Shown: in pieces, positions 1-64,000 of the stretch | Layout of the letters: the number at the start of each line of letters is the position of its first letter | Position numbering within the stretch: position 1 is the stretch's first letter | IMG/VR virus record: IMGVR_UViG_3300010885_011343 | Span: 29,879-93,878 of that record | DNA length: 64,000 nt | Direction: 5' to 3' (one strand) | Source of the DNA: a virus | Position numbers and translations under genes: made by a program | The notes under the pieces: model-generated | Databases searched by the model: none | The model's input: only the letters and a program-made list of their open reading frames with translations | What the model was told of the DNA's origin: nothing

Positions 1-729
1 CCATACGAAAAAAGAATTGATTTTGTTAGCCAAAACAACTCTCCGGTTGGTCTTAAAGACGATTGGAAAGTGCGTGTTAGCGTAGGGGAAAGTAGTGGCA
101 TTTTTTATAATGGTACAGGGGATGTTGGTGTACTTGCTCCATTAAAAAGTACTCTAGGAGTAGTTTTTCCTTATACTCCTACAATTAGTACAAACTTCTC
201 AGCTGACTATAGCTCAGTAAAGCCAACTCATAGTAACTATCCGTCATTCTTTTACGAATCAAGTCAGGTACAGGAAATTCAACTCAGTTGCCCATTCACG
301 GTACAAAACTACCAGGAAGGGCAATACCTACTAGCTACTATTTATTTTTTTAGAGCTTGCACAAAAATGTTCTATGGATCGGGCGCCAATGCCGGAAACC
401 CACCACCAATAGTTTTTTTAAATGGCTACGGAAGTCATTACCTGCCAAATGTACCTTGCATAGTCACTGGCTTCACACACACAATGCCAGACGAAGCAGA
501 TTATTTAGAAGTTCCGATTGGAACAGCACCAGATGGCCCGCAACAGCTTGGATTTGGTTATGATATGAGTGATGCTACTACGCAACAGCCGGGCCCACAG
601 ATTACAAGACTACCAACCTACAGTGATATACAGGTTAGATTACAACCTGTTTATAGTAGGAATCGTGTTGCCGAGTTTGATTTGGAAAAATTTGCTCAAG
701 GCAACCTACTAGATAAAGGCTTTATCTGA
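1..729 (+). CDS. Baseplate/tail-tube-initiator-like structural protein, 5'-truncated
   Basis: Frame is open from base 1 (PYEKRIDF...DDWKVRVS) into the 70..729 ORF. Contains FPYTPTI, PTHSNY and PPPIVFLNGYG motifs and lies directly upstream of the baseplate genes. Confidence 0.6.
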   Translation, partial: PYEKRIDFVSQNNSPVGLKDDWKVRVSVGESSGIFYNGTGDVGVLAPLKSTLGVVFPYTPTISTNFSADYSSVKPTHSNYPSFFYESSQVQEIQLSCPFTVQNYQEGQYLLATIYFFRACTKMFYGSGANAGNPPPIVFLNGYGSHYLPNVPCIVTGFTHTMPDEADYLEVPIGTAPDGPQQLGFGYDMSDATTQQPGPQITRLPTYSDIQVRLQPVYSRNRVAEFDLEKFAQGNLLDKGFI

Positions 730-1028
730 TGGCAACTTATTCCAAATCAAGTCCGTACTATGCTACGGGATCTATGGGATCATTTCTAGATCTATTAGAG
801 TACAGAGATATTCCCAAAAACTCCAATGACGTGGAGTATGAGATTGATGCAGTTTACAAATATCGACCCGACCTGCTGGCCTATGACCTTTATAGCAATG
901 CTGGACTTTGGTGGGTGTTTGCAGTACGCAATCCCAATGTTCTTAAAGATCCATTGTTTGATTTTTCTCCCGGCACTATTATTTTTATTCCAACAAAAGA
1001 AACGCTAGTGGCCACGTTAGGATTATAA
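729..1028 (+). CDS. Baseplate wedge protein, T4 gp53-like (LysM-like)
   Basis: YRPDLLAYDLYSNAGLWWVFAVRNP is the gp53/LysM-type motif; baseplate context. Confidence 0.8.
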   Translation: MATYSKSSPYYATGSMGSFLDLLEYRDIPKNSNDVEYEIDAVYKYRPDLLAYDLYSNAGLWWVFAVRNPNVLKDPLFDFSPGTIIFIPTKETLVATLGL

Positions 1029-3763
1029 TGGCAAACGGACAAGTTCAAATTAAATTAGCCGCAGAGCGCCGAGCTAGGGAGCAGGCAGCGTCGCAGACTG
1101 CTGAGTCTTCATTTACCAACGTTGACCCGATGGGCAACTATGTTGGCGGCTATGATGAATTAGCACCCGAGACAGAACGGAAACTAAAATTAGCAAGCCA
1201 GGCAAGAAGTAATTTTGCAAGCCAGGACCCAAGAAGATTGGACATTGGCGACGGCGGAAAAGCGGCAATAGCAGCCACAGTGGCACAATCGGAACGACGT
1301 GACGCTGCCGCGGCAGCCGAAGAACAACGAAAAGCGGCAGAGGAAGCAAAAAAGCCGGCAGTAGTAGAGCAGGTCAGACCAGTTATTACCAGCTTTCCAC
1401 CACAAGACAATCCATTATTTCAATACGCTGACTACACCTACAATTTAAGTTTGCACGTTATACCACCAAGCAAGTACAATGCATTGGCAACAATTCCTGG
1501 ATACATTTATACCAATGATGACAACACAGTATTAATAGCCAGTGGCGGTAGACGCAATGATAGTAATTTCACACGTCATACAAAGTTTAAACAAGATTTT
1601 TATTTTGAAAATTTAAAGTTTACTACAATTGTTGGATTGAACAACAAAAGTAGAAATACCAATAGTATTGATCTCAGCTTTACTATAATTGAACCATATG
1701 GTGTTACTATGCTAAACCGTATGCGAGATCTAATGGACGAGTTAGATGTTAACAGTTGGATGCAATTGCCTTTTATGCTACAGATAGATTTTGTAGGCAA
1801 CACTGACCAAGGAGAAGTGATGCACCCAATACCGGATACTACCAAATATATTCCCGTTAGGTTAATTGGTTGCAAGATTAAGGTCACTAACAAAGGCGCA
1901 GAATATCAATTACAGGCAATTCCGTATAGCCATCAAGCGTTTAACGAGTCATCTGCAAGCACACCGGCACAGTTTGAAGTCACTGCCAAGACCATTGCTG
2001 ATTTTTTTAGTTCTAGTGGAAATGCAGGACAAGCAGACAATGTTATATCCACAGGAAATGCACTAGCTGAACGTAGAGAAGCTCTGTCTAAAGAATTAAA
2101 AGATGAAAAGTATAAGACTCCTGACGGAAAAAGAGAAGCAGAAAAGAAAAGTAAAGAATTTTTAGCAGTGCAACAGGGAGTAAGTAGCACAGGCTACGTA
2201 GTCGGCAGCTATAGCGCCGCAATAAACAGCTTTCAGAAACAACTACAAGCTAATAAGCAAACACAACATCCTGAGATTTATGAGTTTAAATTTCACAAAG
2301 ATTTTGAATCATCAGAAATTGTTATTCCAAATAAAGTAGAAGCCAGGAATACCAAGATGATTGACCCTACCACCAAGGCAGCAGTGGCAGCTATCAGGGC
2401 ACAAGGGGGGATATCTACTGCTGGTATAGATATGACCAGCGAAAGATTTAGCATCAATGCAGGCACAAATGTTGTTGAAGTAATCAATATGGTTATGCGG
2501 GCCAGCAAATACATTAGAGATCAAATACCTGATCCGGCAACAGATGCAGTGGGTGGTGGGCAAGCGATTGCAGACAAACTTAAAAGACCGATTAATTGGT
2601 ATAAAATTACTCCAGTGATTACCATTGGAGAATTTGATTTCAAGCGTGATTGCTACAGTAAAAAAATTACATATCACGTAGAGCCTTACACTTATTATAA
2701 TACTAAATTTAGAGATGCACCACAAAAACTACCCGACAGCTACAGCAAATCTTACCAATATATGTATACTGGTAAGAATAGAGATATTATTAGTTTTGAC
2801 ATTGACTTTGACACAATGTTTTATACTAAAATAACTGCTGATCGAAGTAAAGCACAAAAAGATCGTACACAACCGCAGGCAGAGCAGTCGCAAGAAGATA
2901 ACACAAACGCACCAAATCGTCCAAAACGTATAACCAATAATGTGGTAGTACCGGTCGCTGGGCAAGCTGGTGCACCAAACCCGGCCAGCGTGGACAGTAA
3001 GTCGGTGTTGGTCAATGATTTAACACAATCAATGATGAGCAGTAGTCGTGGTGATATGATCAATGTTAAATTAAAAATTGTAGGCGACCCAGAATTTATT
3101 AAACAAGACGATGTTTACTTCAACCCAACTAATAATCCTAGCCAACCTAACAAACGGTATGATAAAAATGGCAGTTTGATATTTGATGTCAGCGAAATTT
3201 TTGCATTGATTAAATTTAAAACGCCAGTGGATTTTAATGCTGAAACAGGATTAATGGAATTTGAAACCTGGGAAACATCTGTGTTCAGCGGCATTTACAA
3301 AATCATTACGGTAGAGAATGAATTTAGTCGAGGACAGTTTGTACAAACATTAGATTGTATCAGAATGTTTGATCAGCCCGATTACGATATTGTTCAACCG
3401 ACACCCGACGACGGAAAAAAGAAAGCTCAAGAAGAACGAGCTCCGGAAGTTACCACATTAGAAGAACAAAAGAAACAAGAAGAGCCAGCACAGGAGTCAA
3501 GAAATATGACATTTGGCGAGGCCTTTAAACAAGCTAGAAAAGATTACGGTGGCGCAGGTGGAGTCTTTACTTGGAATGGCAAGCAATATCAAACAAACAT
3601 AGTTGGCGAAGATTATGTGTCTAAACCAAAGTCTGTTTATAACGATAGCAGAGATCTAGGCAAAGTTGCAGTTACTCAACAGGCCAAATTAAAAGCCGAC
3701 ATAGCCAGCGCACCTACAGAAAATATCAATGACGGCAACATACAAGATTATGGATTGGGTTAA
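1028..3763 (+). CDS. Baseplate hub protein, gp27/VgrG-N-like
   Basis: 911 aa between the gp53-like and gp5-like genes. Has FTIIEPYG, LKIVGDPEFI and FSGIYKIITVENEFSRGQFVQTL motifs typical of hub proteins. Confidence 0.65.
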   Translation: MANGQVQIKLAAERRAREQAASQTAESSFTNVDPMGNYVGGYDELAPETERKLKLASQARSNFASQDPRRLDIGDGGKAAIAATVAQSERRDAAAAAEEQRKAAEEAKKPAVVEQVRPVITSFPPQDNPLFQYADYTYNLSLHVIPPSKYNALATIPGYIYTNDDNTVLIASGGRRNDSNFTRHTKFKQDFYFENLKFTTIVGLNNKSRNTNSIDLSFTIIEPYGVTMLNRMRDLMDELDVNSWMQLPFMLQIDFVGNTDQGEVMHPIPDTTKYIPVRLIGCKIKVTNKGAEYQLQAIPYSHQAFNESSASTPAQFEVTAKTIADFFSSSGNAGQADNVISTGNALAERREALSKELKDEKYKTPDGKREAEKKSKEFLAVQQGVSSTGYVVGSYSAAINSFQKQLQANKQTQHPEIYEFKFHKDFESSEIVIPNKVEARNTKMIDPTTKAAVAAIRAQGGISTAGIDMTSERFSINAGTNVVEVINMVMRASKYIRDQIPDPATDAVGGGQAIADKLKRPINWYKITPVITIGEFDFKRDCYSKKITYHVEPYTYYNTKFRDAPQKLPDSYSKSYQYMYTGKNRDIISFDIDFDTMFYTKITADRSKAQKDRTQPQAEQSQEDNTNAPNRPKRITNNVVVPVAGQAGAPNPASVDSKSVLVNDLTQSMMSSSRGDMINVKLKIVGDPEFIKQDDVYFNPTNNPSQPNKRYDKNGSLIFDVSEIFALIKFKTPVDFNAETGLMEFETWETSVFSGIYKIITVENEFSRGQFVQTLDCIRMFDQPDYDIVQPTPDDGKKKAQEERAPEVTTLEEQKKQEEPAQESRNMTFGEAFKQARKDYGGAGGVFTWNGKQYQTNIVGEDYVSKPKSVYNDSRDLGKVAVTQQAKLKADIASAPTENINDGNIQDYGLG

Positions 3764-3766
3764 TCG

Positions 3767-5923
3767 ATGGGAATGGATAAAAGACTAGGCCGAGAAGTAT
3801 CGGACACATATAAAAGAGAATCGTCGGGCCTAAAGTTAGACTCTGGTCCTTTTATTGGCAAAGTAAAAAATAACTTAGACCCCACACGTGGCGGACGCCT
3901 GCAGGTATATATTCCAGACTTAAACACTGGCAATGAAAACGATCCTGATAATTGGAGAACAGTAAGTTGGGCAAGCCCATTCTTTGGCACAACCAGTCAA
4001 CCCGATACCAACAAGCAAAACTCGTTTAAGAAAGTTAGGCACAGCTACGGAATGTGGATGGTCCCACCAGACATTGGCAATTTAGTGTTATGTACATTTG
4101 TACTGGGCGATCCTAACAGGGGTTTTTGGTTTGCCTGTATTCCAAACCAGCTTGGGCACCATATGATTCCCGGCATTGCCGGCAGTATCAATGTAGACGC
4201 TGGACAGATAAGCGATCCCAAAGTTAAATCCGGTTATAAAAACAATCCCACAGTGGTCAGTGAGTTTAACGAAAACGACGAAGCAATTGACTGGGCTAAT
4301 TTTATTAACTTAAAAAAGCCCATACACGAAGAACAACTTAAGATATTAATCAAGCAAGGGCTAGATGAAGATTACATCAGAGGAATTATTTCCAGCTCAA
4401 GTCAACGCGAAACTCCTAGTTTTGTATTTGGTATAAGCACACCCGGGCGCCCTGTCAATGATCCTGCAGAAGATCCCAACTATAAAGAAAAGTTACAGTC
4501 CGGGGACTTAAAAGAAAGCGACTATGCAGTTTCTGCACGTAAAGGTGGCCACCAGTTTGTAATGGACGATGGTAACTGGCAAGGCAAAGATCAATTAATA
4601 AGATTACGCACTGCCGGCGGGCACCAGATATTAATGAATGACAGCGAACGTGTGATGTACATAGCCAACGGTGACGGCAGTGTATGGATGGAGTTCACAG
4701 GACCCGGGCATATCAACGTTTACTCTGGATCTGGTATTAACATTAGAACACAAGGTGACTTAAACCTACACGCTGATAAGAATATTAATATCAATGCTGG
4801 GGAGAATATCAATGTAGCCGCCGGCAAAGAAATGACTACCCTTAGTCCGACTGTTAAATTTAATGCCACAGGCGAAATGCTGTTGTTTGGCGGTGATGTA
4901 AAAGTTGGCAGTTCTGGCCCAATGTCCTTTGTCAGTTCGGGCACAGCCAATTTGAATTCTGGCGGATCGTTGCATTTAGTGGGCAGTAACATTACGTTAA
5001 ACGACGGTGGCGGTGCCACAGTTAATAGACCTACTCCGTTAAAATACAATAAACTAACTGAAACAGGATACAAAGACGGTAGCTGGGCCTCTGTTGACGG
5101 AGGACTAAGCACCATTGTTCCTATTGCACCCGCACACGAACCTTGGGGATTGCATAAAGGAACTGTGTTGGCCGGCGTGACCAGTGGCACAGGTATAAAT
5201 GGGTCAACGTTTGGGGGTACTACCGGAACCGGCAACGGTGTAACGTCCGGGCCCGCACCAACCAAAGAGATACCAGTAGTGGAATGTAAAGGCGGTGCAA
5301 TGCCAACAGATCCTGGTCCACAAGCGGCACAAAATGCCGGAGTAAAAAATCCAGTTAACAAAAGCTACTTAAACAGAGCCGATAGCCCATCGCCAACAGA
5401 AGGTATAGGACCACTAACACCCGAACAAACCAAAGCATTGATAACACAAATAGGCTGGAACGAAAGCGGTTGGAAGTATAATATTGAAAATCAATACAAC
5501 TACCTGGGAAAATATCAAACTGGAGCAGCCGCATTGGTAGATCAGGGATACATCAAGCGAGATGCTTACCAATTGTACGGCAATAAAGCAGTCAACTATC
5601 CAACTAGCTGGACAGGCAAAGACGGAATCGGCAGTAAAGAATCATACCTGAACAGCGGCGGCGTACAAGAAAAAGTTATGCTCAATCTTTTAAAATCCAA
5701 CTACAGTACTTTAATAAGAACAGGCGCAATAAAAGAAGGTGATGACCAGTGTGCCATTGCTGGTATGCTAGCCGCTAGTCACTTAATTGGTGCAGGTGGC
5801 GCCAAGAAATGGCGACAAACCGGTGGTGGTCAGGATGCCAATGGCACCACAGGCACGGTATATTACAATATGGGACGGTATGCAGTCGATGTACTTGCGG
5901 CCCCGGCTACTGCACAGGCTTAA
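3767..5923 (+). CDS. Baseplate central spike, gp5-like, with C-terminal lysozyme-like domain
   Basis: N-terminal OB fold (DPTRGGRLQVYIP, SYGMWMVPPDIG), a beta-helix region (RTAGGHQILMND...), then a muramidase-like region (NES...YLGKYQTG...AASHLIGAGG...DANGT). Confidence 0.8.
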   Translation: MGMDKRLGREVSDTYKRESSGLKLDSGPFIGKVKNNLDPTRGGRLQVYIPDLNTGNENDPDNWRTVSWASPFFGTTSQPDTNKQNSFKKVRHSYGMWMVPPDIGNLVLCTFVLGDPNRGFWFACIPNQLGHHMIPGIAGSINVDAGQISDPKVKSGYKNNPTVVSEFNENDEAIDWANFINLKKPIHEEQLKILIKQGLDEDYIRGIISSSSQRETPSFVFGISTPGRPVNDPAEDPNYKEKLQSGDLKESDYAVSARKGGHQFVMDDGNWQGKDQLIRLRTAGGHQILMNDSERVMYIANGDGSVWMEFTGPGHINVYSGSGINIRTQGDLNLHADKNININAGENINVAAGKEMTTLSPTVKFNATGEMLLFGGDVKVGSSGPMSFVSSGTANLNSGGSLHLVGSNITLNDGGGATVNRPTPLKYNKLTETGYKDGSWASVDGGLSTIVPIAPAHEPWGLHKGTVLAGVTSGTGINGSTFGGTTGTGNGVTSGPAPTKEIPVVECKGGAMPTDPGPQAAQNAGVKNPVNKSYLNRADSPSPTEGIGPLTPEQTKALITQIGWNESGWKYNIENQYNYLGKYQTGAAALVDQGYIKRDAYQLYGNKAVNYPTSWTGKDGIGSKESYLNSGGVQEKVMLNLLKSNYSTLIRTGAIKEGDDQCAIAGMLAASHLIGAGGAKKWRQTGGGQDANGTTGTVYYNMGRYAVDVLAAPATAQA

Positions 5924-5926
5924 ATA
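5921..5926 (+). promoter_or_regulatory. TAAATA late-promoter motif (representative copy)
   Basis: TAAATA recurs at gene junctions: + strand 5921, 6331, 21766, 23464, 25846; - strand 36391, 45565, 50460, 53024, 60412, 63178. It resembles the T4 late -10 element TATAAATA. Confidence 0.65.
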
Positions 5927-5930
5927 CTAT

Positions 5931-6305
5931 ATGGCAACATACAAAGGATTCAGCACCTATAACAGGGTTAAAAAATTTAAGTTAACTGACTTTGACTTAG
6001 TTAAACAAGACCTGTTCAACCATTTTAACATTCGCAAAGGCGAAAAGTTAATGGATCCCAGCTTTGGAACGATCATATGGGGGTTATTATTTGAACCATT
6101 TACAGATGAATTAAAGCAATCTGTAATTAAAGACATCAATACCGTTATAAATTATGATCCTAGGATAAACATAGACAACGTGGTAATAGCACAATACGAG
6201 TACGGTCTTCAAATTGATTTGGCATTAACTTATGTTCCTTATAACCAAACAGAAACATTGCGAATCAAATTTGACCAAGAATCTCAAACTGCTAGTGTAC
6301 GCTAA
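5931..6305 (+). CDS. Baseplate wedge protein gp25-like
   Basis: Start moved to ATG 5931 (MATYKGFST). RKGEKLMDPSFGTIIWGLLFEP and YDPRI are gp25 signatures. Confidence 0.85.
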   Translation: MATYKGFSTYNRVKKFKLTDFDLVKQDLFNHFNIRKGEKLMDPSFGTIIWGLLFEPFTDELKQSVIKDINTVINYDPRINIDNVVIAQYEYGLQIDLALTYVPYNQTETLRIKFDQESQTASVR

Positions 6306-6355
6306 TAAACGGCGTACATTTTAAAACCGATAAATATTAAAAACGGGTAATATAG

Positions 6356-9300
6356 ATGGCAATCAATACAAGACAAAACAGTTTGCTGGTAGCAGAAAAT
6401 TGGAAAAAGATCTATCAGACTTTCCAAGAGGCTGACTTCACTAGCTATGATTTTGAAACTCTGCGTAAGAGTATGATTGATTACATCAAGCTCTACTACC
6501 CAGAAGATTTTAACGATTTTACTGAAAGCAGTGAGTTTATTGCTCTAATAGACTTAATTGCTTTTATGGGCCAAGCATTGGCATTCCGTACAGATTTAAA
6601 TGCTCGCGAAAACTTCATTGACACAGCAGAGCGTAGAGACAGCATTTTAAAGCTAGCACGATTAATCAGCTATAATCCCAAGCGTAACATTTCTTCTAGC
6701 GGTTTCTTAAAGATTGAAACTGTTAGCACCACAGAAACACTCTACGACAGCAACGGATTTAATCTAAGCAACTTATCAGTCAACTGGAACGATTTAAGCA
6801 ACGATAACTGGTTAGAACAGTTTACCACCATTGTTAATGCCGCATTGATCAGCAGTCAAGTAATTGGTAAACCTGGAAATACACAGACAATTAACAGTGT
6901 CAGAACAGAAGAATACGGACTTAATTTGATCCCTAATGTTCTTGGCGTGTACAAGTTTCAAAGCGCCATTGAAGGCAACAATTTTGATTTTGAAATAGTA
7001 AGCCCTACCAGCATAGCTAAATCATATATCTACGAGCGCACTCCAAGTAAAAACGCACCGTTTAATATACTGTATCGCAATGACAATTATGGAAACACCA
7101 GCAATGACACTGGATTTTTTGTTTACTTTAAACAAGGCGCATTGGCTAGCCAAGAATTTACCTTAAGTGACAGTATTCCTAATAGAGTGGTTAATTTTAA
7201 TTTTAGTAATATTAATAACACAGACGTTTGGTTATACAGTTTAGACAGCAACGGAGAATTAAACGAACTATGGACACAAGTTCCTGCAGTTGGCGGCGTA
7301 AACGTAATCTATAACAAGTCTCAAGAGCGTAACCTATATCAAGTTAACACCAAGGCCAACGATCAAATTGATTTGGTATTTGGCGATGGCAGCTTTGCCA
7401 ACATTCCAACAGGATCTTACAGACTATATTATCGCACCAGTGCAGGCATTGGCTACAAAATTACACCTGATGAAATGAAGGGCGTGGCAATATCCTTTAA
7501 CTATGTCAGTAGAGATAACAGAGTAGAAACTCTTAACCTACGTGCCAGCTTGCAGTATACTGTAACTAACGCCAGCTCAAGAGAAACTACTGCGGATATT
7601 AAACAAAAAGCTCCTCAGCAATACTACACACAAAACCGTATGATCACTGGAGAGGATTATAACATCCTCCCTTACACAACATTTGGTAACGTACTAAAGG
7701 CTAAATCAGTTAACAGAACAAGTTCCGGGGTTAGTCGTTATCTGGACGTAATTGATCCAACTGCAAAGTATTCTAGTACAAATATTTTTTGCAGTGATGG
7801 CTTACTATACCAAGACAACTACATCCGTGCATTTAAATTTAATGCAAATAGCAGTGGCGAGATATCTAAAGTTATCAACAATAATATTGTTAAAGATATT
7901 ATTTTAAGTCAAGAACTACAGCATTTTTACTATGCCAATTATCCTCGCTTTCCTGGAGATAACACTACCAGTGTATTAAAAAATATAAACTGGAATTTAA
8001 CAACTTTTGGTAGCAATACTGCCACAGGTTATTTTGTGTTAAATGGAACTCCGGCTGTCATTGGCGGCGTTGCTAAAAACGAAACTCGATATCTACGTCA
8101 GGGTGCCATTATTAAGTTTGTTCCACGAGCAGGATATTATTTTGATACAAGTAATAATATGATTCCTGGTACTGCGCCAATCGGCAGTAATACCAGCATA
8201 TATGCCTGTGTTACCGTAGTCTACGGTAACGGAACAAACAACGGCACGGGAAATTTAGATGACGGCACAGGTCCAGTTATACTAAATGTTAAAGTGCCAA
8301 CCGGCGCAGTGATAGCAGAAGTTATTCCTGTTTTTAAGAATGGCTTTACTAGCTTTTACAACGAAGCAATTACTGGACTAATTAAAAGTTTTAAAAACTT
8401 TGGTCTGACCTTTGATGTTGAAAAGCAAATTTGGAAAATTATCTCTTCTGAGAATTTAAATACGTCTGGGCAGTTTAGTTTAACCAATCAAAATGATATT
8501 AGTGGAACTGGATTAGATGCCAGCTGGTTAATACGTTTTGAATACAATCTTGATGGTTACATTGTCTATTACAGAGGCATCGAATATACCTTTGAAAGTG
8601 CCGGCCAAACTGGTTTCTTCTTTGATGATCGTGTCAAGGTGTACGATACTAAGACAGGTACTGTGGTCAATGACCAAGTTACAGTACTAAAAACAAATAG
8701 ACAGCCAGATTCAAATTTTTCATTGGCGCAAGATTGTTCTTGGAAGATTTATAAAAATAGCGTTGGCAGCGACGGTTATGTGGACAAGAATAAAATATAT
8801 GTAACTTTTGCCGATTCAAATAACGATGGAATTCCAGATAATCCAGATTTGTTTAAATTGGTAGTTGACCCTACTGTTAATTCTGCAACTAAGTTTGTGT
8901 ATTTTCAACGTGAAGCAGGATACCAACGTTTTCAAAATTTAATTCCGTTAGATAATAAAACTATTGTTAGTTTGTATGCCACAGCCAGCGACATTGCCGG
9001 AGTCAATAATTTATATCTATCAGGGCAACAATTTTATGCGTATGGCGAAAATGCTTTCTACAAATTGAATAGTGATAGAACATTGACAGCGATCACCGAT
9101 TACACTGCTAGGATTGGCAGACAAGAATTGCAATTTCAATATAGACATAACAGTCCCGATTACCGTCGCATCAATCCAAGCAATACAAATGTAATTGACC
9201 TTTACATATTAACTTCTGCATATGAAAGTGCCTACCGTGTTTGGATACAGGATACCAGCGGCGCAACAGAACAACCATATGAGCCAACCACTGACAGTCT

Positions 9301-9772
9301 AAACGACGAGTTCAGTAAGTTAAACGATATTAAGAGTATCAGCGATACTATAGTCTTTCAGAGTGCCAAGTTTAAACCAATATTTGGTTATAAAGCAAAC
9401 AACTCGTTACAGGCTACATTTAAAGTGGTAAAGAATCCTTCAATTAGCATCAGCGACAACGACATTAAGACTTCAGTTATTAATGCAATTAACAGTTACT
9501 TTGATATTACAAACTGGGACTTTGGTGAAACATTTTATTTCTCTGAGTTAAGCGCATACCTACACAGAGCACTAAGCCCAAATGTTGCCAGTATTATCAT
9601 TGTGCCTGCTGACGCTGGTACTAGTTTTGGAACATTATATCAAATCAATTGCGAGCCACACGAAATTATCGTTAGTGCCGCAACCGTGGAAAATGTTGAA
9701 GTTATTACATCGTTGACGGCTAATCAATTGAACCTAAGCGTGGCATCATTGAATAAAGAAATTTTAATTTAA
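6356..9772 (+). CDS. Baseplate wedge protein gp6-like
   Basis: DFETLRKSMIDY, ENFIDTAERRDSILKLARLISYNPKR, LVFGDG and QNRMITGEDY match gp6/baseplate-J. Confidence 0.85.
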   Translation: MAINTRQNSLLVAENWKKIYQTFQEADFTSYDFETLRKSMIDYIKLYYPEDFNDFTESSEFIALIDLIAFMGQALAFRTDLNARENFIDTAERRDSILKLARLISYNPKRNISSSGFLKIETVSTTETLYDSNGFNLSNLSVNWNDLSNDNWLEQFTTIVNAALISSQVIGKPGNTQTINSVRTEEYGLNLIPNVLGVYKFQSAIEGNNFDFEIVSPTSIAKSYIYERTPSKNAPFNILYRNDNYGNTSNDTGFFVYFKQGALASQEFTLSDSIPNRVVNFNFSNINNTDVWLYSLDSNGELNELWTQVPAVGGVNVIYNKSQERNLYQVNTKANDQIDLVFGDGSFANIPTGSYRLYYRTSAGIGYKITPDEMKGVAISFNYVSRDNRVETLNLRASLQYTVTNASSRETTADIKQKAPQQYYTQNRMITGEDYNILPYTTFGNVLKAKSVNRTSSGVSRYLDVIDPTAKYSSTNIFCSDGLLYQDNYIRAFKFNANSSGEISKVINNNIVKDIILSQELQHFYYANYPRFPGDNTTSVLKNINWNLTTFGSNTATGYFVLNGTPAVIGGVAKNETRYLRQGAIIKFVPRAGYYFDTSNNMIPGTAPIGSNTSIYACVTVVYGNGTNNGTGNLDDGTGPVILNVKVPTGAVIAEVIPVFKNGFTSFYNEAITGLIKSFKNFGLTFDVEKQIWKIISSENLNTSGQFSLTNQNDISGTGLDASWLIRFEYNLDGYIVYYRGIEYTFESAGQTGFFFDDRVKVYDTKTGTVVNDQVTVLKTNRQPDSNFSLAQDCSWKIYKNSVGSDGYVDKNKIYVTFADSNNDGIPDNPDLFKLVVDPTVNSATKFVYFQREAGYQRFQNLIPLDNKTIVSLYATASDIAGVNNLYLSGQQFYAYGENAFYKLNSDRTLTAITDYTARIGRQELQFQYRHNSPDYRRINPSNTNVIDLYILTSAYESAYRVWIQDTSGATEQPYEPTTDSLNDEFSKLNDIKSISDTIVFQSAKFKPIFGYKANNSLQATFKVVKNPSISISDNDIKTSVINAINSYFDITNWDFGETFYFSELSAYLHRALSPNVASIIIVPADAGTSFGTLYQINCEPHEIIVSAATVENVEVITSLTANQLNLSVASLNKEILI

Positions 9773-9782
9773 TTGGTAAAAT

Positions 9783-12700
9783 ATGGCAACCAGACGAACT
9801 CTAGATTTTTTACCAACAGTATTCCAAACCGATACTAACAAAAAGTTTTTACAAGCTACACTGGACCAATTGGTCAGTGAACCAAATTTTGATAGAATTG
9901 ACGGATATGTTGGCAGACAGTTTGCACCAACTTACAAAGCTAATGATAGTTACATTAGCGAGGCCAATAAAGATCGCCAAAATTATCAACTTGAGCCCAG
10001 CGTATTAATCAAAGGCTCTTCTGGCGAAGCTACCTTTTACAGCAATTACAGCGATCTTGCTAATAAGATTTCATACTATGGTGGAGTTACCAACGACCAC
10101 CGTAGATTGTTTTCCAATGAATATTATACCTATACTGGTTTATTTGACTTAGACAAGTTTGTTAACTTTAGCCAGTATTACTGGTTGCCAAATGGACCTA
10201 GTCCTATTGCAATCAGCAGTAAGCCTGTGAGCAGTCAAGCTACGTTTACATTTACTAGAGACGAAGCTAACAATTCTTATACCGTGGCCGGACAGTCCTC
10301 GGGTAATCCTGAATTGGTTGTTGCACGTGGCGGTTTTTATAAATTTGTATTGAACCAACCAAACAGCCGTTTCTACATTCAAACCGAGCCTGGTGTATCG
10401 GGCGTTAAACGATTGGCGTTGAATACAAGTACCAGAGACATCTATGGCATTACAGCCAATGGAGTTGAGACTGGCACCATTGAATTTACTGTGCCATTGA
10501 ACAATGTGCAAGACCGCTGGTTAAAAATACCATTGGTTGAGAACGTTGATTATGCCACAGATGCACTCTATCAAGATCTTGTTGGCACTCCAGTTGACGA
10601 ATTTAAAATTGACGGAAGCAATATTGGGTTGAATGGCAAGAACGTTATTTTCTTAAATCCTGCAGACACTCACAAAGGTGTGTACAGAATAAGATTTGTC
10701 AACAATACAATTACATTTGATAAAATTAGAGATATTGATCCTGACAGTCGAGTATATGTTCGCTCGGGGCTAACATACAGCAACAACGAATATTATAAAA
10801 CAGAAAACAATCAATGGGAAGCAATTCCTAGTCTAACAGCACAACTTGATGTTTTATATTACCAAGATGCAACCAATCCAAATATGTTTGGAAAAATTAA
10901 AATCTTGGAAACGCCTGCCGAGCCATTGAATATAGATGAATTGGTCATTGGAAAAACACAGTACACTACACAAGATGGTATACAATTTACCAATGGATTG
11001 GTAGTTAAGTTTGATGATTCTGTTTTACCGGCCAAGTATCAAAATAAAACTTATATTGTTGAAGGCGTTGGCAGTAGCATTACATTAGTGGATTTTTCTT
11101 TACTGGTATTTCCTGAACCCAATGCACAAGTTAATACAGTTCCCTGGGATGCTGTGCCCTATAGCTCCGGTACATTAGATGAACCGTTCCGTGGTCCGGC
11201 AATACCAGATTACTTTACCAGCAATCGTGCCAGCATTGATTTAAACGCCTGGGCAAGACATAACCGTTGGTTCCACTCGGATGTAATTGAATTGAGTGCC
11301 AAAGCGAATGGGTCAACGCCGTTGTTTGACCAGGCAGTTCGTGCTCAACGTCCAATCATTGAAGCCGAACCTAATGTTCAACTGTTTCAATTTGGTCGAG
11401 TTGGCAAGCGTCCAGTAAACCACATTGATGTAACAACCACTGATGCATTTAATCAAGTACAACATAGTAAATCTCTTTTAGTCAATGGAGTACGACTAAA
11501 AGAATTTGATCGTATATTATTTGCCAACGATAAAGATCCATTGGTACGCAGTCAAATTTATACAGTACGTTACCAATTACAAAACGAACCCAGTTATCGT
11601 AGTGTTTATGATGGCACCGGCCGTGGAAGTATTACAAGACGCATTGACGGCCGCAATGATTATGTGGAAGTAATTGGCAGTGGCACAGACTTCACGTCGG
11701 AATTAGATGCTGGCAGTACACTATATGACGCAGAAGGCAACTACTTAGGTACAGTAACACAGGTTATGTCCAGTACTAGTTTGGGTCTAATAGACACACC
11801 CAATACGTTTACGGGAGTTAGTGTTTTCCAATATAGAAATCCCAAGATACAACTTACGCTCGGTGAGGCAGACGATGCTGTAGACAAGTTTGATTGCGTC
11901 GTTGCCATAGACGGCGAAAGCAAAGGAAAGACATATTGGTACAATGGAGACACCTGGCAATTAGCGCAACAAAAAAGTGAAACTAATCAAATTTTAAAAT
12001 TTGATGCTTTTGACAATACTGATACAAGTTTTGGATCGTATAACGGAACAAACTTTACAGGCACTAACATTTTTAGTTATAAGACTGGCTCGGGCAAAAT
12101 AGACGCAGTGCTAGGACAAGCATTGGCCTATGAAAACACAACAAATAACACTGCCGATTTAGTATTCGATAACAATTTTGATAACGATACATTTACCTAC
12201 GTTGACGGAACACAACTGCTGACTAAGTCCATCAATTCGGGATACATTAGACAAAACGTCAATGGAACTGAATTTGTTAAACGTAATGTTTGGGCAAAAG
12301 TTGTTGAGGATACTAAACAATATCAAATCTTTAGTAAAACTTATACTGGAAAAACCAATCACATTGAAATTGACGTGTTGCCAGAATCTGAATTAGAGGT
12401 TCCAACAACAAAAGTTTTTGTCAACAACAAGTTATTGGAAAGCAGCCAATACAGTTTTCAGAAAGTTGGAAAACGTAACACGGTAAAAGTTGTTGCTAGT
12501 AAATTAGCAGTTGATGATAAGATAGATGTTTTAATTTACAGTAAGTCTGCATCTAAACTTGGATATTATCAGGTACCGGCTAACCTTGAATACAATAGCC
12601 AGAATAAATCTTTTTCCAAGTTAACACTGGGACAAATTCGAAATCACTTGACTGCCACCGGACAAAATACAGATAAGGTGTCGGGATTGGTGCCTGGGCC

Positions 12701-15700
12701 AAGCAATCTTAGAGATTTAAATATTGCCAGACAGGGCGGCAATATTCTACAACACAGCGCCCCAACAATTTACGCCAGCTTATTTTTAATTGATAAGCAG
12801 GCCAATTATGTCAATGGCATTGAGTACGCACGTAGAGAATATACAAAATTTAAAAATAAATTCATTGAACTGGCCAGCACATTGCCTGGCTTGGATTTAG
12901 ATAATGCTGGCGCCAGTGTAGACATAATATTGTCTAATATCAACGCCATAAAAAATCCTAGCTTTAGTTGGCACTACAGCGATATGGTTCCATACGGCGA
13001 TTGCCGTATCCTGACATATAAAATTAAAGATACAAATAGCTATCAATTTAAAATTGATTCAATTTTCAATGACAAACAGATACAGAACAGAGCTGTCTTG
13101 GTTTATCTAAACAATCAACAGTTAATAAAAGACATTGACTATACATTTGATCAAACCCGTCCTGCAGTAATTTTAAATGAACGCTTCTATCTAACCAATG
13201 AAGATGTAATTGAAATTAGAGACTATAAAAACACCGACGGCTGCTACATACCAGAAACTCCAACCAAACTTGGATTACACCCTAAATTTAAACCAACGGT
13301 TTATCTAGACGACACGTACAGAGAAGCAGTGGAAGTTATTCAGGGACACGATGGAAGTTTAACTCCTGTGTTTGGCGACTACAGAGATAGTTTCCTACTG
13401 GAACTAGAGTTACGTATATACAACAACATCAAAATTGATTGCAAAGTTCACCCTACTAGATACAGCCCCGGCCAATTTAGAACAATTGATTACACTCCAC
13501 TGGAATGGAACAAAGTTTTAAACAGTAACTTTTTAAAGTGGGTGGGACAAAATAAATTAGACTTCATTGCCAATGATTGGTTTGATCCTAACGATCCATT
13601 TACCTATAACTACAGATACAGTAAAGATAGTCTTAGCAACCAAAATTTAAATGGGTACTGGAGAGGGATTTATCGTTACTTCTACGACACTGACAGGCCT
13701 CACATAGCACCTTGGGAAATGCTAGGATTTAGCGAGCAACCAACTTGGTGGGAAAACATATATGGTCCTGCACCATATACCAAATATAACACACAATTGT
13801 GGTCTGACCTTGAAAATGGCGTAGTTGCCAGCGGCACACTGGCCGGGATTGACTCTGCTTATATTAGGCCAGGATTAAGTAAAATTATCCCAGTGGATGA
13901 AAACGGTGGCTTACTGCATCCGTTGGCCATTGGTATTTCTACAGAATTTAATAGTGTACAAGCATCTAGTGGATATCAGATTGGTGACGGAGCGCCAATA
14001 GAAGCTGCCTGGCAGAGAACCAGCGAGTATCCGTATGCACTGCAACGTTCGTTGGCATTGACTCGCCCTGCCTGGTACTTTGGCACATTATTTGATGTCA
14101 ATGGTTATGCCAAAGATGCGGCATTAGATCAGTATACTGTTGCCAATACCAGTCGACGTGTTGCGCCCAAGGACATTGTAATCAACGGCGAAACAGTCAA
14201 CAATCAAATAACACGGGCCAGCGGATACATAAATTGGATCACTGATTATATGACCAGCTTGGGTCTGGACGCTCGCTCTAAACTTAGAAACAATTTAGAC
14301 AACCTAACAGTTGAGTTAAGCTACAGAGTTGGTGGATTTACCGATAAGAACTATATTACAGTTTTGGCTGAACAATATAGTCCAACCAGTACCAATGCCA
14401 GCGTAGTGGTACCAAACGAAAGCTATTCGTTAATTCTTAATAAGAATGTACCTAAAGAGCGTGTTGCCTATAGTGCCGTAATTATAGAAAAAACTAGCAC
14501 AGGCTTTGCTGTCAGCGGCTACAATCTTAACTATCCTTATTTTACAGTAGTGCCTAGTGACACTGCCGGAGAAAGTTATGCTATAACGCAAGACGGTCAA
14601 GCGGCAATGATCTATAAAGAATATAGAAAACAAAAGTTGGTAATTCCATATGGTCACGAGTTTACCACTAAACAACAAGTAGTTGACTTCTTGGTAAGCC
14701 ACCAACGCTACCTACTATCTCAGGGATTTATCTTTGATGAATTTGATGATACACTGGCTAAAACCAAAGATTGGGTATTGAGCGCATACGAATTTCTAGG
14801 TTGGACTATCCAGGGATGGAAGCCGGGTAGTATATTAATTTTAAGTCCAGTAAGTACAAAAATTAAACTAATAACAGCCGATGGTGTAGTTGATGAAATT
14901 ACCAATGAGAGTAATGGCACTAAAATATTAGATCCAAACTTCTCCGTAATACGTCCGGTAAACTTTACCAGTGTACGTGAACCTGATCTGTTTACATTGG
15001 ATACTATCAGTGGGCAAACTATTGCGTTCCTAGAGCTAGACATAGTTCAATACGAGCACGTATTGCGCTTTGACAACAGTACAGTTTTCAATGATATCAT
15101 TTATCAACCTGAGTCAGGTAGCCGACAATTTAGATTAAAGATAGTTGGAAGCAAAACTGCCAATTGGACAGGAGCATTAAATCCTCCTGGATTTATATAC
15201 AACAATCCAACGGTGCCCGAATGGAGACCAGGCAAAGATTATCTCAAAGGTGACATTGTTACATATAAGAGCCAATACTATACTGCGGCACAAAAGATCT
15301 CTGCACAAACAACTTTTGTACAAAGTTATTGGAAACAAATTGAAAAGACACAGATTAAAACAGGGTTGTTGTCTAACTTTGCCAACAATGCTGGAAAATT
15401 TGTTGACGTCTATGATCCAGACAGTAGTCTACTAGATCATCAAATGGCACGTATGAGTGCCGGATTAATAGGATTCCGTCAGAGAGCATATCTTGATGAC
15501 TTTTATCTCGACACAACTACGCAATCTAAATTCTATCAAGGGTTTATTAAACAAAAAGGTACTAAGCAGGCCATTGATGCAATGCTTGGCGCACAATTTG
15601 GCGATTTACAAAACAACATACAGTTGCACGAAGAATGGGGTGTGCGGGTTGGAGAATACGGTGCATTATCCAGCAACCAAACAGTTGAAATTGTATTAAA

Positions 15701-18700
15701 AGAATCAGAGATTAAAAATAATCCCACAGGCATTACCATTGAAGAAACACCTGTTGAGGCACTAATCAATGTAACGGATAAGCAACTATGGTCCAGACCC
15801 CTTGACACCAAACCTATACGGTTTTTAAATCGTGTATCCAACGATAGGCAAGAAAATGATTTACAAACTGCTGGCTATGTTAACATAAATGATGTTGACG
15901 CTACATTGTTTAGTTCTGGCAATTATCAATTGCTCACACCAACTACAAAAAACGTTGGCAGCGGTTACATAGTTTGGGTGGCTAAAGATCATAATAAAGA
16001 GTGGAATGTTTATCGTGCCACAGAAACAGATGCCTCTGTATTAAGCATTGAATACAGCTTGGATCAAGCAGGCAAAGTAACCACCAAGAATCCACATAAG
16101 TTAGAAGCTAACCAGACTGTGGTAATTAGAAACTTAAACAATGACTACGACGGATTTTATATTATAAAGAGCGTTTTAGATAGACGCTCGTTTACCATTG
16201 GCTTAACTGAAGAAAAATCTAAAGCACTAAAACAAAATCCAGTAACTGGCGCCGGTATCCTATTCGTACTTGACAGCGTAAGATTTACTTACCCTGGATT
16301 GGTTAATGATTACACTCCGCCGCACGGTTGGAAAGACGGAGATATGGTCTGGGTAGACAATGCCGATGGTATGAACCGTTGGGCCGTTTATGAAAAAGAC
16401 AGTCGCTGGCACTACATAGAACCAGAAGCTATTACTTTGGGCAGTTACAAACCGGGTGGTAATTATGGTACAAATGTCAGAATTGATGACAACAATAGAT
16501 TTGTTATAGTTAGCTCACCTGGCGCGGCACAAGCAGCCGGTAGACTACACGTATTTGATTATTACTACGGACAAAAAGAACGTGCAGTATTAAGCGGTGG
16601 TATTGAAGACACTGAAACATTGGGTACAAGTCTAGACATTGCACAGAACATTATTGTTGCTGGCGCCCCAGATAGCAGAGTTCAAACTGGGTTAGTAATG
16701 ATTTACGCTTTCAGCGAAGATTTATATTTTGAGCCAGTGCAGGTATTAACATCTCCGGGTACAGGGGAAAATCCTGTGGCCACAGAACAAAACCTATTAG
16801 GCACACAAGTTGGCGCACGTTATGGTTTCAGTTTGGCACAGAGCAGAGATTCTAATATTCTTTACGTTGGCAGCCCTGGCACCAATGAAGTTTTCATATA
16901 TGCATATCACAGTGAAATTGAAACAAGATTTGATAGATTTAGTTTAGCCCAAGCGGCTACGGGGTGTACTTTACCCTACGAACTCAATGACGAGCGCAGT
17001 ATAGCAGTATATCTACACGGTATTAAGCCAACTGCTGGTCAGTCCAACATTGGGCACAAGTTGTTAATACTAGGCGAAGATTATTCTGTTGTTGACAATA
17101 CGGTGGTGTTTATGAGTCCACTAGTCACAGAAGACTACGACTCCTTTGTATTAGAAGACAATGAAGAAATATACTTTGGCAGCGAAGATTCTACCGGCAG
17201 TAGAGGGTATATTGTAATTCGTCGTCGTGGCTATTATGAATATGCTGGAAAAATTGCCGGTAATACCAATAGTAAATTTGGATACAGTGTTGCTACAGGC
17301 AACACCGGGGCATACGTAGTTATTGGCGCACCCGATCAAACCATAGATAATATTCCGTATGCTGGTCAAGCTAGCATATACGCCACACGCATTAAGTGGA
17401 TCGAGTCTAATGGCGTAATGAGACCCGATGCAGAATATGCCCTAGTAGAAAAGCTCACAGCAGAAACACCAACCTACAAAGCAAACTTTGGATATAGCGT
17501 TGAGATGGGAGTCACTGACTCTGTTGTTTTTGTTGGTGCTCCGGGATTCGCTACAGCAGCCTATGACGGAGGCACTGTATATAGATATATAAACTACGGA
17601 AAAGAATTTGGTACAATAGTTGGATCTGTCATTGACCCGGTTGTAGCAGCCGGGGATCTGATGGTTATCAACGAAATAGATGTACTCTTTACTGGCGGCG
17701 ATTTAACTAAGATTATTAAAGATATTAACAATAAAAAAATAATTGGAGTTCAAGCATCTGCCACTGCCGATCGTCGATTGGTAATAAGTTCCATATTGCA
17801 AGCCAGTAACAATAAGCTAAACATTATTCCAACAGGTAATATTGTTGTCAAACTGGGAATTAAAATATTTGAAACTACACAAAAAATTAAGAGACCATCA
17901 ACCACCGAAGGTGATAATTTTGGATCTCTTGTACGAGTAGACAATAGCGGAAAGACTTTAACAATTTCCAGTAGAACTGGTACAATCTACGATTATGCCA
18001 CATACGACAACGAACAAACTACCTATGATGGAAATATAACTAGGTTTGTTGAAATAGTAAAAGGCAGCGGTGCTGTCTATATGTACAACTTGTTTGACAA
18101 TCCAAACGATGCACCGGATCCATACGGTAATTATGTATTTGGTGAGGAATTTAATGCGCCAGGAGTTGCACTTGGTGACAGGTTTGGTATTGGAGTAGAT
18201 TTTAACAATAGTCAATTGTGGATTGGTGCTGCCTTCAATGACACCAAGGGCCAGAATGCAGGACAAGTCTACAAATATACAAACGAATCAGGCAACCCAA
18301 GTTGGTATAAAAAACGTGCCAAGTCTAAGAATGTAGACGTCAGTGGTATTAACGGAATTAGCCTTTATAAGAAAACCACAGGCGAATTTATAACCAGCTT
18401 GGATTATATAGATCCGGTCAAAGGAAAGAACCTGGGCATTGCTGAACAAGACATTAGTTACAAAACCAGCAGAGACCCAGCAGTATACAACAACGGTTCT
18501 AAAGATATTGATTTCTACTGGAGTACACAGCAAGTTGGAGAAACCTGGTGGAATTTAGATCGTCTTCGATATATTGACTACGAACAGGAAGAATTATCCT
18601 ACAGATTAAACAACTGGGGCCGTTTGTTTACAGGCAGCAAAGTAGAAGTCTATCAATGGATTGAAAGTGGTTACTTACCTAGCGAATATGTGGCCAATGG

Positions 18701-21700
18701 GCAGCCTGGGACTCCGCTAGCAGAAGACAATTCTTCTTATACAATGACTACCTACGTTGATGTAGACACAGGTATTATCAAAACTCGCTACTATTACTGG
18801 GTCCGCGGAATCAGCACAGTACCAGTAAATTCTAGTAGAAAATTAAGTGCATTGGCCTTAGAGAATGTGCTGTTGAACCCACTGGCACAAAACTTGCCAT
18901 ATGCCGCTATCTTAGATGATCATAGTATTGGTATTTTTAATTGCGTTGGTTACTTAAACAGCAACGACACTATTTTGAGAATTGATTACGATAAAGAATT
19001 AAACAATAATTTAATTCATAGCGAATACGAATTAATTCAAGAGAACAACCCGGATAGTGATCTGCCAGACCGTATATACAACAAACTAGTAGACAGTATC
19101 AGTGGCAGAGATAAAGAAAGACAGCGGGTACCAGACGTTAAACTACGCCCTAGTCAACAAGTTGGCTTAGAGTTGCGCCCCCGTCAAACCATTGTTTTAA
19201 ACAGATATGCCGCGCTAAAGAATCTAGTAGAATATTGCAATCGTGTTTTTGCAGAAAAGACTATCGCTTACAAATTACAAAACAGCAAACCTTTTGTAAA
19301 CAACTATTTCTTCCAAAAGGATCCGTTGCCCAGTAACGCTCATTATGATTACCTGGTAGAGAATCTGACAGAGCGTGATTATGTAAAAACAGATGAAGGT
19401 ATTCGGGTCTGTGTTAAGCACGACAGCAACTTCTTAGGTCTGTGGACAATATACGAATACACTGATGGCGCTTATAAAGTAATTAAAAACCAAACGTTTG
19501 ATACAACAATGGTTTGGGACTATGTAAATTGGTATGCCATTGACTTTGATTCTAATACAAAAATAACGTACACTGTTGATTATGCTAAAGATTTAGAAAA
19601 GTTATATTTAAAAGCAGGTGACATTGTTAAAATAACCAATGGTAGCAATGGTTACGAAATCTATCGCTATACCAGCAGTGATACCAGCGACTTGGTAGCA
19701 GTGGAAAACGGTACCGTTGCGCTAAGTTCTAAGCTATGGGACATTGAAGCCAATGATGTTGGATTTGACAGTAACGGTTTAGACAGCGTCGAGTTTGACC
19801 TGGACTACAGCACAGAAATTAGAAACGTCATCAACGGATTGCGAGAAACAATTTTTGTTGACGATCTAATAGACCATAGAAATAAAGTACTATTCTCTTT
19901 AATTAATTATATCTATAGCGAACAGAAACAGGTTGATTGGATTTTTAAAACTAGTTTTGTTAGTGTTACGCACCAAATTAAACAATTAGATCAGTATCCA
20001 AACTTTAGTAAAGACAATCAAACCTATTACGAAGATTATATCAAAGAAGTTAAGCCTTACAGAACTAAGTTACGTGATTACAGATTGAAATATACTGGCA
20101 CCGATACTGCCACCCTGAACGTTACAGACTTTGACATACCAGGACACTGGGATTCTGAACTTGGCCGCTTCCGTAGTCCCAGTGGAGAGATACCTGAAAA
20201 GGACTCAAAACTTTGGTTGAAGCCTGAATATCAGGATTGGGCCAACAACTTTACATATGGCATTGAAACAATCACAATGTCCAGCACCGGTATAGGATAC
20301 AATCAGCCTCCGGTGATTACCATTGTTTCCAATGGTGACAAAGGAGCGGGCGCAGTAGCAGAAGCAGTATTAGATTCAACCACCGGTGCAATAATTAAAA
20401 TTAACGTTGTTAAGTCGGGTCAGGGATATAAAAATACCCCGTTGATAGTTATCAGTGGTGATGGCGCCGGGGCAGTGGCAGTGGCAACATTGGCCAATAA
20501 CAAAATTCGTAGTATTAAAACTACATTGAAATTTGATAGAACGTCTTACACTACATCTGTTCGCGAGTGGGTACCTTTTGCTATGTTTGGCATTGGTGAC
20601 TTGGTTGCATACAAGGGTGTTGGATACAAAGCTATATCCAATGTACCATCATTGGATAAATTTGATCCTAAGTATTTTGTTACAGTCAAGGACACAGAGC
20701 TGGTTAATGCCAATGATAGAATTGCTGTAAAATACCAACCTACTTCTTATCAGATTCAACGAGATGTAAAAATTGACGGATCAATTGACTTAACTAGACT
20801 TATCCCCGGCACAGTATACGATGCACACAAAATTGACAGTACCATAGCTGTTAAGTCAGACACTGACTTTGACGTAATATTAGCTGAAAATAGTAATGAA
20901 ATTCAACTTGGATTTGATACAAACATATCCGGTGGTGCTTTTTACGATGAAGAAAAATCATATGCTCCTGAAGAATTAGTGCCAGGGGTAATGTACGATC
21001 ATTTGGCTATGACGGTGATTACTGATATCACAGTTGATTCTCAAACATCTCAGGTTGCCTATAGAATTAGCAAAGATATAAACAACAATGTTGATTACGA
21101 AGCTGTTGCCGGAATAGCAAGCACAACACTGGCACAAGATCTAGCCTGGGACGATACAAAAATATATGTAACAAGTTTAGATGGGTTAAGTGTTCCTAAT
21201 CCAAGTAAAGGCAAGCCTTGTTATGTTTATGTCAATGGCGAAAAAATTAGTTATTACCAAATTGATCAGCAAGAGAACTATTTGCACCAAATTCGGCGCG
21301 GCATAGGCGGCACAGGAACACCACTGGTACACCAAGCGGATTCTAAGTTGTACAATGCCAGCTCGGATTTACGAATCCCAAATGTCATTGAAGATAAAAA
21401 AGACAACTACAAGTTTAATTCTAGCGACGCTAGATACACACCGTCTTTTACAGTCTTGAACAATCAAGATTTTGTAACCCGTGCGCTAACATTGTTTATC
21501 TCAGAAAACCAGCTGACTTACGGCAAAGACTACATTATTACATTAACTCCTAAGCCAAATACAACACAAGCTACCGCAAATGTTGTTTTTACAGACTCTG
21601 CTAAACAGCGATATGTTGAGGGACTGATCATTCGTGCTGTGTACACAGAGCACACAATATGGTTGAATCCGGGCATAAATTCGGTTACTGACGGCACAGG

Positions 21701-21758
21701 ACTAGACGGTAGTACCACCGATACAGCTGAGTTTATTAAGGGATTTTCCTACTTTTAA
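9783..21758 (+). CDS. Giant (3,991 aa) baseplate wedge/tail protein with FG-GAP beta-propeller repeats
   Basis: Follows gp6 in the gp7-like position. Has repeated FGYSV...VVIGAP...AGQ motifs, YIKEVKPYRTK near the C-terminus and GxGY..P.I repeats. Confidence 0.7.
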   Translation: MATRRTLDFLPTVFQTDTNKKFLQATLDQLVSEPNFDRIDGYVGRQFAPTYKANDSYISEANKDRQNYQLEPSVLIKGSSGEATFYSNYSDLANKISYYGGVTNDHRRLFSNEYYTYTGLFDLDKFVNFSQYYWLPNGPSPIAISSKPVSSQATFTFTRDEANNSYTVAGQSSGNPELVVARGGFYKFVLNQPNSRFYIQTEPGVSGVKRLALNTSTRDIYGITANGVETGTIEFTVPLNNVQDRWLKIPLVENVDYATDALYQDLVGTPVDEFKIDGSNIGLNGKNVIFLNPADTHKGVYRIRFVNNTITFDKIRDIDPDSRVYVRSGLTYSNNEYYKTENNQWEAIPSLTAQLDVLYYQDATNPNMFGKIKILETPAEPLNIDELVIGKTQYTTQDGIQFTNGLVVKFDDSVLPAKYQNKTYIVEGVGSSITLVDFSLLVFPEPNAQVNTVPWDAVPYSSGTLDEPFRGPAIPDYFTSNRASIDLNAWARHNRWFHSDVIELSAKANGSTPLFDQAVRAQRPIIEAEPNVQLFQFGRVGKRPVNHIDVTTTDAFNQVQHSKSLLVNGVRLKEFDRILFANDKDPLVRSQIYTVRYQLQNEPSYRSVYDGTGRGSITRRIDGRNDYVEVIGSGTDFTSELDAGSTLYDAEGNYLGTVTQVMSSTSLGLIDTPNTFTGVSVFQYRNPKIQLTLGEADDAVDKFDCVVAIDGESKGKTYWYNGDTWQLAQQKSETNQILKFDAFDNTDTSFGSYNGTNFTGTNIFSYKTGSGKIDAVLGQALAYENTTNNTADLVFDNNFDNDTFTYVDGTQLLTKSINSGYIRQNVNGTEFVKRNVWAKVVEDTKQYQIFSKTYTGKTNHIEIDVLPESELEVPTTKVFVNNKLLESSQYSFQKVGKRNTVKVVASKLAVDDKIDVLIYSKSASKLGYYQVPANLEYNSQNKSFSKLTLGQIRNHLTATGQNTDKVSGLVPGPSNLRDLNIARQGGNILQHSAPTIYASLFLIDKQANYVNGIEYARREYTKFKNKFIELASTLPGLDLDNAGASVDIILSNINAIKNPSFSWHYSDMVPYGDCRILTYKIKDTNSYQFKIDSIFNDKQIQNRAVLVYLNNQQLIKDIDYTFDQTRPAVILNERFYLTNEDVIEIRDYKNTDGCYIPETPTKLGLHPKFKPTVYLDDTYREAVEVIQGHDGSLTPVFGDYRDSFLLELELRIYNNIKIDCKVHPTRYSPGQFRTIDYTPLEWNKVLNSNFLKWVGQNKLDFIANDWFDPNDPFTYNYRYSKDSLSNQNLNGYWRGIYRYFYDTDRPHIAPWEMLGFSEQPTWWENIYGPAPYTKYNTQLWSDLENGVVASGTLAGIDSAYIRPGLSKIIPVDENGGLLHPLAIGISTEFNSVQASSGYQIGDGAPIEAAWQRTSEYPYALQRSLALTRPAWYFGTLFDVNGYAKDAALDQYTVANTSRRVAPKDIVINGETVNNQITRASGYINWITDYMTSLGLDARSKLRNNLDNLTVELSYRVGGFTDKNYITVLAEQYSPTSTNASVVVPNESYSLILNKNVPKERVAYSAVIIEKTSTGFAVSGYNLNYPYFTVVPSDTAGESYAITQDGQAAMIYKEYRKQKLVIPYGHEFTTKQQVVDFLVSHQRYLLSQGFIFDEFDDTLAKTKDWVLSAYEFLGWTIQGWKPGSILILSPVSTKIKLITADGVVDEITNESNGTKILDPNFSVIRPVNFTSVREPDLFTLDTISGQTIAFLELDIVQYEHVLRFDNSTVFNDIIYQPESGSRQFRLKIVGSKTANWTGALNPPGFIYNNPTVPEWRPGKDYLKGDIVTYKSQYYTAAQKISAQTTFVQSYWKQIEKTQIKTGLLSNFANNAGKFVDVYDPDSSLLDHQMARMSAGLIGFRQRAYLDDFYLDTTTQSKFYQGFIKQKGTKQAIDAMLGAQFGDLQNNIQLHEEWGVRVGEYGALSSNQTVEIVLKESEIKNNPTGITIEETPVEALINVTDKQLWSRPLDTKPIRFLNRVSNDRQENDLQTAGYVNINDVDATLFSSGNYQLLTPTTKNVGSGYIVWVAKDHNKEWNVYRATETDASVLSIEYSLDQAGKVTTKNPHKLEANQTVVIRNLNNDYDGFYIIKSVLDRRSFTIGLTEEKSKALKQNPVTGAGILFVLDSVRFTYPGLVNDYTPPHGWKDGDMVWVDNADGMNRWAVYEKDSRWHYIEPEAITLGSYKPGGNYGTNVRIDDNNRFVIVSSPGAAQAAGRLHVFDYYYGQKERAVLSGGIEDTETLGTSLDIAQNIIVAGAPDSRVQTGLVMIYAFSEDLYFEPVQVLTSPGTGENPVATEQNLLGTQVGARYGFSLAQSRDSNILYVGSPGTNEVFIYAYHSEIETRFDRFSLAQAATGCTLPYELNDERSIAVYLHGIKPTAGQSNIGHKLLILGEDYSVVDNTVVFMSPLVTEDYDSFVLEDNEEIYFGSEDSTGSRGYIVIRRRGYYEYAGKIAGNTNSKFGYSVATGNTGAYVVIGAPDQTIDNIPYAGQASIYATRIKWIESNGVMRPDAEYALVEKLTAETPTYKANFGYSVEMGVTDSVVFVGAPGFATAAYDGGTVYRYINYGKEFGTIVGSVIDPVVAAGDLMVINEIDVLFTGGDLTKIIKDINNKKIIGVQASATADRRLVISSILQASNNKLNIIPTGNIVVKLGIKIFETTQKIKRPSTTEGDNFGSLVRVDNSGKTLTISSRTGTIYDYATYDNEQTTYDGNITRFVEIVKGSGAVYMYNLFDNPNDAPDPYGNYVFGEEFNAPGVALGDRFGIGVDFNNSQLWIGAAFNDTKGQNAGQVYKYTNESGNPSWYKKRAKSKNVDVSGINGISLYKKTTGEFITSLDYIDPVKGKNLGIAEQDISYKTSRDPAVYNNGSKDIDFYWSTQQVGETWWNLDRLRYIDYEQEELSYRLNNWGRLFTGSKVEVYQWIESGYLPSEYVANGQPGTPLAEDNSSYTMTTYVDVDTGIIKTRYYYWVRGISTVPVNSSRKLSALALENVLLNPLAQNLPYAAILDDHSIGIFNCVGYLNSNDTILRIDYDKELNNNLIHSEYELIQENNPDSDLPDRIYNKLVDSISGRDKERQRVPDVKLRPSQQVGLELRPRQTIVLNRYAALKNLVEYCNRVFAEKTIAYKLQNSKPFVNNYFFQKDPLPSNAHYDYLVENLTERDYVKTDEGIRVCVKHDSNFLGLWTIYEYTDGAYKVIKNQTFDTTMVWDYVNWYAIDFDSNTKITYTVDYAKDLEKLYLKAGDIVKITNGSNGYEIYRYTSSDTSDLVAVENGTVALSSKLWDIEANDVGFDSNGLDSVEFDLDYSTEIRNVINGLRETIFVDDLIDHRNKVLFSLINYIYSEQKQVDWIFKTSFVSVTHQIKQLDQYPNFSKDNQTYYEDYIKEVKPYRTKLRDYRLKYTGTDTATLNVTDFDIPGHWDSELGRFRSPSGEIPEKDSKLWLKPEYQDWANNFTYGIETITMSSTGIGYNQPPVITIVSNGDKGAGAVAEAVLDSTTGAIIKINVVKSGQGYKNTPLIVISGDGAGAVAVATLANNKIRSIKTTLKFDRTSYTTSVREWVPFAMFGIGDLVAYKGVGYKAISNVPSLDKFDPKYFVTVKDTELVNANDRIAVKYQPTSYQIQRDVKIDGSIDLTRLIPGTVYDAHKIDSTIAVKSDTDFDVILAENSNEIQLGFDTNISGGAFYDEEKSYAPEELVPGVMYDHLAMTVITDITVDSQTSQVAYRISKDINNNVDYEAVAGIASTTLAQDLAWDDTKIYVTSLDGLSVPNPSKGKPCYVYVNGEKISYYQIDQQENYLHQIRRGIGGTGTPLVHQADSKLYNASSDLRIPNVIEDKKDNYKFNSSDARYTPSFTVLNNQDFVTRALTLFISENQLTYGKDYIITLTPKPNTTQATANVVFTDSAKQRYVEGLIIRAVYTEHTIWLNPGINSVTDGTGLDGSTTDTAEFIKGFSYF

Positions 21759-21776
21759 GACGTGATAAATAATACT

Positions 21777-22439
21777 ATGAACCAAGATCTTGACAAGAAC
21801 GAGCCAAAATTAGAAGAAGAGCACAAGCCCGATGACCAGGCTGGTATTCATATTCGTGGACATATCAAAATCTTTGATCCAGAATCTGGCGAAGTTTTTA
21901 TAGACAAGTCTAATGCTATTCATTACGAAAATATGAGCGAGGCTATTGCTAATAGCCTGGGAAATTTGGGTAACCAGTTTATATACGAAATGCATTTTGG
22001 TAACGGTGGAACCACTGTTGATCCTACTGGTGTTATTAATTACTTGCCACCTAACGTAAAGACGCAGAACAGCGATTTATACAGTCCTACATATTTTAAG
22101 AACGTTGACGGAAATAGTGTGGATAACACAGACAAAACTAGAAATCGTATGCAGGTTCGTCACGTACCCGGAACTGTGTACAGCGATATCTTAGTAAGCT
22201 GTTTATTGGATTATGGCGAGCCAGCTGGGCAAGAAGTATTTGATAACAGCCAGAATTTAGATGGTAATTTTATTTTTGATGAGCTAGGACTAAAAGGTTA
22301 CACCGCAGAAGGTGCAGGCCTTGGAAAATTGTTAACTCACGTTGTTTTCCACCCAGTGCAAAAAAGTTTAAATCGTATCATTCAAGTTGACTATACCGTT
22401 AGAATTCAAACAATAACTAATTTAAGTAATACAGCGTAA
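21777..22439 (+). CDS. Virion structural protein (baseplate/tail associated)
   Basis: ATG 21777 lies just after a TAAATA motif. Has FGNGGT, FDELGL and LLTHVVFHPVQKSLNR motifs; structural context. Confidence 0.6.
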   Translation: MNQDLDKNEPKLEEEHKPDDQAGIHIRGHIKIFDPESGEVFIDKSNAIHYENMSEAIANSLGNLGNQFIYEMHFGNGGTTVDPTGVINYLPPNVKTQNSDLYSPTYFKNVDGNSVDNTDKTRNRMQVRHVPGTVYSDILVSCLLDYGEPAGQEVFDNSQNLDGNFIFDELGLKGYTAEGAGLGKLLTHVVFHPVQKSLNRIIQVDYTVRIQTITNLSNTA

Positions 22440-22440
22440 T

Positions 22441-23466
22441 ATGTCACAGCCCTATGTAATACGTCGTACCAATGGTAATAACTATATTATCATACAAGAA
22501 GGTACAGTTGATACTTCAACCGCAGTTAATCTAGTAGGTCGGGGCGTTCCTGGCTATGGTGGAATGATTGCGGAGAACTTTGTACGCTTAATAGAAAATT
22601 TTGCCAACGACTATCCACCACAAAACCCACTTGACGGGCAGCTTTGGTATGATACTGTTGCTAAACGATTAAAATTTTGGTCAGAAGAAACCTGGACTAA
22701 TTTTGCCGACGTTGGGCCAGTGGGCTCACAGGGTGCGACTGGTCCAACCGGTCCGTTGGGTGCAACCGGTCCAACCGGTGATGCTGGACCCCGGGGCGCA
22801 ACTGGTTTAACAGGCCCGCAGGGTGCAGATAGTACAGTACAAGGTCCAGATGGATCTACAGGGCCAATTGGCCCAGTGGGATACACAGGTAGCGTTGGCA
22901 ATAGTGGCCCAATTGGACCAATTGGCTACACAGGCAGCAAAGGTGCCCAGGGCATTGGAATAGCTGGCGGAATTGGCGCAACCGGGCCGCAGGGTTCTAC
23001 AGGCGTACAAGGACCACAAGGCGCCCAAGGTGATAAAGGTGACACTGGAGATACTGGCGCCACTGGCGCGAGAGGACCCGGTGCACAGGGCAATTTGTCA
23101 ATCATTGATCATACAATCAACGGTTCAGTAAATAATCAAAACATTATTATCAACCCGCTAGGCACAGGAGTACTTACAGTTAACCAACGTATTATTCCAG
23201 GTGCAAATGTCAGTTACGGGATTGGTGATAGTTCTAGGTACTGGACTAGCATTTATTGTACTGCTATACGTTTTGCCGACGGTAGCTTTTCAACAAGTAA
23301 CAAATCAATTCAAGGAACAACAGCACCTAATTCGAGCAGAGGATCTCCGGGAGATTCAGCTGGTTTGATAGCGTTTACAACTAGTTATGTGTATTATTGC
23401 ACAGGTCCGTATGACGGATTTACTAATATTTGGAGACGTGTGGCGTGGGACAATTCGACTTGGTAA
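22441..23466 (+). CDS. Collagen-like tail fibre protein
   Basis: Gly-X-Y repeats at about 22714-23091. The N-terminal domain (LVGR..GYG...ENF..LIENFA...GQLWYD) is shared with the next gene. Confidence 0.8.
   Translation: MSQPYVIRRTNGNNYIIIQEGTVDTSTAVNLVGRGVPGYGGMIAENFVRLIENFANDYPPQNPLDGQLWYDTVAKRLKFWSEETWTNFADVGPVGSQGATGPTGPLGATGPTGDAGPRGATGLTGPQGADSTVQGPDGSTGPIGPVGYTGSVGNSGPIGPIGYTGSKGAQGIGIAGGIGATGPQGSTGVQGPQGAQGDKGDTGDTGATGARGPGAQGNLSIIDHTINGSVNNQNIIINPLGTGVLTVNQRIIPGANVSYGIGDSSRYWTSIYCTAIRFADGSFSTSNKSIQGTTAPNSSRGSPGDSAGLIAFTTSYVYYCTGPYDGFTNIWRRVAWDNSTW
22714..23091 (+). repeat. Collagen Gly-X-Y repeat, rich in Thr at the Y position
   Basis: GATGPTGPLGATGPTGDAGPRGATGLTG...GDTGDTGATG, with a few interruptions. 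Confidence 0.9.
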
Positions 23467-23503
23467 ATATACAAATAAATAATTAATTGCGGAGCAATAC
23501 AGA

Positions 23504-24778
23504 ATGGCTTATAATATAACACTATCCGACGGTTCACCGTTGGTAACTGTGGCAGATGGCACAGTTGACGTAAACTTTACTAGTTTAAACCTAGTAGGTA
23601 AAAACTTTGCTGGATACGGCGCATTGTTCAATGAAAACTTTGTGTATCTATTAGAGAACTTTGCCAACAACTCAGAACCTACCAACCCAGTTGTCGGACA
23701 ATTGTGGTATGATACAAGTAAGAGAGTAATGAAAGTTTACACTACAAATAATACTTGGAAAGTTATTAGCTCTGCACAAGCTAGTCCTACACAACCGCCA
23801 AACCCAGTGCTAGGTGACCAGTGGTGGGATACTACCAACGAACAGTTAAAAATTTGGAATAACACTGAGTGGAAACTAATAGGACCACTATGGTCGTTGG
23901 CGCAAGGATTAACTGGTGCGATCCCCGACACTATTATGGACTCGGACGGCAACAGTCGTGTTGTATTAAAGTTCTATGTTAAGAACGTTGTTACAGCTAT
24001 ATGGAGCCAAGAGTACGACTTTGATGTAGATCCTAGTGCTAATGTCCCTGGATTTACAGACGAAGACGATAATATGGTTCTCAAGACCGGTCTTACATTG
24101 GCCAACTTAGATCCATTGGCTAACATTATTCACGGTACCGCTGAAAATGCGTTACTGTTAGATGGAATACCTGCAACTAGCTTTATTCGTAATGACATCA
24201 CTGACGAACAACAAATCAGTGGACCAATTAATTTCCAACCCGATACCGACGAGCAAATTGCTATTAAATTAGCTGGGCACGTTGTCATCGATGATACTAA
24301 CAGTGAACTATTTGATGTTGGTAGCCCCGATGGTAAACTACGTACAATCTATGCACAAAGTTTTGATGGTGTTGCTAGCTCAGCACGTTACGCCGACTTG
24401 GCAGAACGCTTTGAAGCAGACGTGGCCTACGAACCGGGTACAGTTGTTGAATTGGGCGGTGCTAAAGAAGTTACACAAGTTGGCGAAGAACTAAGCGACA
24501 ATGTATTTGGCGTTATCAGTACCAAGGCTGCTTACTTAATGAACAGTGCTGCCGGCAATGATCAAACACATCCACCAATTGCTGTCAGCGGGCGTGTTCC
24601 AGTTAAAGTAAAAGGTAAAGTTACAAAAGGCGACCGTTTAGTCAGTGCTGGTAAAGGCATTGCTCGAGCCGCGACCAAAGAAGAAATTACACCTTGGAAT
24701 GTTATTGGTCGTGCTCTGGCACACAAGACAGATGACGGACTAGGTACAGTAGAAGCAATCGTTAAACTAAGCTCTTAA
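23504..24778 (+). CDS. Tail fibre protein with C-terminal chaperone/autoprocessing-like domain
   Basis: Shares its N-terminus with the collagen fibre. The C-terminal ARYADLAERF...GRVPVKVKGKVTKGDRLVS region resembles an intramolecular chaperone (peptidase G2-like) domain. Confidence 0.7.
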   Translation: MAYNITLSDGSPLVTVADGTVDVNFTSLNLVGKNFAGYGALFNENFVYLLENFANNSEPTNPVVGQLWYDTSKRVMKVYTTNNTWKVISSAQASPTQPPNPVLGDQWWDTTNEQLKIWNNTEWKLIGPLWSLAQGLTGAIPDTIMDSDGNSRVVLKFYVKNVVTAIWSQEYDFDVDPSANVPGFTDEDDNMVLKTGLTLANLDPLANIIHGTAENALLLDGIPATSFIRNDITDEQQISGPINFQPDTDEQIAIKLAGHVVIDDTNSELFDVGSPDGKLRTIYAQSFDGVASSARYADLAERFEADVAYEPGTVVELGGAKEVTQVGEELSDNVFGVISTKAAYLMNSAAGNDQTHPPIAVSGRVPVKVKGKVTKGDRLVSAGKGIARAATKEEITPWNVIGRALAHKTDDGLGTVEAIVKLSS

Positions 24779-24779
24779 T

Positions 24780-25844
24780 ATGGCACAACTAGCACCAAAT
24801 TACGTTTCGGGCAATGTTATACAGCACGAGGACTATGATCTTTTAGTCTCTGGCAGTACTACAGGCGCAGTAAACATTCAGAACCCTAGCATTGGGACAG
24901 TCTGGGGAACTGGATATGGCCGTTATGGATTTGGGCAAGATGATTTATATCTCGAACCTGTGCAAAAGGGCGACCTAGTCAGAGCACAGCATTGGGACAA
25001 CATAGATGCCGCATTGAGCGCAGTAATCAAACACCAAGGCAATAACTACAACGGGCTACCTGGCGAGACGATCCAAGCCGGTAGAAGAATTTCACCTATC
25101 CCGGCGTTTGATGCTTTAATCAAACAAGCATTTGGTGATGCCGGCAAGATTTATGCTACCAGCGACACACCACCTTATAATACATCTTATACAGGGCTAT
25201 GGGGTGACACTGGCCGCCGTGATTTAAAGTTTATTCAAACATTATCGTTTGCCAATGCAGACAAGGCACGTTACTTTTTTAATGCTGGCGGAAAAATTAA
25301 ATTAAGTTTTTCTCGCACAGGCGGCGCCAACAAAGCACGTAACAGCGATTGGTCAGGGCTGTGTGCGGCAGCAGGAACTGTTGAAATTGGATATCGCAAT
25401 ACCAGAAAAGTTCCTGGATCAGACGGCGGATATGGCGGCTACAGCTATGGCGGCTACGATAACAATAATTACACTGCACTAGATCAAAACAACGGCGGAT
25501 TCTGGGCCAATAGCCCAAACCTAATCAAGACGCATTTTAGACAAAATAGCAGTGGTTATGGACAATATTCCAACGCTGGCAATAATGGCTATACCGGAGA
25601 CACCGCAGATTTTATCAAGGTTGAGCTTCGTGTTTACGGTAATACCGGAAACAATGGCGGTCTGGGTCTTGTAGTAGAAGTAACAACCACATTCGAAAAT
25701 GGTGCAACAGCAACACCAAATAGCCAGGACACTATATCCGGAACGGCCAACACAGGCCTAGTACTGTCGTACCCAGGCGAAGACTATCTGGAATCCAATA
25801 CCTGGGGAACCCCATCTTTTAATGGAGTGGTGTCCGCAGTCTGA
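24780..25844 (+). CDS. Virion structural/fibre-associated protein
   Basis: Gly/Asn/Tyr-rich with an ARYFFNAGGKI motif; last gene of the fibre block. Confidence 0.55.
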   Translation: MAQLAPNYVSGNVIQHEDYDLLVSGSTTGAVNIQNPSIGTVWGTGYGRYGFGQDDLYLEPVQKGDLVRAQHWDNIDAALSAVIKHQGNNYNGLPGETIQAGRRISPIPAFDALIKQAFGDAGKIYATSDTPPYNTSYTGLWGDTGRRDLKFIQTLSFANADKARYFFNAGGKIKLSFSRTGGANKARNSDWSGLCAAAGTVEIGYRNTRKVPGSDGGYGGYSYGGYDNNNYTALDQNNGGFWANSPNLIKTHFRQNSSGYGQYSNAGNNGYTGDTADFIKVELRVYGNTGNNGGLGLVVEVTTTFENGATATPNSQDTISGTANTGLVLSYPGEDYLESNTWGTPSFNGVVSAV

Positions 25845-25876
25845 TTAAATACTTAATCTAAGTATTTTAATCAACT

Positions 25877-26200
25877 ATGACCCCAGATGATCTCAAATCC
25901 CTTGCGGACTTTAATTTTGAACGCTCAATACATTTAAAAAATATACGCGAGTCTGCACACGCTAAATTAAATGTAACTTACAACGGTGGAACGTTTACAG
26001 CCACTGTTGACCTAATAGGATTTTTAAATGTATGGCCCGATGAAACTGTAATCATCAAAGACATTTACCTCAATCCTATAGAAGTAAAACGCACAGAACT
26101 TTTATCGCTGATTATCCCTGCCTACAAAAATAGTATGCAATGGTGGCTTGGCGAGTTTGACTCTGGCAATCGTACTAGCTGGCTTGGTCCCGATGTCTAA
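25877..26200 (+). CDS. Hypothetical protein (possible fibre assembly chaperone)
   Basis: 107-aa ORF after a TAAATA motif; overlaps the next gene. Confidence 0.5.
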   Translation: MTPDDLKSLADFNFERSIHLKNIRESAHAKLNVTYNGGTFTATVDLIGFLNVWPDETVIIKDIYLNPIEVKRTELLSLIIPAYKNSMQWWLGEFDSGNRTSWLGPDV

Positions 26201-27026
26201 GGGTGTATTAATATTTGCCTATAATTCTAATTTAGACTATGTTGCTCTTGCCACAGTAGCCGCTAAGTTAGTTAAAAAGCATTTGGGCCTGCCGGTGACA
26301 TTGGTCACTGATACAGACAATGTTGACTATTCTGTATTTGATCAAGTTATACGCAAAGACCTTGATGGCAAAATTTTTGAACGTGTTTTTAATTTTGGCG
26401 GCCCCGGAAAAAAGATGCCCTGGCACAATCAAAATAGAAGCAGCGCATATGATCTAAGTCCGTATGATCAGACATTGTTGATTGATGCAGACTACTTAAT
26501 TTTTTCCAACGACCTGAAAAAACTATTTGACACAAAATTAGAATTTGCCTGTTATAATAGTGTACAAGAAATATCCGGATGGGACGGATTGCAAAACGGT
26601 GCCCGAGTGGGCGTTCCTGGCATATCTATGCAATGGGCCACAGTGGTATATTTTACTAAGGGTCATTTGGCACAAGGCGTGTTTAGTTATATGTCGATGA
26701 TCAAAGAAAATTACAAATACTATGCTGCCGCGTTTAATTTTAAAACAGAATTGTTTCGTAATGACTACACTATTAGCATAGCATTACAGACATTAACAGG
26801 CTATAGCGACAGTAACTTTACTGCTATACCTGGGCAATTAATTTCTGCAAATACCACTGTTCAATTAGCCGAAGCTAACCCCAATGGACAGTTAGTGTTC
26901 ACCTGGAGTAGTTCAGACGGGTCAAAGAACGTCACTGGTATTAAAAACACCAGCGTTCATATTATGAATAAAGAGATATTAACAAATCCAGAAATATTAG
27001 ATCAACTTACGGAGCTGTCTAAATGA
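26193..27026 (+). CDS. GT-A-fold glycosyltransferase-like protein
   Basis: Start moved to MSKGVLIFAYN. SPYDQTLLIDADY supplies a DxD motif. Confidence 0.65.
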   Translation: MSKGVLIFAYNSNLDYVALATVAAKLVKKHLGLPVTLVTDTDNVDYSVFDQVIRKDLDGKIFERVFNFGGPGKKMPWHNQNRSSAYDLSPYDQTLLIDADYLIFSNDLKKLFDTKLEFACYNSVQEISGWDGLQNGARVGVPGISMQWATVVYFTKGHLAQGVFSYMSMIKENYKYYAAAFNFKTELFRNDYTISIALQTLTGYSDSNFTAIPGQLISANTTVQLAEANPNGQLVFTWSSSDGSKNVTGIKNTSVHIMNKEILTNPEILDQLTELSK

Positions 27027-27859
27027 GCCGCGGCTATCTAACGTTTGCACAAAATAATAGTCAAACAGATTATTTAAATCTAGCCTATGTGCAAGCACTG
27101 AGTATCAAGGCTACTCAAACTATAAATTCTTGTGCAGTGGTAGTGGATAAACACACAATGGAATTAGTCACTGACAAACACCGAGATGTGTTTGATTACA
27201 TTATCCTTTTGCCAGGAATAGACAACTCATCTGATGATTTTTGGAAATTAAAAAACGAGTGGAAAGCCTATGTCGCTAGCCCTTATCTTGAAACAGTAAA
27301 AATTGAAGCTGATATGCTGTTCACTGCCAATATAGATCATTGGTGGGATATAATGAGTCAGAAAGATATTTGCTTTACCACCGATGTTGTAAACTTCCGT
27401 GGAGAAGTTTCAAATAGTAGATTGTACAGAAAATTATTTGATTTAAATAACTTGCTTAACGTGTATAATGGATTTTTTTACTTTAAAAAAAGTTTGCTGG
27501 CAGAACAGTTTTTTAATTACGCAAAAGATATCTATGAGAATTGGGACTCTGTCAGGAAAGAAATATTAGTAGAAGCAGACACTGAGCAAGTGACAACAGA
27601 TGTAGTTTTTGCTATAGCTTGTAAATTAATTGGCGAAGAAAAATGCTATTTGCCAAATTGGAACGTTCCTAGATTTGCACATATGAAAGGCGCAATTAAT
27701 GGATTCCACTCCACTGAGGATTGGAGAACAAAATTAATTTACCAATTTGATCAAAGTACGCTGACTGTTGGGTTTACTAGACAGGCTGTGCCGTTCCACT
27801 ATCACTACAAAGATTTCATAACAAAAGAATTAGTAAGTCATTATGAGACCCTCGCTTAA
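27023..27859 (+). CDS. GT-A-fold glycosyltransferase-like protein, paralog of the previous gene
   Basis: RGYLTFAQNN...DYLNLA and SPYLETVKIEADML (ExD); also YNGFFYFKK and TTDVVFA. Confidence 0.65.
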   Translation: MSRGYLTFAQNNSQTDYLNLAYVQALSIKATQTINSCAVVVDKHTMELVTDKHRDVFDYIILLPGIDNSSDDFWKLKNEWKAYVASPYLETVKIEADMLFTANIDHWWDIMSQKDICFTTDVVNFRGEVSNSRLYRKLFDLNNLLNVYNGFFYFKKSLLAEQFFNYAKDIYENWDSVRKEILVEADTEQVTTDVVFAIACKLIGEEKCYLPNWNVPRFAHMKGAINGFHSTEDWRTKLIYQFDQSTLTVGFTRQAVPFHYHYKDFITKELVSHYETLA

Positions 27860-28169
27860 AAGAAAACCTCTTGCTGAGATAATTTATAGAGTATACTATA
27901 ATACAGATACCGGCGACTGTACGGAAAAGTCAATTAACCTGCTGTTGGGCAAAGACTTTATTTGTGTAGAAAAAGAAATATACGAATCAATTGAGTTTTG
28001 TAGTTATTTTAAAGTTGTTGATGGCAAGTTACGTAGGAAATCTAAGGAAAGTGCCAAACTCAATTTGAAATTAACAGACAGCGGGCAGTTTACTACAATA
28101 AAAAACAATATGCTATTTGTCGTAAATAATGACTATAAAGGATTAGTGGAGAATTGGGAGTATCAATGA
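27843..28169 (+). CDS. Hypothetical protein
   Basis: 108-aa ORF overlapping both neighbours. Confidence 0.5.
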   Translation: MRPSLKRKPLAEIIYRVYYNTDTGDCTEKSINLLLGKDFICVEKEIYESIEFCSYFKVVDGKLRRKSKESAKLNLKLTDSGQFTTIKNNMLFVVNNDYKGLVENWEYQ

Positions 28170-29059
28170 ACATTGCAGATTTAGATTGCATATACTTAAC
28201 CTACGACGAACCTCAAAAAGAAGAATTCTGGGTTAAAATTAAAGATATAGCGCCTTGGGCAAAACGTGTAGACGGAGTCAAGGGCAGTGACGCCGCACAC
28301 AAAGCGGCCGCCGCAGCCAGTAGTACAGACCGTTTTATCTTAATTGACGGAGATAACATACCTAACGGCGAGTTCTTCGGTGAACAGTTAAATCTTAACG
28401 ATGGTAATAAAGATTGCGTGTTCCGATGGAGAGCACGTAACGAAATAAATGGGTTAGTATATGGTAACGGTGGTATCAGTTGTTGGACTCGCGACTATAT
28501 AAACAATATGCGTACTCACGAAAACACCGACGGAAGAAACGAAACTGTAGTAGAATTTTGTTTTGACCCTAAGTACCTGCCAATGCATAACTGTTATTCA
28601 ACTACATATCCTAACGGAACACCATTCCAGGCCTGGCGAGCAGGATTTAGAGAAGGTGTTAAAATGGCACTGGACAGAGGCCGTCGAACCTCTATGACAG
28701 AATTTTTAAATATGCGAAGATATCAAAATATTGAATATCTATCAATTTGGCACAATGTTGGCGCAGACGTTGAAAACGGATGGTGGGCTATGTACGGCGC
28801 CAGGCTAGGAACATACTTGACACTGCTCGACGAAAATTGGAATTACACAGAAGTACAAGATTTCAATGCATTGAGATACATTTTTAAAAAAGTAGATTCA
28901 ATTCCAGACACAACAAGGCAAAAGCATTATGCCAGGATATCCAATGATCTTAGAGAAAAACTTCAATTGCCAATTATGGAAATGGATGCAGAACAAAGTG
29001 CATTTTTTAAAAAGTTTTACACAAGGCTTCACCAAAATAAAGGTATAATGGACAGATGA
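28166..29059 (+). CDS. Glycosyltransferase-like protein (GT-A)
   Basis: RVDGVKGSDAAHKAAA...FILIDGDN (DxD), NGLVYGNGG and AWRAGFREGVKM. Confidence 0.6.
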   Translation: MNIADLDCIYLTYDEPQKEEFWVKIKDIAPWAKRVDGVKGSDAAHKAAAAASSTDRFILIDGDNIPNGEFFGEQLNLNDGNKDCVFRWRARNEINGLVYGNGGISCWTRDYINNMRTHENTDGRNETVVEFCFDPKYLPMHNCYSTTYPNGTPFQAWRAGFREGVKMALDRGRRTSMTEFLNMRRYQNIEYLSIWHNVGADVENGWWAMYGARLGTYLTLLDENWNYTEVQDFNALRYIFKKVDSIPDTTRQKHYARISNDLREKLQLPIMEMDAEQSAFFKKFYTRLHQNKGIMDR

Positions 29060-30012
29060 AAAAAATAGAATATATGAAATTAGTACACAACGAACAGTCT
29101 TACAATGACTGGTTTGTGGTCAATTGGTGTTTAGGTAATACCTGCAATTTTAGTTGCTCTTACTGCCCCGACAACTTACACGACGGTAGTAAAAAATGGC
29201 CAGAGTTGGAAACCATTAAACAGTTTATACTTAAAGTAAAAAATCAACACTCCGGTAAAAAGTTATATTTTGATTTCACTGGTGGAGAAGTTACTTTATA
29301 CAAACACTTCATTGAGCTTTGTGAGTTTTGCAAAGAACAAGACGTACGAGTTGGTATGATTAGTAATGGTAGTCGTACACTACGTTGGTGGGAAGAAAAT
29401 GCACACCTATTTGATCACGTGTGTTTGAGTTTCCACCCCGAGGAAGCTAAGCCGGATCATTATTTGGCAGTGGCTAAAATATTAGAAAATAAGTTTAGGT
29501 TACACCTGAACATTATGATGAGCCCGGACAAGTTTGACGAATGCTATCAGGTTGCTCTTAAAGCAACAGAGTTGCAAAATACTAGCATTGCATTACAACC
29601 GTTAATACACGACTTTGGTGATACACTGTATGACTACACAGACGAGCAAAAGAAGGTCTTTGAAGATCAGTGGAAACTCATTGGCAGCAAAACTGTTTGG
29701 ACTAAGTCATTGGAAAACTATCGTGGCGCAATGACAATGGTCACCGAAACAGGATCTAAAACTAGTTTGCCTCCGCACGAATTTATTTCTAAAGGGATTA
29801 ACAATTGGTTTGGTTGGAAATGCTATTCTGGTGTAGAACAACTTATTGTAGATATGGATGGTAGTATACATCGTGGCTGGTGTAAAGTAGGACGCCCAAT
29901 TGGCAACATATGGGATGAAAAAATTCATTTCCCAAAAGATCCTATTACCTGCAATAAAGTAATGTGTCATTGTAACTTTGACATTATGTCTACTAAGGAA
30001 AAAGTTCAATGA
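29056..30012 (+). CDS. Radical SAM protein with C-terminal SPASM/twitch-like domain
   Basis: CNFSCSYC and TGGEVT, then C-terminal CYSG...DGSIHRGWC...IGNI...C....CHC. Confidence 0.85.
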   Translation: MKKIEYMKLVHNEQSYNDWFVVNWCLGNTCNFSCSYCPDNLHDGSKKWPELETIKQFILKVKNQHSGKKLYFDFTGGEVTLYKHFIELCEFCKEQDVRVGMISNGSRTLRWWEENAHLFDHVCLSFHPEEAKPDHYLAVAKILENKFRLHLNIMMSPDKFDECYQVALKATELQNTSIALQPLIHDFGDTLYDYTDEQKKVFEDQWKLIGSKTVWTKSLENYRGAMTMVTETGSKTSLPPHEFISKGINNWFGWKCYSGVEQLIVDMDGSIHRGWCKVGRPIGNIWDEKIHFPKDPITCNKVMCHCNFDIMSTKEKVQ

Positions 30013-31055
30013 AGCAATTGGCTGTTGGGACTGACAACGGATACGTTAATGCCAGCATAGAGGATTTAATTAGTTCCAAGTTAAATCAATTTCAAGGATG
30101 GCACTGTCAAGCTGGCGTACAAAATTTGTATATAGACTTTGATGGCAAAGTTTGGATATCTAATTGTGCCAGTACGCCCGGGACAAATCGTGTACACTTC
30201 CAAGGAACAAGACGTTGGGGAAATCTTGGCACTATAGAAGAAAAGTACACATTCCCTACCAATGGGGTGATCTGTCCAATGGCCAGCTGTGGTTGCGGTT
30301 CAGACATTGTAATCACAAAATGGTCCTCGGGCACAGAACCTGCGCACTCCAATGTTCGATTTGTGCCCTTTAAAGATGTCACAGAGATAACATCAGTCAG
30401 AACCAATTATCATATGCCCAAACAAGTATTGTGGGATATAAGTCGCCGGTGTAATTATGATTGTAGTTATTGCTGGCCTGAGGTACATAATACCACAGAT
30501 GAACATAAATCTTTGGCAGTACTAAGATCGGCGGCAGATCACATCATTGACAATTGGGCCGGCGGTGAGGAAGTTCGTTGGTACTTTGGTGGCGGCGAAC
30601 CTACTTTAAATCCAGACTTTGAACCATTTGTTGAGCATCTAGCTAACAGGAATCAATGGATTATGCTAGTATCCAATGCAAGCCAAGGACCTAGCTACTG
30701 GGCAAAAAATGCTAACCACTACAACACATTAATTTTTAGTGCTCATTTTGAATTTATGAAACCTGCGCTGTTTGCTAAAAATTATAAACAAGTTGGCGAA
30801 GTAATACTCAATGGCGCAACTAGATTAAACGATTTTATAGTAAAGCTAATGACCAAACCTGGAGAAATTAAACAGAGCATAGACTTTGTGAATGAACTAA
30901 AAGAGTCAGTTGGATACGACTTGTTAACAACGGGCAATAAAAATAAATTTGGATTTGATATGGTCCCACTGCGATCAATCAATGACGGCAGTAAGTTACA
31001 TCCAGACTACACTGACAGCGAGTTGCAGGAAATTCTTGAGTTTAATAAGCAGTAA
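30009..31055 (+). CDS. Radical SAM protein with N-terminal SPASM/twitch-like domain
   Basis: N-terminal CQAG...DGKVWISNC...LGTI...CPMASCGC, followed by CNYDCSYC and GGGEPTL. Confidence 0.85.
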   Translation: MKQLAVGTDNGYVNASIEDLISSKLNQFQGWHCQAGVQNLYIDFDGKVWISNCASTPGTNRVHFQGTRRWGNLGTIEEKYTFPTNGVICPMASCGCGSDIVITKWSSGTEPAHSNVRFVPFKDVTEITSVRTNYHMPKQVLWDISRRCNYDCSYCWPEVHNTTDEHKSLAVLRSAADHIIDNWAGGEEVRWYFGGGEPTLNPDFEPFVEHLANRNQWIMLVSNASQGPSYWAKNANHYNTLIFSAHFEFMKPALFAKNYKQVGEVILNGATRLNDFIVKLMTKPGEIKQSIDFVNELKESVGYDLLTTGNKNKFGFDMVPLRSINDGSKLHPDYTDSELQEILEFNKQ

Positions 31056-31060
31056 TTAAA

Positions 31061-32110
31061 ATGAGATATAGGATTTTTTATATTGATTGGTTAAACAATT
31101 CTGGTACTAAATCTTGGATAGACTTAACTCGTAGGTTTCCTAGTGTAACCCGTATAAGTCCCAAAGACACAATAGCAGAGACCTTAAGGTATTGTGCCGA
31201 GAATTCAGACACTGCTTATTTTTGGGTTGCTTCCAGTCTAGTAGACTACAAAAACTTTCATTTCAAGGATTACGGAGAATATGGCTTTGAACCGTATTTG
31301 CAAGTATTCAATTCTAGCACGTGGTTTGGTAGTAAAGAATACTTTAGACATTTGGACGGAGATTTAAAGTATGTTGAAGCATTTCCAAATTTACACTTTG
31401 TTAAAGACTCTACTTTAAAAGCCTCTGATGGATTGCTGGACATTGTCTACATAAGCAATGGCGAGCCGCTGGCAGAAAACCACTACCAGCACTTGCAAGA
31501 AACAGTAAAAACAGGCAATATGATACGTAGAATTGACGGAATCAATGGCCGCACGGCAGCATATCAAGCAGCCGCTCGTGCTAGTACTACCGCCTGGTTT
31601 TTTGCGGTATTTGCAAAAATAGAAGTAGATCCGAACTTTGATTGGACCTGGCAACCAAAACAGGAACCTTGGCACACTATTTTTTATGCTAAGAACCCAG
31701 TCAATGGATTGACCTATGGGCATATGGCTGTGGTGGCCTATAACAAATATCAAACTTTGGTCACAGACAAAACTGGATTAGATTTTGTAATGACTAAACC
31801 ACACGAAATAGTTCCAACAATCAGCGGCACTGCACACTACAATCAGGACCCGTGGACCACGTGGCGTACAGCATTTAGAGAAGCAATTAAACTGAAACAA
31901 AGCAATAGCGACGAGTCTCGCACTAGATTAAAGGCGTGGACTGATAAAGGAACGGGTAAATTTGCTACCTGGAGTAACAGGGGTGCTCGTGATGGTGCAA
32001 AGTACTACGACGAAGTCAACGGGGAACAAAGCCAACTGCTTCTTAGCTATGACTGGGCGTGGTTGAACGATCGGTACCAGTCTTTATACAGTCAATTACC
32101 GCCTCAGTGA
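31061..32110 (+). CDS. Glycosyltransferase-like protein, paralog of 28166..29059
   Basis: The C-terminal part aligns by eye with 28166..29059 (RIDGINGRTAAYQAAA, NPVNGLTYG, TWRTAFREAIKL). Confidence 0.55.
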   Translation: MRYRIFYIDWLNNSGTKSWIDLTRRFPSVTRISPKDTIAETLRYCAENSDTAYFWVASSLVDYKNFHFKDYGEYGFEPYLQVFNSSTWFGSKEYFRHLDGDLKYVEAFPNLHFVKDSTLKASDGLLDIVYISNGEPLAENHYQHLQETVKTGNMIRRIDGINGRTAAYQAAARASTTAWFFAVFAKIEVDPNFDWTWQPKQEPWHTIFYAKNPVNGLTYGHMAVVAYNKYQTLVTDKTGLDFVMTKPHEIVPTISGTAHYNQDPWTTWRTAFREAIKLKQSNSDESRTRLKAWTDKGTGKFATWSNRGARDGAKYYDEVNGEQSQLLLSYDWAWLNDRYQSLYSQLPPQ

Positions 32111-33251
32111 TATATTCAACTTCGTTGTCGGTTAATTCTGGATATATCGGTAAACTTAATTCTGTTCTACAAAAAGATTCCCCATATGGGTATGCGCCCA
32201 ATTGGCTTAAGAATTGTGTGTGCGGGTTGCAGGGCAGTTCGTTGAGCGGTGTTGAATAATGTATTTTGGTATCAATGCCGCGGTGTTCTAAGTTGCTTTT
32301 AACTTGGTTTCTAACTGGCAAAAATACTTGGTCACGGTGGGTTCTATTAAAAGCAAAAGAATCATCGATCCAAATTGGAAATTTATGCCAGGCGTGTTCT
32401 ATATCATTGCTGGTCTCCGTCACTCGTACGTGGGGCCGTAGGCGTTCACAGTAATATTCGGCAATTTGTTGTCGACGTTGTTGCCAAGTGTCAAAGTACT
32501 TTAATTTAACAAGCATCTGAGCGCAGTCTGACTCACTCATTTTACTATTAGTTCCGGTACTGATATGACCGTCGTCTTTACCATTGTCTCTTAAGTTGCG
32601 TACAGATTCTGCAATTTTCCAGTCGTCTGTAAGCAACATACCACCAGATCCATAGTTGGGTAAATTTTTAGTAGGATCAAAACTAAGAACACTAACATCG
32701 CCTAGCTTACCAGATGGGGTATCTTTGTAATAAGCGCCAAAACTTTGTGCGGCATCTTCGATGACAAATAGTTCATCATTGTTAAAGAACTCGTTGATAA
32801 GGCGCATACGATCAAAGTCAACTATGTTACCAAATAAGTTAACATACATCAACCCGCCAATTTTGTGTGTCCTAGGATGAAACGTTAATGTTTCTAAATC
32901 TATTAGACCGTGTTTGTCAACGTCACAGTAAACAGGATCATTGTTGGCCATAAGCACACTATTAGTAGTGGCAGCAAAACTAACAGTAGGAATAATAATC
33001 CTATCCTCTTTTAAGTCTGCGGCTATCTGTGCAAAGATTAATGCTTGGGTGCAACTATTAACAGCAAATGCATAGTCCCTGTGGCACCTTGCGGCCATTA
33101 GTGTTTCAAATAGTTTAGTCTTTTCGCCATCGAGTACTTGGCCGCTGGCGTAAACCTCATCGGCAGAATTGAGAAGTTCTTCTCGTAAATTTTCGTACTG
33201 TCTTTTCAGACCAAAGAACGGAACTTTCACTTTGCAATTTTTTGTTGCCAA
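32043..33251 (-). CDS. DegT/DnrJ/EryC1/StrS PLP-dependent sugar aminotransferase
   Basis: VNSCTQAL, IEDAAQSFGA, SFDPTKNL (PLP lysine), GGMLLTDD and LSLPIYPEL. Confidence 0.92.
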   Translation of the reverse strand: MATKNCKVKVPFFGLKRQYENLREELLNSADEVYASGQVLDGEKTKLFETLMAARCHRDYAFAVNSCTQALIFAQIAADLKEDRIIIPTVSFAATTNSVLMANNDPVYCDVDKHGLIDLETLTFHPRTHKIGGLMYVNLFGNIVDFDRMRLINEFFNNDELFVIEDAAQSFGAYYKDTPSGKLGDVSVLSFDPTKNLPNYGSGGMLLTDDWKIAESVRNLRDNGKDDGHISTGTNSKMSESDCAQMLVKLKYFDTWQQRRQQIAEYYCERLRPHVRVTETSNDIEHAWHKFPIWIDDSFAFNRTHRDQVFLPVRNQVKSNLEHRGIDTKIHYSTPLNELPCNPHTQFLSQLGAYPYGESFCRTELSLPIYPELTDNEVEYITEAVIDCIKTGTDRSTTPSHS

Positions 33252-34204
33252 TACGGGCTAGTGCTCAGCCAATCGTAGTAGTGTTGAAACCCTTCTTCTA
33301 CATCTACTTTGGGTGAGAATCCAAAGTCATTGCGAGCGGCATCGATGTTTAAAGCGCCACGGCTAGGAAAGTCTGCATCTTTATCTCGCACATTGATATT
33401 GCCCTGGCCTACAACTTTAACAGCAAGCTCGGCAGCTTCAAGTAGTGTTCTGCTATGCGACTTGGTGATGTTATAAGTCTTATTTTCTGTGTTATCACTG
33501 AGTGCGGCTGCTACAATACCATCGGCAGCATCATCAACATAGGTAAAGTCCAGTGTTTCATTGGCACCATTTACGTTTAACGTGCCGCCTCGCATTGCGG
33601 TAAGCATAAACTTAGCAATAACTCTATCCTCTACATCCAACGGTCCATACACAGCACTGGGACGAATAATAGTGTAAGCAAGATTATCTCGGCGTGCATA
33701 GTCTTTAACCAGCCATTCACCAGCTAGCTTCATAATGCCATATTGACCTTGTGGGTTGCACACTGCATCTTCTGTAACATCGTCAGTGAAGTCTCCGTAG
33801 ACCATTGAGCTACTGATGTAGATAAACTTTCTTGTTTCGTATTTCTTTGACGATTCTAACAGGTTAATCAACCCTTCGCTCATAACACGACTACCCCAGG
33901 CTGGATTAGCATTGACAACTTTTTGTCTAGGGAAGCTGGCCATATGAATAACAATTTCAGGCTCGTGCAGTGCAAACGCCCAGTCTACGTTAGCAGCCAG
34001 TGATATATCAATAGGATATACCCACGGGTTGGACATATCAATTTTCTTTGTACGCTCTACCATAAGGTAGTTGAGTTCTTCCTGATCAACAATACCATAG
34101 TTAGTGCGTATATCTAGGATAGATACTTCGTGTCCTAGTTGTTGTAGGCGTGATACAACATTATGCCCTATTAGGCCCATTCCGCCAGTTACTAAAATTT
34201 TCAT
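33227..34204 (-). CDS. NAD-dependent nucleotide-sugar epimerase/dehydratase (extended SDR)
   Basis: ILVTGGMGLIG, SSSMVYG, YGIMK (YxxxK) and DFTYVDD. Confidence 0.9.
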   Translation of the reverse strand: MKILVTGGMGLIGHNVVSRLQQLGHEVSILDIRTNYGIVDQEELNYLMVERTKKIDMSNPWVYPIDISLAANVDWAFALHEPEIVIHMASFPRQKVVNANPAWGSRVMSEGLINLLESSKKYETRKFIYISSSMVYGDFTDDVTEDAVCNPQGQYGIMKLAGEWLVKDYARRDNLAYTIIRPSAVYGPLDVEDRVIAKFMLTAMRGGTLNVNGANETLDFTYVDDAADGIVAAALSDNTENKTYNITKSHSRTLLEAAELAVKVVGQGNINVRDKDADFPSRGALNIDAARNDFGFSPKVDVEEGFQHYYDWLSTSPYWQQKIAK

Positions 34205-35127
34205 ACAGCCATCTCTGCTTTAATTGCATCGTGCGACACATAGTTTTCTAATTTAATATCATCCATTGTGAACTTGGTGATATCTCTAATCTCGGGATTC
34301 AGCCACAGCGTTGGTAACGCATATGGTGTACGTGCTAACTGCTCTTTAACTTGTTCTACGTGATTTGAGTAGATGTGTGCATCGCCTAGCACGTGAACAA
34401 ACTCTCCAACGTCTAAATCGCACACTTGAGCAATCATTGATGTCAGCAATGAATAGCTGGCAACATTGAACGGTACACCCAGGAACATATCACAACTGCG
34501 TTGATACATTTGGCAACTTAATCTATTACGACCATTGGGTACTTTTTGCACATAAAACTGAGCAAGAACGTGACAAGGTGGCAAAGCCATATCTTGTAGT
34601 TCAATGGCATTCCAGGCAGACAATATATGCCTACGTCCGTGCGGATCTCGTTTGATGCCTTCAACAAGATTCTTTAGCTGATCAATTTCTACTTTTTGTA
34701 TGCCGCCTTGGACACTGTAGTAATTGCCAAACTCATCTTTAATGCTACCTGATTTAACTTCCTTAATGCCGCGCCAGTTGCGCCACTGTACACCGTAAAT
34801 GCGACCCAGGTCACCTTTAAATTTTGACTTAGGTACCCAGTAAGGCGCTGTGGCATTGTCGGACCAGATGGTTGTCTTTTCAGACTGTCTGCTACCATAT
34901 AAAATCTCTCGCAGACGATTTTCGTCCCCCGACCCTTCAATAAACCACAGCAATTCTGATACAACACTACGCCAGGCCAGCTTCTTTGTAGTAACTGCCG
35001 GGAATCCTTCTTGCAGGTTGTATCTTTGTTGCATTCCAAAATAACTAATGGTACCAACACCAGTCCTATCGTCTGTTGTGGTACCATTCTGTAATACGTA
35101 ATTTAGTGCTTCTAAGTATTGATTCAT
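34201..35127 (-). CDS. thyA: Thymidylate synthase
   Basis: DRTGVGT, ELLWF, MALPPCH, YQRSCDMFLGVPFN and GDAHIYSNH. Confidence 0.97.
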   Translation of the reverse strand: MNQYLEALNYVLQNGTTTDDRTGVGTISYFGMQQRYNLQEGFPAVTTKKLAWRSVVSELLWFIEGSGDENRLREILYGSRQSEKTTIWSDNATAPYWVPKSKFKGDLGRIYGVQWRNWRGIKEVKSGSIKDEFGNYYSVQGGIQKVEIDQLKNLVEGIKRDPHGRRHILSAWNAIELQDMALPPCHVLAQFYVQKVPNGRNRLSCQMYQRSCDMFLGVPFNVASYSLLTSMIAQVCDLDVGEFVHVLGDAHIYSNHVEQVKEQLARTPYALPTLWLNPEIRDITKFTMDDIKLENYVSHDAIKAEMAV

Positions 35128-35144
35128 TTAATGCTAACCTATAA

Positions 35145-35486
35145 TTATAGGTCCTTAAGAAAGTTATCAGTAATTGGTTGAACCAGTTTGGCAACATCAT
35201 CGATGTTGACATAAAAGTCAACATCATTGATGATGTGGTCCAGTGCAGTTAGTTTTTGTTCTAACATTTGCTCTATGTCATCCGGGCTATAGCCCTCGGC
35301 TAATAGTTCTTTTATGCTAATGTCAACTGCGGTGCCATCGAAAAGATTAACAGTAATAGATTCTAGCACCGTTACCGGAACTTCGCGTTTTTCAACGTCT
35401 TTTAAAATCTTTTCCCACTTTTCTCTAGCAGTGACATTAAGCCGCTTTAACTTTGACCGCTTTTTTCTTTGTGGTTTTTCCGACAT
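35145..35486 (-). CDS. Hypothetical protein
   Basis: 113-aa ORF in the operon. Confidence 0.55.
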   Translation of the reverse strand: MSEKPQRKKRSKLKRLNVTAREKWEKILKDVEKREVPVTVLESITVNLFDGTAVDISIKELLAEGYSPDDIEQMLEQKLTALDHIINDVDFYVNIDDVAKLVQPITDNFLKDL

Positions 35487-36117
35487 TTGTTGTAGTTGTA
35501 GTTGGATCTAGGCTTGCGGCCTCAGACATAAGACGCTCTGCCTCTGCTAACATTGTAGCGGCATTCTTCTTCATCATTTCTGCTTGGGCAACACGACTAC
35601 GTGCAATATCGGAATCGCTTAACACACCATTGGCTGATGCTTGTGGCATAGCGGCTGGCTGAGTTCTGCTACTTGGAGGAACACCCACTTCTTGTTGTTC
35701 AACTTTGCGCTTCTTACCAGTTAAACCTTTGTTAGCATCTAACTCGGCAAGTCGCTTAATGGCTTCGTCACCTTTTTTCATTTCATTTAAGATGCTGTTC
35801 AATTCGTCCAAGCGCACAGTGGCAGACGGAGTAGGAGTCATAATAATTTGATTATTAGCCACCTTCTTGATTAAACCGTTCTTGTGCAATGCTTCCAGGC
35901 AGTTAATACCGTCGGGCATCATATTTCTAAACAATGCATCTGCAAAACTATCGGCCTGTTGTCCAACTGGGCTTTCTAGCACTGTCATAACTGAATCGTG
36001 ATAGATTCTAGGCAGCAAATCACTGTAGACTAATAGTGTCATATGATCTTCGCCCGGTACTTCTCTATATAATACGACTACTTTCTTTTCGCCGTGTCTA
36101 CCAATATGTTTTAACAT
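35437..36117 (-). CDS. Hypothetical protein with coiled-coil C-terminus
   Basis: 226 aa (MLKHIGRH...) with an AAGGAG Shine-Dalgarno upstream. Confidence 0.6.
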   Translation of the reverse strand: MLKHIGRHGEKKVVVLYREVPGEDHMTLLVYSDLLPRIYHDSVMTVLESPVGQQADSFADALFRNMMPDGINCLEALHKNGLIKKVANNQIIMTPTPSATVRLDELNSILNEMKKGDEAIKRLAELDANKGLTGKKRKVEQQEVGVPPSSRTQPAAMPQASANGVLSDSDIARSRVAQAEMMKKNAATMLAEAERLMSEAASLDPTTTTTNVGKTTKKKAVKVKAA

Positions 36118-36119
36118 AA

Positions 36120-36359
36120 TTACTCCTTGGGGGGTTCGGTTGGTGTTTCTTCTTCGCCGGGCATTTTAACTGCACCAGTTGAAACTAAAAATGCGTACAG
36201 GCGATCATACAGGCCGCCCACTGAACTCATTTCGTCTGCTCTAAATGCACCACGTGTGGCGCAGGTTCTTACTACTTGGAGCACATTGACTAAGTCAGCA
36301 ATATTTAAATTTGGGTTTTTTTGCTCTTCGGTTGAAGAGGTTGTGTTATCATCACTCAT
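36120..36359 (-). CDS. Hypothetical protein
   Basis: 79 aa with an RGAFRADEM..VG.LY motif and a GGAG Shine-Dalgarno. Confidence 0.6.
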   Translation of the reverse strand: MSDDNTTSSTEEQKNPNLNIADLVNVLQVVRTCATRGAFRADEMSSVGGLYDRLYAFLVSTGAVKMPGEEETPTEPPKE

Positions 36360-36364
36360 TGAAA

Positions 36365-36399
36365 ATCTCCGTTAAATCGTTAAAGTATTTAACGGAGAT
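36365..36399 (-). promoter_or_regulatory. RBS-sequestering 13-bp hairpin containing a TAAATA late-promoter motif
   Basis: ATCTCCGTTAAAT (36365-77) pairs with ATTTAACGGAGAT (36387-99). On the - strand the SD lies in the 3' arm and TAAATA is at 36391-36386. Confidence 0.7.
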
Positions 36400-36422
36400 A
36401 TAGTATCAGATAATTTTTTTTC

Positions 36423-36722
36423 TTACCAGTCGTAGCTGGTTACATTGATATTCGGAAGAAACAATCCAAAATAGCTAGCTTCTTCGTGCCGTTCAAAAGC
36501 GGCAACCTTGTGCATAGTTAAGCTAGATCCGGGAGATTCTGGGTTGGGTAAAAAGACATCACCTATGTAAAATCTACCTGAAAGATGTTCGTGTACCCAA
36601 TCCGAAATACTCTTGACGTTGGTACGCAGATCAAATGTAACCTGTATAAAATGCGGCGGACAATATTCCATCTGCCTTAGGCCAAAGACAGACAACGGAT
36701 TAACCTCACCGTATTTTAGCAT
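36423..36722 (-). CDS. Hypothetical protein
   Basis: 99-aa ORF in the operon. Confidence 0.55.
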   Translation of the reverse strand: MLKYGEVNPLSVFGLRQMEYCPPHFIQVTFDLRTNVKSISDWVHEHLSGRFYIGDVFLPNPESPGSSLTMHKVAAFERHEEASYFGLFLPNINVTSYDW

Positions 36723-36728
36723 AACATC

Positions 36729-36983
36729 TTACTCGTAGATTCTAATATTGAGTTCTTGATTTTCACCAATTGCAGGAACTACAACACGGCTCTTAAGTTG
36801 TTCTTCTGCGGCTTCTCGGAAGCTGGTCACCAGGTGAAACTGCTTGGTGATTTCCGCAATCTCTACCGAGCGTGACAAGTCATCAAGAGCTTGTTCTCGG
36901 GCCAAAAGGCGCACTTGAAGATCATCGATGATTTTACGAGCTTCGGTGATTTTTTTAACTTCTTTGGGATTGATTGGTTCCAT
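36729..36983 (-). CDS. Hypothetical protein
   Basis: Coiled-coil-like; start taken at MEPINP. Confidence 0.5.
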   Translation of the reverse strand: MEPINPKEVKKITEARKIIDDLQVRLLAREQALDDLSRSVEIAEITKQFHLVTSFREAAEEQLKSRVVVPAIGENQELNIRIYE

Positions 36984-36985
36984 AA

Positions 36986-37270
36986 TTAAATCCATTTTAA
37001 ACAAAACAATGATAGTGCTTGATCATCTATTAGGTAGATAAAACAAGGTCCATCTAAGGAGTTTCCAGTAACGTGCCAAGCCCATTGCGAATTGAAATGA
37101 TAGGCCACCTGTGAATCTCGCTCACAGCCCGCCCCCCAAGTTTCCCAACACCAAGTACGGATCTTATTGAACTCTTCAATCCTGTATTGTTGGTGTCCTG
37201 CAATTTCTGCACGATGTTTAAAGTGCTGGTGTCCTGCAAAACGTTTATCTAAGCCTTGCAAGAAAATCAT
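36986..37270 (-). CDS. Hypothetical protein
   Basis: 94 aa with an RTWCWETWG motif; ATGA overlap with the upstream gene. Confidence 0.55.
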   Translation of the reverse strand: MIFLQGLDKRFAGHQHFKHRAEIAGHQQYRIEEFNKIRTWCWETWGAGCERDSQVAYHFNSQWAWHVTGNSLDGPCFIYLIDDQALSLFCLKWI

Positions 37271-38553
37271 TTCTTGCCCTTGGCAGCTTCTTCATAATGG
37301 GCCCAAATGCCAAACTCGGGCGTAGCTTCTGGGTTGCTTTTGATAACCCAAACGGTATCGCAGTAGTCTTGCACTTGCTCTGGGCTCCAACCAAAGAAGC
37401 AAAAGTCTGTAAACATAATCAACTTCTTGGGCTCAATGTCGTTTTCTTTAAGGTATTCCCAAACGCAATGAGGGTCAGTACCGCCGCCGCCACCGGGCTC
37501 GTAACTAGTAATATCCTCTGCAGAGTCCGGGCTGTAGTCTGCAGGATTGTAGACTTCAGTGTCCCAAGTAATAATATGCACCTTGTAGTCATCATACATA
37601 TCCATAATACCTTTGACCTCGCTTAGGAACAGCTTAAGGTCATCGTTGCTAATGGAGCCTGAAGTGTCAATGGCCACGCAAATATCGATGGTCTGTGCAT
37701 TCTTCATTCCAGGCAAGATAGCATCCATATGCCAGCCTCGACGGCTAGGACGGGTCCAGCTATAGTCGTTCTTAATAATGCTTTGGATCTGTTGTTGCAA
37801 CAGCTCTCTCCAATTAACCACAGGAGCTGTCAAATCCTTGATCATTCTTTTAATGTTGCCAGGCACGTTGCCTGCACCTGCGGCCTCGGCTGCCGCTAAT
37901 ACAGCTTCTTTAATCTCGTCTCGGATAGCTTTCTTTTCTTCTTTGCTCAAACGTGGTCGGCCATTGTTGCCTTCTTTGTTGCCATTGCCATCGTTGTCGC
38001 CATCGTCGTCACCTTCTTCATCGCCATCAAGGTGCTCGTCGAGCACTTGCTCCAAAAGCTTCTGGACGTCAATTTTACTTGCGTTCTTGTACAGGTCGTC
38101 GTAGACTTCCTCGGCACTCCAACCTTGGTACTTGTTATTGTACAGGATTGGCACTTTGGTAATCTTGTCACCAATCTTGTGCTCAATTAAGTCTGCGTTG
38201 ACACAATAGTCGTCGGCAATGTTCCACAGGCGGGGCTCACGGTCGCCTCGACGTCCCATATGGTCATAGACCACGTGCAGGACTTCGTGTCCAAACAAGA
38301 ACTCGCACTCTTTAAGACTTAGGCGGTTAATGAATTCGCTATTGTAAAAGAAGTGACGGCCTTCTGTAGCCGCAGTAGGGCACCAGGCGTCGGCGTTTTG
38401 TATAATAAGGCGGGTGGCCAAGTTACCAAAGAAAGGAGCCTTGAGCAAGAGTCCAACACGAGCGGTGATCAATTTTTCTCGTGCCGCGATGTCCACGCGA
38501 GGATTTGTTACTGTGACAACTTTGCTTTTTTCTGATAAAGTACTATCGCTCAT
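37267..38553 (-). CDS. vWA-domain putative metallopeptidase (DUF2201-like)
   Basis: HEVLHV (HExxH), an acidic linker, MIDAS motif DTSGS, GGGGT and FTD. Confidence 0.85.
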   Translation of the reverse strand: MSDSTLSEKSKVVTVTNPRVDIAAREKLITARVGLLLKAPFFGNLATRLIIQNADAWCPTAATEGRHFFYNSEFINRLSLKECEFLFGHEVLHVVYDHMGRRGDREPRLWNIADDYCVNADLIEHKIGDKITKVPILYNNKYQGWSAEEVYDDLYKNASKIDVQKLLEQVLDEHLDGDEEGDDDGDNDGNGNKEGNNGRPRLSKEEKKAIRDEIKEAVLAAAEAAGAGNVPGNIKRMIKDLTAPVVNWRELLQQQIQSIIKNDYSWTRPSRRGWHMDAILPGMKNAQTIDICVAIDTSGSISNDDLKLFLSEVKGIMDMYDDYKVHIITWDTEVYNPADYSPDSAEDITSYEPGGGGGTDPHCVWEYLKENDIEPKKLIMFTDFCFFGWSPEQVQDYCDTVWVIKSNPEATPEFGIWAHYEEAAKGKK

Positions 38554-38576
38554 ATCTGCTCCTTAGTAATGTATAT

Positions 38577-38618
38577 ATTATAGCATAAAAAAATAACCCG
38601 GACAAGAGCCGGGCTATT
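38577..38618 (-). promoter_or_regulatory. sigma70 promoter overlapping an intrinsic terminator
   Basis: TTGTCC-17-TATAAT with a TGn extension. The hairpin AAUAGCCCGG/CCGGGUUAUU plus U-run has a G-U pair that fits the - strand. Confidence 0.75.
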
Positions 38619-38622
38619 CATT

Positions 38623-39750
38623 TTACTTGGCACTTGCGGCTACGATGTACTTACCAAAACGCTGATGGAACTCGTTAAAGTTCTTGAGCTTGCCTGGCAC
38701 AAAGGGCAGGTTGTAAGTAGTCAACGCAACACGGATACCCATTACCACAAGCTCTGTGGTAAAATTGTCCATAACGTAGCGCAGGAAGTTGTCGCTTTGG
38801 GTGTACCAGTCTGACAGACCTTTGGTGTCCTTGCCATCCTTGGCAACCTTGGTGTAGTTGTCTTGGAGCTCGTAGCACAGGCTAATAGTCAAAGAGTACA
38901 TAGCAGAGATCTCTTTAGTCTTAAGATCTTTAACTTTGCCTGACAGGATGTCTGTAGGGTTGGGCATATTGCCCGACACTTTGCGGTGAGCCATAAACTT
39001 AACAGCAAGGCCTTCACCAATGGTACCTGCAATAAGGTCCATATTAGTAGAGTCGTCGCCATCTTCCAACAGCTCAGACACAAAGGTCCAAGAGCGCGGT
39101 GTGGCAAAACTACGACCCGAGCTACGGGGGTCAAAGTCGTACAGGTCCTGCTTGGCAAAGCTAATGTAACCTACCACGTCTTTGTGGATACGGTTCTTAA
39201 CTGCCCAGGTCTGCCAGGCTTCAAAGTCCGAACGCATTTCCAAGTGGATAAAGCGGTTAGCCAGTGGGCTGGGCATACGATAAGAAATACCCTTGTCGCT
39301 TTCTCTGTTACCTGCGGCAACGACAACAACGTTGTCTGGAAGTGTGTATTTTCCAACACGACGATTCAAAATAAGTTGATAGGCACTGCCTTGCACTGCC
39401 GGTGCGGCCTGGTTCATCTCGTCCAGGAACAAGACAATAATAGGATACTGCTCAGACATTTCTGCGTCGGGCAGTTCAATTGGAGGAGCCCAATCCATTT
39501 TGCCGTTGTCTTTATTGTAGAATGGGATGCCACGTAAATCTGTGGGTTCCATCTGACCTAAGCGTAGATCGATTGTAATGCCGCCTAGCTCTTCTGCAAT
39601 TTCTGCAACAAGTTCGGACTTGCCAATGCCGGGAGGACCCCAGAGGAATAAGGGGCGTTGCTTTTTAAACGCACGAAGAATTGAACGACGGGCCTCAACA
39701 GAGGTTACTGTACGGGCTTCACTAACACTTGCACTTGCTGTCTTTGCCAT
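38623..39750 (-). CDS. MoxR-type AAA+ ATPase
   Basis: Walker A GPPGIGKS, Walker B LFLDEMN, AAGN, PLANRF and TPRSW. Confidence 0.9.
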   Translation of the reverse strand: MAKTASASVSEARTVTSVEARRSILRAFKKQRPLFLWGPPGIGKSELVAEIAEELGGITIDLRLGQMEPTDLRGIPFYNKDNGKMDWAPPIELPDAEMSEQYPIIVLFLDEMNQAAPAVQGSAYQLILNRRVGKYTLPDNVVVVAAGNRESDKGISYRMPSPLANRFIHLEMRSDFEAWQTWAVKNRIHKDVVGYISFAKQDLYDFDPRSSGRSFATPRSWTFVSELLEDGDDSTNMDLIAGTIGEGLAVKFMAHRKVSGNMPNPTDILSGKVKDLKTKEISAMYSLTISLCYELQDNYTKVAKDGKDTKGLSDWYTQSDNFLRYVMDNFTTELVVMGIRVALTTYNLPFVPGKLKNFNEFHQRFGKYIVAASAK

Positions 39751-39779
39751 TGTTGGCTCCTTTGTTAAACAATACTTCT

Positions 39780-39824
39780 ATTATACGAGAAAACAATACC
39801 CCACACAACCGTCGGGGTATTGTT
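39780..39824 (-). promoter_or_regulatory. sigma70 promoter overlapping a terminator hairpin
   Basis: TTGTGT-17-TATAAT. The 11-bp stem AACAATACCCC/GGGGTATTGTT holds the -35 box in its loop. Confidence 0.65.
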
Positions 39825-39831
39825 GTTGCTA

Positions 39832-40353
39832 TTATGCAACGTCTTCTGTCTGTGCGGCCAACGCTTCGTCGAGACGCACAAGGCCACACTTGACCAAGCC
39901 CTCAACATCGTACACCGAGCCGGCGTACCACACACCGTCCTTCATAATATAGTAGTACTCGGCAAAGCACAAGTCTACCTGTTCCAAGAACTCTGCGAAT
40001 GTGTGGGCTACCTTGAACTCCGTGTCAGTCTCGCCGCGATCACGACCGTAGAAAGTAGAGTAGCCTGCTTCCTGTGCCGCTTCGTGCGAAGCTTTGGCTT
40101 CTGCTTCAAGGCGATCGTTTTCTTCGTCGCTTAATTCCGAGCTCCGTACAGTGAACTGGCTAAAGGCGTGCTTCTCACCAATGTTGGGACGCAGGCTGGA
40201 CAGATCGCCAAGTGCTACTAGGTTGTTGGCTTTGGCACTGTTATAGTGCTCTTGCAGAATGGCGCCATTGTACGACAGATAGCCGTCCCAGTGGCAGTAA
40301 ACACTTTTAACAGTGTCGCCGTGCATAACCCCGATGCGTGAACGTGTACCCAT
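39832..40353 (-). CDS. Conserved phage hypothetical protein (YCHWDGY motif)
   Basis: MGTRSRIG...YCHWDGY...EYYYI, with a strong SD and its own promoter. Confidence 0.7.
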   Translation of the reverse strand: MGTRSRIGVMHGDTVKSVYCHWDGYLSYNGAILQEHYNSAKANNLVALGDLSSLRPNIGEKHAFSQFTVRSSELSDEENDRLEAEAKASHEAAQEAGYSTFYGRDRGETDTEFKVAHTFAEFLEQVDLCFAEYYYIMKDGVWYAGSVYDVEGLVKCGLVRLDEALAAQTEDVA

Positions 40354-40359
40354 TTGCTA

Positions 40360-40415
40360 ACTCCTTTTTGCTTACTATGCTAGTATTATAACACACTTCG
40401 AATTTTTGGGCAACC
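40360..40415 (-). promoter_or_regulatory. Early sigma70 promoter + RBS cassette, copy 1
   Basis: TTGCCC-17-TATAAT (TGn extended) followed by AAGGAG. Confidence 0.85.
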
Positions 40416-40420
40416 GTTTT

Positions 40421-40801
40421 TTAATCGGCGCCAAAAGTTGTTGCTAAAAACTCACGGCATTGTGCTTCTGTGCGTTTAGTCACTACAACCTTGCCGCCCA
40501 TAAAGCCCACGAACAGATTGCGGTGTTCCACAAACTTGATCTCGCCATCTGCACCGGTATGCTTCTGACGCACAGGTGCTTTCTTGGCTACTACTTTTTT
40601 AGTAGTTTTTGCAGGAGCCTCTGCAGGCAGTTTTGGTTCTGTTTTGGCAACGGCACCGGTTAAGGGTGTATGCTTAAAACCGTGTTTGGCATCGTAGTTG
40701 GCCAGCTGGCGCTCGGTCATACCCCAAGTGTCCAAAAGACGCTTGACTTCTGTGCCGGGCAGTTGGTGCCAGTTAATACAAGTATCAGTCCAGTTTTTCA
40801 T
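40421..40801 (-). CDS. Hypothetical early protein
   Basis: 126 aa with a Lys/Ala/Pro linker; flanked by the duplicated promoter cassettes. Confidence 0.65.
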   Translation of the reverse strand: MKNWTDTCINWHQLPGTEVKRLLDTWGMTERQLANYDAKHGFKHTPLTGAVAKTEPKLPAEAPAKTTKKVVAKKAPVRQKHTGADGEIKFVEHRNLFVGFMGGKVVVTKRTEAQCREFLATTFGAD

Positions 40802-40805
40802 TGCT

Positions 40806-40861
40806 ACTCCTTTTTGCTTACTATGCTAGTATTATAACACAATTCGAACTTTTGGTCAACC
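40806..40861 (-). promoter_or_regulatory. Early sigma70 promoter + RBS cassette, copy 2 (56-bp direct repeat)
   Basis: TTGACC-17-TATAAT; 53/56 identical to 40360-40415. Confidence 0.85.
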
Positions 40862-41140
40862 GGGGTATTTTGGATACTTTGGACGCTTGGGGCAGAAAGG
40901 GCAATCGGCATCCTTGCAAACACCTTCCAACCAGGCGTTGCAAGGATCACAATAATTGCTGTCAAATTCGACATTATAACTGCGATAAGTGCCACAATGA
41001 AAACATCCAATATCCTCCTTAGGGTCAAACTGTAGCTTGACCTTGGGATTGGCTTTGCGACGACTAAGATTTGGATTGCGGTCGTGCGCCTCTGCTTTCA
41101 TTGTTGTGAGATACCCTCTACTATTTTCCCAACCATTCAT
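40856..41140 (-). CDS. Small Cys-rich, probably zinc-binding early protein
   Basis: Start MNGWEN after an SD; CFHC, CDPC and C...CPFC motifs. Confidence 0.6.
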   Translation of the reverse strand: MNGWENSRGYLTTMKAEAHDRNPNLSRRKANPKVKLQFDPKEDIGCFHCGTYRSYNVEFDSNYCDPCNAWLEGVCKDADCPFCPKRPKYPKYPG

Positions 41141-41172
41141 AGTTTTTCTCCCTTTTAATTTGTAATACAATT

Positions 41173-41201
41173 ATTGTAACATCTTTCGGGCTTTTGGTCA
41201 A
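41173..41201 (-). promoter_or_regulatory. Early sigma70 promoter
   Basis: TTGACC-17-TACAAT, related to the two cassette promoters. Confidence 0.8.
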
Positions 41202-41204
41202 CGA

Positions 41205-41330
41205 ATACCAAAGTAAATTTTAGGGTTATACCAAAGTAAATTTCTTGTGGTTTTTACGCAACACAAAGAAAAACCCGCCATTTTGACGGGTTTTTGGTGT
41301 TGTTTTTACGCAACTGTTACTAAAGTATTA
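41205..41330. repeat. Intergenic direct repeats
   Basis: ATACCAAAGTAAATTT at 41205 and 41228; GTTTTTACGCAAC at 41250 and 41302. Confidence 0.8.
41269..41295. terminator. Bidirectional-type intrinsic terminator
   Basis: AAAAACCCG-loop-CGGGTTTTT. Confidence 0.7.
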
Positions 41331-41333
41331 CTC

Positions 41334-41894
41334 TTAGACTATGCCAAAAAATGCGTAGTGCTGTGGCAAATCCCAAGTGTTTGGATCCACTATAGGTTGC
41401 CCGTTGTAGGTCTCAAATTTGCTATTAAGTACAGAGTACCTTTTAAAGAAACGCCAATTGTCTGGACTGGTCTTAGACAATCCATTATCTTGCAAAACTT
41501 TGTCACTGTGTTTCTTAATAAGGCAGGTTGGTGTATTTAATGCTTGGTTGATGGTCAGGCGCCCCTCAATTAACATATCCCGAACACTGCTAGCCGGAAT
41601 TACGTGTTCAAAAATACTTTCACCTTTACGCACTCCTACCTCTATATAATGACTTTTAATTTTACCCCTAATAGAGTAATCGTGGTAGCGACGGATATGG
41701 TGGTCAATGCTGTCTCGCAATAACCTAGCCCGCATATCTTCTTCGAAGACTGTGCCACGATAGATTTCTAGTAGACGTTCTAGTTCCTCTGTAGTAAATG
41801 CAAGACACTGGCGGTATGCTTTGTCATTGCGTTTAACACCTTTGTTACGCTCGGGCTTTCTATAGCCCTCAACAAGTTCTTGAAAGGTTGACAT
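41334..41894 (-). CDS. HNH-like nuclease-fold protein
   Basis: FEHVIPAS motif; start MSTFQEL is 1 nt after the upstream stop. Confidence 0.5.
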   Translation of the reverse strand: MSTFQELVEGYRKPERNKGVKRNDKAYRQCLAFTTEELERLLEIYRGTVFEEDMRARLLRDSIDHHIRRYHDYSIRGKIKSHYIEVGVRKGESIFEHVIPASSVRDMLIEGRLTINQALNTPTCLIKKHSDKVLQDNGLSKTSPDNWRFFKRYSVLNSKFETYNGQPIVDPNTWDLPQHYAFFGIV

Positions 41895-41895
41895 T

Positions 41896-43101
41896 TTAGT
41901 ACAAATCTTTCTTGGCTGGTTGGAAGGCAGTGTCAATACGCAAGGTGGGCTTACGACCAGTCCAAGTCTTGTTCAATTGATACCACAAAAAGGTACCACC
42001 GTTGCGCCAGTTCTTAGTAAAACTAATACGTGTCGGTGCCTGTACTGCACCGGCCCAATACTTGGTATGCCAGGACTTATAAGCATCGCGCACTTTGTCC
42101 CAAAATGCACTAGCTTCGTGGAAGTCAGCACCAAACAGACTGTGCAAGTGATTACCCAAGTCCACTACTTCCTCGTCAGTATAGTCAATGCCGTCTTTCT
42201 TGGCCATATCAAACCAAGCACACATAATCTCAATCTCCTGACTAGCAATAGGACGAGCCACTGGAAAGGTAGTAGTGTACAAGGCAAACTTACGGATAAT
42301 ATCAGAGCTATAGTGATTGAGCTCTTGCATACGACCAATGGCGCCGGGCATATGAGTATCACCAAACTTGTCGGCTGTGACAAACAAATCTGCTTGTTCT
42401 AGGTATTGTTGTTTGAGCTCTGCATCTACCCACGCCGGATTGGTGTTACCATCAATACGAACTCCGTAGATCATCTGCATCCAAAGATCAATTAAGTCCA
42501 ACAACTTCTTGCCAACATCGCTGTTTCCGCTGACAAAGTTTTCACGGATGTCTGCTTTCTTGCTTACTTTGTAAATGTTGACAGGGACCATTACGTCTTT
42601 GGGGTCTTGACCCAGGATTAATACTGCAATAACATAAAATGCCGCGGCAGTGTTCTGACCGTCCCAACTTGCATACAGTCCTCTTTTTCCTGTAGGGTAG
42701 TATTTAAAGTCTGAACTGTTACCAGTTACCTGATACACTTGTATAGGCATTGCCTGTACGTCACGAAAGTTGCTGACAATGTAAAAAACCCAATAGAGAA
42801 TTAACATACGTTGGATTGTGGTATCAATCAAGATGTCACTGAGTGGCATTTGAATAGATTCGACAATGTCTAGATCGGAGAACTTTTTAACATTGGGATA
42901 GCGTTTCTTGAAGTCGTTGATAGCTTTTTGTAGCTGACTTCTCATACCGACTTGTTTCATAAGTGGCAATCCACTTATGGCCTGGTTAAATCGATCTTTA
43001 ATGTCTACAAAGATCGAATCGGTTTGCGAGTACCGAGAGTTTATCTGCGAAGCGTAAGAGGGTGCAGGTGCTTGTTTGAGCGCAAGATTTGATTTTGCCA
43101 T
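41896..43101 (-). CDS. ParB/Srx-like (DGQH-type) domain protein
   Basis: IDTTIQR...PIQVY...WDGQNT; SD AGGAGG. Confidence 0.6.
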   Translation of the reverse strand: MAKSNLALKQAPAPSYASQINSRYSQTDSIFVDIKDRFNQAISGLPLMKQVGMRSQLQKAINDFKKRYPNVKKFSDLDIVESIQMPLSDILIDTTIQRMLILYWVFYIVSNFRDVQAMPIQVYQVTGNSSDFKYYPTGKRGLYASWDGQNTAAAFYVIAVLILGQDPKDVMVPVNIYKVSKKADIRENFVSGNSDVGKKLLDLIDLWMQMIYGVRIDGNTNPAWVDAELKQQYLEQADLFVTADKFGDTHMPGAIGRMQELNHYSSDIIRKFALYTTTFPVARPIASQEIEIMCAWFDMAKKDGIDYTDEEVVDLGNHLHSLFGADFHEASAFWDKVRDAYKSWHTKYWAGAVQAPTRISFTKNWRNGGTFLWYQLNKTWTGRKPTLRIDTAFQPAKKDLY

Positions 43102-43157
43102 AATATGGCCTCCTAATTGTACTTGGCAAAGTTTTTAATATACAGTGCCAATATGGT

Positions 43158-43186
43158 AAAAAGTAGTAGACAGAATTGTCTACTAC
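43158..43186 (-). terminator. Intrinsic terminator
   Basis: GTAGTAGACA/TGTCTACTAC 10-bp stem followed by U5 on the - strand. Confidence 0.75.
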
Positions 43187-43193
43187 AGGGCTA

Positions 43194-43222
43194 AGTGTAC
43201 AGGAGGTACACTAATCTGTCAA
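43194..43222 (-). promoter_or_regulatory. sigma70 promoter with overlapping palindromic operator
   Basis: TTGACA-17-TACACT; AGTGTAC-N5-GTACACT palindrome at 43194-43212. Confidence 0.65.
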
Positions 43223-43223
43223 C

Positions 43224-43583
43224 CTAGGTGATGCGAATGTTGTTTTTTTGCATCCTGTCGCTATACAGGCAACGGCCACGCTTTCGCACCAATTCGGCCA
43301 TACCCTGGGGATCGCTTTCAAAAGATGCTTTGATATCTTCTTGGCCAACATTGGCATCAACGTCAATGGCATAAATTTCATAATGTCTTTGCGAATTAAA
43401 TTTAGCCCTGAGCATAATCATATTGGCAATCTGATTAGGATTAGATTTGTTGTCTACGCCACGTAAGATATCAAAGGTTTTTTGACGATCCATATCAGAA
43501 ATGTTAATACAGGCTTCAAGTCCGTGCATATCCCAACTAAGTAGATATGTTTCGACATCGTAGTTTACTTCACTTTTTTTCAT
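43224..43583 (-). CDS. Hypothetical protein
   Basis: WDMHGLEAC and LRAKFNSQRHYEIY motifs. Confidence 0.6.
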   Translation of the reverse strand: MKKSEVNYDVETYLLSWDMHGLEACINISDMDRQKTFDILRGVDNKSNPNQIANMIMLRAKFNSQRHYEIYAIDVDANVGQEDIKASFESDPQGMAELVRKRGRCLYSDRMQKNNIRIT

Positions 43584-44140
43584 AAAGATATCCAACTGTT
43601 TTTTGCTCGATTATAAAACTTGTGGCGACCAATTTGCACAATATAATGATTCTGATCTACCCACTTAGGATCTTTAATATAATCTGCGTGATAGAATAAA
43701 CTGCGCTCTAGGCCAGAAACTCTCCAACCATTGACAGCACGTTGAGCAATGGTTTCGCACTCTTGCCATAGTTTGGCATTGGGCTTGGGTAAGGTCTTCA
43801 TTCTAGTCCAGCTAAACTGTGATTTAGAATAAACTACTGCACAGATACTGTTACCCCAATATCCATTGGATACTCTGTTAAGGGTAATATTTGCCACAGC
43901 ATACTTGCCTGCGGCAGATTCGACGCCAGCCTCATAATAGATATTACGAGTCAGACATTCTATGTCTTTTTTACTGGCCTGTATCTTAGTTTCTCTATGC
44001 ACCAAATCGCCAATTTGGTCAATTTGGTTTTGCATTTGATCCAAGCAGCTGGCAATACGGTCAAGGTAGTTAACAATGTAGCCAAGACCGGAGACCACCG
44101 CCACGGCTGTGGCAGTCAATACAACGTTTTGTACTTTCAT
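43580..44140 (-). CDS. Cell wall hydrolase, SleB/Hydrolase_2 family, with N-terminal signal/anchor
   Basis: CLTRNIYYEAGVES, AVANITLNRV, ICAVVY...QFSW and IGRHKFY. Confidence 0.9.
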   Translation of the reverse strand: MKVQNVVLTATAVAVVSGLGYIVNYLDRIASCLDQMQNQIDQIGDLVHRETKIQASKKDIECLTRNIYYEAGVESAAGKYAVANITLNRVSNGYWGNSICAVVYSKSQFSWTRMKTLPKPNAKLWQECETIAQRAVNGWRVSGLERSLFYHADYIKDPKWVDQNHYIVQIGRHKFYNRAKNSWISL

Positions 44141-44418
44141 TACCGTGCGATTTTAAACAGTTTACCGGCCGTAGACGCTGGCTTTCCCTTAGATTTTGGT
44201 TTCGTGTCAGCAGGGAACTCTTGATTTAAATAATGCTCGATTAGCGATTGGGAAGTCATTGACTTGACACTAACGTCGTTGAAAGCGTAGAACAATACAG
44301 GGCACTTGCCCCAGGTGCCATTGCGATAAAACTCTGCAACGTATCGACGGTGCTCTGCATTTTTAGGATTAAAAATCACAGTGGGTCGACGATTCACATC
44401 AAGTAAGGTTTGGCTCAA
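44140..44418 (-). CDS. Hypothetical protein
   Basis: FNPKNAEHR...WGKCP motif; TTG start with an SD. Confidence 0.55.
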   Translation of the reverse strand: MSQTLLDVNRRPTVIFNPKNAEHRRYVAEFYRNGTWGKCPVLFYAFNDVSVKSMTSQSLIEHYLNQEFPADTKPKSKGKPASTAGKLFKIAR

Positions 44419-44443
44419 TTTAAAACTCCTGGTTGGTTGAAAA

Positions 44444-44893
44444 TTAATTATACACTAAATTACCGCGGTGGGCTTTTTTCTTGTACATTAGTTGATTAAG
44501 AGACTCAAGTATTTGATTGACTGGAACGCTGTGGTGCTTATAGCCATCCATAACACATTCTTTATAATGGTCCGAGGGAAGGTCGTCTTTAACTCCGGGA
44601 TTCATATAATACACTTCTGCTTCAACTAGCTGGCCCTGGTGTTCCACTGACACTGTGCAACTGTTATAAAAATTTGGATAACCCTCTAGTCTGTCCAGTG
44701 CTACGAGACAGTCTTCGGTGATATCCCATAGCACCCCATCAACCACAGATCCCGGTTCTTCGACAACATCGGCACACCCAGCAAATCGAAAACGCCAATT
44801 GGGTAGCTTGGCTAATCCAAGACAAACGGCCTTAGGACAGCGACTGGCCATTTCGTCTCTATTGGTGTTCATACCATATGCAAAATACAACAT
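44444..44893 (-). CDS. Gamma-glutamylcyclotransferase (AIG2-like)
   Basis: YFAYGMN, VDGVLW and LDRLEGYP. Confidence 0.85.
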   Translation of the reverse strand: MLYFAYGMNTNRDEMASRCPKAVCLGLAKLPNWRFRFAGCADVVEEPGSVVDGVLWDITEDCLVALDRLEGYPNFYNSCTVSVEHQGQLVEAEVYYMNPGVKDDLPSDHYKECVMDGYKHHSVPVNQILESLNQLMYKKKAHRGNLVYN

Positions 44894-45270
44894 TACTGAT
44901 GGGCCTCTAAATTAGTTAAGTAAGTTTCAAGATCGTTACCGTGCAATTGTAACATAATTGCGGTGACTTCGTCAAATATAACCACATTCTTAATGTGGGC
45001 AATATAATACGGGTAATGTATGTGGCGTTCTAACAATAGTAGTACTTTGGGTGTAATACTTTTTGGCAGTGTAAACTTGTAATTGCTCAGTTTCAACTTT
45101 TCGGATAAGAACTTGTACCCGGGCTTGGTTAGCCGCATACTCAAGTGGTTTGAAGGATTAAAGAATATTGACAGTCTGGCATCACCGCCCCAGACATCAA
45201 ACGGAAGTTCGGCACCTTGTTGCCTAAGTAACGCGATCCATTCTTCCTGATTAAGGGTAGATTTGATCAC
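44893..45270 (-). CDS. Hypothetical protein
   Basis: 125 aa with an MRLTKPGY motif. Confidence 0.55.
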   Translation of the reverse strand: MIKSTLNQEEWIALLRQQGAELPFDVWGGDARLSIFFNPSNHLSMRLTKPGYKFLSEKLKLSNYKFTLPKSITPKVLLLLERHIHYPYYIAHIKNVVIFDEVTAIMLQLHGNDLETYLTNLEAHQ

Positions 45271-45538
45271 CGGCTTTAAGCAAGACTACAGTAAATTTCT
45301 CACTCTTGTACAGACTGTTTAATTTCTTGGCCAAGTTGATTGCGTGTCCGGGATTACTAAAGGAGACCTTTTTGTATTTTGGTCCGGGGTACGAGACAAG
45401 AATGTTGCTAGTTTTAAGATTTATGGGCTTGTTATCATAGAACACAGCCCAGATGCCTTCACTGTTTAAAACTTGGTCACATTTGTACGTAGTCTTATTA
45501 AGATGTTCTAAAATAACAGTTGGCTTTGGTCTTGACAT
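45251..45538 (-). CDS. Conserved phage hypothetical protein
   Basis: MSRPKPTVILE...GPKYKKVSFSNPGHAINLAKKLN, preceded by TAAATA. Confidence 0.6.
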   Translation of the reverse strand: MSRPKPTVILEHLNKTTYKCDQVLNSEGIWAVFYDNKPINLKTSNILVSYPGPKYKKVSFSNPGHAINLAKKLNSLYKSEKFTVVLLKAGDQIYP

Positions 45539-45598
45539 AATATGCTCTCTCGATACATTTATTTATCACAATTTTATGCGTACTTAACTACTTTTGTC

Positions 45599-46063
45599 TT
45601 AGGCCAACCCAACTAATTTAGTAAGAGCCTCGGTTTCTGATTTGTAGGGTCCAAAATATGGATATCTATTTATTGTTATGCTTTTAGGGCAGAACTGGTT
45701 CTCCCAGTGATCATCTATTTTAACTACATAGTAACCAGCACAATAAAAGCTCTTACTTTTTGCGGCTTTGGTATAGAAAGGCAGTTTACGCCGTACATCG
45801 TAGAGCTCGTTGAACGGGGTACAATCCACTGGAAAATCGTAGATATTGTTGCTGTTATCTACAATTTTTTTGTCTTTTCCGCCTTTGTTTACACGGATAT
45901 TATACTTGGTGCTCAGTAGTTTAAAATTAACAAATTTTTCTCTGGCAGAACCTTTGACTAGAAAGACTCCGTCGGGCGATGCTTGGATGGTGGCAACTTT
46001 TTGACCACCATCCTCAACAATCCAAAATTTATTCTTGATAATTGGTTTAGCTTCTAGCATCAT
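45599..46063 (-). CDS. Hypothetical protein
   Basis: 154 aa with a KSKSFYCAGYY motif. Confidence 0.6.
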   Translation of the reverse strand: MMLEAKPIIKNKFWIVEDGGQKVATIQASPDGVFLVKGSAREKFVNFKLLSTKYNIRVNKGGKDKKIVDNSNNIYDFPVDCTPFNELYDVRRKLPFYTKAAKSKSFYCAGYYVVKIDDHWENQFCPKSITINRYPYFGPYKSETEALTKLVGLA

Positions 46064-46266
46064 TTCTTATTCTTTCGTTGTTTAATTATTTTGATACCTT
46101 TGTATAAAGGCCAGTCTTTAAGTACAGAATCTTTATGTCCTGTAGCGATACAAAATTTTTGAAAATCGCTTTCCTCTAGTAGGATAGTGTCAATGGGAAT
46201 TTCTCTAGCACCAGCGGTTCTAATTTCCAATTCTAGTCTAGACAATATTTCTTTTTGATCAATCAT
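46060..46266 (-). CDS. Hypothetical protein
   Basis: Small ORF with ATGA overlaps. Confidence 0.45.
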   Translation of the reverse strand: MIDQKEILSRLELEIRTAGAREIPIDTILLEESDFQKFCIATGHKDSVLKDWPLYKGIKIIKQRKNKK

Positions 46267-46508
46267 TGTGCTTTTAAAATATCAAAGGTTAATTCATAGT
46301 TGTACATATAAGCCACTGGTTTGAGCCAACCTGCATTGATTGCAGTGACAAAGATGCTTTTGTATTCAGCAGGACAGTTATTGCCGATTTCAAATCCAGC
46401 ACGACAAAACTGAGTCAATCCATCAGTAATCACAAAGTTAGGATCGCCTGGTTTAATGGCAATAACGTTACTCTGGTGCTGAGTAAAAGACATATCACTC
46501 TTCCCCAA
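46263..46508 (-). CDS. Hypothetical protein
   Basis: Small ORF in the operon. Confidence 0.5.
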   Translation of the reverse strand: MGKSDMSFTQHQSNVIAIKPGDPNFVITDGLTQFCRAGFEIGNNCPAEYKSIFVTAINAGWLKPVAYMYNYELTFDILKAQ

Positions 46509-46716
46509 AGAATTTGATAATCAAATTAAGTGCGTCAATGAGCTTGATGTTACCTGCTACATCATCAGGGTGCAGCCAATAACCATCCGGATTATTTTCT
46601 GTCCTGGGATTCTTCCGCCAGTCTTTTAATTCTTTCTTGAGATACCCACGGTACTCTTTAAGATTTAATACCGTAATACGATCTGCTACTATAGCGTCTA
46701 ATTCAATTTTTTTCAT
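46495..46716 (-). CDS. Hypothetical protein
   Basis: Small ORF with a WLHPDDV motif. Confidence 0.5.
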   Translation of the reverse strand: MKKIELDAIVADRITVLNLKEYRGYLKKELKDWRKNPRTENNPDGYWLHPDDVAGNIKLIDALNLIIKFFGEE

Positions 46717-47702
46717 ACTGGGTAACTCGCACTTAAGAATTCGGCAAAACTAGTAGCATTATCGCTGATTCGATTAAGCTCGTACTTGCCGCAGAATTTA
46801 AGAAATTGTGCGCCAATCATTGGGCGGCTCAGCGGCATACTGCCATTGGCAATGGTTTCTGCAATAAGCATTTTAATGTGTTCGGGCTGTGCAGTTAAGT
46901 CGATCAATTGACGATTGCGTTGATAATCATCAAGCACTTTATGTTCTTCGCCATTGTGGTCGGTCCAACGTTGCAACATTAGATTGTTCCAAGAGAATCC
47001 ACCTCGATCCATATCGGCAAATGCTTCTTCAAGGCCAACTTTGTTTTTACTGCCCTTGGTACGCACACCGGGATAAGCAGAGAAGACATTGTCACTGCTA
47101 TCGCCACGCATACATTTTTCAAATAGAATAAATTTAGGATCGGGAATCTTCTTGGGCTCTTTAGTTTTCTTGTCGATAACTAGTTTACCTTTTTTGTCGA
47201 AGATTCCTTCAAGAGTGTGGAGTTCATCAGCGATTCCGTTATACTGGCGGACATTGGGTGCGAGCAATTGATAGAAGTCAGTGTCACTGCTAACGATGAC
47301 GTGTTGATCCTCACGATGTGCTTGTATCCACCCTGCCACCAAGTCATCTGCTTCCAATTGCCCGTGCTGGAGTACAGTACAATTTGTGCGCTCTTGTAGG
47401 AATGACTTAAGGGCATCAAATGCTTCCCAAAAGAGGCGATCTTCTTCCGCTTCTGTTTCGGTAAGTGAGGCCCTAGCCACTGCTCGATTCTTTTTATAAG
47501 GTTCATAAAAATCCTTGCGCCAGCTACGCCCCTCTAAGCAGAAAACCACGTGGTCGGCTTTCTGTTCACGCCAGGCTTTATTAACACTGGCTAAGGTTAC
47601 GTGTATGGCAAAACCTAGACGGTCCCAAGTGTCGCTTTGACGACTTGCGCTATGTCTAGCACGAAAGAAAGTATTAGCAGTGTCTACGATTAAATATTTC
47701 AT
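46713..47702 (-). CDS. rnh: T4-type RNase H / 5'-3' flap exonuclease
   Basis: Start moved to MKYLIVDTAN. Has YKKNR, EADDL, SSDTDF and GDSSDNV. Confidence 0.9.
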   Translation of the reverse strand: MKYLIVDTANTFFRARHSASRQSDTWDRLGFAIHVTLASVNKAWREQKADHVVFCLEGRSWRKDFYEPYKKNRAVARASLTETEAEEDRLFWEAFDALKSFLQERTNCTVLQHGQLEADDLVAGWIQAHREDQHVIVSSDTDFYQLLAPNVRQYNGIADELHTLEGIFDKKGKLVIDKKTKEPKKIPDPKFILFEKCMRGDSSDNVFSAYPGVRTKGSKNKVGLEEAFADMDRGGFSWNNLMLQRWTDHNGEEHKVLDDYQRNRQLIDLTAQPEHIKMLIAETIANGSMPLSRPMIGAQFLKFCGKYELNRISDNATSFAEFLSASYPV

Positions 47703-47708
47703 AGAGTA

Positions 47709-47737
47709 ATAATAGCATATTACCCTGGGCTTGTCAA
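47709..47737 (-). promoter_or_regulatory. sigma70 promoter predicting a leaderless rnh mRNA
   Basis: TTGACA-17-TATTAT (TGn), ATG 6 nt downstream, no SD. Confidence 0.7.
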
Positions 47738-48141
47738 CTGATTTCTGCGCGACCGCCGCCAATATCTTTCCGAACGGTCTGTCTTGGGTTGTTGGCTTCG
47801 TACTGCTCATAGGTTTCCAAAACGACATTTCGGCAAACGTCCTGGAACCACCGGTCGACTATCTCGTTTTCGGGCTCGTTAACTTTAACTTGATATCCAG
47901 ATCGGACCAACTGTGCCAGGAACTTGTCGTTCCAATCTAATTCAAATGCACCTTGTCCGATGTTCTCTGGATCGATGTCTACACTTAAGATGCCAACCCA
48001 GGGCTCGCCCTTTTCGTTGGCAATGTCTTTTGATGTTTTCTTTGTAGCCTTGGGTTCTCTGACCTTGGGTGCAGGCTCTGCTTTGACTGGCTCGGGCGTT
48101 ACTTTGTCCTTGCCAAATAGTTTATTGAATAGTCCCATCAC
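47734..48141 (-). CDS. Hypothetical protein
   Basis: GEPWV, FELDWN and IVDRWF motifs; SD present. Confidence 0.6.
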   Translation of the reverse strand: MMGLFNKLFGKDKVTPEPVKAEPAPKVREPKATKKTSKDIANEKGEPWVGILSVDIDPENIGQGAFELDWNDKFLAQLVRSGYQVKVNEPENEIVDRWFQDVCRNVVLETYEQYEANNPRQTVRKDIGGGRAEIS

Positions 48142-48147
48142 ATTTCC

Positions 48148-48501
48148 TTACTTAACAAGATGTTGTGCCAACACCATTAAACTTAACCAAACCCAAATAG
48201 TATTAAAGCCAACTAGTGTGGGCAACAATTTTTTGTTACTAGCCCATATTAAAGTTAAACTGGTTGCCAGCGTTAAAAAGTACAACCACCAAATTTGAAT
48301 ACCAAATACCAATCCTGGTATAATAATTATGGCTTTAGCAACCCAGCTGGCAAATTCTACTATGTTGTAGTTGGTCCAGTATTCGCGAGTAAACCACATA
48401 CTGTAGCACTCACGAATCTTTGACAATCCACTATGACTATAGACACCACCAATTAAAACTAGCCACACCAAGGTGGCTATAATAATTTGATCACTAGTCA
48501 T
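48148..48501 (-). CDS. Small membrane protein
   Basis: Several hydrophobic segments. Confidence 0.6.
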   Translation of the reverse strand: MTSDQIIIATLVWLVLIGGVYSHSGLSKIRECYSMWFTREYWTNYNIVEFASWVAKAIIIIPGLVFGIQIWWLYFLTLATSLTLIWASNKKLLPTLVGFNTIWVWLSLMVLAQHLVK

Positions 48502-49349
48502 TAAGTGCCCCAGGCGTTCTTGAACAGCGGCACCTGCAATCTGTCGCTGTAACGATAGCCTCGCTTCATTGCAAGCTCTGCGACGCGGCGATTATTAAGA
48601 GAGTATACGCTTTCAACTCCACCAACAGGCATAAGATACACAGGACCTTTAAAGCCTGCACGACGATATTCTTGTACAGCACGATCTGCATCAATAACAT
48701 CCTCCTGTGTGGCTACTACTAATTTTAAGTAAGCATAACCAACGTCTTCATAATCGCAAACAATCTCTGGACAAATGGCCTCTTCCCACTTCTCACCACT
48801 GCAAGGCAGTTTAGCACTGACACTGAAAGTGATTTCTCTACCTGGTTGCTCAGCAAGCCAAATACGCAAGTAGTTTTTAAAATTACCGCTTAATTTTTGA
48901 GTGCCATTGGTTTCAAATGTAATTTCAGTTAATGGTGTCATACAGGGCTGGTCTAGTAGATCAGGATAAGCACGTTGCCAACCCAGTAATGGCTCTCCGC
49001 CTGTGATAACAAGATGTTCTTTTTTCCACTCTCCGTATGGAAGCGTCTTAACAATATCTTTGGCAAGACCTTCTACAGCAACCATTGGGCTAAGATCCTT
49101 AAACATTGGATCCCAGCTGGCGTAACTATCACATCCAGTTTTAACCAACGGAAGTTCGTTATAGTTGTTAAACATATGAACAACCTGGGAGATTTCTTCT
49201 CGCTCTGTGCTCAACTCACCTCTGGGCATACCAAATCCACCACAGGTAAAGTTGCAACCAAATGTGCGTAAGAACACACTAGGAACACCCATATAGCGTC
49301 CTTCACCTTGAATGCTGTAGAACAGCTCTGCTACTTTGAGTTTACTCAT
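48501..49349 (-). CDS. queE: 7-carboxy-7-deazaguanine synthase (radical SAM)
   Basis: ELFYSIQGEG, FLRTFGCNFTC...CDS, ITGGEPL, ETNGT and RLQVPLF. Confidence 0.92.
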   Translation of the reverse strand: MSKLKVAELFYSIQGEGRYMGVPSVFLRTFGCNFTCGGFGMPRGELSTEREEISQVVHMFNNYNELPLVKTGCDSYASWDPMFKDLSPMVAVEGLAKDIVKTLPYGEWKKEHLVITGGEPLLGWQRAYPDLLDQPCMTPLTEITFETNGTQKLSGNFKNYLRIWLAEQPGREITFSVSAKLPCSGEKWEEAICPEIVCDYEDVGYAYLKLVVATQEDVIDADRAVQEYRRAGFKGPVYLMPVGGVESVYSLNNRRVAELAMKRGYRYSDRLQVPLFKNAWGT

Positions 49350-49633
49350 ACTTGAATTTCGCTTTCAAAAATATTAGACCATTGTTTAAGTTTTGCAATT
49401 TTATTATTCGATGCAGTGAGTACTTCATCTTTGTCAACTAGGTTATGGTCAATACACAGGTTGATCATTGCCTGTAAGTCGCCTAGTTCTTCTGCCAAGT
49501 GTTGTCTGTTAGTCAACGGTTTACCTGGCTTAAAGTTGTCTAGGCCAAATCGACTAATTTTACTAACAGCAACAATTACCTCTGCACACTCTTCTTGTGT
49601 AATGTCAAGGATTTCTTTTTCTTTTGAATTCAT
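49346..49633 (-). CDS. MazG-like NTP pyrophosphohydrolase
   Basis: EECAEVI...EELGDL (ExxE...ExxD). Confidence 0.75.
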   Translation of the reverse strand: MNSKEKEILDITQEECAEVIVAVSKISRFGLDNFKPGKPLTNRQHLAEELGDLQAMINLCIDHNLVDKDEVLTASNNKIAKLKQWSNIFESEIQV

Positions 49634-49634
49634 A

Positions 49635-49829
49635 TTAGCTTCCGCAATCTATACGCCAGGGGCAAGTTGATAACATTTGTGTACTACAGTCATCCTCACC
49701 AAAACAACTAGGTTGGTGTGTACGCTTTAATCTAATTACTGTATGTATCCGGCGCCGTTCTTCGCTATCACCAAACCCTGTATTACAGAGCTTGGCTTCT
49801 TCGTTTAATAGATCTTGTAGATTAGGCAA
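49635..49829 (-). CDS. Small Cys-containing hypothetical protein
   Basis: CFGEDDCS...CPWRIDC. Confidence 0.45.
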   Translation of the reverse strand: MPNLQDLLNEEAKLCNTGFGDSEERRRIHTVIRLKRTHQPSCFGEDDCSTQMLSTCPWRIDCGS

Positions 49830-50376
49830 ACAAGTCCTCGTTCCATTCGCGATGGCCTTCGCGGAAAGCCATATTGGACTGTGTCTCTCTGACTTCTACA
49901 CGATAGCACCACAAACGCTTGGCTTCACCCTCGCCCCACATCTCGGGAATGTAAACTCCATTGACATACTTGTAGAGCATATCACTAAGACCTTCACAAC
50001 CTAGTTTAGGCAGTACTACAATCTTGGCCATATTCTTTTCTTGTAGCAGTTGGAATGTGGGCATATCAGGATCATCTGCGGCTACAATCAGCGTGTGATC
50101 AAATTGATCTTCTAGGATCTTTTTAAGTTCTTTTAGGCCACCGTAGTCCGCGGCCCAGTTACGAACGTCTAGGTCGTTGGTACCAAAGTAAAACTTCATT
50201 GAGAAGCTGTACCCGTGAATTAGGTTGCAATGACTGTCAGCTCGCCACTGACGATACGCACAAGGAAAAGCATCGTGATACTCTTTGGTGCTGGTATATT
50301 TGTAACTGACTGGACCCACGTAAGGAAGGTTGTCTTCTAAGTGTCTGATTAAATCAGCTGTTGATGATTTTGCCAT
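49822..50376 (-). CDS. queD: 6-carboxy-5,6,7,8-tetrahydropterin synthase
   Basis: SHCNLIHGY, DYGGLK...FDH, GCE and VEVRET. Confidence 0.88.
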   Translation of the reverse strand: MAKSSTADLIRHLEDNLPYVGPVSYKYTSTKEYHDAFPCAYRQWRADSHCNLIHGYSFSMKFYFGTNDLDVRNWAADYGGLKELKKILEDQFDHTLIVAADDPDMPTFQLLQEKNMAKIVVLPKLGCEGLSDMLYKYVNGVYIPEMWGEGEAKRLWCYRVEVRETQSNMAFREGHREWNEDLFA

Positions 50377-50382
50377 TATTTT

Positions 50383-50449
50383 CTCCTATGTTAATTATAG
50401 CATAGGCAGCAGAATTTGTATAGCGGGTTGATGCTCGGAGGCCGCTTTG
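50383..50449 (-). ncRNA. Candidate preQ1-I-like riboswitch in the queD leader
   Basis: AGCGG-CCUCCGAGCAUCAAC-CCGCU-AUACAAA-UUCUGCU, followed by a CCUAUG/CAUAGG hairpin over the SD. Confidence 0.45.
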
Positions 50450-50457
50450 ACATCTAT

Positions 50458-50793
50458 TTAGTATTGTTTTTCAAGTTGATCCAAATGTTCTTGAAAATTA
50501 TGCTGTTCAATATCATCTAAAAATTTAATCAAGAACATACTGGCCGCACTGGCATCAGCGCCATCAAAGTGCAACCTGGTTCCACCGGTCCCGTCCTGTC
50601 TATGATAACAGAACTTGCCCTTACCATAACGAACACGATGTTTTACGTGTTCGCGTCCTCGATTATCCCAGACCGTGTCTTTGAACACTTCTCCGCCAAC
50701 TAGCCTATACCATTCAATCATTTCTTCAGTTAGACTGCGGACTTCAATGTGTATTGGGTAGTGTACTTTACAGCCTGGCGGAAGTGGAATCAT
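50458..50793 (-). CDS. Hypothetical protein
   Basis: Start MIPLPPGC with an ATGA overlap. Confidence 0.55.
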   Translation of the reverse strand: MIPLPPGCKVHYPIHIEVRSLTEEMIEWYRLVGGEVFKDTVWDNRGREHVKHRVRYGKGKFCYHRQDGTGGTRLHFDGADASAASMFLIKFLDDIEQHNFQEHLDQLEKQY

Positions 50794-51251
50794 TTTACGG
50801 CTCTCTCGGTAAGGTATTGTTCGTTTTGAATCCATTTGTTTTTAACTAGGAATCCCCATTCGCGTTGTTGAGGACCAGGCATAAACAATGTCCAACATTC
50901 TATACTAGGATCTAATTCAATGCGATGGTAACTAGTTGCTTCGCATATTCTAAAACTGCCCGGACCTCTCCATTTTGCAATCTCTCCAATCTTTAATCCT
51001 TGATCATTAAATTGCGGAATCCATTCCCAATATCCGCCTTTTAGGATAATAGTAGCATAAGGCCAAGGATGGTCGTGGACATCATCGGGATCTGATTTAA
51101 GAAACCTATGAAGAAATATGTTAAATGGAAACCAAGTTCTATCTTTAAGAAAGAGATAATACCGCTCAAGGTAAGGCTCATTGTTTATCCTATCCATTAC
51201 AATACGTTTACGACCCAGGCTGTCAAGCCAATTTAAGAATGCTTTTTTCAT
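50790..51251 (-). CDS. Cupin-fold protein
   Basis: HDHPW...GGYWE...YHRI metal-binding pattern. Confidence 0.7.
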   Translation of the reverse strand: MKKAFLNWLDSLGRKRIVMDRINNEPYLERYYLFLKDRTWFPFNIFLHRFLKSDPDDVHDHPWPYATIILKGGYWEWIPQFNDQGLKIGEIAKWRGPGSFRICEATSYHRIELDPSIECWTLFMPGPQQREWGFLVKNKWIQNEQYLTERAVK

Positions 51252-51523
51252 TCAGTACTCTTTAGTAAATGAAAGCTAATTAGTTTTCCTAGTTCTCGAT
51301 CAAAGTTCTTCTTATTATCAGGAATGACATAGTAACTAGGACGATGATGATTCTCTGTTTTAATGGCAATAATGTATCCACCGGTAGCTTTAGTAACACC
51401 AATGGTGTAATTGGGTGCTATATCATTGCCGCCTAATGAAATAGTGTCAATGCTCATAGGTCCGAGACTGTACGAGCCCGATGAACCAGTGATACCAATT
51501 GTGCTCATATTGATCATACTCAT
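51248..51523 (-). CDS. Hypothetical protein
   Basis: 91-aa ORF. Confidence 0.5.
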   Translation of the reverse strand: MSMINMSTIGITGSSGSYSLGPMSIDTISLGGNDIAPNYTIGVTKATGGYIIAIKTENHHRPSYYVIPDNKKNFDRELGKLISFHLLKSTE

Positions 51524-51524
51524 A

Positions 51525-52217
51525 TTAATCCTTTTTGTCGCCGGTTAGGTTTAACAGACTTAGGAAAATGTTAATAAAGTCCAGGTACAGTGTAATTGCA
51601 CCCATAATCTCTGCACCATCGTCTGCATTACTGTCGTATAACATTTCGCGTATTTGCTGAGTGTCATAGGCGGTCAATCCCAAGAAGATAACAATGGCCA
51701 CAGCACTGATCACCATTTGCATTACGCTACTGCCAATAAAGATGTTAATAACGCTGGCAATGATGATGGCAACGAGCCCAATGAACATAAACTTTCCAAG
51801 GCTGTCAAGGCTACGTTTAGTAAAGTAGCCATAGACGCTCATAATACCAAATAGGATACCGGCACCCATAAATGCACTAACAATACTGCCCATTGTGTAT
51901 AGTGCAAAGATTGTGGCAAAACTTAACCCCATCAATCCTGCAAATGCGTGTAAGGTTAACACCTTGCCACCTTTAGAAATTCCCGAACTAAGCAAGTACG
52001 GAACAGCAAAAATAAACGCCAGTGGTGCAAGAATCACAATCCATTTTGTCCAGCCGGTAAAGAATAATTGCAGTAGAGCAGGACTGGTGCCCACTAGGTA
52101 ACTAACAATCATACTGTTAATTACAGCGGCCGCCATATGTCCGTATACACGGCCCATTGCTTGATTGATCTGATCTGCAGATCGGTATGTGATAGTGTCA
52201 ATTGTATCTGTAAACAT
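51525..52217 (-). CDS. Bax inhibitor-1/YccA family membrane protein
   Basis: About seven hydrophobic segments, with AYDTQQIR and LYLDFINIF. Confidence 0.9.
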   Translation of the reverse strand: MFTDTIDTITYRSADQINQAMGRVYGHMAAAVINSMIVSYLVGTSPALLQLFFTGWTKWIVILAPLAFIFAVPYLLSSGISKGGKVLTLHAFAGLMGLSFATIFALYTMGSIVSAFMGAGILFGIMSVYGYFTKRSLDSLGKFMFIGLVAIIIASVINIFIGSSVMQMVISAVAIVIFLGLTAYDTQQIREMLYDSNADDGAEIMGAITLYLDFINIFLSLLNLTGDKKD

Positions 52218-52226
52218 TGTATCTCC

Positions 52227-52970
52227 TTATCTTGGTGCAAAATCTTGTTGCAGTTTAATGTTATCAAAAAACTCTTTCTTTGTACTTTGGTCTGTGTTGA
52301 ACGCACCTTTAAGTACAGTAGTCTGAGTCAGCGAACTATGTGCCATAATGCCACGATTCTCACAGCATCCGTGTACTGCTTGAACATAAACGCCTACGTC
52401 TCGAGCATCTGTGGCCTTCATAATTTCTCGAGCTATATCATTACACAATTCTTCCTGGAGGGTACCTCGACGAGCACACCATTGTGCAATACGTGTATAT
52501 TTGGAAAGTCCTATGAGCTTCTCAGCCGCGATAATACCAATATAAGCAACCCCAGTAACGGGTTGATGATGATGACTACACATACTGCGAAGTTCACTAC
52601 GAACCACAAGCATACCTTCATACCTATCTGTAGTATCGTTTGGAAACGCTGTTGCATCCGGCCTTGGTTCATATCTGCCTGCCATTATTTCATTAAAGTA
52701 CATTTTAGCCAGTCGGCGTGCTGTGCCTTTTGAATTGGGATCGTTTTTGCGATCAATTAATAGTGCATCTAGTACACCTTCGAATGCTTCTGCGGCTTCG
52801 TTGATAAGTTTTTCTTTATCGCCGTCCCACAGGTACTCACTGATGTTGTCTCCGGCCCAAAATCTTTTGCCGTCACGTGTCATTTTAGCGCGAATATACC
52901 CGCCTAGATAGCCTTCTTCATATCCACCATCGCCTGCCATTGCGTCCAGGCCTGTTTCTTTATTTGTCAA
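52227..52970 (-). CDS. folE: GTP cyclohydrolase I
   Basis: SMCSHHHQP, GLSKYTRI, RRGTLQEEL and HGCCENRG; TTG start with an SD. Confidence 0.95.
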   Translation of the reverse strand: MTNKETGLDAMAGDGGYEEGYLGGYIRAKMTRDGKRFWAGDNISEYLWDGDKEKLINEAAEAFEGVLDALLIDRKNDPNSKGTARRLAKMYFNEIMAGRYEPRPDATAFPNDTTDRYEGMLVVRSELRSMCSHHHQPVTGVAYIGIIAAEKLIGLSKYTRIAQWCARRGTLQEELCNDIAREIMKATDARDVGVYVQAVHGCCENRGIMAHSSLTQTTVLKGAFNTDQSTKKEFFDNIKLQQDFAPR

Positions 52971-53009
52971 TTGTATGTTTCTCCGAGTTATTGTCGAGGA
53001 TGACAGCTT

Positions 53010-53038
53010 ATTGTAATGTATTTAGAATCTTTAGTCAA
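53010..53038 (-). promoter_or_regulatory. Composite promoter: sigma70 with TAAATA in the spacer
   Basis: TTGACT-17-TACAAT with TTCTAAATACATT overlapping the spacer. Confidence 0.7.
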
Positions 53039-54026
53039 CTAGTAATGGAAGGTTTTTTTGCCAATTCCACGTTGTATTAACTATATTTCTAATGTCACTA
53101 TTTCTAGGCCGCCATTGTGTTTCACTTTGGAATAGATCGCTATTGGCAACCAAAATGTCTGGATCTCCAATGCGTCTATCTTTAACTTCATAGTTGATCT
53201 TCTCTCCAACTACTTCTTCACAGGTTTGCATAATGGTCTGGTTACTGTGACCGTGTCCTGTGCCTAAATTGTATGCACCGAATTGCCCTGGCTCAAATCG
53301 ATCTGCTAAACATACTGCCTCTAGGTGTGCGTGGGCAATGTCAATTACGTGTAGATAGTCTCGTATGCAGGTACCGTCGGGCGTGTTGTAGTCGTTGCCA
53401 TATAAATGAAAATTTCTTTTATTTTGGTAAGCACTTAACACCCTAGGGATCATATGAGTGTCATCGACTACGTGCCCTAAAATACCATCAGGGTCGCATC
53501 CACAGGCATTAAAATATCGTAGTGCAATACCTTTGAATCCGTGTGCGCTACAATGACCTTGAATAATCTTTTCACAAAACAGTTTACTCCAACCGTAAGG
53601 GCTGATTGGATTTTGTGTGCTAGATTCTGTGATGTTATCAGCATCAGCTGGAATGCCATATGTAGCGGCACTGCTACTAAAAATGATTTTGCCAGACCAC
53701 CCGCCTAGGTTGTGCAGATCTTCTAGCATTGAGTTGGTCTTGCCACTGTTGTTGTCGTAGTAAGTGTATGGGTCGCTAAGACTTGGTCCAACCAGACTAG
53801 TGCCGGCGCAGTGAATAATAGCGTCGGGTTGGTGTATATTTGCCGCTCCAACAGTTATACCATCAACAAAGTCATTGACTAACAGCTCATCTAGATAATA
53901 AGCAGACTGCAAAACTGTTTGACTTTTGTCAATGCCAACAACATAGTATCCAGCATCCTTAAAGACCTTGGCAGTATGCCCGCCAATGAATCCCATTGCA
54001 CCAGTGATGATCACAGTCTTATTCAT
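53031..54026 (-). CDS. galE: UDP-glucose 4-epimerase
   Basis: TGAMGFIGGH, FSSSAATYG, PYGWSK, LRYFNACG, DGTCIRDYLHV and RRIGDP. Confidence 0.9.
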   Translation of the reverse strand: MNKTVIITGAMGFIGGHTAKVFKDAGYYVVGIDKSQTVLQSAYYLDELLVNDFVDGITVGAANIHQPDAIIHCAGTSLVGPSLSDPYTYYDNNSGKTNSMLEDLHNLGGWSGKIIFSSSAATYGIPADADNITESSTQNPISPYGWSKLFCEKIIQGHCSAHGFKGIALRYFNACGCDPDGILGHVVDDTHMIPRVLSAYQNKRNFHLYGNDYNTPDGTCIRDYLHVIDIAHAHLEAVCLADRFEPGQFGAYNLGTGHGHSNQTIMQTCEEVVGEKINYEVKDRRIGDPDILVANSDLFQSETQWRPRNSDIRNIVNTTWNWQKNLPLLVD

Positions 54027-54217
54027 TTTTGCTTTTTTCTTTTGGGCTTTTCAACGGGTTGGATAGCAACACTGGCAATGGCTTCTCTTACATCACGTAG
54101 CAATGCTTCATCATCCCACTCTAGTTTAGTAGTTCCATCAGAAAAAGTAGTAACTGTCAAGTGACTACCTTTAACCACGCCACTGGGATCTTGTTCTTTC
54201 TTTTTACGTGTTGCCAT
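54023..54217 (-). CDS. Hypothetical protein
   Basis: Basic 64-aa ORF with an SD. Confidence 0.5.
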   Translation of the reverse strand: MATRKKKEQDPSGVVKGSHLTVTTFSDGTTKLEWDDEALLRDVREAIASVAIQPVEKPKRKKQK

Positions 54218-54228
54218 TTTAATTCCTT

Positions 54229-55404
54229 TTAATATTTAGATTCACTAGTGTGTTTACGATAATCTGTGCCCATACGCAACCATTGTGCGCCTTTATCTTC
54301 CATAATGTCAATGATGCGATCTATGGTGCCATCGTTATAGTTACTGATCTCGCCTAACCTTGGATGTGGTGCTTCTAACAATGTATCCAATTTGTTCAAC
54401 GCATCCTCTATGCTCCAGGGCACATAGAGCCTTGTATGGTCATTTGAAAAAGTCTCAGGAAAAGACCTATAAGCAGGGTATAGAACATTACATCCCAAAG
54501 CATCCGCTTCACTGACAGTGTTTGAAACCCAGTCTTGTAAAGCACAATTAAACACGACACGGCTATCGTTAACAATGTTATAGTAGTCATTCTTTTCCAA
54601 ATCCTCGTGTAACTTTAATCGGCCCACTGCCTGCATACTACGAGTACGTTGCATATAACTGTCGTTGTTAGACTTTAGCTTTGCACCACTGCACACAGCA
54701 AACTCTACTGTGCTAACAGGATTACGTTCGAAGTAAGCATCTATTAGATCCATATAGAAGTCTGGTTGCTTCTCTTGGTCCCAACGTGCGCTAAACACCA
54801 CACGCTTCTTACGTTCACTAAATGGTTTAATAATAGGCACACGACTTTGTACCTCTGCCTTGCCAAATGCAAGACCTGAAATATTGTAGATAGGAGCCTT
54901 CCAACCTGCAATCTTCATATGCGCCACCATTTCCTCATTGGTGGCCAGTACGCCAGTGGCAAAGCTATCAACCATCTTTTCGTAAAGACTCATCCACTCA
55001 CTCATACCCCATACGTGTACAAAATCGTCCGGGTCAATGGTCTGTGCTAGACAACGTACAAAGATCTGTGGCCTTAGGTGTGTGGGAGTTTGATCCATAA
55101 TGTATGGCAAACTTTCGATGCCTGGTTGGAACATATCCTCAAAGTAGACTACATCGCTGGCAGTTACTTCTCCGGCCTTCATCATACGCACCAGGTTCAT
55201 AAGCTGGCTCATACCAAAGTATGTGCGTCCGTGTGCATCTAACACTTGCCCTGTGACAATAGCTTGATCGTTGCTGAGTGTTTCGCCTGGGACAATAACA
55301 TAGTCAATGCCTCTACGTTCAAACACTGCACGATTCCACTCTTGTAACTGTAGTGTATATCTTGCCTTGTAGGGCTCTAGGCCCATATAAAATAGTTTTC
55401 TCAT
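54229..55404 (-). CDS. GT-B glycosyltransferase (GT4/Glycos_transf_1-like)
   Basis: VVFSARWDQEKQP, QDWVSNTVSEADALGC and YPAYRSFPE. Confidence 0.8.
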   Translation of the reverse strand: MRKLFYMGLEPYKARYTLQLQEWNRAVFERRGIDYVIVPGETLSNDQAIVTGQVLDAHGRTYFGMSQLMNLVRMMKAGEVTASDVVYFEDMFQPGIESLPYIMDQTPTHLRPQIFVRCLAQTIDPDDFVHVWGMSEWMSLYEKMVDSFATGVLATNEEMVAHMKIAGWKAPIYNISGLAFGKAEVQSRVPIIKPFSERKKRVVFSARWDQEKQPDFYMDLIDAYFERNPVSTVEFAVCSGAKLKSNNDSYMQRTRSMQAVGRLKLHEDLEKNDYYNIVNDSRVVFNCALQDWVSNTVSEADALGCNVLYPAYRSFPETFSNDHTRLYVPWSIEDALNKLDTLLEAPHPRLGEISNYNDGTIDRIIDIMEDKGAQWLRMGTDYRKHTSESKY

Positions 55405-55405
55405 T

Positions 55406-55816
55406 TTAAACTGTCTTAATAGAATTCAGTATGCGCTTGGCAGTTTCGGCGTCTAATGTTGGAATTGGAGCAACCTTTAATTGCTCTTGATGCCAACTGT
55501 AGCTGTCGTTGTGCCACCCCTTGGCGGAATCGTACTTTATTGATTTATCACTGTAGGCTAACCTGTCCAGTGACTCTTCGAGTTTACGTGTACGACGATT
55601 TAAATGGTTGACATCATCAACTAACCTTCGCAAGGGCCCTTTTGATGCGCCTTCGGCAAATTTGTCGGGTTCGGGTTTAGTTAAGATAACCACCATCAAT
55701 AGACTGCGTAGTGCATCAACAATTCTAGGATCATTGCTAGTTAATGCTGTATCAAACATATCAATGAATCGATCCAAGTCAAAATCTGACTGATCCTTGA
55801 CCCGTAACCCACTCAT
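55406..55816 (-). CDS. Hypothetical protein
   Basis: 136-aa ORF with a coiled coil. Confidence 0.55.
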   Translation of the reverse strand: MSGLRVKDQSDFDLDRFIDMFDTALTSNDPRIVDALRSLLMVVILTKPEPDKFAEGASKGPLRRLVDDVNHLNRRTRKLEESLDRLAYSDKSIKYDSAKGWHNDSYSWHQEQLKVAPIPTLDAETAKRILNSIKTV

Positions 55817-56046
55817 TACGCTCTCCTAGTTTGGCGGATAATATAGCCCCAGTTGTCACGTGGCCACTTGCCACGCTTAGTACGGGCCAAGTCGCCCCAG
55901 GGACCACGATCGTTGTATAGATCGGCTTCGTTAAAGGGGTAACCCTGTTTAACACAAAACTCTTTGTACTCTTCCAAGTCCTCGAGGATACGATTAACTT
56001 CTGGCTTCATACGCAGATATTTTTTGAGCCAATTTGGTTGTGCCAT
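55816..56046 (-). CDS. Hypothetical protein
   Basis: 76-aa ORF with an SD. Confidence 0.55.
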   Translation of the reverse strand: MAQPNWLKKYLRMKPEVNRILEDLEEYKEFCVKQGYPFNEADLYNDRGPWGDLARTKRGKWPRDNWGYIIRQTRRA

Positions 56047-56056
56047 TTTTTATTCC

Positions 56057-56512
56057 TTAGATAGCAATGGATTGATACGGGCGAGAAACTTCATATTCGA
56101 TGAGGCAGCCGTTCTCACCATCTTCGGCTACCTCAATCCACACTGCACGACCGGGATACCGATCAGCAATTTGTAGATACAGGTCATCGGCGATCATCTC
56201 GCAGGATTTAAAATCTAACGACAAAACACCTTGTGCGCTACTATACAGTTGTTCAAGCCACCGTTTGAATTGAATAAACTCCACATCTCTGTCGTTGTGG
56301 AAAACGTCAATCCAAACCCTGAAATGAAAAATATGGCGATGAGGATAGCCAAGAAACGATACATCATAATTATCTCCGGTTGCTAGTGCTGGGTCGGTTG
56401 CGGCAGCAGGGTATTTGTGGATTCCTTCTTTGCGGAATGTGATCCAGATTTTACGTTTTGCATCCTGTTTGATTCTATCAACAGTTGCTCTTTGTTCTTG
56501 AGTTAGTGCCAC
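56057..56512 (-). CDS. QueD-like T-fold protein, DpdL-like (putative CDG decarboxylase)
   Basis: LGYPHRHIF (LxxxHRHxF), HNDRDVEFI, SCEMIA and EDGENG; lies in the dpdA cluster and is distinct from the canonical queD. Confidence 0.65.
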   Translation of the reverse strand: MALTQEQRATVDRIKQDAKRKIWITFRKEGIHKYPAAATDPALATGDNYDVSFLGYPHRHIFHFRVWIDVFHNDRDVEFIQFKRWLEQLYSSAQGVLSLDFKSCEMIADDLYLQIADRYPGRAVWIEVAEDGENGCLIEYEVSRPYQSIAI

Positions 56513-56841
56513 GCTTTTAGCCTTTCTAATGTTACGATTTCTTCTAAGGTTGTACCAAAACTGCCGCCCTCGGGGATGACATACAATGTGTTATTAACAC
56601 GATCGGTTTTCTCATCATAGATATGTGTTTCAATAACACTACCACCTTGTGCGGCATACAGATTAAAAGTCATTGAGTGACTTCTAATTTCGCCACTGCT
56701 CGAGACTGTCCTATTACGTCCACGTTTAGTAGCGGACAGTAGGTTACCAATGGCATTACCGTCGGACTCGTCACGCTCCAACATCCTGTTTGGGTAGCTG
56801 GACACCCACTGTAAAAGTTTGAATAGATATTTCTGTATCAT
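56503..56841 (-). CDS. Hypothetical protein
   Basis: 112-aa ORF. Confidence 0.5.
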   Translation of the reverse strand: MIQKYLFKLLQWVSSYPNRMLERDESDGNAIGNLLSATKRGRNRTVSSSGEIRSHSMTFNLYAAQGGSVIETHIYDEKTDRVNNTLYVIPEGGSFGTTLEEIVTLERLKAWH

Positions 56842-57389
56842 TTAACTATTTGGTCTTGTGTGTATTTAGACCAGTCTGTAAAGTTGCGGCGGGCTTTTAA
56901 ATCATTTAGACTATGGCACCAGACGCCGGGATTGGTGGCCTTAAAGTCTTTGTCGTCTAGCTTGATTGTAGCATTATATCCTAGTAGTTGTAAATAGGGC
57001 AATTTCACCGAAATCATTGGAATGAAGTTGTGATGCTCGCACAGGCCACCTTCAAGCAGACCTTCTACACAAGAAACATCAATGTCTAGAGTACAGAAGT
57101 ATCCCTTTTCTAAAAAGTAAGTGACCATTGATTCCCAGGGCTGCCACCTACCAGAATCATTGGTATCTAATTTAGGAAAACTCATATTAGCGCCAAAGTA
57201 AATGTGCTCAATGTGTTTAGATTTATCTTCGTAAGAATTGAAGTCATCCAACCAATCTTGTATTTCGTTAAAAGGTTGTACACCAACCACAAATAGAGTT
57301 TTCTTTCCATATGCAGGTGTGTGCTCTACTTCTGTGCCAGTAAAAAATGTAACAGCATTGGTTACACCAGTTTCATAGTCTCTATTCAT
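56838..57389 (-). CDS. Uncharacterised protein of the deazaguanine cluster
   Basis: GTEVEHTPAYG, HIYFGANMSF and KLDDKDFKATNPGVWCH. Confidence 0.6.
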   Translation of the reverse strand: MNRDYETGVTNAVTFFTGTEVEHTPAYGKKTLFVVGVQPFNEIQDWLDDFNSYEDKSKHIEHIYFGANMSFPKLDTNDSGRWQPWESMVTYFLEKGYFCTLDIDVSCVEGLLEGGLCEHHNFIPMISVKLPYLQLLGYNATIKLDDKDFKATNPGVWCHSLNDLKARRNFTDWSKYTQDQIVK

Positions 57390-57390
57390 T

Positions 57391-57597
57391 TCAGCGATCG
57401 TCCTCTAAATCGACACGTTGATTTTCTTCGTATTGTTCTCTTCGAAGCCTACTAAGTTCATCCAATACTGCTAGTTTTTGTTTTTTAAGATTGTGTAATT
57501 GTGTGTCGGTAAACTTACCGGTACGTTCAAGAGTATCAACTTCGTTGTCTAGTCTTGTGTGTTCTTTTTCCAAATGTTTAATGCGTCCTTCAATCAT
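57391..57597 (-). CDS. DUF465/YdcH-like coiled-coil protein
   Basis: H..LD.EV...LKKQKL.VLDEL. Confidence 0.65.
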   Translation of the reverse strand: MIEGRIKHLEKEHTRLDNEVDTLERTGKFTDTQLHNLKKQKLAVLDELSRLRREQYEENQRVDLEDDR

Positions 57598-59124
57598 TTA
57601 TACCTCCAGTTGGTTAAGTTTATCTTCGTCTAACACAGGCTCCTCGTAGGCCACGTATTCAAACAATGCGTTAAACATAGTATTGGCATTTACAGTTTTC
57701 TTACCTTTAAAGCCACGAGTGCCTACAATTTCCATCCAATACTTACTATAGTGTTCAATGATAGCCTCTGAACTGGCACGGTCTGGTGCGGCAAAGATAG
57801 CTTCTACAATGTCTTTGAACTTTTCTCCGCCCGGCCCACTGTAGCGCATCATTGCAGGGTACTCGCCTAGGTCATATTGACGATTGGCACGTTGTACTGC
57901 TTCTAGGTGTGTCCAAACATTATGACCCATTAACAGTGCATAACTAAAACTATCCCAACTAGTCTTGCCTTCCTTGCCAATCTTATTTAGGTCGCCGGGC
58001 TTGTAGATACAAATATCTTTAAGGGTCAATTTCTTACTAATTGGGCTTTCATCAAACACAGGCCAATGACCTTCTGCAATGGTAGCAGGACCATAAGGTC
58101 TAGTGTCGGTGCTAAACTTCTTATCGTCGATGCTGGGCGCCATACGATAAGACCACTTCTCGTTGTGTGTTAAATCTATTTGGTGATAGACTTGCCCGTT
58201 CGCAGTCGCCAAAAACGGACTAGCACAATCAAAGCTAATAGTAAAAGAAGGATTGACATATTTTCTCACTGCTCGTTGAATATCGGTTAGTAGCACAGCC
58301 CACTCTAATTTGCTAGTACCCAAGAAGTGCATCCAATCGTGCAGGCCCTCTTGTAGCAAGTTGTCGTAACGTAGTGCTACCAAGCGTTTTAATACCAAGT
58401 GTACGTCACACATATTTTGGCCACCCATTGCCCAACCATCAAAGTGTGTATCTGGGTACACAGTTGGGTCGCAGAACTCTTTCATCTCTTGATACCAAGC
58501 CTCTGCACTGCCGTGGTTGTCACCTTGCAGTACATTTAGGAACTTGGCTCCGCCATTGTTCTTGCCCTTGCGGTTAGCCATAAAGTAATTGTTATTAAAC
58601 TTAGTAGCATCCACAGCTTCTTCTAGTGTGGTAATCTGGCAAGCCACACTAGCTTTCTTATCGTGGATGACCCAGGTTGGAATATCTAGAATCATTCCAT
58701 AGTCTGCAATACCATCTAACCATTTAAGCACAGCATCACGTTTCTTTTGTGCCTTGGGACAACCTGAATTGGCCTTCCAGTCGCCTTCCCACAGGCCCTT
58801 GGCAATTTGGAACCCACCAGAGTCGCCCAGTATAAAAGTTCCTGGCTCTCGATTACGAACCATATCTTCACTCCAGTCTTGTTTAGCAAGATCAAGATTG
58901 GCGTGTCCCCCGGAGTACAAACTCCATTTGTATGGAAATAATCCTTTAGAACTATTAAGCCAATTGAGTTGTTCCATATCAGTGATACCCTGCGGTAACC
59001 TAGTTGGGTCGACATAATTCTCGTTGCGTTGTTTGCCTATGAATGTAGCATAAAATCCGCTAATAGCAGGCAGGAACACAGCATAGTCTGATTGTTTGGC
59101 TGTTAGATTGTCTTGTTCAGTCAT
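57598..59124 (-). CDS. dpdA: TGT-fold guanine transglycosylase, DpdA-like
   Basis: DSGGFQ, LDIP, NVLQG, GWAMGG, HFLG and SFDCAS. Lacks the bacterial tRNA-TGT zinc motif and clusters with folE/queD/queE and replication genes. Confidence 0.8.
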   Translation of the reverse strand: MTEQDNLTAKQSDYAVFLPAISGFYATFIGKQRNENYVDPTRLPQGITDMEQLNWLNSSKGLFPYKWSLYSGGHANLDLAKQDWSEDMVRNREPGTFILGDSGGFQIAKGLWEGDWKANSGCPKAQKKRDAVLKWLDGIADYGMILDIPTWVIHDKKASVACQITTLEEAVDATKFNNNYFMANRKGKNNGGAKFLNVLQGDNHGSAEAWYQEMKEFCDPTVYPDTHFDGWAMGGQNMCDVHLVLKRLVALRYDNLLQEGLHDWMHFLGTSKLEWAVLLTDIQRAVRKYVNPSFTISFDCASPFLATANGQVYHQIDLTHNEKWSYRMAPSIDDKKFSTDTRPYGPATIAEGHWPVFDESPISKKLTLKDICIYKPGDLNKIGKEGKTSWDSFSYALLMGHNVWTHLEAVQRANRQYDLGEYPAMMRYSGPGGEKFKDIVEAIFAAPDRASSEAIIEHYSKYWMEIVGTRGFKGKKTVNANTMFNALFEYVAYEEPVLDEDKLNQLEV

Positions 59125-59308
59125 TTTTATTTAATAGCACCCAGGTTTTTAATTCAGGCGGTAGTTCGTTTTCGATTTCTTTACAGCGTTCTTTTAATTG
59201 AAGAATTGTGGTGTGTAAGTGCCCAGTGCTAGTCGGGCGCACACGTTCTCGAAGAATGGCTATCTCTTGTTGCAAAACTTGCCACCTAGTTAACGGATCA
59301 ATCAGCAT
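59117..59308 (-). CDS. Hypothetical protein
   Basis: TGHLHTTI motif. Confidence 0.5.
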   Translation of the reverse strand: MLIDPLTRWQVLQQEIAILRERVRPTSTGHLHTTILQLKERCKEIENELPPELKTWVLLNKND

Positions 59309-59648
59309 TGCCAGCTTCTTTGGTCAGTATGTCTATAATTTGGAACTGCTCGTAGGCCTGTCTAAGACCTGGGTGCCTTTCCATACGTGCCTTGAGAGCA
59401 CTTTCTTCATTCATCTTATTAAACGCCCAGTCAATGGCACTTTGTGCCACGCCAGATAATCCTATACTTGGCGAAGACATATTAAGTTGCATCCAATTGT
59501 TACCATCAAATACTTCCATTTTTTGCATAGAAGTATTATAACGCATATTGCCTACGCCTTGAGCACCTGAGTACCCATTGACATAGGTACTAGCACTACT
59601 CCCGCCTATGGTAATATACGGAGAAGATGAATGGATTGAGTCTATCAT
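59298..59648 (-). CDS. Hypothetical protein
   Basis: GNMRYN...EVFDGNNW motif; start at an ATGA overlap. Confidence 0.55.
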   Translation of the reverse strand: MIDSIHSSSPYITIGGSSASTYVNGYSGAQGVGNMRYNTSMQKMEVFDGNNWMQLNMSSPSIGLSGVAQSAIDWAFNKMNEESALKARMERHPGLRQAYEQFQIIDILTKEAGNAD

Positions 59649-60376
59649 TTTGTCTGTGCAGGCAGTGTGTAGTTCCAAATAGCAATACCGCTGTTAACAG
59701 TAATCTGTGCGGCACCTTCATCACTGATACGCAACATTTTGTCACCGGGCAAGTTTAAGATGCTGATAACAACACCAACTGGCCAAGCCCAGGCCTTGCT
59801 CAAACTGCCACTAACGCCATTGGCAAACACAAAGTTACCTGCGTGACTACTATGGTCACCAAAGTAAAACTCTAGATCGCCTTTGTTAGTTTTGGCGATA
59901 AAAGTAGTTTCTTCACTGTTAGCACTGGCTTGGAACTTCAAACGTTGAATGCCAAGATTGGTTGGCTCAACTTCTACACCCCACTTGACGCCCTTGAACT
60001 TTACAGTTTTAAGTTTGTCATTGATAATTTCTGCAGTCATAAAACGATAGTCGTTTTTAAAGTCGCCAGTTTTGTTTTCAAAGTGGATGCCAACTGGAAC
60101 ATCCTCTCCATTACGATTCTGTTTAAGAATATCTGTCTTAGCGCCTTCTTTGTATTCGCTAATGTTAAGCACTGTATTGAGCTTGCCCAAGTTAGGCATA
60201 CCAAAGGTGCCCATAAAGTCTGCTACGGGGCCTGCAAACTTGGCCTCAACCATAACGCTACGATCTTCTGCAATAGCATTTACAGTGGTTTCTTGTTCAG
60301 TGCCAACGACCTTAACTAGGTCAATGACGCCTAAACCGTGTGTGTGTTGTACAATATCTAAAAGTTGGTCTTTCAT
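59645..60376 (-). CDS. DNA polymerase sliding clamp, gp45-like
   Basis: 243 aa, immediately downstream of the polymerase, with a clamp-like alpha/beta pattern. Confidence 0.6.
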   Translation of the reverse strand: MKDQLLDIVQHTHGLGVIDLVKVVGTEQETTVNAIAEDRSVMVEAKFAGPVADFMGTFGMPNLGKLNTVLNISEYKEGAKTDILKQNRNGEDVPVGIHFENKTGDFKNDYRFMTAEIINDKLKTVKFKGVKWGVEVEPTNLGIQRLKFQASANSEETTFIAKTNKGDLEFYFGDHSSHAGNFVFANGVSGSLSKAWAWPVGVVISILNLPGDKMLRISDEGAAQITVNSGIAIWNYTLPAQTK

Positions 60377-60393
60377 AGGTTCTCCTGTGTGTA

Positions 60394-60422
60394 ATTATAT
60401 AGAATGTATTTAGAAAATACAA
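60394..60422 (-). promoter_or_regulatory. Composite promoter: sigma70 with TAAATA in the spacer
   Basis: TTGTAT-17-TATAAT, containing the same TTCTAAATACATT as the folE promoter. Confidence 0.6.
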
Positions 60423-60436
60423 GTCAAAAGGTAAAA

Positions 60437-63097
60437 TTATTCAAAGCTGAATAAGCTATCGAATGTGGTTTTAATTTCTGTAAAGTCTGGAATGTTCCAG
60501 TTAAGTACACCTAAAAGGTTTTCTACCTTTTGGTCTACAATGCCCATTTCCATACTGTCTTGGTCAAATGGTAGGTCTTTAAACCATTGTGGAATGTGTG
60601 TTTCATCTGTTGGGTAACCAACTGACGTATATCCCAATGGGTTATCTTTCAGCTTACAGACAATAGTTTTCATACCATCTGTGATGGCCAAACTATAGTT
60701 GTCACCGTGCATACGGCGTAGGCTATTCCAGTTCATTGCGGCTCTAACGTGGCCGGGCATATTGGTCTTGCCCAGTCTTTCTTCTTCCTTGGTAAACTTG
60801 GTCAAGTTATTAACACGCTTAGGAGTACCTTTTTCCCAAGCAGGTCTGTCAGCAAACAACAATTTAAATGCACGTACACGATCGTAAATTGATTCTTTGG
60901 TAGCACCAGTTAGCACTTCCTGCAGGATCTCGCTTAAGAAGTCTTGCACAACTTTTGGAGTATCACTACGCTTAAGGTCCAAGCCCATTGCCTTGACCTT
61001 GCCAGGCTTGCCGTGTAGATCTAATCTGTTGTTTTCTAGATCATAGATCAATACTGCGTAACGTTTCTTCTTGATGAACAGACCTTTGGAGGCAACCAAC
61101 TCTCGACCACCCTTGATCAGTTCGCCCATCTCTCGCGGACAGTGGAATGCACGTTCCATAAATCCAGGAAAGCTCTCGTTGACTTGATCACCAATTTGGT
61201 CATACAGTTGTACGCATATTTCTTTGTTCCATTGCATACGCCCTGCTTCTACATCTTCCTTGATGGCAGGCCAGGCACTAAAGTACACAGAGTCTGTGTC
61301 ACCGTAGATAATACTTTCGCCAACGTGATCGTAAGAGCCAAAGATGCATTCATTAACAAAACTATCCATATGCTTGGCAATGGCACGACCAGTTAAAGTA
61401 GTGCTCTGACCAATGCGCTTGTCAAAGAAACGACAACCGGGATTAAGAATAGCACCGTATAACGAGTTGAGGTTAATCTTCTTAACCAATTGCCTCTTGT
61501 CCCAAAAGGCCTTGTCCTCTGGAGTAGTTGCTTCTTTCTTTTTAGCCTGTAATTCTTTACGTTCTGCATACCAGCGTTCCAGGATTCCTGGGATAACTCC
61601 TTTGGCATCATACTTAAAAATAGTTCCATTGGAACTTAAGATCCAGGGCTGTCTACTGTCAAAGACCAGCTTCCAGATATCAGCCGCACTCATAACGTCA
61701 CTGCCACCGCCTTCCCAATCAATGGTAATTTCTGTTCCGGGCTCACAGTTCATCACAGCAGTGTATTCTAGGCTTCCGAATAATCCTTCCCAAGCTTCAG
61801 CAAAGCTGGACCCGGCTGCGATTTTATCTGCAACGTATTTGTCTGACATTGTTTGTCTAAGTTGTCCGACAATTGTTTCTGGGGCCATATTAAGGGCTCG
61901 AATAGCCGAGGGATAGAGCGAGTTGATGTCAATTGCTCCAATCCAGTCGTGCATACCTTTTTTGGGGTAAGCAACATAGGCACCTGCCGCTTGCGTGTCA
62001 CCTTGATCATCTCTGTTTCTCCTATTTTGAACTACTAAACCTCGTTGATGTGCTTCATTAATAATGGCCTGTTCTGTAACAGCCACAGCACCCATTGTTG
62101 TTGCCAACAGCACAGTATTATCGTGTGCCAGTTCGTTGGCCAGGTCTAAGAATCTTAACTTCTTATCCAGCCTGGACAACAACATTGTATCTTGTCGATT
62201 GTACTCAATAAATTTAGGAAAGTCTTTATTGTAGAGTTGATCCAGTGTGCCTTCGTATTGTGTTTTACGTTCACCAAGCTCGTACTCAGCAATGGCATCT
62301 AGACTGTAACTATGTCTTTCTTCGTATGTGTATTTGCGATATAGTTGCATATAGTCTAGATGTACACGACCTATTAGATCGAATGTTAGATTTTCTGCAC
62401 CAAATCGCTCAAAGGTTCTTTCCTTGGGAAACTGACTCCACAGACAAAAGCGGCGTGTGTCATCTTTGGTAAGGATGCGTTTAGTACGCATAACCATATA
62501 TGGAATATCAAAGCCTTCTGAGTTCCAGCCACTTAAGATGTCTGCATCGTCGATCAAGTTAAGGAAGGTATCTAGTAGGTCTTCCTCACGCTCAAAGAGA
62601 AAACAGTTTTCATATTTGTCGGCAATTTCTTGTGCAGTTTCTCGACTGAGGCTCTTTGGGGGTATCACCAGGGTAACTAGCTTATCCATCCAGTCCAAGT
62701 ACACCGACACCGCAGTAATAGGATTAAAGGGATCTGCAGGTTTACTAAAACCTCGCAGTGGATCAAAGTCTACCTCAATGTCAAAGAAAGCTGTTTGTAA
62801 CCTGGGCGATTCAATGCCAAGGTAGTGTTCTGCCAGACATCTAAAAATAGGATTGATGTCAGATTCCCACAGGCGCTTGCCAGAGTGTACTTTTAATTCT
62901 TTATGGAATTCTTTGTTGTTGCGAGTGCTAAATCTGCTAACAGGTGTGCCGTACACTGTGTTAAATTTGCCTCTAGGGTCATCGTAGTAGAATATGTAAT
63001 TGGCAGGATATTCATTATAAACCCTCTTGCCGTTTACACGTTCAACTACGTGAATTCGATCGTTGCTACGATCGTACAATGCGTCTACGTAACTCAA
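60437..63097 (-). CDS. Family B DNA polymerase (gp43-like)
   Basis: Exonuclease motifs FFDIEV, GWNSEGFDIPY, YSLD and YNRQD; polymerase motifs DINSLYPS, KINLNSLYG and YGDTDS. Confidence 0.97.
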   Translation of the reverse strand: MSYVDALYDRSNDRIHVVERVNGKRVYNEYPANYIFYYDDPRGKFNTVYGTPVSRFSTRNNKEFHKELKVHSGKRLWESDINPIFRCLAEHYLGIESPRLQTAFFDIEVDFDPLRGFSKPADPFNPITAVSVYLDWMDKLVTLVIPPKSLSRETAQEIADKYENCFLFEREEDLLDTFLNLIDDADILSGWNSEGFDIPYMVMRTKRILTKDDTRRFCLWSQFPKERTFERFGAENLTFDLIGRVHLDYMQLYRKYTYEERHSYSLDAIAEYELGERKTQYEGTLDQLYNKDFPKFIEYNRQDTMLLSRLDKKLRFLDLANELAHDNTVLLATTMGAVAVTEQAIINEAHQRGLVVQNRRNRDDQGDTQAAGAYVAYPKKGMHDWIGAIDINSLYPSAIRALNMAPETIVGQLRQTMSDKYVADKIAAGSSFAEAWEGLFGSLEYTAVMNCEPGTEITIDWEGGGSDVMSAADIWKLVFDSRQPWILSSNGTIFKYDAKGVIPGILERWYAERKELQAKKKEATTPEDKAFWDKRQLVKKINLNSLYGAILNPGCRFFDKRIGQSTTLTGRAIAKHMDSFVNECIFGSYDHVGESIIYGDTDSVYFSAWPAIKEDVEAGRMQWNKEICVQLYDQIGDQVNESFPGFMERAFHCPREMGELIKGGRELVASKGLFIKKKRYAVLIYDLENNRLDLHGKPGKVKAMGLDLKRSDTPKVVQDFLSEILQEVLTGATKESIYDRVRAFKLLFADRPAWEKGTPKRVNNLTKFTKEEERLGKTNMPGHVRAAMNWNSLRRMHGDNYSLAITDGMKTIVCKLKDNPLGYTSVGYPTDETHIPQWFKDLPFDQDSMEMGIVDQKVENLLGVLNWNIPDFTEIKTTFDSLFSFE

Positions 63098-63104
63098 ATT
63101 TTTT

Positions 63105-63178
63105 CTCCTATGTCACTTTTAGCTGACAAATACTTTTCTTCTTGCCGTTTATAGTCCGGCGAGACTTTGATGTATTTA
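63105..63178 (-). promoter_or_regulatory. Polymerase 5' leader: TAAATA, H-type pseudoknot and pre-SD hairpin
   Basis: AGUC-UC-GCCG-GACU-AUAAA-CGGC, then a UGUCA/UGACA hairpin abutting UAGGAG. Confidence 0.55.
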
Positions 63179-63817
63179 ATGTTTACTATTGTCGATAATA
63201 AAATTACCTGATACGCTAATTCTGTAATCATCGCTGGTATAAAAAGAGAATGCTTCGTGAATAAATTTTGAAGGAAACACTATTATACTACCTTCTGCAG
63301 ATTTATCAACCTCAATTATCTCGTTTGCAATCTCTCCAATGGAGTTACTGTAGCAAAAAGAAAATGCTCCTGGTACAGGACTGTTAGAGTGTTTACCGGG
63401 GGATACACGTTTTTCTTCTTCAAGGTCGTAGGGGACTTTGACCCAAAGAACAAAACTTAAAACTCCTGAGTGTCTGTGCGGAGGATTAAACTCGTGTTTC
63501 TTTTGAAAATTAACCCAGGCATTGCCCAAACATATTGGCGATTGATGTTTTAAATGACCAAATGTATCAAAGTAATTAAACTGCTGGTTGTATGCCAAGA
63601 CATACGGCATTAGTGCAGTCTCTATGGCAACACCGTTGCTGAGCTCGTATTCACGTTCTATTTGTCCGTATAACGCGGGCGCGGCAGTTACGTTCTTAGC
63701 GTCGTCAAAGTTTGATTGTATACGATCAATCTCGTCAGTGATAGGTTTCAACTCTTCGGCACTGAGTTTTGCACGTATGTAACCGTAGTTGGGAAATGTC
63801 TTCCAGGCAAATTCCAT
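63176..63817 (-). CDS. 2OG-Fe(II) oxygenase-like protein
   Basis: WVNFQ...HRHSG.LSFV, FPS..H and RISVSGN. Confidence 0.75.
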   Translation of the reverse strand: MEFAWKTFPNYGYIRAKLSAEELKPITDEIDRIQSNFDDAKNVTAAPALYGQIEREYELSNGVAIETALMPYVLAYNQQFNYFDTFGHLKHQSPICLGNAWVNFQKKHEFNPPHRHSGVLSFVLWVKVPYDLEEEKRVSPGKHSNSPVPGAFSFCYSNSIGEIANEIIEVDKSAEGSIIVFPSKFIHEAFSFYTSDDYRISVSGNFIIDNSKH

Positions 63818-63999
63818 TACAATACCATCCTAATCAATCCAACGGTGTCGATTGCGGTAAGCAGGCAGTAATTAGCCAGCATACCAAAGGAACGCCGACT
63901 ATAAGCGCACCAAGCGTATATAGCACAACCTGTAATCCAAATGGGGTACAAGGCAAGAAGAGGAGGAGTAGGCACGGTGACGGCCATAGTGATAGAACA
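63817..63999 (-). CDS. Small membrane protein, 5'-truncated
   Basis: Open frame CSITMAVTVPTPPLLALYPIW...IDTVGLIRMVL*, with its stop overlapping the next ATG. Confidence 0.55.
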   Translation of the reverse strand, partial: CSITMAVTVPTPPLLALYPIWITGCAIYAWCAYSRRSFGMLANYCLLTAIDTVGLIRMVL

Positions 64000-64000
64000 G

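Follow-up and report, generated by a model that had tools for sequence, protein, structure and literature searches.

Comparison of related viral leaders indicates that the sequence upstream of a queD-like phage gene carries a real, conserved and structured cis-acting RNA, predicted to fold as an H-type pseudoknot. The gene lies in a 64,000-nt stretch of DNA (the window) that makes up the right-hand end of a 93.9-kb IMG/VR virus record, whose completeness is 27% (CheckV). The DNA polymerase of the phage shares 51% identity with its counterpart in Sinorhizobium phage Phosso and 46% with the one in Agrobacterium phage Atu_ph07, and the phage is therefore placed among the T4-related jumbo phages. 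The leader itself is an 81-nt gap on the − strand between a 125-aa ORF (50458-50835) and the queD-like gene (49822-50376), which likely forms an operon with the genes that follow it. The QueE-like gene of this group matched NCBIfam QueE models at 1e-10 to 6e-13, every one of these matches being below the model cut-off, and folE is located 1.9 kb upstream. The genes of the locus are as follows, in window coordinates:

49822-50376, − strand: PTPS/QueD-like gene, 184 aa, predicted to be regulated by the leader (Pfam PTPS 3.7e-14; PHROG 2389 'QueD-like' 2e-35)
48501-49829, − strand: likely remainder of the operon after the PTPS/QueD-like gene, three genes
49635-49829, − strand: 64-aa ORF, in the likely operon with the PTPS/QueD-like gene
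49346-49633, − strand: MazG-like gene (Pfam MazG 2.2e-5)
48501-49349, − strand: QueE-like radical SAM gene (PHROG 2076 'QueE-like' 3.3e-49)

The predicted pseudoknot and its conservation

The aptamer is ∼45 nt long and, in the window, consists of the following parts, given in the 5′ to 3′ order of the − strand:

50442-50446, − strand: P1 5′ strand, AGCGG, pairing with 50422-50426
50437-50441, − strand: loop L1, CCUCC; base 1 is variable and C50440 and U50439 are invariant, followed by a linker of variable length
50429-50436, − strand: P2 5′ strand, GAGCA-U-CA, made up of P2b G(A)GCA (50436-50432), the conserved U50431 and P2a CA (50430-50429)
50427-50428, − strand: loop L2, AC; C50427 is invariant and lies directly before the P1 3′ strand
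50422-50426, − strand: P1 3′ strand, CCGCU, pairing with 50442-50446
50412-50421, − strand: loop L3, AUACAAAUUC; consensus N-U-A-N-A-A-A-Y-U-C, A-rich with a fixed UC end
50405-50411, − strand: P2 3′ strand, UG-C-UGCC, made up of P2a UG (50411-50410), the conserved C50409 and P2b UGC(C) (50408-50405)

An initial annotation of the leader had listed a TAAATA motif, the AGCGG/CCGCU stem, a loop ending in C, an A-rich tail, a CCUAUG/CAUAGG hairpin, a Shine-Dalgarno sequence (SD) and an ATG, all of which are indeed located on the − strand as it described. Family-wide, P1 comprises 5 bp, with the top two pairs being G-C and invariant or nearly so, and L1 reads NCU followed by the variable-length linker. 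P2 starts with 2 bp (CA/UG, or CG/CG in a few relatives), continues with a U.C mismatch, represented in the window by U50431 opposite C50409 and conserved on both sides, and ends with 4-7 bp. The helix thus has 7-10 layers overall, with an interruption of only 1x1 or 2x1 nt. L2 has 2-3 nt, the last of which is the invariant C, while the 10 nt of the A-rich L3 end in an invariant UC.

The conserved positions that remain unpaired, which have a pocket-like character, are C7, U8, U16, C20, U27, A28, A30-32, U34, C35 and C38 in the numbering of the motif. Of these, C7 and U8 in L1, and A28, A30, A32, U34 and C35 in L3, are invariant in the first of the two alignments described below (A1), and the C that ends L2 is invariant in both. 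Motif position 6, the first base of L1, varies between C (56 sequences), U (52) and A (27), and is always followed by C-U.

The leader is widespread in viral contigs. The PTPS-like protein, used as a query against these contigs, yielded at least 598 loci; 80 were retained, and the same leader is present in almost all of the 80. A proper complementary P1 was also found in 118 of 120 further viral stretches, which were collected as matches to a 23-nt core pattern in viral contigs. Covariation was assessed on two alignments, A1, a MAFFT alignment of 53 unique sequences, and A2, an independent set of 85 distinct sequences aligned by a covariance model that knew only P1; because of this restriction the alignment of A2 cannot lean towards P2. 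P1 was paired in 100% of cases on A1 and 99.3% on A2, with three to four of the five pairs compensated. On A1 three pairs change on both sides (AU/UA, GC/CG and CG/AU/UA), and the 5′-strand variants AGAGG, ACCGG, AGUGG, UGCGG, UCCGG and AUCGG are all accompanied by compensatory changes. The 5-bp P1 put forward in the initial annotation is therefore borne out. Pairing in P2 was 78.7% on A1, where five of the seven pairs are compensated, and 82.6% on A2, where six of the seven display double changes.

The covariation score for A1 was 0.336, compared with 0.120 in shuffles (none of 500 reached the observed value) and at most 0.08 for slid partners, while A2 scored 0.318, compared with 0.116 in shuffles (again none of 500) and at most 0.09 for slid controls; these statistics derive from related sequences and are not phylogeny-corrected probabilities. 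On A2, paired cells amounted to 89.6% vs 76.5% in shuffles, with double changes at 10 of the 12 pairs. Both helices thus covary, the outcome that the initial annotation had asked of related queD leaders if the element was to stand.

The same P2 emerged from ungapped anchoring of 136 unique sequences, a procedure free of structure-fitted alignment. In this set the X1:Y1 pair is 85% paired, with UA, AU, GC and CG all represented, X3:Y3 is 87% paired (CG in 66 sequences, GC in 42), and the P2a R:Y pair closest to the junction is without exception either A:U (129 sequences) or G:C (7). G.U pairs are frequent in P2, with 19 at one position on A2, which argues that the structure forms on the sense RNA and not on DNA or the antisense strand. 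These data do not support the P2 originally proposed, in which AGCA of the loop pairs with UGCU of the tail. That pairing is the best local duplex in the window sequence alone (−4.3 kcal/mol, RNAduplex) but is paired in 47.5% of cases family-wide, and the supported register is positioned three bases further 3′. The window element scored 55 bits (E 8e-17) against a covariance model built from its relatives. A mutual-information search for further tertiary covariation, directed at position 6, L2 and the variable positions of L3, revealed nothing beyond P1 and P2.

The motif is closely linked to a single type of gene. In each of five phage genomes, including two that are 95-100% complete, the P1-only covariance model returned one match of 52-62 bits, with the next best sites at 15 bits or less. 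A single strong match per phage genome shows that the motif is not a repeated promoter or terminator cassette. Directly 3′ of the motif lies the PTPS-like gene in about 113 of 118 loci; at the few others it follows a short ORF or, at one locus, a second and more canonical QueD paralog. This linkage is kept even in a complete genome in which the motif and the PTPS-like gene are ∼73 kb from QueE and FolE. In contigs of prokaryote genomes, none of the 120 listed matches to the 23-nt core pattern was element-like; they appear to be chance matches, mostly inside genes, and the 100 of them that were scored with the covariance model reached at most 21 bits. BLASTN of the element against cultured phages gave no match, and the motif is absent from the queD leaders of Acidovorax phage ACP17, Dinoroseobacter phage R5C, Xanthomonas phage X1 and Sinorhizobium phage Phosso, the cultured phages with the closest QueD-like proteins. 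No description of the motif was present in Rfam 15 or found in full-text literature searches.

The ribosome-binding region and promoter-like boxes

The remaining features of the leader concern the start of translation and, putatively, of transcription:

50374-50387, − strand: SD AGGAG (50387-50383) and ATG start codon (50376-50374)
50385-50406, − strand: SD-sequestering hairpin, CCUAUG (50406-50401), loop CUAUAAUUAA and CAUAGG (50390-50385)
50394-50402, − strand: TGCTATAAT, an extended −10-like box inside the hairpin, a putative promoter
50455-50460, − strand: promoter-like box TAAATA, located 8 nt ahead of P1 and sharing bases with the TAA stop codon of the 125-aa ORF upstream

The hairpin covers the AGG of the SD and shares C50406 and C50405 with the 3′ strand of P2. 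Its predicted energy in the window is −5.8 kcal/mol, which falls to −2.7 kcal/mol without the first C-G pair and to +0.4 kcal/mol without both (RNAfold). The variants CCUAUA/UAUAGG and CUCUAUU/AAUAGAG preserve the pairing. Related leaders fall into three classes, which differ in what the helix masks and in how far it overlaps P2:

Class 1 (the type found in the window): the 3′ arm of the helix reaches the SD in 90/90 sequences; P2 overlap usually 2-4 nt
Class 2: the 3′ arm reaches the start codon in 39/41; P2 overlap usually 3 nt
Class 3: the 3′ arm reaches the start codon in 23/27; P2 overlap usually 1 nt

An SD-covering hairpin had been recognized at the outset, and the class-1 sequences, in every one of which the outermost pair extends to the SD, confirm it. 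In all lineages the bases that overlap or follow the P2 3′ strand constitute the 5′ arm of the helix masking the SD or the start codon. In the tail variant in which CAUC is replaced by CGUC, the A to G change is compensated by a U to C change in the loop strand, and pairing with the start codon is retained as G.U.

Because P2 takes part of its 3′ strand from the anti-SD or anti-start strand, formation of the pseudoknot is predicted to turn expression ON. This is at odds with the feedback repression (OFF logic) suggested in the initial annotation, and we consider ON the probable direction of the switch, although with clear room for doubt. In class 3, where the overlap is 1 nt, coaxial stacking of P2 and the start-codon helix is conceivable and would make the device OFF or neutral.

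The TAAATA box may act as a promoter, to judge from its distribution. The hexamer is depleted in the window, with 15 and 18 copies on the two strands vs about 40 expected per strand, and the copies on the coding strand sit just upstream of gene starts. In 55 of 66 class-1 relatives TAA(A/G)TA occurs at most 30 nt before P1, mostly at a distance of 5-11 nt, and in most class-2 and class-3 leaders TATA(A/C)T is found 7-8 nt before P1. As these promoter-like boxes end just before P1, the knot would be at the very 5′ end of the mRNA. The box inside the hairpin is also conserved, TGnTAnnnT being kept in 59 of 65 unique class-1 hairpins, which makes a second, aptamer-less transcript plausible and would allow temporal control. 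This suggests that a promoter, and not the RNA, accounts for some of the conservation in the hairpin loop. The initial annotation had regarded a transcription start within the hairpin as grounds for discarding the aptamer. An internal start cannot negate the aptamer, however, because the aptamer covaries and because the class-2 and class-3 leaders have the same knot with no internal −10 box. A scan for terminators and promoters returned only a promoter-like match at the element. A terminator was considered and rejected, there being no U-run after P1.

Relationship to preQ1-I and other riboswitches

The proposal that the element resembles a preQ1-I riboswitch was only partly upheld: the layout, with P1, the invariant C, the A-rich L3 and an H-type knot, is present, whereas membership of the preQ1-I family RF00522 is not supported. 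When the whole window was searched with all Rfam 15 families at gathering thresholds, there was no match on the element. A cmscan of the element and one relative against all of Rfam at E<=10 gave miRNA and snoRNA noise only and no preQ1 family. The search with the Rfam preQ1 model that had been recommended as a check was likewise negative; RF00522 alone, run against five phage genomes (G000-G004) at E<=10, hit scattered sites of 10-17 bits, none at the element, the gathering score of the family being 39 bits.

Class I preQ1 riboswitches are defined by an H-type knot, a G-C pocket floor, a specificity C and an A-rich L3 (PMC11625349). Types I-III are exemplified by B. subtilis queC, T. tengcongensis, C. 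antarcticum and E. coli (reviewed in PMC11625349). The specificity C is located directly before the P1 3′ strand and is preceded by U in type I or by A in types II and III; U6, which follows the 5′ strand of P1, recognizes N9-H of the ligand, while the last L3 adenine (A29/A30) reads its N3/N2 edge (PMC11625349). P2 has about 4 steps and buries SD nucleotides, resulting in an OFF switch (PMC11625349).

The phage motif has much of this plan. It is predicted to be a small H-type pseudoknot in the 5′ leader of a queuosine-pathway gene, and its 5-bp P1 has a conserved G-C closure that would correspond to the pocket floor. An invariant C lies just 5′ of the P1 3′ strand, the base before it being mostly U (106 of 135 sequences) and less often C (16) or A (8), and by analogy with preQ1-I the equivalent residue in the window, C50427, may contact the ligand. 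An A-rich L3 follows P1, and in the phage, too, translational control is predicted to operate through the ribosome-binding region.

In other respects the two RNAs diverge. The base after P1 is variable in the phage motif and is followed by the invariant CU, whereas preQ1-I has U or UU, and L3 ends in UC where preQ1-I has the ligand-reading A. Thus, two of the four class I contacts that recognize preQ1 (the U after P1 and the A at the end of L3) are lost, and the analogy cannot name the ligand. P2 consists of 7-10 layers with a U.C mismatch, compared with about 4 steps, and the SD is outside P2 with the anti-SD inside, so that ON is predicted, in contrast to the OFF switch of preQ1-I. The phage motif, moreover, was found only in uncultured phages. 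The leader displays what is generally expected of a riboswitch, namely a conserved, structured 5′-leader aptamer and an expression platform that share the switching strand. From these sequence comparisons, the phage motif would work like a preQ1-I-type knot yet is not a member of preQ1-I; it is a candidate with a rebuilt pocket and inverted logic.

The U.C mismatch invites a second comparison. In the THF-II and Guanine-II riboswitches a conserved U and C face each other across a helix interruption and read both edges of the guanine-like or pterin ligand (PMC12445698). The phage motif is similar to THF-II (the folE motif) and Guanine-II in having a U.C pair inside P2 and in a gene context of FolE/PTPS chemistry. 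It differs in fold, the other two RNAs being a hairpin with an internal loop, or a three-way junction, and the phage RNA a predicted pseudoknot, and the motif has no Rfam match. We therefore treat the likeness as a resemblance and a lead, in which in-plane entry of the ligand at the U.C pair is putative.

With respect to switching, the closest parallel is the Vibrio vulnificus add adenine riboswitch, a translational ON switch in which the ligand frees the ribosome site. In both the add leader and the phage motif one strand is used twice, as the 3′ side of an aptamer helix and as the 5′ arm of the helix masking the SD or AUG. The aptamer fold and the ligand are different, however, and in the phage motif the shared strand belongs to a pseudoknot helix, P2.

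Proposed mechanism and alternative explanations

On balance, and by a modest degree of confidence, we favour the view that the leader is a small-molecule riboswitch with a preQ1-I-related plan, a different pocket, a guanine-like ligand and P2-driven translational ON control. Such an RNA would act in cis at the 5′ end of the PTPS/QueD-like mRNA, which in the window would also include the MazG-like and QueE-like genes. Ligand binding would stabilize P2, whose 3′ strand would otherwise pair with the SD (CC with GG in the window) or, in other lineages, with the start codon. Knot formation would then melt the sequestering helix and translation would be ON. The ligand would probably be a guanine-faced compound from the route that leads from GTP to 7-deazaguanine or to pterins, the candidates being 7,8-dihydroneopterin triphosphate, CPH4, CDG, preQ0, 7-deazaguanine and guanine.

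The gene content of complete relatives bears on this choice. They encode FolE, one PTPS-like protein and a QueE-like protein, but Pfam QueC and TGT are absent from them; the phage route therefore appears to end with CDG or some derivative, which leaves preQ1 as no obvious product. The early suspicion that the element does not sense preQ1 in the ordinary manner was thus reasonable. An ON switch fits a substrate or demand signal, for example dihydroneopterin triphosphate or guanine, while an OFF switch would fit CPH4, CDG, preQ0 or 7-deazaguanine.

A bolder interpretation, which we advance tentatively and think somewhat doubtful, is that the leader represents a new, phage-only class of riboswitch. 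The P1/L3 scaffold of preQ1-I would be kept, while the pocket would be rebuilt from the CU of L1, the UC at the end of L3 and the U.C dyad in P2. The ligand would not be preQ1 but, for example, dihydroneopterin triphosphate, CPH4, CDG or free guanine, and its binding would switch ON the PTPS-like enzyme, which commits a GTP-derived pterin to 7-deazaguanine synthesis.

Several explanations that dispense with a new ligand pocket, or with a ligand altogether, have to be weighed against the favoured riboswitch. The most conservative is that the leader is an ordinary, divergent preQ1-I riboswitch through which preQ1 or preQ0 represses queD by feedback. The shared plan and landmarks (the 5-bp P1 with its G-C top, the C preceded by U or A, and the A-rich L3) and the location in the leader of a queuosine-type gene are consistent with this explanation. 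Very little likelihood can be given to it, however, as neither RF00522 nor the cmscan of all Rfam matches the element, the base after P1 is variable and not U, and L3 ends in UC and not A. In addition, P2 has 7-10 layers, a conserved U.C mismatch and no SD inside it, the complete relatives are without Pfam QueC and TGT so that the phage route shows no preQ0 or preQ1 step, and the wiring predicts ON. A translational operator recognized by a phage or host protein, for example the PTPS-like enzyme itself or a RegA-type repressor, is the strongest of these competitors but still unlikely. The motif is single-copy and strictly linked to its gene, and its conserved unpaired bases would suit a protein site as well as a pocket. 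T4-type phages use RNA pseudoknots as operators, the gene 32 leader being an example, and the nearest cultured relatives of the phage are T4-related jumbo phages. If a protein were the partner, however, the likeness to the preQ1-I module (G-C floor, specificity C and A-rich L3) before a gene of the same pathway would be a coincidence, and no candidate partner apart from the PTPS-like gene travels with the motif.

The promoter-like boxes raise the further prospect of a ligand-independent timing or stability device, in which the knot does no more than tune folding or protect the 5′ end. Long transcripts from the TAAATA-type box, or produced by read-through, would have the knot together with a closed SD hairpin, whereas those starting from TGnTATAAT would lose the 5′ arm and be freely translated. 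The T4 genes e and soc have such a promoter-in-hairpin design, and this precedent, the TGnTAnnnT box in 59/65 class-1 hairpin loops and the promoter-like boxes just before P1 all speak for a device of this kind. It nevertheless appears improbable, because class-2 and class-3 leaders retain the knot in the absence of an internal −10 box, and because a 5′ cap structure needs neither about a dozen invariant unpaired nucleotides nor a U.C mismatch. Finally, the leader might contain a hairpin that arose by chance, a terminator belonging to the gene upstream or a site that acts at the level of DNA. The single-sequence minimum-free-energy fold is unremarkable (z −1.04) and does not choose P1, and the scan at the element reported the promoter-like match alone. 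Such an origin is nonetheless extremely difficult to reconcile with hundreds of homologous copies that display compensatory changes in two helices, and with G.U pairs that fit the sense RNA only; we regard its probability as negligible.

To our knowledge, few riboswitches are encoded by viruses, and phage DNA hypermodification is not known to be controlled by any. If the phage-only class described above is real, it would be the first known case of a riboswitch in charge of a viral pathway for DNA hypermodification. For an RNA this small, the comparative support, two covarying helices and hundreds of members, is unusually strong. The motif keeps one half of the best-understood small riboswitch pocket and alters the other, and thus provides a natural test of how ligand specificity can be re-tuned. 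Should the ligand prove to be new, the RNA would be a sensor for 7-deazaguanine or pterin intermediates and would help to show how jumbo phages time the making of modified bases. With a length of about 45 nt the aptamer is directly testable by ITC, in-line probing and crystallography.

Elsewhere in the window, a 508-aa protein (57598-59124) gave a weak lead to TGT/DpdA-like clusters, with a language-model score of 0.93; in one related cluster 22% of members carry TGT.

The PTPS/QueD-like protein and its pathway

In the PTPS/QueD-like proteins encoded behind the motif (window 49822-50376, - strand, and homologues in the relatives' loci L001-L341), two of the three canonical His sites for zinc binding are occupied by Tyr, within the stretches FPCAYRQ and (I/L/V)HGY(S/A)(F/L). 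Canonical QueD and PDB 7v0f have His where these proteins have Tyr. Among first ORFs in which the motif could be parsed, HGY is present in 68 of 69, and each complete genome contains a single PTPS gene, the Tyr-bearing one.

Both complete relatives, G001 (383 kb, 100% complete) and G002 (332 kb, 95%), encode FolE, one PTPS-like protein and a QueE-like protein, while neither genome returned a Pfam match for QueC or TGT. The route encoded by these phages seems to end at CDG or an unknown derivative.

Other genes near the cluster

Proteins of the window considered here are:
within 50790-52217, - strand: Bax1-I family membrane protein, 91-aa ORF and cupin, between folE and the queD leader
57598-59124, - strand: 508-aa protein

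The Bax1-I family membrane protein (Pfam, 1e-51), the 91-aa ORF and the cupin, which matches the PHROG 'cysteine dioxygenase' (2e-38), are unusual neighbours in a deazaguanine cluster. The 508-aa protein has no match in Pfam, PHROG, NCBIfam or PADLOC. A language-model look-up tied it to viral clusters (score 0.93), and TGT is found on 22% of the proteins in one of these clusters; a DpdA-like enzyme is only a lead here.

Promoter-like elements

TAAATA is ∼2.5-fold depleted in the window, with 15 and 18 copies on the two strands vs ∼40 expected per strand. Coding-strand copies lie 10-80 nt upstream of gene starts. In its behaviour the hexamer resembles the core of a T4-type late promoter. Promoter-like sites on the - strand include:
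45565, 50460, 53024, 56868, 59133, 60412 and 63178: TAAATA before gene starts
50394-50402: extended -10-like TGnTAnnnT in the loop of the SD hairpin

TGnTAnnnT is retained in the SD-hairpin loop of 59 of the 65 unique sequences of class 1, the leader type of the window, which suggests an internal promoter. Transcripts initiated there would include neither the knot nor the arm that pairs with the SD.

A queD leader lacking the motif and a decayed motif copy

The queD leader of the nearest cultured relative, Sinorhizobium phage Phosso, is 88 nt long (region L350:2400-2500), and the motif was not found in it. An inverted repeat unrelated to the motif, GACAGGACACGACGTTGTCTGTC, lies immediately 5' of the SD in this leader.

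A second, decayed copy of the motif (L230:8-54) is located ∼1 kb upstream of an intact copy (L230:1002-1048), on a stretch that forms one contig with L015. The decayed copy scores 35.6 bits. Its P1 no longer pairs intact, and the UCUGC of the family is replaced by UUCGC; it looks like a leftover of duplication or recombination.
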